Translations under genes and position numbers: made by a program
In this document: positions 1 to 64,000 of the stretch, in pieces
How the letters are laid out: every line of letters begins with the position of its first letter
Numbering within the stretch: the stretch's first letter is position 1
Assembly: GCA_965644265.1 (NCBI GenBank)
Contig: OZ286460.1
Location: forward strand, 64,914,001-64,978,000
DNA length: 64,000 nucleotides
Direction of reading: 5' to 3'
Source: Glycera tridactyla
Taxonomy: Eukaryota
The notes under the pieces: model-generated
The model's input: only the letters and a program-made list of their open reading frames with translations
What the model was told of the DNA's origin: nothing
The model's database searches: none

Positions 1-25082: not shown

Positions 25083-28000
25083 ATCTATCTATCTATCTGT
25101 CTCTCTAACTATCTGACTGTCTGTCCGTCCACCAACCAATTTATCCATATGTGGATGCGTCTTCGTATGTATGAATGAGCGTGATTGTATGTGTTAANNN
25201 NNNNNNNNNNNNNNNNNNNNNNNNNNNNNNNNNNNNNNNNNNNNNNNNNNNNNNNNNNNNNNNNNNNNNNNNNNNNNNNNNNNNNNNNNNNNNNNNNNNN
25301 NNNNNNNNNNNNNNNNNNNNNNNNNNNNNNNNNNNNNNNNNNNNNNNNNNNNNNNNNNNNNNNNNNNNNNNNNNNNNNNNNNNNNNNNNNNNNNNNNNNN
25401 NNNNNNNNNNNNNNNNNNNNNNNNNNNNNNNNNNNNNNNNNNNNNNNNNNNNNNNNNTCTATTGATCCATTTATCAATCTATCAATTCCATTTATCTATC
25501 TATCTATCCATTTATCTATCTCTCTTTCAATCTCTATATCTATCTATGTTCCTATCTTTCTAGCTATCTATCTATAGATATCCATCTAGCTATCCATCTA
25601 TCATGGACAGACAGACGGACAGACGGACAGACGTCCGCCCATCTGTATATCTATCCATCCATCCATTTATCCATCCATTCATCTATTCATCCATCCGGCT
25701 GTAGTCTGTGTGTCTGATCATGTATATGTATGTATGCATCCGACCGCCCACCCCACTTGTCATCCGACCTTTCATCACTCAATCTATCTATCTTTTCTGT
25801 GTTTCTACCGTCTTTCTGTTTACCCACTATATCATTATTTGTGTTTCACTCTGACTATCTTTTCATTCTCCCATCGATTCTATGGTGAAACACCATGGTC
25901 AGCCTCACAAGGGCGCCACCCTGAGGTTCCATCAGATATGCATTGGGCCACATCATTGGGCCACGTTTCTCTATGATACTTTCATAATATAGCACCCTAG
26001 ATTCCTATCACCTACTTACCCTATTGTGTGCGTAAGATCAGATGCTTCGGGATCGGAGCTCAACCCCATGTGTGATTTTAGATTCGATTCAAAGTGAATT
26101 ATATACATAGTGCGGTATTTACATATGTGTTGAGAAATGCAGTGTCTACTCTGTATAAGCAGCTCGTTTTCATGACACCTGGGCACGGGGCGAACCACAC
26201 TAATTGAATGAGCTCAGAATTATCGATTCGGACAGCGATAAGCTCTGTGAGATCAAAATAGTTGGTAGATTTCTAACATATTTTTCTGACTCAAACTGGC
26301 AATAAAATACGAGCCATATATGGAGTAAATATTATTGTGAAATGTATGGTTGCTTATGAATATGAAAACACGCAAGTAAAGTTAAGTTCATATTGAATGT
26401 AATTTGACATGAAAATGTGTGCTTTTGCTGGGTGAGAAATATTGGTGTAGAATCTTTGGCTTCCTGATATCTGACTGAGATCTTTGTCAAACTAAATTTA
26501 TCTATCTGTCTGTTGGCATGGAAATGGCTTCTGGGATATTGCAGGCAAAGATGACCATACCAGAGATGACGAGCACAGTTTACTCATTAGCTGAGAGGTG
26601 TTTCATGGACTGTAGGATAAGTTTCACTATTATCCTGCTAATACATAAAAACTCCTTCACTACACAGACATTTTCAAGAAGTTTTTTCTGGATCCTTGCT
26701 CTACATAATTTGGAACAGCAAGTGATTCAGAGCCAAACGAAAATATACATGAAATAATTGTTTGATTCGGATGACAGTAAAGCAAATATCATATGTACCC
26801 ATTGATGGGTGCTGGGCTATGCGCAAAACTAATCGAATGTGGTCCTTTTTATCATGACCGGAAAAACTTCACTCACTATGACAGTTTCGATGATTGGCAG
26901 CAATCTTCCTCAGAACTATCTGGCGCTAGTTTCTTTGGTCATGGTAAAAAGAACCACATTCGATCATCATCATATAATATAAACTTTCGACCAACATGCG
27001 CAGGAAAATTGATCACAGCTCATATCAGCGTACGATTCCGTGTTGAATGGACTTGGTCGATTGACCTTAGAAACGCTGATTGCTATATTTGGAAAAAGGG
27101 ACACCTTATATGAGCTTGCTGATTGAATGATTTGTTATTCAGCAAATGAAGCTCAGAAGTTCCTGATGCATTCTGCTTTCAAATTGAATCGCAGATATTC
27201 AACAAGTGCAGCGTGCAAGAAATACTGAAACAAAGGACAAAGAAGGGGGACCCTTTACTCTATATCATGAATCGGGTGTTCACTTCCTCGTTAACATCCC
27301 AGAATGAATAGACACCATTTGGAATGTCTCTTCCATGGCATGCACAAAACAATATCGAAATTACCACTTGTAGCCGAAATGTATGCCAGGCATTGTGGTT
27401 TTCCTGGCTGCCATCTACAAATTATGCTGCAGTCCCTATATGTTCTGGTTAGGAGAGGGGGTGTGGGATAGCTGTCGTCAATCAGCAATGAAGGTGGTCC
27501 AGCTGACCCATGAATGACCAGCACGACGTTTCTATTAGAACTATTTGGCACTCATTCTGATCGTATATCTATGGTACCATCAGAATCACAGCACTGATAT
27601 TCAGCTTTATATACTAATACTAGACGTTGATAGCAAGTAATATGTTTGATGTGATGAATCATCAGTGAGCCAACCTGATTCCAGACTTTGACAAACAAAG
27701 TGAATAAATACTCACGCATGTGGGGTGGGTTCAGATCCTAGAAGAAATGCATTGCTTACCCACACTGTTGTATCGGCATACTGTTGTTGTGTGGTGTGCA
27801 TGTCACTTCGAGTAGTGTTTGTGTCACTATCATACAGGTGAGAAACTCACTTCTGGTACCACACTCATTAGATGTAGGTCATGTTGTCTTCATTTTCATT
27901 TAGCAACAACTATATCATTGCCGACTTCGCAAGACTGGATAACAATAGAATATCATCTGTGTAGTGAAACACTGTTGAGCATCACTAATTCTGAGAATTG

Positions 28001-31000
28001 CATGGAATTCTTGGTGCCCTTTCACGTTATCTTCCTCCTATTATTGCTATTAGCAAATACATGTCTGCTGTCAATACCAATTAATCCGTATGCCTTTATG
28101 ATTCAAGCATTGGTTGACTGATTAATCTTATGAGAAAGCCTATGGCATTGAGACATTTTTTTCTGATCTCGCCCTTGTCGTCAGCAACCCTCTTGTCATT
28201 GTCATTGTTGGCTTGTTTCTGCTGAAGTTGTCGACTGACCCTTTCCCCACCTTCGCTACAGCTATTATTGCTCTTGCCCCCCCCCCAATTCAACAATACC
28301 CATCGGAATATATCAGATAGAACCTCATCTATTACTCTCAGTACGCTTTCCTCCCCCCCCCCTCTCTCTCTCTCTCTCTCCATCTCTCTCATTCTCAAAC
28401 ATGCACACACAGACACACTCACACACACAAATATCATATCAGGCAGTGGATTGAACTCCGAGAGAGAGTGAGTGAGGATTTGACTGGTTTGTCTCTGTGT
28501 ATTTGTGATACCGTTTTTCCAAAAGTTCTCGATATATGGCGGAAGATTGTATCTAGTCTATATAGACTCTGGATAATACATCAAATTTGAGACCAAATTT
28601 TGATCAACTAAGTGACAATATACGGAGGACAGGTTCTACACGTTTTTGACAACGCTGATAACTGATATCGATCGATATGTGACACAGAGTGCCTATGCGT
28701 GTCTTTAGGTCGAAGGCACTTAACCTGCTCACACATGTCTTTTGGGATGATGATGCTCAAGGACATGTGATCCAAAGATAGAAACATCTGTGGAAAGTCT
28801 GCCGACCAGAAGAACACAGATTCTCTTACTCATGCTTGATCGGTTTGTTGTCTGTCAACCATCTCAGCATTGTTATTCTTTCTATCTGCTGCATGTATGT
28901 GGGTCACGATCTTCAATGCACATTTCTGGATCTTGTCACTCCTGGAATCTCTCCTGAGAGCCATGCCTGCCAGTATGGTTCTATTCCCAATGAATGATTT
29001 TTCCTCTACATAAAGTTACAAAAGAAACAGATTTCGTGATCCAGGAATGTTTGTAAATGGCCATACAAAATATTTACGTTAATCATTCTCATAATTGATC
29101 TCGAATGGCAGCTGTACAGCAATTTCATTCTACAAGAGGTCATATTGTGTATAATTACACAGAGATCGAGATCGCATGTACGGACACACCCATTTATTCA
29201 ATGCTCATGATGCGATGTTTATATATTGTACCCAATGAAAGATTGTCATTTCTAATGATCGGCATGAAGTCTAGCGCGTAGCATTTTCGAATCAGAATTT
29301 GGGTCAGGTCCGGTCACTGAATCTGGAAAATGTCGAAGAAAATGAAAGATGTTTATATCCAACATATGATGAAAGGATGGGGCTTTATGCGTCTCAAGGA
29401 GGCGGTCAAATGAAGATTACGTACGTATATCGGAATCCCAAAAGCTTGAGAATGTAAGTTCATCAGAAGATTTTATGCAGCTCATGTACACTCAGTTTAG
29501 ATGAAGTGAATAATACTGCTTTGTTCTCTTTCAGGTCGACGAGCAGCCGAGCCGTGAAGATAGAGTTGGAATGTATCTGTATTTTGTATTTTTCATCGTC
29601 TTCGGGTCATTTTTCACCCTCAACCTCTTCATTGGTGTAATCATCGACAACTTTAACATGCAAAAGAAAAAGATAAGTATTTAAGCTATTTCATCATGAA
29701 TTATATAGGATTATCTACGATACTTTGCATGTCTATTCACAAAGTACACGTATTTGTACTCTCTGAAGTATGTGTCATTCCATATATGAGTGAATTCACC
29801 TGGCCAATCTTTCCTTTGATGTTATGTTTCACGATAATGTGAAAGTGTGATTTCCGGGGTAATTCCAAAATCCTGTAATAAACACTACCATAAACAGAAT
29901 ATTGGAAGCATCAAAAACAACCTGTTCCGATGCTTCGCTTTGGTAACTCTGCAGGCACCATATAGAAGACCTAGGAGTAGATAAGTGAAAGTACAACCCT
30001 ATGATATTTCTGTAGTAATCAACGAGCAATGTTGCTGTTTATCAACACTGTATGTCTCCCCTTTCAAACATACGGTCGAGGTTTAAAAACGGACATACCA
30101 ATTTCAATGAGAAAATACAACTTATATTCAGCAGGCAAGTTATTGCTGTTCGTATCATTCTTGGAAGGGGATGGTCTCATGGCAGTATTCAAAGTAGCAG
30201 AATTGTATCAACTAATGGGAAGCTGTCCGTAATTGTTGGAAGGAGAAAATAACAGAATATAAAGACATATTGCAACACCCTCACGTTTCCCTGCTGTCAA
30301 CAAACTTGTGCTTGATTGCAAAATCAAAGGTTTGGCATCTCATTTCACATTGATGACGCGTGTAGTCATGTTTGTTCTATAATTGCTGAGTGTATCACAG
30401 CATCGTTCCCTTTTAGGTCATCACATACTATTCATGTTCCTCATCAGGTTTTTCACAAGGAATGTCATATATGCTTGGCACACATGCGTCTACAATAATC
30501 ACCACAGTATTTGTTGACCTGATCCATTGAAGCAATAACCATTTAGTACTAAATGCTGCTTAATTCAAGGTAGTCGACTAAGTTTCCAATACTGACTGGA
30601 TCGAGCTTTTAAAAGGCCACAGTCAAACCATAGAGGCATGCCTCTTTCATGATGTATCCCAAACTCATGATAGAACGGAGCAATTTGATCTTCAGCGAAA
30701 CTCAAGAGTGAAGGCAAGGCGGTAGTCACAACCGCGACAATAATTCAATAAGTGAGCAGTTGTATAAAAGAAGCCATCGAGTGTGCATTGGTCTGCTGGC
30801 TAAACACCAACAAACAAACTGGTGCCATTTGAATTCTACTATGAATCCCGACAGTTATGTAATCGAACCAATCTGGCAATATGCAGGTATGAGGTGCCTC
30901 CTCCACAAATGTAAACTGTGATGCAATAGCTGATTATCAGCTATAGCCAAATGTCTCTTGCAAGATACTCGTAATTATATAAAAGGTATCCATCTTTATT

Positions 31001-31970
31001 CTTGGTCTGTATAAATGAATCTGACATGTGCCTCATGCCAAATCAAAGCAGCAGCCTGTCAAGCATATCATAGGCTTCCTGCGCAGCAATGAATTCCGTA
31101 TACCTTTAGATTTCATCATACTTCTAGAGATTATAGCACAAAAACATGAGCCAAGATCTGCTGAAATTCTATCATCATATCGGTGATCTTCAATATATAG
31201 AATACCCATGCAAGCTATTTCTTTCTGGGAGATATCATATCCCAGATCCACTGTCTTTATATGGACATCACCTGGTAGGAAGACGAGATTTGAGAAGAGT
31301 GATCTTGTATGCGCTTGCTGAGAATGTGCATTTTGTATATCCTGGTCACTGAGGTCACCGTGTAGTTTATAAGTTTCCCTTCTTAAACACATCTACAATA
31401 CTGTATATCCCAGCGTAAGTACAAGTAATATGTTGGTAAACTAATAAAGTACCAAAACACGTGGAAAGTCATCAATGGAAGTCAACAAAGTCGTCAAAGT
31501 TGGTGAGTAGTCAATACTTATAATTGCACTGAGTAGCTTACAGCCACATTTTAGAAAAATGAATTGACCTGCATACTAGTTAAACAGTGTCAATCTCAAG
31601 CAGTGTTCCTCCTCTTAAGTTATTGCACACGACAAATCAACGGATAAAGGCTTGCATTCCGCCACTAATTCTGTGTACATGTTAAGACAATGCAAAGACC
31701 TTCAGCGGCACAGCCTGCCTCGGTGGCTCAGTGGTAGCGTGCTGGGCTGGCATGCAATTAGTCCAGGGTTCAATCCCAGGGCCTACCATGCAGGAATGTT
31801 TCACCCTTCATCTTCGCTCCTCCATGGCAGGTGGTCTGATTTAGCCTACTCAAGTGCAGAAGGTGGACCTAAAACAACACCATTTCCATTTCTTCAGCGG
31901 CACACAATGTCGGTGCAGCTTATAACTCAGTACCGGACAATACAGTGTGGATAACTATTCACCTATGAAC

Positions 31971-32021
<51 letters not shown>

Positions 32022-35000
32022 GCTCTATTGGCCTATATGGTTCAATCTACCCCTACATGTTCCATAATCATTGGGTCTTCGTGCGGGGGGGGGGGGGGGT
32101 GATATACCCGACTTGCCTGATATCCATCAGTTAAAATTGATTTTCTGAGATTATTCATCGTATTCATGTTACCATATGTTGAACTAATTGTCCGAACCAC
32201 ACTAACTAGACATGAAGATATCAAATCACTTATATACAATTAGTTAGATCTTTAACCATTTAACCATGTATGTGGTGGAAATTGAAAGTACAACCTACAC
32301 AAAGGAATGTAGCTGTGTGAGAGCCATCTTAGGAGTTCACGACCGTTCCTCTCGAATATGTCCGTACCATTCTTATTGGCATTATTCGTATGTGACATAC
32401 ATCACTCACTCCTTTATGGTTTAGTCAGGGGCTTATGAAAAAAAAACCACAATCAAGGAAAAAGTGGTAATTTGAAAGTTTGAAATCTACCCGTCACTTC
32501 CGGATATTGATTGGCTACGGTAGGCTGCGGTAGGCTACGATCAGATTATCATGAAAGAAATGTGTCTATTGCCAATCAAGCAATAGAGCTTAGTTATACA
32601 AATATTGTCTCCAGGACGATACAGATTGGCTAGTTCCAGTCTTCATGTTGAGAAATGACTGTAATGTGAAGTGACGAATTCAGTTTCAACAGTTGATGAA
32701 TGTATCGATTGTGATCAGGAAGCACAGATATAATTACATGATGCATACCCTCTTCGTTGTATACATATTAGGCTGCATTCTTGTCTGCAAGTGCTCCCAA
32801 TCTCAGTCTGCAGCTATGGGAAGTCGTGGCAGAATTTGTTTTGCTGTTTTACTTGAAAGCTATAAAGTGAAATCATTCCACACCAGATGACTACTGAAAG
32901 TCTACAGCGTTTTGTAGCTGTCTATATATTATCAAATGTTTAATGTTTTTCAGGTAGGGATAGGTACCACATGGATATGAGTAGAATTCTAGTGCAATCG
33001 ATTTGGATAATCATGATGTGGTTATATTTCTCTCATCTATTTTCATATTTTCAAAGATCAGAGTTATTTACAGAAATACTGCTTCCCTTGGTTCCAACAG
33101 ATTTTTCTATTGCATTTATTGTTGACAGAATTGTTTCATGCGAATACGTTATTCAAATCATTCCTTCTTTTGAAAAATGATGTATTGTAGGTTATGACAG
33201 TTGATGCTCCTTTCCACAGCAATTCTTTTTCATCTACATACCAGATTTTCAGAAACATAAAATACTACTATGATTACTATCATCATTACTTTCTTTTCAC
33301 ACTAACTCGCATATCTTGATGAATGCCTTCAGATCTATCTGGCCGCTACACCAATTATACGAAATCCGAGTAACAAAAGCAGTGCGAATATTTTATGAGA
33401 ATATGGGTGCCTATGCTGATGTCATTACGTGTACATGTATCAGAGGGATTTGGTGTCACATCCCACGGTAGCATTTCTACCTTTCGAAATTCAATTTTAC
33501 GATTCATCATCGTAATGTTATGTTGTTGAAGCTTATAGTCAGCCCAACCAACTTCGACCTAATCGTACGTGCACGCTACAGCGTATATGACACTTTGCAG
33601 AATAAGATATGCTGATGCAGATAAAAGTGCAAAATCAGATTCGATCATTGTTCATTGCAAAGCACAGACATTCTGATCCCACAATGTAAATCGCATATGA
33701 CAACTACCGATGTTATCCGTGTGATGCTCTCTGTGTAAGGATAATATGCTATCCAATGCCTTGAACAGAATTTCCGCTGAATGAGGAGTCAAAGATGAGT
33801 TTTGGTTGCCAGAATTCAGCCTGACCTGAGCTCTTTGGCTACAACATTGTCATCAGTGATGACACATTTGAAAAAGTGACTGAATGCTCAATCTGCAGTC
33901 AATAGATCCGTGACACCTCCTTTCATCTTGTACATGTATTTTGTGTTTGCTTGCGGATTATAAGGTATGGAGGATAATTTCATCTTAGCCTTTTTTTTAT
34001 TCATTTCCATCCTTTTCTACCTAGCGTAGTATCTTGAAAATTTTCGACTTATTTATTACATATTCTTGGGACAGCAAAGCCTTTTATTGCCTGATTATTA
34101 CCTACATGCCAGAATAACTGCCCCTGTTCAGCAATTCACATTTCACTGTCTAGCTTCTTTCCATTGTTCGTCGTGAATTATGACACCAGAATGTGGTCGC
34201 CATCACACCAGCACGAAGGCTGCAGTGGTCCCCTTATTGTCTCACATTTTGTCACCTATTTTCCTACCGGTAATTCACATTGAGAGAATGAGAGCAGACT
34301 CGCAATTGGGTGCACTTTCAGAGGGCAGGACTCCATACACTTGTTGAAACGTCTTTTCAGCTGACCACGAGGGAGGAAGCCACTGCAACCAGGACTGAAA
34401 GCGAAGGCCTATTGCTCTATTATCAATATGCCTGCATTTACCTGTTTATCGCATTTGATAGCACACATTTTGATTTTTATTGTGGTTTCCAATATTTGGT
34501 ATAGTGGATGGATATGAGAATCCGTGTTCATCACATTTACACTGTGATGAATGCACCATGCTTTGGGTTCGTATCATCGATACTTCAGGTCCCCCTCAAT
34601 CAATCGTATCATCACTATATACTGTATGGCGGCAGTGGGTTATTGAAATCACTAAAGCTTCATATATTGGACTCAATATTCTTTAGTCCGAGGAAGGGAA
34701 TTGGGCTTGAAATCATTACCAATTCTGATCTACTTGAATCTGGTATGCTTGCTGCTCTTTGATGCGCAAGAATACCAGTTGAATTACCACTTGAAATAAT
34801 TCTTCGAATTTCCGAATGAAAATCAATATAGAACGCCACAACATCGATGCGATATAGACTCGGTCCAATCTTTCTATCTGTAAATTATGATTTCCCCACT
34901 GTTACGGTCCTGTGTCGTAGTGGTTGGGATAGGCACAGACTATCATCATTGAAAGATATGTAAGATTTAAGGATTTTGAAAGGGATCGTTCGCTAATGAT

Positions 35001-37482
35001 ATTCTTCCCCGTCTATGTAACTCGCTCAAAAATAATTTCAGCCAAAGGAATATCTTAATGCTATCCACAAGCTTCGTAATGGTTTGCTGCTGCGTGGTTT
35101 TGCTACTTGCAGCTTTACCTGTTCTGTCCATGGATTTCAATGGACTCTCCTACTGATGGAAAATTTGAAAAAAAAGATGGTGCGATTGAAAGTGTCTTAT
35201 ATATGAACTTTTTGCAAATCATTTGGTGCATCATTACATGCGAATGAGATAAACTCATTTATTATATGGCCTTATCATCTGATCCACAGACAGATCTATT
35301 TTCAACTATATATTTTGTAGAATGAACAATCAAGAGCATGCTACTGTAGGTTGTCAAAATGAACGTCCCATGCTACCATGTAAGGATGAGATTAGATTGA
35401 TTCCAGAGACAGACATATTGCTTGAGATGATTATTCCCTTTTTGGTAACAAATATAAGCTGGTGTTGTCTCATTGGTCTGTATGGCATGGAGGTATGCCT
35501 CCGAATGCAATCCTTGGCATTCGATCTTATACTGGTATTGTACATGTGAAATCCAGGCAGTGGCTAACGGACAGCCCACAGGCATTGATGTTTTCAGTGT
35601 TTTTAACGGGTATTCCAAGTTTGGAAGGTGACGGAAATGGGAGATTAACATGAAGACTTCACAACTGAGGCTAGAATATACACAATATATGGAGTAACAT
35701 CACATGTGAGATTCTGTCTCTTTGAGGTCAGGAGATCTTTTTTATGATACCTCTGATGTCTCACAATATGCCTCCCCCGACATTTCAGTCATATTTGATA
35801 TTTCTCATCCTATGCGAATTGTAGTGATATTAACTCTCTAGCAGAAAATGACTCGGCTTGACATACTATCAATGAATCCATCGAAGCCACAATCATGCAA
35901 TCAGGGGTGGGGGCCGGGACAGCTCACTGATGTCAGTTCGAATGAGACCTGGTACTTTAGAGTTCCTATGCGAATCACCGGTACTTCCTGGAGTTCAATC
36001 ATTTGCTTTACCTTCTTCTGGGGCCCGCCAGTCGAAATGGAATGGTCGAACATTGGATCCAGGCTTTGTAGCAGATATCAGCTCCTTGGAGCCAAGTATC
36101 CCTTGTTTGATATTGAGCATAGAGATAGCTGTAGTCGTGACAGATTTCAACCACGGGGACATATCTATTTGTTAGCAAATACCAATCACCTCTTCGGTTG
36201 TTCGCATGTGGAAGTGAATCCCATTCGGTCCTTCATGACCGGTACCTCGGGCAGGTAGATTCCTGATTCTGAAATTGTCCCTGGGAATTGCCAGTTTGTC
36301 ATGATTTGGTAGCCTGGGCAGCGTCATCTGTAGGTGGTATTGGTTGATTCTTCTTGGATAGATGCTCACTAATCCGGATTGTTCACATGTTTATGTCATT
36401 GTGATCGACGTTTACATATTGTCATTTTTGGTAATTGACAAGGGGCGAGTGAATCACGGAATATTCGAATTCAGGTATCATGCTCTCTAATGATTTCCAT
36501 ATGACCATACGAGTCAAATTTCCCAATGCAATTTAACCTTCCACGCATATAATCCGATTAGATTGATGGTGGAATAGATTCAGTCTGACTGATCCAGAAA
36601 TTGGGATGGGTTAAGGGGGGGGGGGCTTTAATGAACCCATACGTCGACTGTGCTCTTTCCTTCTGCCTGTGTTTTACCACCTCACCTTTGTTGACGATAT
36701 TTGATTACTTCCTGCCTTTTTGGAATATTTTGACCATTCCTGGATCGCCCCGACTGATTGTGGACATACCTGTGAAAGATGTGCATGTATATCAAATAGA
36801 GGTCCCGACACGAATTCTATATAGATGAGTAGTCCAAATATCAAAACATGGGTTACATGGGAAGAATGGCTCAGAATTATGCCAATCTGCAGGTGATATT
36901 CGGACATATAGGTACATTGCACGTCTTTCGGTATTTCACTACCCCTTTACTCGACAATTCTTCTGAATTTGGATATGGTTAAGGACTTTGAGATTGGTAT
37001 TGACTTTTTTCATCGATTTTGAGGTTGCATTGGTATTTGTGTATTTCTCTGCTGTTGAATGGTTTCCTGCACCCTTTCCCTCTTGATTGGCTGAATGCCA
37101 ACTCATAACTGGTGGTTTTGTGCTTACCTGATAATTTTGAAGTGCAGTATAATACTGTTGGTTTTAGATGTGTGTGCATTTATTGATTCCAAATGATTTG
37201 GAGGTGGACACTCAATACCAGTTACTTCCATCTCATACTTATGCTCGCTTCTGACATTCTTGACCAGAGCCAAAGTTTTGTCTATTCATTGGGAATTTTC
37301 GGTGAAATGTTATTTTATTTGAAAACGGAGGATTTATCTCATTCAGCCCTGCTGATACGATGCTCGCATCACAAGCAGTTCACATTTCAACTTATGTATG
37401 TAAATGCATGCATGAATATATGCATGTGTCATTCAAGTATATTGTCCTTATACTATTTCGATATCATATGCGCAGATTCGGA

Positions 37483-37540
<58 letters not shown>

Positions 37541-40500
37541 GGGAGACAACCATGCTGACGATGACCTGCAATTGTATTCAAATATAAATATGCATTCAGT
37601 TTATTGAGCTATTTTCATTGATATTGATAAGAATGATTTAGTACAGTGTACGTTTTAGAGGGACATGGCATTATCACATTCCCTTTCACATGTTACTCTT
37701 TATTGCTTTTCCACTGTTCACCCTCTGATGTCAGTCATATAGCTTTGGCATGTTCAGAAAATTTGGAGCACTAGCAATGTTTCATTGCCACAATGTTAAT
37801 TTGGCATACTGCACTGACAAGTTTAAAAAGTGATCCGTGGAACTTTTTCGTGGTGTTTAATGTGGTTAGATGGATTAGTGAAATATATGCATCTTCATAC
37901 ATCACCTACCTATTTGGCATGGTATTTTGACATGGTGTTTGGCGCTCTGTCCCAGAGGGCATTATCTTTTCTGTGCTGGCTGATATTCAGCACTGTCATG
38001 ATGCACTCATGTATGTGATTGTTACACCAGTTTTATAGTTACGTCATGGCCGGTTCGTGGTTTACGTCACGACAATACGTGCATGTAAACAGACTTAATC
38101 TAGTTTCTCGGCATTTTTGTTACCCCACTACACATATTTTCTACGTACACGTGATTACGGTTATGTTTTTTTTCAAGATTCGTTTTTCTCTTTCTTCATT
38201 TTTGACAGAAGCAGCTGTATTTACTTCACATCCGATCACAGACACATGGTGATCCATGCCGAGTGTTCAGTAGAGAAACCATCTCGAAGTACATGATTGC
38301 ACATGCTTGAAAACTGTTTCATGGTAGTAAATGATTTAAGTATATGGACCCGGACATATTTGAATTAGACGCTAAATTGATACAGTGAATTGGGTTTAGT
38401 CCGATATGACCCATTTGGTGTTGAAAGGACGTTAAACCAAAATCAATCAATCAATCAATCAATCTGTACCATTACCTGAGTGTTCATCACATTGGAACTA
38501 TGATTCATCGAATACAAATTATCTCATACAAAATTGAAGTGTTCATCTGCACTTTAAGAACACAAGATCATTGATGAAGGATCAACTTCACCAGGAGATG
38601 TTTCTTCTCTTCAAATAGACCGATGGTCCATGGTCCATCTCAGTTGCAATGACTGCGCTGTAACCATAACAATTACATTCAATCATGATCATAGAATTCC
38701 CGTGTACAGAGTATCGAAACTGTTATGGTCCTCGAGGTGTACTTGGCAATAATGTCTACTGAACTGGAAGCAATATTGATCTACATGTGAATCTGGGGGA
38801 TATCCTTTCAGGCCATTGGCTGACACTCTTGTTTAGGGCAAGAAATCCCCATGACACTATATGAAGAAAATGGCAGGACCTTTCAACTCTGGAAATCTTG
38901 TCCATATGGAGAAAGGGGGTGATTTTCTTTATATTGAAATACATGGAGGATATTCTTGCATTTATACTCTTTCCTACGATTTCACATCCGATTTTGTAAA
39001 TTTTTACCAAATTACAGCTGAAAGTTGCTGTCATTCGTTTTCCAATAGAAATGCATTTCCGGCTGTGTCATTTGCAATTTGTTCCTCATACGGCGTGGAC
39101 AATTCATTCATTACACAGCAGAAAATGCATTTCGACTTGCGTACTTGGTTATATTTGCAATCATGTGACAATGATTTTGAGAGCTTCGATTTCAGTAGGA
39201 TTCATAATCAGCGTCTCGTGAACATTGTATGCCATTTTATTGGTATTATAACTGGTATAAACTAGTCATCTATATATCACCCTTGATAAAATACAAGTGT
39301 GGCATAAAATCGTTAGTCGGACTGGGAATAGCCAGGCCAAATACGCTCATCTCAGAGCCTATATGACTGTCCTGTCAAACAATCATATTCCAGATTCTGT
39401 CCGCATTTGTTGACATTCATACATTCTCTGCTGGTGGCTTACTTCTCATTCTTATTCAACATCTAACGACCATTCTGAAATCTCATATTTTATCACCAGC
39501 CATCTTGCGATGGGTCAGCAGCTCTCTAATGACCCCCTCCCTGTGATTAGATGCATTTCACAATTGAATGTGCAACAATTTCACAAGATGGCTAGGCTAG
39601 CAAAAGCTCTACCTCCCCTCGCTTTATCAATTATTGTTCTTTGTGTGGATTTTTTAGACGTGTACTGCACATCTCAAGTTTTTCTTTTAATTCGAACCAA
39701 GCATTTTCGAGAACGCCAGGTCATTGGTATCAAAAAATGCTCATCGAGATATTAGAGCTGGCTGATTCACTAGGTCTCACTCTTTGTAACTAATAGATTC
39801 TGAAGGTGCGATGCTCAGATATTCCTAATCTGAAAGAAGATGAATAATGGAATGTCAGTTTATGTTGAGTGAGGATGAATGAATTGGTACCTTAATTCGC
39901 GAGAGGCGATACGTATAGAGCCTGGCATTTCTAGCCCGAACAAAGACACAAGAGTTTGATGTGGCCTATTGATCTTACGGGGTTTACAGATTTAATCTGC
40001 ATGACCAGATTAGGATAGTCAGATTCCGAGGATTCTGTGTCTTTTTGCAATATTAAACGACTATGGATACCAGTACCAGGTCTAGCAGAATAGCCCTCTC
40101 AAAAAGTCTGGTCTCAACATCCCATAGGCATTTCTATAGTTTCATCCCAGCAAGAGCATCTGTTGAGCGAGACTCAAAACTTGCTTGAGAGGCTAGGCAA
40201 TTGTTCGGAAAAAAATATTATCTGGTAATACCTATGTAGTGATGGGAGGCTTACTCTCTTTCTTATCATTCACAGAATCCTGGGATGTCTGGTTAGAAGC
40301 CAATTTCTACGGCATTGCATAGTCCCAGTCGTAGCTACCTACTAAGATATTTGACAGGCCTGACTAGACCAAGCCTACTGGACTATTCAACTGCTATTCT
40401 ATTTTGTTTATTATGATCATTTATGGGCTGTACCTTCCTGTCCATGACTCAGATTTATGAGTGATGTTTTCATCGGTGAAATTCTATGTACATGATGTAA

Positions 40501-43500
40501 CTAGGAGAAATGATTGTGCAAGAGATTATGTCGTACATGATGCAAGTAATGCTGAATTTATGTTGATATGACGCAGTAAATCTCAGTATGCAGCATATTC
40601 ATATGGATGAGGTTTTATCTAGCTTCTTTTTTATCGCACATCTTCAAAATACTCTTCACAGATACATTCACACACATGTACAAAACATATATCTCATCAT
40701 ATCATCTCACCTTACTCTAAATCACCTCATCTTGCCTNNNNNNNNNNNNNNNNNNNNNNNNNNNNNNNNNNNNNNNNNNNNNNNNNNNNNNNNNNNNNNN
40801 NNNNNNNNNNNNNNNNNNNNNNNNNNNNNNNNNNNNNNNNNNNNNNNNNNNNNNNNNNNNNNNNNNNNNNNNNNNNNNNNNNNNNNNNNNTGCAGCAATG
40901 CCCATTTATATGGCTTCGTTTAAATTTTTTATGTAGAGGAATGCATAGATAAACACGTGGGCGGATAATCGGACTTGGATGTATTCTGTATATGTAAAAT
41001 AATCGAGATCAGTGTCAAAGTCTTCCCAACTTGTCTGCCTGTTTTCTGTGTCTGACAACTGACGACGGTTAAAATCCAATAGCAGACATAATTCTGATTC
41101 TGAATTGATTTGCCCCCCCCCCCCCAAATTGATAAATTTCCAGGCTAAGTGGTGCTCAGTAAAGCATGTCATAGGACTTCGACATTCGTGGTGGCTGTGT
41201 CCACGATATCTGCCTGATTCCTGTATCTATCCCACATCCAGCATATGACACATTCAGGTGGTTTTTCGAGATAGATATTAATGGTGTGGTTTAAGTATTG
41301 CGAGTGCGACTACCAGCTTTTTTAAGCTCACAAGTCATCAGTTACCTGTCATCTGTATGTGCAGGACCAATCACTTCTTTAATTTTCTTGATTTGACTGA
41401 CGGCTGGTGGCTGGGCGGTTATAGTAGATATTGAAATGTGTTTTCTCATTGACATTCTGTGAATGTGGTATGTTCTAGAAGCGTCTGGAAATGTTTCTGT
41501 CCATATGAATGGATGATGCATTGTGAGAGATACATGCAGAGAACCATTCCTCATGGATGCTGGTGGTGGACTACCAATGATCATGAATGACCTTTCATTG
41601 ACATGTATTTCTCTGTTGAGCTACCAATGATAGATCACATTGTGCCTGGTCTATATTTGTTTACGGTCATCTGCGATGTACTTGAAGCTTACCATGAGCT
41701 GTAAGAGCTGTTCTTTGCATGGAGACGTGACGATCATGCTGTATTGACGAATATACTCATGTCCAGCGCCCTATGCTCCTTGTGCAAAACATAAAGCAGA
41801 AAAAAATCTTGCATATATTGGCTTGAGGATACGTGTTCCTTTGCTAATAATCTGAGCTCACGTCAGGTCCTCGTCCCGTAATATATTCATATTCGTGGTT
41901 AGTAACATAATGCAGGACACTGATTTAGACCTGGTCAGGTATGACAAAACGAGAATTGGCATGAACTAAATGAGTCAAACACTACATTATGCGTTGCTGT
42001 TGTGTGCATCCTGTGCTCGTGATGTGACAAGTGACCAATCATGGTAAATGAGTCAAGCATATATATATATGTATCGAGACTTGCAACTAGAATTGCAGCA
42101 TACTGCGATCAATGATTCGTAGGATTGGAATGCTCGCCAGCATGACCAATATCACTTCCTGCTGCACTAGTGTGAAATTTATTAGCATACCTTAACTGCG
42201 GTGGTCATGTTCATGACCAGATAGGATCATGCATATGTTCCCCTTATGGGCGTGTTTTGATACATGACATCATTGTGATAATGAGTGAGAATGCATACAA
42301 ACACAAATATACTCATTGAGATTTCTTATAATGCATTATTGTAGAGTTGCTTGCTCAACGGCCATATAATAAATATAGAAAGGTCACGAATCTGATGATC
42401 ATCACTAAAGAATCCCCAAAATGTGTGCTACTATCATTCAATTCCAGGGATACAGTTCATAAGGTGATATTCTGTTACACAAGTATGTCATTGAAGCAGC
42501 AGAGCACTTCATTGCACTCCAAATTGTAATTGATTTTATATACTTCCTTAAACATTCTTCCTTTTTGTCTCGACCAGACGAGTGGACTCATTCCCTGAAA
42601 TTTGCCAAGGACAATAATTATGTTGTTCTGATTTACTTAGTGTTAGGGATGTGAATCTTCAGGAACCCAGTCAATTTTCACAGGTACCTGAGGATTAAAG
42701 TTTGGTATCGTGTTTCTACATGACGATGGCAGAATCCAAGAAGTTTATCATATGCTCCCGGAGCACTTTTCTGCTATCTCTACCCATTTTCTTAATGTTT
42801 GGGAATTCCGTATTCCTCCAGTATTTCCAATTACAGCAGTAGTCAAATAAACAAAACGACATACACGGAAAATGTTTGATATTGGTTGCTGACAATCTCG
42901 CCAATCTGACTGAAGGTGATTTCAATTTACATCCCTGACTTGTCTTCATGTCAGAACAATGTGTACTACTTGCCCTCTACCTATGCAAGTGTGCTGCTGT
43001 TTCTTGTGACGAATGTACCGACAGATAAAGTTTGCATTCTATTATGTACTCAGATGGCCGTTGGTTCGAACTGTCGACATGTCATACGAAATGTATGCTT
43101 CTCACCATTGGTTTGACCAGATACTGCCAGTGTTACATTCACCGCCGATTCCACTACTGTGTCCACCTTCTCACTTCCGGTGCAAGCTATTCAGTGTTTT
43201 CACACGCATATTTATTGCATTGCTCTCAAACGTGAAGGCATATATTGTCAGAGAACACGAGAGTGATGTGCAGTGATGTGCAGTGATGTGCAGCCATGTA
43301 ATCTCTAGGCATGCACAGATAGAAACTCCAGGCATGCACAAACATGTTTGTCATCTTTGATGCACATATTTTGTGTGATATCACGTGTTGCCTATTCCGT
43401 GTTTTGCTATAAACGTAAGACAACGGTGCCCGAAGCTAGGCTGCAATGACACCCAAATAATATTGGTGTGGTAAGGGCTGAGTTTCGAAGATCCAAATCT

Positions 43501-46500
43501 CCGAAGAAGTGAATGCTGCACCGGAAAATGAGGATGTGGATAGAGACTAAACACAATTCACTTTGCTGATATCATAGATGTAGTCTACTAGCTAGTCAGT
43601 TATTATTTCAAACTAATCAATTTCACGACATCAATGGTGCCGAAGTTGAAATCTTTTCCTCCCGAAATGCACACAGTCCCTGCTAAAAAGCTGATGAAAA
43701 TATATAAGCAGATAAACATCGATATAACCATCAGAATATGCCAAATCTGCACTCGAAACAATCTTCCGTTAAGTAATTGCCCTGAGACCTGTCAAACTCG
43801 ACTGTACCCTATCATCATGCTGTGATATGAACACAATGGAAAACACCACGACTAATACCTAGCCAACTCTTGGTCAATGAGTCAACTCTGATGCACCCCC
43901 AATTTGCAAACATTAACTAACTTTTTTTCTCCGAAGAACAGACGTACACAGTTCATAAATTAATAACAAGAGAATTGCGACTGTTGCGATATAGCATCAA
44001 TGACAATATAAATTGCCGTATTTTGTTCATTCTCACCATGTGTTGTCAGGAATCTGGGCCTACCATGCGACTTGGTGATAGTTAATGATATCACAAACAA
44101 AAGCTATATAACTTCTGTTTGTACATTCATTGATAAAATACATTATTGGAAAATGGTATGCACTGATAGTTTTGCTCTACCCACGAGATTAATCTCAAGT
44201 TATGTCCTTGATACACCTTATCATTGGCATGATACAGAAGATTGTGTATATCCTGCTTTGTAAATATTACAACTAAAATCCAATTCATTTTTGGCAATGG
44301 TTCAGCGTTCACCTTCATATTGGCCTGATTCTGGGGCCGGTGACCGCCCCTTCCCTTCCCCCTGACAACAAACTTGCAAGAAACAAGGTTGCTCTGAGAA
44401 ATGTTGATTCCCTGGCCAAAGAAGGCATCAGATCAGGTCGTTTCTTGGTAATTTTCATTGTGCCTTTTAATATCTTGGGATGTGATATTCGGTATTGAAA
44501 TGGTCATGGTTCCGTTTGACGGGAATCTAATTGTATGGGATTTTCGTGATGATGTTCATGAGTAGAGGCTCTCCCATCATAGGTCTTCAATCAACTTCAC
44601 ATTTGAATAAGTGGCCAGGTTTTTGTGGTCACTTAGCACGTCATTTACGAATTTGAAGTAGTCCATCAAAATTGAATCATATAGCTGGGCAAAAGATATT
44701 TTGTATATTCATATCCAGAATTCTTTCTGATCTTATCCACTACGAAGGATCGTTTGATGCATTTTGGCATTGATTGTACAACTTTGGCATGGTTGAGTCT
44801 TATGACACCAACTCAATGCTAGCCGATGATGAGCATGAAGCTGTGATAGATCTCCTACAACGGTAAGTGCGTAGAGACAGATCCATGGTCGGAGGAAGAA
44901 CTGCTCCCAGGGGACGACACCCTGCTTATGCTTCAAGGAGGACGCCATATAACGTTATAATCTCGTATTTCAATTTCTTCCGCGCCATCTTGACAGGTGT
45001 TACATTGTTCTCTGTTTATTTGTTTACGCAGGAGGTTCGTTAGAGATGTTCATGACGGAAGATCAAAAGAAATACTACAATGCCATGAAAAAGCTCGGCT
45101 CAAAGCAACCGCAAAAACCCATTCCAAAACCAAGGGTATGTATCCGTTGCTGCATGTATCATGGGTATGGGGTATATTTGAACGTCCATGTTTTCGTATG
45201 AGTGAGGATGCGTATGTGTATCTTCAGTCAGGGAATATATTAGTCGATATAACTACATTTTGATAACTTTATGAATTGTATCAAACTTATCAGGTCGATT
45301 CCGAGCTTTGCAAAGCTAAATTTATTCAAGGGTATATCGTAAATGTTCAATTTTATTGTCCACATATTTTCGATCTCCGATTTGCGGGGTAGGAAAAATA
45401 CACCTTCTCTGATATATCAACCGTGTTATACTCAACACGGATACGATCCTTGTGTAGATATCTTAGCAAAGAAAGACCCTTTAATATCATTGACATTTTC
45501 CGTCATTTTCACAGTACTGTCTTTATCCCTGTCTTCAATCAAGAATTAAGCAGTGACATTTTTTATGTTTGTTTCAGCTCAAATGCCAGCTGTTCTTCTT
45601 CATGCTGACCACAAATCAAAAGTTTGACATTGGCATCATGAGCGTGATCATGCTGAACATGATAACCATGGCGATGGAACACTATGGTCAGAGCGCAGAC
45701 TTTGCGGACGTTTTAGGTTATATAAATCAGGTGTTCATCGCCATCTTCACGCTCGAGTGCATCATGAAGATCATCGGTCTACGCTGGTACTACTTCAAGC
45801 AGCCGTGGAATGTCTTTGACTTTGTCGTTGTCGTTGCGTCCATATTAGGTACGTCTGTGTCTGGCAACATCAGCGACCTGATACGGACCTGTTTTACGAA
45901 GCAGTCTTCGAACCGTAGGGATGGTTGGGTGACGGCTATACCTGGACCACGTTGTTTTTCTCTCCTTCGAACATGCCCCGCCTCATTTCCAGGGCATGCC
46001 GCATCACTAACAGTTGGATACGCTCCTGATTGGATTAGACTGTATAGGTTGGCATGGTTTTCCTATCAAAATCATGCCAACTGGAGGCATCTAATTCGAT
46101 TGTGAGTGCATCCAAGATTTGAGTGCAAGGCATCCCAGACTATTCATCATTTATTCTGGTGTTGGAAATTGATAATTCCATAAATGCCAATCGAGATGGA
46201 CTAGACCCGCAAGAACGCATTGTCTAGTTCAATCTCTTTTGCATATACTGGTAAATTTGTCTGGACATACTTTCCGATTTCCTTTTTTCTTTCCGGCTAT
46301 TAGTGATCCTCTTTTAATGTGAGCTTATTTCATCATTTCTGCACATGCTTTTCCTCCGATAAAGTTCTTTTGAGACAGGGACCAATGGGAAAGCCTTATT
46401 TATCTTCTTTTTCTTCCTGTTGGATTTCTCTTAAACAAATCGGTAGGCCAACATTTTAACAAGGTCACAATCTATAGAAGTTAAGATCAATTTCGAGCTT

Positions 46501-49500
46501 AGTTGCAGATGCTTTGTACATGAGCAAGACGATGTTTTACATCGCCTTTGCCAGAAACAGCGTAAAATGAAAGCTCGCTGTGTGATTTCGGACCAATATG
46601 TCGATTATGAAAAGAGATCGTTCAGTGCTAACCTGTTTACACAGATTAGCTAGATCTGACAACCTATTTCAAAGAGCCACGTGTGGACAATGCAGCCACA
46701 ATGCAATTGAAAAAGCGGGTGGCCTTGAATGTTATCCATCTAAATAGTATATGCACCTTCATCACCCCGTTGTGGGGAAGATGGATATGGCGTCTCTGAT
46801 TAAAATCTAGGGTTCACGTCATGACCTCACTTTGGATATATGGAGAGCGTGAATCGGGAAGTCGTGTATGCAGAGACTGGTCTTGCTTCATAGGCCTCAG
46901 TACATAGTCACCGGCTGTATAATCAAATATCAGAGAGGCTAAGCATTTGAGATTGCATACGAGTTCAGTAGTTTACTTTTGAATGAGATGACTTCCTATA
47001 TCAAATTCTAGCCCAATTTCACAATAAGTGGAATCAGATCAACAATCGACCGTTATTGACCATCAGTAGCGACATATCCAGAAATGTATCAATTATTTAC
47101 TATGATTCCAACACTTTTTCGTTTTTGATCGAAATGAAATTATGCAATGTATCAACGTCCTGCAAATGATACTTGCCATCAATTTCAACCAAACATTATC
47201 CATTAAATACAATTCTTTTCCAATTTTTCTTTATATCGAACTAATCATAAATTTACATTGTCGTTATTTTCCTTCATTTTTCTGCTCTATTTCTGACCAA
47301 AATAAATTATATTGTCAATGAGTTTAGAATATCGTACACTTACCATCTACTAATATTGTCCAGATAATCCCAAGAGAATTACCAATCAATGTTGCTCACG
47401 GTCACGAAGGGGTAACTATTACACCCTTTCATTCAATAAATTGCACACACTATCCTACTTACACAGGGTTTACTAACTTCAGAACATTGGGCATCTCTTC
47501 ACATATTCGATTGTCAACTGCTGATGTGTGTTGAATGATCCTTCCGACAAAAACCGGCAGAAGAGTGTAGTATTACACCCTTGATCAATACCAATCACTA
47601 ATGAACTAGTGACTGGTATTGATTCCGGGGTCAGTATTTCATTCCCTGGGCTTTTGTAGGTCATGAAGGTGAAACACAATGTCATGGTCTAATCAGGTAG
47701 AGTCAGGTGGTCGTATTGACTCTTGGATCCGACCAAGGCTGGGCATTAGCTGGTCATCATCTGCTGTGAAGGTTCCCCATTGTTGGGTTTTTCAACGCAT
47801 TCAGTTTTCATCTGAATTCCAGAATTACAAATTGAGGGGTGGGGTGTGTCCATCCTTTGCCTTGTGTGTCCAATCTTGTCCTCAGACCACTGGTCAATTA
47901 TGTCCACGTGATCCCATATACCTTCAACGCAAAGCATCCACTTTTGTGATGTGATGCGCCAGGTGTTTTGGTCAGAGGCGGCATTATTAATCAGTGGGTG
48001 AGGGTGAAATGGGATGCATGTGGGAAAAGACTAAAAACAACTCCTGGATATGGTTGCCATCATGGTCACCCAAGGTTCGTAGTGTACTCGCAGGGTTACT
48101 TGGTAACTTTGTGATCACCAAAGGTTAATACCTTCGTGGTACTAACTAGGACTGCTATGTGAAATGGTTTCTTATATATCCACCCCTTTAACCATTGCTG
48201 ATCTTTCCTATTTAACCGGTTTGTGTACTCGCCTTTCTTATTGAGCAGGTTTGTGTATTACTTGCCTTTGCTGTTTAAAACTGTATTGTGTACATGATTC
48301 AACCCGCTCAGACTTGCTGCCTTGCTTCATTCTCACCATACCTCGTGAATTCTGTTAAATTGACTCTGTCAAATGATGAAATTAGGTCATGTATTCTTCC
48401 GGCCAGAACTGAAACGAACAATACATAGAATGGATAAGCTAAGAATCTTGGAATACTAGAATGCATTTCGAATATGTGCCTTTCGTCATACGATCTTTTT
48501 TATGGCAGAGACAATATTCCGATGCAATCACCCAATCAATTGACAGGTTTAATCCAAGCTGTTGGAACATACCGCTGCCTAGTCTGTCAAACTATCTTCA
48601 TCTCAAGATAAGCCCTTTTGTGGAAACAGAGAGCGCCAAAATGTCGCGCTTGATTGTCCACTGACTCTGGCTTGAAGCATTCTTTAATATGAGAAACATG
48701 AATATCTCGATACACCTGAACCAAAAATGCCAACGGGATATGTCTCAGGTCTCTGGTCTACTGGTCATCGAAGTCTTCAATTACCATTAGTACCTTTGGC
48801 GCATTTCTGTAATATTATCCCCTCATTCCCGGCTGTCAAGGATATAGTCTCTGTTTGGCGTTGGTCTTTGGGGGAAAATTTTGTATAAGCTTGGAATGAA
48901 TCCACGAGCATTCATAGCTTCATCCGTGTATTTTCGTACTGGCCTTTCTGTCTGGGAAGAGATCCAATTACGAAGCGTTGATTGAAAGATACCATTTTCC
49001 AAAAATACGATAAAGCGTAGAAATATCAGACGTGATACCATACCCACTGATATTCTCTTAACTTAAACCTTTTGCTTACCACCTAGTCATGCCCGCTTAT
49101 AACCTCTATCATCACTGCCAATAATTGAATATGATACGTCCCAGTGTCCATGAAAAAGAACCTAGGGCAACCTAGAATTGCCTATCATATAGAGTTGTCT
49201 AGTAAAATTGAAGGAGACAAGCTGCGAATGTAGATCCCCTCTTTTCTGAAAATCAGCAGTCATACCATCCTCTCGCCGATATACTTCGACCTTAGCTTGA
49301 TTACATAAACGACGCAATGCGGAATGTTCGGAACATAAGTTGGAGTCACTACTGACCGTCTCATTGGAGTATGATATACACAAATATAGGTATGGTGAGA
49401 ACAGAAGATGACACTGTGGTTGAGCGCCTCTGGGTTGCTATGTATATATTGCTGGTTTTATGAACCCTCTTATGCGTGTTTCGTCAAAGGTATGGCTGTC

Positions 49501-52500
49501 TCTGCAGAAGGACTAGATTCATGTGTATGACCTGATGACCTGTGATTTTACCACTGATAGATGCCTTTCTCTTGTGGGGCGTCCGAAATATATATGGGGC
49601 ATCCTGTGGGTGTGTAGTGCATTCACTCTGTTATCACAGACGTGTCCTACAATAATACATAAAAGAGGGGGTCACTTTACTGAAATTTAAAGGCTATCCC
49701 TGAACTTAGAATCGCACATTATTTGTGTAAGTCTAAATCAAGGAAGGACTTTGGAGATTCGTAGAAGTGACTGTCTAGTGATGTTGATGTCAGATGCTGA
49801 TTCACGTGACCAACTATTACCTGATCTCACTTGGCCTGGAAATGTATCATCATCCTGTGGAAATTGAAAAACAATACCAATCATCGAAGCTTGAAATCGT
49901 CCAATCACTTTAGCGTTTGCTCACATCCGACCCTCGGCACTTCTCATCATGTGTTGTGTTTGCGCTAACATGTTCAATTTATCTCGGATAGAATTGGGAT
50001 GGTGATGAACATGTACTTTGTGGTATGGAGCCACACGTGATGCAGAAAAAAAATGAATAACCTGCTGCATGAATCCATAGATTTTGTGTGTATTCTATGC
50101 GACACTTTATTGACACAGGGCACCCATGGACTGCAAAAGCACCAACAAAGTGTGTCAGCTCTGATTTTGTGAATTCAATGAGGTCATGGTAGTAGTTAGG
50201 CATGTGAACCACTGCATGATATAGCAGGAATCCATGGTTTTGGGATGAACTAGGTTGGGCTGTCATGATGGTATATTTGGCTATTGTAGTCGTGAAATCA
50301 CAAGGCAGCCCAACTTAAAAGGACAAGATGATTCCATTCAACAACTATGGGCTCTTTCTTTTATCACACCACAGATATAGGACAAGGGGTATTTTAGAAC
50401 CAGGAGATATTGTTCAAGATATCCCATGGGTATATTCTCAATGATTTGACAGCATCTGCCCAACACTTATCATATCTCTGGAGTTTCCCATCAGGCCGTC
50501 TTACAAATGAAGTCATCCAAATATTGTCAGTTATGGAAGTTAGAGAAAGCTGCTGAGAATCCAGCGGGTGTCACGAGAGTGATATGATTTTCATCAGTAA
50601 TCAGGTCACTAAGGTGCTCCCTATAAATTGGGAAAGAAAGAAGTTGGACCCCAGTGAAATTGAACAATAGAAGACTGGAGTAAGTGAAACCAGTGCTATC
50701 CGAATATCCGGGCAGTCATTTTCAATTACTTCTGCACTTCGCAGTTGGGACGGTTGTTGTTGAAATGTAAACATCATGTGATTTAAGGTCGCTGTAACGG
50801 TATCTTTAGGTTATAATTGGCACCATCGTGTCCGTCAATGAGTAAAGCAATCTCCATTTATGGAGAGGGTGGATCCCCCAAACTACGACAGGACTGAGAT
50901 GGGGGATGTCAATATGATATGGTAAGAATAAACCAGTCAGCACTCAGGCCAAACTTTTGAAATTTGATAGAGTATCAGACCTTTGATTGAGTATCGCAGC
51001 TTCAAAGGGGACCTAGGGAGAGATGTCTAGAATGATCCCAACAATGCTCATTGCTCAAGCTTCTCACTATAGCCCATGAGGTGCTGATGAGACGGGTTTA
51101 TCAACCCATCCAATCATTCAATGACTCACGAACCCTCGGGATAGTTCAAATACACGAGGGTAGGGGATGAAGTTCCACTCTTTGCGTTCCCCTTGGTACA
51201 TCTCAGTATCGCTGGGAGCGAGGATAGGACTCGGTCACTTATATCGATGCTTGCATCGCATCTGTGTGTAGCCGTCATAACATGTCTGCAGTCGGATTGA
51301 GCAAAGCACGGTTATAACAGAAAGATACCGTACAATGACTCGACATCTCATGGGTTTTTTCGTAGGTTTTAGCGTGACCTTTGGTGTCAACTATTGTCAT
51401 GGATGTCGACATGCCATTGTTATCCATCTGTGAGGTCGGTGGTTCTTACGGACACATGAGCTTATAACGACGTTAACAAATCATGAGGCATTCCTCACCT
51501 TAGAACTTTTTATTTAAGGATCCATGCCATTGAAGTTAGTGTATACTAGGATCTCGGAGTCGGCGCTTAGTCGTCGGGATCCTCCGAAGAAATCCACTGG
51601 ATCTGATATCTACACTCCAAATCTAGTGTGTACCCACTCTCTTAAGCAATGGACCTCCGGAAGGATTGTGACCCTGATCATTTCTGACCAGAAACTGGGA
51701 GCATCTCCTCAAAAGCAATATACTACAAAGACCTCCCGAGCATGAGGGCAAGATGCCAGATAACCTGAAAATACAGGCATTAACACATCTCCTTCACACA
51801 AAAAGCTTCACGGGGGCGTCGTAAGAGTTTCAAAGATAATGACGCTCACCATTATTTATTAGCCAAGATAAGTGAAATCCTTCTGGATGTATATGAACAA
51901 GTTAAATATTTGTGACCTTTGGTTACCGCATTTATTTTTCGGTCATCAAACCTAAACCATGAAATATGATTTAACATTTTCGTCCATCCTATTATCCCTA
52001 GGTTCACCATAAATTCATGTCACTTACTGTCCTTGCCTTTTCTCAAAAGTGTGTGGTCTTTTGCCATATTTATGAACAGGTTATCTAATGATCCTTTCGG
52101 AGACATAGATATCAGTCCAAATTTATACCAATCCTTCCACTGAAACAAAGTCATACAGAGCTGTCCACCCCTCAGGGTCGCTGGGTAATGGTAATGACTA
52201 GGGGGCATGTGGTCCAAGACATGGTCACATTCACAATGGTCTCAGAAATGGGACTACTCAGCGAATGAGTTCATATTTTGGAGCTTGCTCTTCTGTTTCA
52301 AGATTCAGCTCCTGGGGAAAGGCTCTGGCTCTTGTAGCGTACTTACCCCGACATAATATTCATGTAGACTGAGGAATATAGTTATGCTTTGATGAATTGA
52401 GTGCTTACAAACTTCACAGGAATGGCTAGGCCTTTACCAAACAGAAATTGTGTTCCTGCCAAATCCCACAATACCTATTCCAGGGTAACTCATGAACCAA

Positions 52501-55500
52501 AACAGTCGTAGCATATTTTATACCGAAATGTGCCCAAGATTGATGAGGGAATACTTTTTGAGGTTGGTAATGGCCTAGATCCTGTGGAAGTAAGCATTGT
52601 GTATGTCTGTTATTGGATATTCTTGTATTCACGACGATAATTGGGTGTCCAGACAGTACTATGCCTGCCTAGTGTGCATAGTTCTGTTTGGTCCAATGGA
52701 ATACCAGAAAGGTGAGATGGTTCTGGGTCAGCCATGTTGTACAAGCGACTATAATGGGCGTGGTCAGCATATACGAGGGTGACGTCATAATCCAAAATGG
52801 CGGCATTCTGTTATCTGACACGTTGTTCGGCAGGACTTGTCGAGGGGATGTGGAGAGATGGGGGCATACCCGAGTCCAGTCACCACACCAATCCTCTAGA
52901 CATTTCTTCCTTTCAAGACCTCATTTGATATTCTAACAAATGATGTCTGAGGCTGGGCTTAGCGCATCATCGAACAATATTGGGGTTGCAACCATGTGTA
53001 CATCCCACTCTAGAGAACTTATGAGCCTCGTAAGACATGGACGTGAAGTGAGAAACTGCCAACTAGTATCTCCTGACAGTTGCCACCATTTTCATGCAAA
53101 AGATGTGAGCCATACATTTTAATACCATCTTTAATGGTATTTATGATATTCGGCCCGCCATCTAGTGCAATTATTGAACATACCAACTGGATGGTTTCAC
53201 CCCCTATATGCTCACACTTATTTATAGACATTTGTAAAACAATGGGACCCGTTTCTGTATCTTCTATGTTCTGTTATATGGATATCATTAGTTTACACGT
53301 AGGATCACTTCAATATTATACCTATTCTAGTCTATTTTTCATTTGGTTTATTTTTGAATAATCATATTTTCATGAAGGGGTGCCAGTGGCGCTGTTAGAG
53401 GTGCGTGTTTGTATTTAGTCTGTGTTTAAGTGGTACTCATCAATGACCCATTTTCCCATTCCATAGACTATAACGTAGACCATATTTGAGACATGAAATA
53501 TTCTGGAGGAAAATCCACTGTTTATATTCGGTGATGTTAAAAATGCATGGTGCCATTACGAGCTTACTCGTAAGCTCGAGATGACCAGTGCTTTTCATAT
53601 TGAAATGTTTGGAAAAACTCCATCTATGGCTACATCATCGTCAGGAGGTGAATATGGTCTATGCGTAGTTTTTTATATATTATATATAGGTCTAGTCCCC
53701 GTTTTGCGCAATGGTCTGTATTTAGAAATCAGCGCGCTGGTGCCTCTTCATGCCTGTTTTCAGCTCCCCCTACAAAGTCGGAACGTGGATGGCTGCAAAC
53801 GTCGCAGGCTTAGCTAGAGATAGGCTCAGGAAGGCAATGTTTGCGATAATATGATGACTTACACGGAATATCACCGAGTCACTTACTTCACTTTATTTTG
53901 GTGTGGCAATCTTCATCATGAGCCATTGATCCACCGAGCAGCTGATCTGTTTAGAAAACAAGGATCTTTCAGAAGTTGGCCGCTGGCCTGAAAGTAGCCA
54001 GTCCCCCTTCCCGACATGGTGTTAGTCACTGTTGGAGGGAGGCGTGTGTAATTGATCAACGATTCTCCGTAGAAAGACGTAGATACTACGTGAAAAAAAG
54101 ATTCTCGAAATTGATTATCAACGCGTATCTATTGTCGTCCACAATATCGGAAATGGTGACATACAACCACGGAGACCTTTGTCGTGGATTTCAAATGGGT
54201 TGCCAAGTGTCAAAGGCAGTGAGGTGTGTCCCAAGCTCTCAGCAGCTTCCGGTCCACAATAACAAATATTCACTGCGGGGCGAGTTCCGGATACGCGGCA
54301 AACAGTTGGGACGCACTTCTTTGTCTCAACTCGCATACGGTGATTTTGCACCCAAACTTGCTGCAGTTTCAATGACCCAAATCCTGAACTCGGTGGACGA
54401 TGGCTCCGATGTCGATGGTGTCAGGGAGAAGTTATATTTTCATTCAGGTTGTGCCCGATGATTATTTGCGTCCTCACAGCTTCGCCTAAGAGACGAAGTC
54501 GATACAGACTTCCTCGAAAGTGCTTCCGTCAGGAAATATGTTCATTCCATCGAAGATCACTCCATGCAATCACTCCTGAAAACTACACTTATAGCTGATT
54601 CCGGATTTGGGGGCAGAAAACAGGATCCTAATACATGGATTTTCGCAATAATGCCCATGCATGTCACCAAGTATGGCCGAAGGTTGCTCTTTCGGTTGCT
54701 AGCCACTTGGTATTTGGAAAATTACTTCCAGGTGAAATAATGGAGTTCTCAATTCATGGATGTCAATATCCCCTCTATTACAAATATTAGTTATATTACA
54801 AATATCAGTTAGTCGGCACCACTGGGTAGCATGGAGTGCGGGGATGTTCATTACTGACAGTCTCATCCATTTTATCAATAAATCAGAGCAATAGAGGGTG
54901 GAATAATCATCGGGTACTTGGACATCCGGGAGGGTACTTTTTATATCCACTGTTAGCAATGTTAGAGTCTGTAACAGCCCTTGGTTTCAACGTAAGGGAT
55001 ATATGTTCTGTGATTGTATGTCGTTGTTGCACATATAACACATAATCAATATTACTAATTACTAAGGTCGTAGTGTAAAACCGATCAGCGTGGAAGTGCG
55101 CGCTCATTCGATTTATTCCTGAACATACTGAGAGCACTTTCCAAAATTGATGCATTGATTTTTGCCTCAGTGACTGCAACAGTACAACAACCAACACATG
55201 CACACACACACGCACGCACGCACGCACACATACATATTCATGTGCATACATACACACCTACACAAACACACCCACAAATACACATACATACTAATAGGAT
55301 CGTTGTGGACATTGTAAACTATATTTGTCAGACACTTTCCTCGAGTTTTATTAGGAACATAACTCATGTAAGTTGTGATATCTTCTTGAGTGTTGCGTTC
55401 TATGCAGAATTACATGAGTGGCATACTATATAGTGATCATTGACTCATCTTCTGTTCTACATTGCTGTCATCCGTCACATGCATTACTCTATTCCTAACA

Positions 55501-58500
55501 TTTTTCTCAACTTTGGAGTGGGTTTGTATAACATAGTTTACTTCTATATATGCATGTGATTGCATACATCTTGTCTGCATTTTTTCTCACTTTCATACAG
55601 ATTCACATTCCCCTCTTCCCGTGTCTGAATCCGNNNNNNNNNNNNNNNNNNNNNNNNNNNNNNNNNNNNNNNNNNNNNNNNNNNNNNNNNNNNNNNNNNN
55701 NNNNNNNNNNNNNNNNNNNNNNNNNNNNNNNNNNNNNNNNNNNNNNNNNNNNNNNNNNNNNNNNNNNNNNNNNNNNNNNNNNNNNNNNNNNNNNNNNNNN
55801 NNNNNNNNNNNNNNNNNNNNNNNNNNNNNNNNNNNNNNNNNNNNNNNNNNNNNNNNNNNNNNNNNNNNNNNNNNNNNNNATGGTGATTCCTCCTTTGTCC
55901 TTTCTCGGTTGATTTCGTCAAACATACACTTTATGATAGATAGGATAGAAGTTGAATATATTTCTTGAGTAATCACAACATTTCAATAATGGAGGTTACC
56001 TGACACTTGATGTTACCTGACTTTGAGGAATAATAGTCAGTTCCGTGCATTGTGTGCATGGAAAGATGGTCGAAGCAAAAAAACAGTCGCATTCTTGTGA
56101 GACCTGAGACTGCTTAGTATTATTTATTAATTGATAAAGACCCTGGCCGAATGCCTTTGTCCTTCTAATACTTGGGTTTTCTAATGAAGAACTACCCTGT
56201 TGTAGTTCATGCAATCTTTTCATGCTACTTTTAGTGGCTGGTAGACAACTGCATGTAGTTTGAATTCCGATATGTTTGACACCATGAATACAGTCCTTAG
56301 CTAGTTTACACGAATAGTGCTCTTCTATTTGTGTCGGTGCATGGAGAGAGAGAATCCAGATATAGTTGTGTACACTCCATGGCCTAAGTATACATTTCTG
56401 GACATGGATATTATGGCAGGAATTTACATCCACCTAACCTCAAGACGCCACTCTCGATTGACCTGCTATTGCTGGCAAGGCCAACTACTGTTCTACCGAC
56501 ATGAGGTACCAGAATTTCACTTGAAAGACATGAGATCTGATGTCCGGTATAGTAAACCTAGCTTCAGAATCACTTCAAACTTTTAGGCATCATATTTCAT
56601 ATTCGCATGGTTTCTAAAGTTTATTTCATGGCCAGGCTGGCTATGGTTCTTGAAATTTGGCACAGTGTTGGTGTGTTGCGGCACTGCTCTATATCAGCGC
56701 CTCAGTGGCTAGAAAAGCGCTAGTGTGTTGAAGAAGTCAAGTTTGCTGCCTTGCGCTGTGTGTTCAATACATTCTGCCTTAGATCTGAGAATCAGTGCCT
56801 CATTTCGCTAATTTGTAGGTGCACTAGAAATTGCGTATGCGCTCTCAATCGTCATCGTTTCCTAGAGGAATCCTGACAATTGAGAGCACCTGTATAATTT
56901 CCAGAGGATATCTATTTTAGTTCAACGGCCCTTAGATTCGGCCTCGATCCTCCGACTCATTTCACTCAAACCTTCTAGTTGTCATCTCGAGATTTGACAT
57001 AGACTTTGATACATAAGCACATGATGGCTATAGTTGTAGATTACATTATACTGACTTACACATGTTCTCATTACCATTGTGAGCCATAGCATCATCTCAG
57101 CGTAATTTCATTGTTGCTCTCCATTCAGAATACGGAACCCCTTTAATCGAATTGTATTGAATCAAATTGTATGAACTCAGCAGCAATCTGAACGGTCCGG
57201 CCTGCGACCAATTCATATGCTACCCCATTTTGAAAACGGAGCAATCATAGACATTGTCACTGCCTGCGTGGTGATCAAACCTTACGGGCACCAAAGTTGA
57301 CTGACAATTGAAACTATAGGAATATGGATACAAAATTTATCGTGCCTATTGCATTAGAGAAACAATATGTTCATGACTTTACCGTATTCGTCAAAGGAGG
57401 CATGGCTCCGAATAGGATGTATTCAAAAATGCGCAAAGGAGGCATCGCTCCTAATCGGATGTATTCAAAAATACGTAAAGGAGGCATCGCTCCTAATAGG
57501 ATGTATTCAAAAATACGTAAAGGAGCCATCGCTCCTAATAGGATGCATTCAAAAATACGTAAAGGAGGCATCGCTCCTAATAGGACGTATTCAAAAATAC
57601 GTAAAGGAGGCATCGCTCCTAATAGGATGTATTCAAAAATACGTAAAGGAGGCATCGCTCCTAATAGGATGTATTCAAAAATACGTAAAGGAGGCATCGC
57701 TCCTAATAGGATGTATTTAAAAATACGTAAATATCTTACACCCACAGCCCCTGTATTTATTTGTGACAGGCTCCAGTTTTACCTTTGCAGCAGGTATCAC
57801 ATGACGGTAATTCTTTTATTATTGGAATTGATTTTTGCCTATATTTTTGCAATAGAATTGGCTTCTGTGGGTTTTGCTTCCATGCCTTGGACTCCTATTT
57901 ATCACAACGTATTGACTGCTGTCTCAACAAGAAGTTTGGCGAGCAACAGTCATCATGTAGATTCTCCTAGAAGTATGCTAGTATATGAGGCAATTGTAAC
58001 ATGTCTTTAATGGGCTAGATACAAGCTTGCTGTAGGTCAATGAGCTGAGGGTTGAATTGGTATTGGTTTATTTGGCCATATCTGACTGAAATTAAAAATC
58101 CATAATGAGAACCGGATACCCGATTTGGCGGTAGCTTCTGTATATAGCTACGACATTTCTGTTATTTGGTGACGCAAGCAATATGTCAAAATCACATGAA
58201 CTTGTCATTATATAGTGTGGTATTGGTATAGCTTCGTATTATCTGTTTAGACTACTCTCATTCTCGATAAGCTTGCGAAAACTAGTAATTTTGACAACAG
58301 TGAGATTGCATATAAATATATCTCCCCCAATTACATTGTATAGACCAAGGTGATCGCAAAAAAATGAAATACCAGAAATAAGTCAGAATTGATTTATTCA
58401 TATGTCTATTCTGTGATTTTCACTGGTGACCTGCCAACCTAGTTTTTGTCTTGTTGCAGTGCACAGAAGAATTATCCCATCACTTTCATTGTAAAGCCGT

Positions 58501-61500
58501 CTCCTTTACCACAGATGAAGGGTCTGGGGTTCAAACTCGCCTGACCCAAGTCTCAAGATTTCTACCGGCAAAGTATCGTGACACTGAAAACTTGCCTTGT
58601 CACAAAAAATTCTCAATGCCAATGAAAATTACCTCGTCTAGACAGTACTTATTTATCTGACTTGCTATTAATCGATTGGTTCCTGACACCACAACACATC
58701 AGTATTTTCAATATCATCATGTCAGACCTGTTGTTAACTTCATTGGCACACTGCAACTCTTCGTCTATCGAATCACTTGCAAGATATGGTGGATTTGAAT
58801 GTGCTAAAAAAAAGCTATCTCAAAATCGCTTCTTGTTCCGAATCAGCGCAGATTACATGATGATTGGAAGAGAATTTCTCAAGCTCAATCGTTGGTAGAA
58901 CCTTTGGATTCTTTGCGGATGTGGGTCTCTTGAAACCTATTCTCGCAATGATTTAAGTCTCCTGTGCTATACTGAGGCGTACGTGCAACGGTCATGGGTG
59001 GAATCATTCAAGACTCCATCTAGTAAGGTCCCCAGTAGTAGTTGGAATGATAGAAACTCACACATCCTCAGAGTGTCGTTCTAAACAGTCATAGCATTAG
59101 GAGATATATGAGATAATTGTGGGTTGAAGTCGATGCATGTGGAAAGTCAAAACCTTATGTATGCAGCAGTGCGAGCTTTTATTTAGCAACATACTAGAAG
59201 GTAGTAGCATAGGGACGCACATATTGTTTGGGATGACTCAGACTAGTCTTTGTGTGATGCGTGGATGTGTGTATTAGTGTATTGGATAAGTGTATGTGTA
59301 TGGGGGTGTACGCGCGCTTGCGTTGGTCGCTAGTCTTACAGTGGATGTGCGCAATAGGCATTGCAAGGGGAAGCCAATACAAATGCGCATCGAGTTTGAC
59401 CAATAACAGACTACCAAGTCGACCAAGTATTCAGCTGCGTATGCTTAGTGATTAGGGGTGGAACGCATGGTCTTGGCCCACTTTCGATTGACAAATCATA
59501 GGCCAACAGTCAAACCATCCTACTGGTATGGTGATTGTTATTAAGGCATAGCAATAGCTTGTTCAACACGTCGCAACACGCTTCATACTGGCAAATAATT
59601 GAGCCTAAATTTGCCTTATATTACTCTGAATTTCATCAAACTTAATGAACATGTTGGAGATCAGTGAAGATCCTCTGCATCCGGCGAGGTTTCGTGCAAA
59701 TATCCATGAAATAACCCACTCTAATGAGTGATTAGGGGTGCGCACTCTTTTGTTCTTTCTCGCACTAACTCGCGCCGATTTGTCTAATGGTGTGTTCATA
59801 CCTTCCGTGTGCTATATGGGTTAAATTACAGTAGAGAATAAACTTTACCTCTCTGTTGAGCAAGTGCCCAGGAATCGGTGATACCGACCAAGTCTGTTCT
59901 GAGAGTGAATGCTGTTTGCGAGTATGCATGTGATTGTGTGCATGTACATAAGCATGCATGTAGTGGATGGAGAGACACTCTGGTATCTCCTACAGTTTTC
60001 TGATCATGTTGCTGAATTGCATGCGTTTTTGAAACTTCATTTTAGCATTCTCTCTATAAATGAATATTTCATTTGAGTTTGCTCACGGGATTGGACTTAT
60101 CTACATTCATTTCAAATTTCACGAATGTTATGATCCCGATGTCAAATAATCACAGCATTTTTATGTATTTTTCTTTAACATGTTCATGATGAGTGGGCAG
60201 CACATATTGGAACGAGCTATTGATGATATAGATAGCGTTTGCTTTGTGACTGTGTATTCATCTAGATAGACTCTCTAGCCATTGTTGGACACATTCTGAC
60301 GGGTTCAGTGATACCATGATCCAGGTTATTGGGAGGTGCGTTGTGTACATGTCCAGGATATCTGCACGTCATCAGTACCAACGATACTCTTTGGATCTAT
60401 AATTTCATTGATGGAGAACCTTTCATGTCTCTGATGTGGTGATATCCGTAGCCATCACCTATATACCTGGACAAATGTATCAGATGACCACAGTATTCGA
60501 AGTCATATACTTGAATTCCGAGTGACCCTGTGCTCCTGCCTAAATTACATGGATAAAGATAGTTGACAGATTATATGAAAGTTTTAGCATAACATCAGGC
60601 ATATTGGTGTAACAATTGACCAAAATAGAAGTTAATCTTTTGAATTTGACAGGTGTGTTGCAGTATCGATAGCTCATTCGAGTATATGATATATTATCCA
60701 CATGGAATATCAATACCAAATGTCGATATGTCAATTCGTTGCTGCCCGCTTTCCACATCGAGAAATATAGGCATGTCATTTCTCTTGTGTTTGGGCAGCA
60801 ATGCTTTTCTGTCAATAACGGACACACATGGTCGTTATTGCTCACGAGCTCTACTGTAATTATGAGTTAGCTGTACTAAGATGAATATTTTACCAGTATC
60901 TTCTGGTCATTTTCGCTTCCATATGAGAAGCTCAGCACGATACGTAAGGGTACAAATAACTACCGTATCCCACTTGGCAGCCCAAGTAACATGAAACCCG
61001 CACTTTATCCACCTCACTAGACCCTGTTTACGCATTATATTTATGTATATATAGTCAGAGATACATGGTCGGCAAAATCTTGGTATGAGGTACCATTTCT
61101 GGGTAGGATGGCCAAACCCCTATGCGTGGTCATGTGTGGTAGTTCTCAATTCAGCAGATGTAAGTGAAGTACCCGAAGCTTGGGCCTGAGACCGGAATTT
61201 GCTGAATGTGTCTCACACTGGCGAGACCAGTCTAGGTTGGTAGTCATTGGAGGAACCTAATGTATGTATCAAACTCACATCATTGCTAACTCATGTCATT
61301 AGCTGTCTTTTAACATGAAACCAAGGGTCTGTCTACGTTGTTCATGCATAGGGAACATAGCATTAGATCAGATCTGGCAAGCTTATCTTGGCATTGTAGA
61401 CGAACAAGCGATATCAACCCCACCCTCTCACTAATATTCCTCTCTCCATATACTCTAGGTGGATGTTGCTGCCATGATCGATAGCAAAGTTGCATGTTTT

Positions 61501-63397
61501 TGTTTTCAATGCACTGGTAGTTCCGGATTCCTAGCCGTTTCGAATTGGTCCTCACCCTGCTAATGACAGGGAGTTGCAAGTAGGTTGGTTGTTATTTCTG
61601 TTAGAATCACGGCGATCGTCTGGATGGGGACATGATACAACGCCTCAAAAAGAAGGCAAACAAGTTGGTCTAACTTCCCATTGCACATCTGGTACTCTCT
61701 CGTGATAGCACGGATTTAACCACAGCCATAACTAGAACACCCGTGTCTATTGCGTATTGGGCCAGAAAAATGGTGTGGGTCCACTGCAACCGCTGCTGGT
61801 ATCTACCCGCTATCAAAGGAGCCTCTCTGTGCAACAGCACCTCTTAAACGGATATGCTCCTTATGCGTGGTTTAGGCTTGTGTGCATGCAGTGTTTCTTT
61901 TATAGGTCCTAGCAGCTGGCCCTCCCGGATGTTAATCCTGTGGATTCGTGCTGATCCAACCCAGTCGGTTGGGCCCGTGATAACCCACGGAGTTGATGTC
62001 CCAGTGAGAGCTTGAAGCTATGCTGGTAGGTACATAACGGCAGGATCGAAAGACTGACCGTTTGCTATTCTTCTTCTCTTGCAGGTCTCGCTTTTGCAGA
62101 TCTTATCAACAAATATTTTGTGTCTCCGACACTGCTGAGAGTGGTCCGTGTATTCCGAGTCGGGCGCGTGCTTCGACTGGTGAAATCTGCCAAGGGCATA
62201 CGTACACTTCTCTTCTCTCTCGCTGTCTCCATGCCAGCCTTGTTTAATATTGGACTACTCCTCTTCCTCGTTATGTTCATATATAGTATATTTGGGATGT
62301 CTTTCTTCATGCATGTGAAACACACAGGCGGTTTGGACGACATGTTCAATTTTGAGACATTTGGCCGTAGTATGATATTATTGTTTCAAATCTCGACTTC
62401 GGCAGGATGGGATTCGGTGCTTGCTGGGCTCATGAATGATCAGGAACCTGAATGTAATGCCACCAGCACAGATAACCAGCCTAACGGCAATTGTGGAAGC
62501 AGTCCACTTGGAGTGCTTTATCTCGTCACTTATCTCGTCATTAGCTTTTTGGTCGTCATCAACATGTATATCGCCGTTATTCTTGAGAACTTCAGTCAAG
62601 CCACGGAGGACGTCCAACAAGGACTAACACAGGACGACTTTGATATGTACTACGAGATCTGGGAGAGGTTCGACGAAGAAGCAACGGAGTATATCCCGTT
62701 ATCGAAATTGCCGGAGTTCGTCGATCAGCTGGAGGAGCCACTTCGATTGCCGTATCCTAACCACTTCAAGCTAGTACAACTTGATATTACTATCTGTGAA
62801 GGTGAAAAAGTACATTGTGTCGATATTTTGGACCAACTCACCAAAAACTTTTTAGGGACTCTTGATGAGGCTGGTGAAATAGGAGAGCTTAAACAGGGTC
62901 CTGAGAAACATGATTATCACCCAATTAGCAGCACCCTACGCCGACAGCGAGAAGTTTTATGTGCTAAAGTAGTACAAAAAGCTTGGCGACGGTTTGTCGA
63001 GATGAAACGGGCTGCAGCCCAAGAAGGTGGTCAAAATCCAAACAATGAAGTTAAGCCGTCGGAGGAATTTCATCCCCAACATACAATTGTGAACATTGAA
63101 GAGGTGGACGAGGAAGCGGAGGACGACAATACGTTAGACAAAATCGGGGAGGTCGAGGAGAAACAGGAGGAGGAGGAAGAGGGGGGAAACAAGGAGGAGA
63201 ATGATGCCAAGAGAGAGAAAGAGAACAAACAAAAGGCAGAGGATACTCAAAAAGATAGAGATGGACAAGATAAGCCTGGTGGTGGGAAGGGTGGAGACGA
63301 TTCTTCGCCACCAGGTGGAGGTGGTGGGGATGATTCCTCACCACCAGGGGACTCTAAAACTGTTGAATTGTATCCAGAGAGCGGTGTGGTTGCATAG
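9813..63397 (+). CDS. Nav1: Voltage-gated sodium channel alpha subunit (Nav1/para/SCN type), spliced 3' half (DII-III linker, DIII, DIII-IV linker, DIV, C-terminus); 5' exons lie upstream of the window
   Basis: Ten to eleven exons join in one frame. Family motifs: [10 protein letters not shown] (DIII S1), [22 protein letters not shown] (DIII S4), ATFKGW (DIII filter K), [23 protein letters not shown] (inactivation linker), [17 protein letters not shown] (DIV S4), TSAGWD (DIV filter A), [17 protein letters not shown] (DIV S6). K in DIII and A in DIV fit a DEKA (Nav1) filter; the DI/DII filter residues are outside the window. Confidence 0.98.
10944..11240 (+). CDS. Nav1: Nav exon, Ser-rich DII-III linker ([10 protein letters not shown]...EINEVNVVF)
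   Basis: Acceptor ctctacctccacacag, donor ttt|gtacgt; 297 nt open, phase 0/0; joins in frame to VKYPDECC of the next exon. Confidence 0.8.
12490..12675 (+). CDS. Nav1: Nav exon, end of DII-III linker and DIII S1 (VKYPDECC...[16 protein letters not shown])
   Basis: Acceptor ttcttctcctaccag, donor ctt|gtaagt; 186 nt, phase 0/0; conserved PxxCC...WW...[11 protein letters not shown] motif. Confidence 0.97.
12924..14170. repeat. Degenerate trinucleotide-like low-complexity tract (AAC/ACC/ATC, TAG, TAA/TGA runs) around two N-gaps
   Basis: Visible runs such as gtagtagtagtactggtagtagt and taataatgatgaatataatgatgatg. Confidence 0.75.
14294..14362. repeat. Compound microsatellite (CA)n(TA)n
   Basis: Direct inspection. 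Confidence 0.98.
15007..15068. repeat. (AT)n microsatellite
   Basis: Direct inspection. Confidence 0.98.
15454..15630 (+). CDS. Nav1: Nav exon copy A, DIII S1-S2 loop/S2/S3 start ([19 protein letters not shown]...[12 protein letters not shown])
   Basis: Acceptor gttttatttatacag, donor aca|gtaagt; 177 nt, phase 0/0, no stops. Confidence 0.95.
15675..15851 (+). CDS. Nav1: Nav exon copy B, tandem paralogue of copy A ([19 protein letters not shown]...[12 protein letters not shown])
   Basis: Acceptor gttccattcatacag, donor aca|gtaagt; 177 nt, phase 0/0, no stops; 160/177 nt identical to copy A by hand alignment. Confidence 0.93.
16104..16165. repeat. Tandem repeat, 3 x 20 nt (gaactatcagccttcgaaat)
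   Basis: Units start at 16104, 16124 and 16144. Confidence 0.92.
17201..17256. repeat. (TG)n microsatellite
   Basis: Direct inspection. Confidence 0.98.
17623..17745 (+). CDS. Nav1: Nav exon, DIII S3-S4 ([41 protein letters not shown])
   Basis: Not in the ORF track. Acceptor gcccctttacag, donor aag|gtaaga; 123 nt; RxxRxxR voltage-sensor ladder. Confidence 0.97.
18428..18485. repeat. (TG)n microsatellite with one interruption
   Basis: Direct inspection. Confidence 0.97.
19238..19510 (+). CDS. Nav1: Nav exon, DIII S4-S5 linker, S5 and extracellular loop ([21 protein letters not shown]...[15 protein letters not shown])
   Basis: Acceptor ggtttctttttacag, donor gtg|gtacgt; 273 nt; two conserved loop Cys and two N-x-T sequons (NAT, NYT). 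Confidence 0.98.
22930..22983 (+). CDS. Nav1: Nav exon, DIII pore loop ([18 protein letters not shown])
   Basis: Acceptor ctcttgtttacag, donor gac|gtaagt; 54 nt; filter Lys codon at 22939-22941. Confidence 0.97.
23023..23214. mobile_element. MITE-like element with about 35-nt imperfect terminal inverted repeats
   Basis: Left arm gcctaagtatagaatcccggacctcaggttttttt (23023-23057) matches the reverse complement of 23180-23214 (gcctaacagtacattcctggacctcacgttttttt). No clear TSD. Confidence 0.6.
24849..25700. repeat. Degenerate (TCTA/TCCA)n satellite with an internal duplication of about 100 nt, interrupted by an N-gap
   Basis: ctagcaatccatctatatatctatagagacattgaacgttactcaatct occurs twice (near 24900 and 25002). 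Confidence 0.9.
29535..29672 (+). CDS. Nav1: Nav exon, DIII S6 ([17 protein letters not shown]...[20 protein letters not shown])
   Basis: Acceptor ttgttctctttcag; 138 nt; ends at aag|ataagt, a non-canonical AT donor. Confidence 0.97.
31713..31891 (+). mobile_element. tRNA-derived SINE (head loosely tRNA-Ala-like), 179 nt, with 13-bp target-site duplication
   Basis: A-box tggctcagtgg, B-box ggttcaatccc, tRNA-like part ending in cca, tail catttccattt; flanked by cttcagcggcaca at 31700-31712 and 31892-31904. Confidence 0.85.
31974..32018. repeat. (AT)n microsatellite
   Basis: Direct inspection. Confidence 0.98.
37485..37539. repeat. (CA)n microsatellite
   Basis: Direct inspection. Confidence 0.98.
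45028..45135 (+). CDS. Nav1: Nav exon, DIII-IV inactivation linker ([36 protein letters not shown])
   Basis: 108 nt, donor agg|gtatgt; MFM motif at 45046-45054; KKLGS kinase-site motif retained. Confidence 0.96.
45578..45848 (+). CDS. Nav1: Nav exon, DIV S1-S3 (LKCQLFFF...[15 protein letters not shown])
   Basis: Acceptor tttttatgtttgtttcag, donor tag|gtacgt; 271 nt ending in phase 1. Confidence 0.98.
57393..57728. repeat. Tandem minisatellite, 8 x 42 nt (aaaggaggcatcgctcctaataggatgtattcaaaaatacgt)
   Basis: Units start every 42 nt from 57393; this explains the three overlapping repetitive ORFs in the track. Confidence 0.98.
62085..63397 (+). CDS. Nav1: Nav terminal coding exon: DIV S3-S6, EF-hand-like domain, IQ-like motif, acidic low-complexity tail
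   Basis: Acceptor ttcttcttctcttgcag; phase-1 entry gives [22 protein letters not shown]. The ORF-track start at 62120 is an internal GTG (Val). Stop TAG at 63395-63397. Confidence 0.99.
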
Positions 63398-64000
63398 CAT
63401 ACCCACTCCACATTATTTAATCACGTGACAAAAGCTCAAGTTCAATTTTAACATTCTTTATATGGTTTTTGATGCCAAATGTCATATGTGTATATGAAAT
63501 ATAATTATGCGCATCTTTTTGAATGTTTGAATTCATAAAACATGGAAAAACTTCCACACTTATGATACGGAATACGATTTGGGTCAAAACAGTAAGCATT
63601 TCATTTTATATTGCTTTTTTGTACTTTAGTCTGAATCAACGTCTTTCATCATAGTATATCTAACGATTATTTTTCTATCTTAGTGTTTATTTACGGCAAG
63701 GATTGCGTTCATGATTCAGTTACACCCTGTCATTTGAGACCATGGTCATATTGTGGTGTCACCAAATCCCACCAATATAGGTCGAAGCACAAACAAAAAT
63801 CACATCTTCCTCATCTCCATGTCAGTCCCCTTGCAGGGAGATTACTGTCGTGCAACACTCATGTTGCTGTAAAAATACTTAATTTGGATATGTTCTATAG
63901 TACACACTCCACTTAAGGGTGAGAAAAGGATTGCATTCCAATAGAAACGAATTATATTCCAAGAATGAACCAAGGTTGAACTTAAGGACAACATGATGTG

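What the first reader, a model, noticed from the sequence alone, without database searches (positions are those of the whole stretch)
29673..45027. 15.4-kb AT-AC intron with a U2-like donor at the position of the vertebrate SCN AT-AC intron
Seen: the DIII S6 exon ends aag|ATAAGT and the next exon is preceded by tttatttgtttAC|gca, giving KKK|[10 protein letters not shown]. The donor fits the U1 consensus except at +1 and is not the U12 ATATCCT motif. Established: vertebrate SCN genes have an AT-AC intron at this junction (SCN4A intron 21) that is spliced by the major spliceosome. Inference: this rare intron subclass predates vertebrates and has persisted in an invertebrate Nav1 despite expansion to 15 kb.
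Basis: partly seen in the sequence, partly recalled or inferred. Interest (0 to 1): 0.78.

Follow-up and report, generated by a model that had tools for sequence, protein, structure and literature searches.

The report
Ancient AT-AC intron in worm sodium channel
A worm's nerve sodium-channel gene has a 15-kb intron with the rare AT...AC ends at the same spot as in vertebrate channel genes. Public cDNA contigs confirm it is spliced there, and other invertebrate genomes show that this odd intron is older than vertebrates.

Summary

- **Splicing.** The DIII-S6 exon (29535-29672) ends AAG and the intron starts ATAAGTAT. The linker exon starts at 45028, just after TTTAC. Spliced public contigs from two studies carry the last 30 bases of the S6 exon directly in front of the linker exon. 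So the donor cut is 29672|29673, no hidden exon exists, and the nested GT-AG form (KKK-IR-GSL) was not seen.
- **Type.** The signals are major-spliceosome (U2-type) signals, not U12 signals. This rests on sequence only.
- **Age.** The same intron, in the same phase after the same 138-nt exon, is AT-AC in a skate SCN4A-like gene, a spider, a stick insect, an isopod and a second, unnamed relative that is the closest match to this worm. It is AT-AA in the annelid Paralvinella, GT-AG in two molluscs, and lost in an ant.
- **Unexpected.** Two of the three junction contigs start 3 nt further in, at 45031. They lack the Ala codon GCA, which would make the intron end in CA. This could be an alternative 3' site or an indel allele, and I could not tell which.
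- **Gap.** The N gap at 40738-40890 lies inside the intron and affects only its estimated length.

This is a new member of a known kind, and the interest is moderate.

The parts
29535..29672 (+). DIII-S6 exon, 138 nt, phase 0 at both ends. It encodes VDEQP...[13 protein letters not shown].
   Evidence: E 1e-17 to human Nav1.x DIII S6. The 138-nt length with a preceding AG is conserved in the skate, three arthropods, an annelid and a gastropod.
29673..29680 (+). 5' splice site ATAAGTAT. It starts with AT, has G at +5 and T at +6, and can pair with U1 at -2, -1 and +2 to +8.
   Evidence: The cut 29672|29673 is shown by the loose-end letters of three cDNA contigs.
29673..45027 (+). AT-AC intron, 15,355 nt as assembled. 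No coding or known RNA feature was found inside it.
   Evidence: no Pfam hit in the 10 longest ORFs; only short microsatellites; no Rfam hit. cDNA skips it entirely.
40738..40890 (.). Assembly gap (153 N) inside the intron.
   Evidence: It is not filled or looked up, and it affects only the length estimate.
44988..45025 (+). Presumed U2-type 3' region. Branch-site candidates are TCTTGAC (A at 44993) and GTTAC (A at 45002), followed by a T-rich tract at 45005-45025.
   Evidence: Sequence only. Pyrimidine content from -25 to -3 is 0.78. The best U12 branch-box match is 6/8 and ends 33 nt from the 3' end, which is too far for a U12-type intron.
45026..45027 (+). AC, the 3' terminal dinucleotide of the long (+Ala) form.
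   Evidence: Run X8 records 12 and 13 start at 45028 with the S6-exon letters directly before.
45028..45031 (+). GCAG, made of the Ala codon GCA plus G. The second observed junction is 45030|45031, which drops GCA. The nested CAG| acceptor ends at 45031.
   Evidence: X2 record 7 and X7 record 9 start at 45031 with ...AAAAAG directly before. The X1 unitig begins at 45031. GCA is invariant in 6 of 6 AT-type protostome loci.
45028..45135 (+). DIII-DIV linker exon, 108 nt. It encodes [36 protein letters not shown], the inactivation-gate motif region.
   Evidence: (E 1e-14 to the Nav1.5 III-IV linker).
45136..45577 (+). Next intron, canonical GT-AG. It serves as the internal control.
   Evidence: The joint is seen in all four runs.
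45578..45848 (+). DIV S1-S3 exon, 271 nt.
   Evidence: The loose end behind it reads the start of the last exon at 62085.

Best explanation
This is the orthologue, in an annelid-like Nav1 gene, of the vertebrate SCN 'AT-AC type II' intron (SCN4A intron 21, SCN5A intron 25). It is a phase-0 intron right after the KKK that closes DIII-S6, with AT...AC ends but major-spliceosome signals.

Proposed mechanism, with the status of each step:
- **Donor recognition (inferred from sequence).** U1 binds AAG|AUAAGUAU through an unusually long match at -2, -1 and +2 to +8, which offsets the mismatch at +1.
- **3' region (inferred).** An ordinary branch site and T-rich tract recruit U2.
- **Second step (established for U2-type AT-AC introns, not tested here).** The first-base A is accommodated by a last-base C in place of the usual G-G contact.
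- **Product (shown by cDNA).** The mRNA reads [13 protein letters not shown].
- **Age (shown by comparison of loci).** The intron dates at least to the common ancestor of protostomes and vertebrates. It was kept in arthropods and some annelids, changed to GT-AG at the same position in molluscs, and lost in an ant.
- **Second mRNA form (seen, cause not resolved).** A form lacking the Ala codon (junction 29672|45031) also exists. I lean towards use of a second 3' site 3 nt downstream.
For: - Three spliced contigs from two studies place S6-exon letters 29643-29672 directly before 45028 (X8) or 45031 (X2, X7). The control GT-AG joint 45135|45578 appears in all four runs.
- Both exons match the Nav1 DIII-S6 and III-IV linker.
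- The 5' site matches the U2 positions +2 to +6 at 5 of 5, and the U12 9-mer at only 5 of 9. There is no U12 branch box within range, and the pyrimidine tract scores 0.78.
- AAG|AT[A/G]AGTAT ... AC| occurs at the same codon boundary after the same 138-nt exon in a skate, Argiope, Timema, Armadillidium and locus L011.
- **Intronless ant.** It encodes KKK-AGG contiguously.
- Among exon-level genomic ORFs that read through the donor, 89 start with I or M (AT) and 24 with V (GT).
- **Literature.** PMC1557818, PMC4712308 and PMC2831892 cover the vertebrate U2-type AT-AC introns and the G at +5.
Against: - U2 versus U12 dependence was not tested experimentally.
- The runs are only guessed to be RNA, although their splice joints show cDNA.
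- Depth is low (2-11x) and only contigs were available, not raw reads.
- Only one contig shows the exact AC| junction, while two show the 3-nt-shorter one.
- Paralvinella has AA rather than AC before GCAGG, so the 3' end is less fixed than a strict A-C pairing model predicts.
- The papers that might already report invertebrate conservation (Wu and Krainer 1997 and 1999, Widmark 2011) could not be read.
Confidence: 0.85

Rival explanations
1. The 3-nt-shorter mRNA (KKK-GGSLEMF) is not an alternative splice product. It comes from a genomic allele or a second near-identical gene copy that lacks GCA, so that copy still splices AT-AC as TTTAC|GGAGG.
For: -: runs X2 and X7 show only the short form and X8 only the long form, as expected for genotype differences.
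- The contigs with the short form (and X1) each carry one other letter within 45577-45850 (X1 record 2: 45690-45850). X8's contigs, which cover only 45577-45827, show none.
- An intron ending in CA has no precedent known to me for the major spliceosome.
Against: - An indel falling exactly at the exon's first codon is a priori unlikely.
- The X1 unitig starts exactly at 45031, which suggests both forms in one sample.
- A chelicerate-like cDNA (L005) also lacks the Ala codon, while the spider genome has AC|GCAGGGGG.
- GCA is invariant in all six AT-type protostome loci but is GCT or GCC where the intron is GT-AG or lost. That points to a splicing role for that A.
Confidence: 0.38
2. The intron is removed by the minor (U12) spliceosome despite its degenerate signals.
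For: - AT-AC ends are typical of U12 introns.
- The variable 3' ends seen here (AC, AA in Paralvinella, possibly CA) recall the loose 3' dinucleotide requirement of U12 introns.
- Nav genes carry a real U12 intron elsewhere (PMC6259924).
Against: -: the donor is ATAAGTAT rather than ATATCCTT. It matches 5 of 9 positions, and three of those are shared with the U2 form.
- The best branch-box match is 6 of 8 and lies 33 nt from the 3' end.
- The orthologous human intron was shown to need the major snRNAs (PMC1557818, citing Wu and Krainer).
Confidence: 0.07
3. The real splice is the nested canonical GT-AG pair (29676|45032) giving KKK-IR-GSLE, as several automatic gene models predict.
For: - The pair is in frame and is present in every AT-type locus.
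- Gene models of Argiope, Trichonephila, Armadillidium (IR) and Timema (MR) use it.
Against: -: none of the three junction contigs has it.
- The intronless ant gene and cDNA-derived proteins from many arthropods and molluscs read KKK-AGG or KKK-TGG.
Confidence: 0.03

Closest known systems
Vertebrate SCN 'AT-AC type II' (U2-dependent AT-AC) intron: SCN4A intron 21, SCN5A intron 25 and their paralogues
   Same: - Same codon boundary, after KKK at the end of DIII-S6, in phase 0.
- Same preceding 138-nt exon and a following exon of about 105-108 nt.
- Same donor, AAG|ATAAGTAT, which is identical in the skate locus L007.
- AC at the 3' end, G at +5 and no U12 boxes (PMC1557818, PMC4712308, PMC2831892).
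   Different: - The host is a protostome (annelid-like) Nav1 gene.
- The intron is about 15 kb, against roughly 0.1-4 kb in the eight other intron-bearing loci I read (0.25-1.7 kb in the five whose donor starts with AT and whose length I measured).
- The downstream exon starts GCAGG, with a nested CAG. The skate locus starts TTTGG.
- A second junction 3 nt downstream is seen.
- snRNA dependence has not been tested here.
U12-type AT-AC intron of the DI-S1 region of Nav and Cav genes
   Same: It has AT-AC termini, sits in the same gene family and is of ancient origin (PMC6259924).
   Different: It is at a different position. It carries the ATATCCTTT donor and the TTCCTTRAC branch box, and the intron here has neither.
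Tandem 3-nt acceptor (NAGNAG-type) alternative splicing
   Same: The two junctions are 3 nt apart and add or remove one residue (Ala) without changing frame.
   Different: The two sites here would be AC| and CA|, not AG| and AG|. It is not shown that both come from one allele.

Membership tests
U2-type (type II) AT-AC intron | Intron begins AT and ends AC, with the junction proven by cDNA. | tested here: met
   X8 records 12 and 13 give 29672|45028. The donor cut is also shown by X2 and X7.
U2-type (type II) AT-AC intron | The 5' site fits the U1/U2-type consensus apart from +1, with G at +5. | tested here: met
   ATAAGTAT matches +2 to +6 at 5 of 5 and U1 at 9 of 11 positions. The criterion follows PMC1557818 and PMC2831892.
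U2-type (type II) AT-AC intron | Splicing needs U1, U2, U4 and U6, and does not need U11, U12, U4atac or U6atac. | not testable with these tools
   This needs snRNA depletion or blocking in an extract or in cells.
Orthologue of SCN4A intron 21 / SCN5A intron 25 | Same position and phase in the aligned protein, and the same flanking exon structure. | tested here: met
   the skate SCN4A-like locus L007 has AT-AC after NFNQQKKK, following a 138-nt exon.
U12-type AT-AC intron | Donor box [A/G]TATCCTT. | tested here: not met
   5 of 9 matches. Positions +4 to +7 read AGTA rather than TCCT.
U12-type AT-AC intron | Branch box TCCTTRAC about 10-15 nt from the 3' end. | tested here: not met
   the best match is ATCTTGAC at 6 of 8, ending 33 nt from the 3' end.
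Tandem-acceptor alternative splicing | Both junctions arise from one genomic allele. | tested here: inconclusive

The most novel reading that the evidence does not exclude
The AT-AC intron of protostome Nav1 genes has a built-in, conserved double 3' end of the form ...A[C/A]|GCA|GG. The major spliceosome, carrying an A at intron position +1, can finish either at the C (keeping Ala) or one codon later at the A of the nested CAG (dropping Ala).

This would shorten the tether between DIII-S6 and the MFM inactivation particle from six residues to five, which is the vertebrate length. It would also explain why the Ala codon is GCA in all six loci I read whose donor starts with AT, but GCT or GCC where the intron is GT-AG or lost. 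A U2-type intron ending in CA would be a new kind of 3' splice site.
Probability: 0.35. Interest if true: 0.75.

Novelty: new member of a known kind. Interest (0 to 1): 0.52.

Why it matters
- **Rarity.** U2-type AT-AC introns are among the rarest intron classes. A five-species survey found 24 in about 610,000 introns, most of them in vertebrate sodium-channel genes (PMC1557818).
- **Age.** That paper read these introns as a relic of a class being progressively lost. This locus and the loci compared with it show that the sodium-channel example is at least as old as the protostome-vertebrate split, with its donor ATAAGTAT nearly unchanged.
- **Natural experiments.** The comparison supplies outcomes of such an intron: conversion to GT-AG in molluscs, loss in an ant, and AT-AA in another annelid.
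- **Annotation.** Gene predictors that force GT-AG write KKK-IR-G or KKK-MR-G instead of KKK-AGG in the inactivation-gate linker of spider, isopod and stick-insect models. They make similar errors in many bird models.
- **Possible function.** If the 3-nt-shorter form is an alternative splice, it would be an unusual 3' site. It would also be a simple way to tune the inactivation gate.

Tried and rejected
- **Hidden exon or nested gene in the intron.** None was found. No Nav-like ORF, no Pfam hit in the 10 longest ORFs, no Rfam hit, only short microsatellites, and cDNA skips the whole intron.
- **Possible 45-nt micro-exon at about 45294-45338.** I suspected this from reading the sequence. It is absent from all four runs' contigs, and the next exon simply starts at 45578.
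- **Own-species cDNA-derived proteins in the protein collection.** None was found. The best hits are 73-77% (last exon) and 91% (S6 exon) identical. The isoform question therefore could not be settled that way.
- **Cluster members.** I looked for +Ala and -Ala pairs within one species. None was found, but a different variant turned up in copepods.
- **Papers not held.** Wu and Krainer 1997 and 1999 and Widmark 2011 could not be read. I cannot exclude that invertebrate conservation of this intron was already stated there. [quoted passage not shown]
- **P0165 (Mytilus).** It was not on record, so the cluster member P0281 was used instead.
- **Donor side.** The donor was read from the loose-end letters instead.
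- **Joined model.** Exons were searched one by one by reference.
Full report
**1. What is in the sequence**

The window carries the 3' half of a Nav1-type sodium-channel gene on the + strand.
- **Exons.** Those relevant here are 29535-29672 (DIII-S6), 45028-45135 (III-IV linker), 45578-45848 (DIV S1-S3) and 62085-63394 (DIV S4 to the C-terminus).
- **Protein matches.** The S6 exon matches human Nav1.x DIII-S6 at E 1e-17. The linker exon matches the Nav1.5 III-IV linker at E 1e-14.
- **Source organism.** The closest proteins are unnamed sequences at up to 75-77% identity. The nearest named ones are annelid: Paralvinella at 77% and Helobdella at 69%.
- **Junction text.** The S6 exon ends ...CAAAAGAAAAAG and is followed by ATAAGTATTT. 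The linker exon is preceded by ...TTATTTGTTTAC and begins GCAGGAGGTTCG.

**2. Why sequence alone could not decide**

A canonical GT-AG pair lies 4 nt further in on both sides (ATAA|GT ... GCAG|GA). It is also in frame and has the same length. AT-AC gives KKK-AGG-SLE, and GT-AG gives KKK-IR-G-SLE.

**3. cDNA evidence**

Sampled words from the last exon found runs from four studies. I laid four runs from two studies on 43000-46300. They are Logan contigs labelled only 'RNA?'. All four show the GT-AG joint 45135|45578 and continue from 45848 into the last exon, so they are cDNA.

Three contigs carry letters that do not lie on the stretch directly in front of the linker exon. In all three these 30 letters read ATCGACAACTTTAACATGCAAAAGAAAAAG, which is window 29643-29672.
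- The donor cut is therefore 29672|29673, and the intron starts AT.
- No exon lies between the two exons.
- The IR form is absent.
- In run X8 the exon starts at 45028, which is AT-AC and gives [11 protein letters not shown].
- X8 also holds an unspliced contig (44740-45057) that is identical to the window at the acceptor.
- In X2 and X7 the aligned part starts at 45031, so the mRNA reads ...AAAAAG|GGAGG and lacks GCA (KKK-GGSLEMF).
- The X1 unitig begins exactly at 45031, as expected at a branch between two forms.

**4. The assembly gap**

The N run at 40738-40890 lies inside the intron. The cDNA joins the flanking exons in the right order and strand. Frame is not at issue, and only the 15,355-nt length is an estimate.

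**5. U2-type or U12-type**

The consensus strings come from the legend of Figure 6 of PMC6259924.
- **Donor.** It matches the U2 positions +2 to +6 at 5 of 5. It can pair with U1 at -2, -1 and +2 to +8. It matches the U12 9-mer at only 5 of 9, and three of those are the shared ATA.
- **3' region.** The last 45 nt contain ordinary branch candidates (TCTTGAC, GTTAC) followed by a T-rich tract with a pyrimidine fraction of 0.78. The best U12 branch-box match is 6 of 8 and ends 33 nt from the 3' end.
- **Literature.** G at +5 is the feature singled out for U2-type AT-AC introns in PMC2831892.

This is sequence-based inference. snRNA dependence cannot be tested here.

**6. Is it the vertebrate intron?**

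SCN4A intron 21 and SCN5A intron 25 are named AT-AC type II. They were shown to need the major snRNAs (PMC1557818, PMC4712308). Ten of the 15 human type II introns lie in SCN genes (PMC1557818).

I fetched a skate SCN4A-like locus, L007. It reads AAG|ATAAGTATCC ... CATCTTCAC|TTTGGAGG after NFNQQKKK, and the preceding exon is 138 nt with an AG in front. Position, phase, exon size and even the donor octamer are the same as in the window.

**7. Distribution in invertebrates**

| Locus | Donor | 3' end and exon start |
|---|---|---|
| Argiope (spider) | AAG\|ATAAGTAT | TTTAC\|GCAGGGGG |
| Timema (stick insect) | AAG\|ATGAGTAT | GCAC\|GCAGGAGG |
| Armadillidium (isopod) | AAG\|ATAAGTAT | GCAC\|GCAGGAGG |
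| L011 (closest relative of the window species, 91% in this exon) | AAG\|ATGAGTAT | TATAC\|GCAGGTGG |
| Paralvinella (annelid) | AAG\|ATAAGTAT | TTCCAA\|GCAGGAGG, i.e. AT-AA if Ala is kept |
| Plakobranchus (gastropod) | AAG\|GTAAGT | CATCAG\|GCTGG |
| Mytilus (bivalve) | AAG\|GTATGG | AG\|GCTGG |
| Lasius (ant) | no intron | AAG GCC GGC GGC read through |

A broader, anonymous survey used exon-level ORFs on genomic contigs that read through the donor. After KKK, 89 begin with I or M (AT...) and 24 begin with V (GT...).

| Exon type | AT donor | GT donor |
|---|---|---|
| NFN-Q (mostly vertebrate-like) | 59 | 4 |
| NFN-E (arthropod-like) | 26 | 4 |
| NFN-M (the type seen in this window and the two other worm loci, Paralvinella and L011) | 4 | 16 |

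The simplest history is an AT-AC intron with U2-type signals in the protostome-deuterostome ancestor. It was later converted to GT-AG in molluscs and many NFN-M-type lineages, and it was lost now and then.

**8. The 3-nt-shorter form**

The junction 29672|45031 has no alternative placement, because the neighbouring letters differ. The excised piece would therefore end ...ACGCA. There are two readings.
- **(a) Alternative 3' site.**
  - An indel exactly at the first codon is unlikely.
  - The X1 unitig begins exactly at 45031, as a branch between the two forms would give.
  - A chelicerate-like cDNA (L005, 79% identical to Argiope para) reads AAG|GGGGGTTCC. It also lacks Ala, while Argiope has AC|GCAGGGGG.
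  - The Ala codon is GCA in all six AT-type protostome loci. It is GCT, GCT or GCC where the intron is GT-AG or lost. That is 6 of 6 against 0 of 3, about 1 in 84 by my hand count.
- **(b) Genomic allele or second copy lacking GCA.**
  - X2 and X7 show only the short form, and X8 shows only the long form.
  - Contigs with the short form carry one further difference in the next exon that X8's contigs lack over the part they cover.
  - A CA-ended U2 intron is unprecedented to my knowledge.

I put (a) at roughly 0.55 and (b) at 0.38.

If (a) holds, the two forms differ by one residue in the tether between S6 and the MFM inactivation motif. That is six residues against five, and five is the vertebrate spacing. 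An effect on inactivation is speculation.

**9. What is known and what is new**

In the held library I found the U2-type AT-AC intron described only for vertebrates. [quoted passage not shown] I found no statement about invertebrate Nav1.

Wu and Krainer 1997 and 1999 and Widmark 2011 are not held, so prior mention cannot be excluded. I therefore class this as a new member of a known kind.

**10. Verdict**

Interest is moderate. The one open and unusual point is the second junction.

Noticed in passing
L009:14560-15260 (Mytilus coruscus): There are two tandem copies of the III-IV linker exon about 600 nt apart. Each has its own AG acceptor and begins GCTGGAGG..., and they differ slightly (LEMFMTEDQ and LEMFMTDDQ). 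They are candidates for mutually exclusive exons for the inactivation gate.
   Followed up: no
Proteins P0247, P0248, P0251, P0252, P0254, P0261 and P0266 compared with P0245, P0253, P0255 and P0257 (copepod-like clusters): Within clusters at 90% identity that include Neocalanus, cDNA-derived proteins read either [11 protein letters not shown] or KKK-GRDV-GGSLEMF. This is a second kind of variation at exactly this junction. It could come from a micro-exon or another splice choice. No genome was read.
   Followed up: no
Proteins P0079, P0237, P0240 (KKK-IR-G), P0073 (KKK-MR-G), and bird SCN5A and SCN2A models (KKK-IS-GQD, KKK-IS-QD): Automatic gene models force a GT-AG splice across this AT-AC intron and mis-write two residues of the inactivation-gate linker. 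P0024, P0093 and P0116 start at the Met of MFMT because the exons could not be joined.
   Followed up: partly
L010:6880-7010 (Rotaria sordida): The intron at this site is annotated 4 nt further in (AAA TTAA|GT...TTAG|GA, giving KRK-LR-ANGS), and the base after KRK is T rather than A. This may be an intron that slid onto the nested GT-AG pair, or it may be a model error.
   Followed up: no
L004:9733-9982 (Paralvinella palmiformis): The 250-nt intron has the conserved ATAAGTAT donor but AA rather than AC before GCAGGAGG. The true junction (AT-AA, AT-CA or nested GT-AG) is unknown because no RNA was available.
   Followed up: partly
window:43075-43227, 44136-44639, 44740-45057: Short contigs of the same runs lie on intron sequence. 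They are unspliced pre-mRNA or traces of genomic DNA, and some carry a few single-base differences and a 3-nt deletion at 44467.
   Followed up: no
window:15370-15950: There are two tandem near-identical DIII S1-S3 exons (ALEDVYL...FVIV). Other readers of this scan have already noted them.
   Followed up: no
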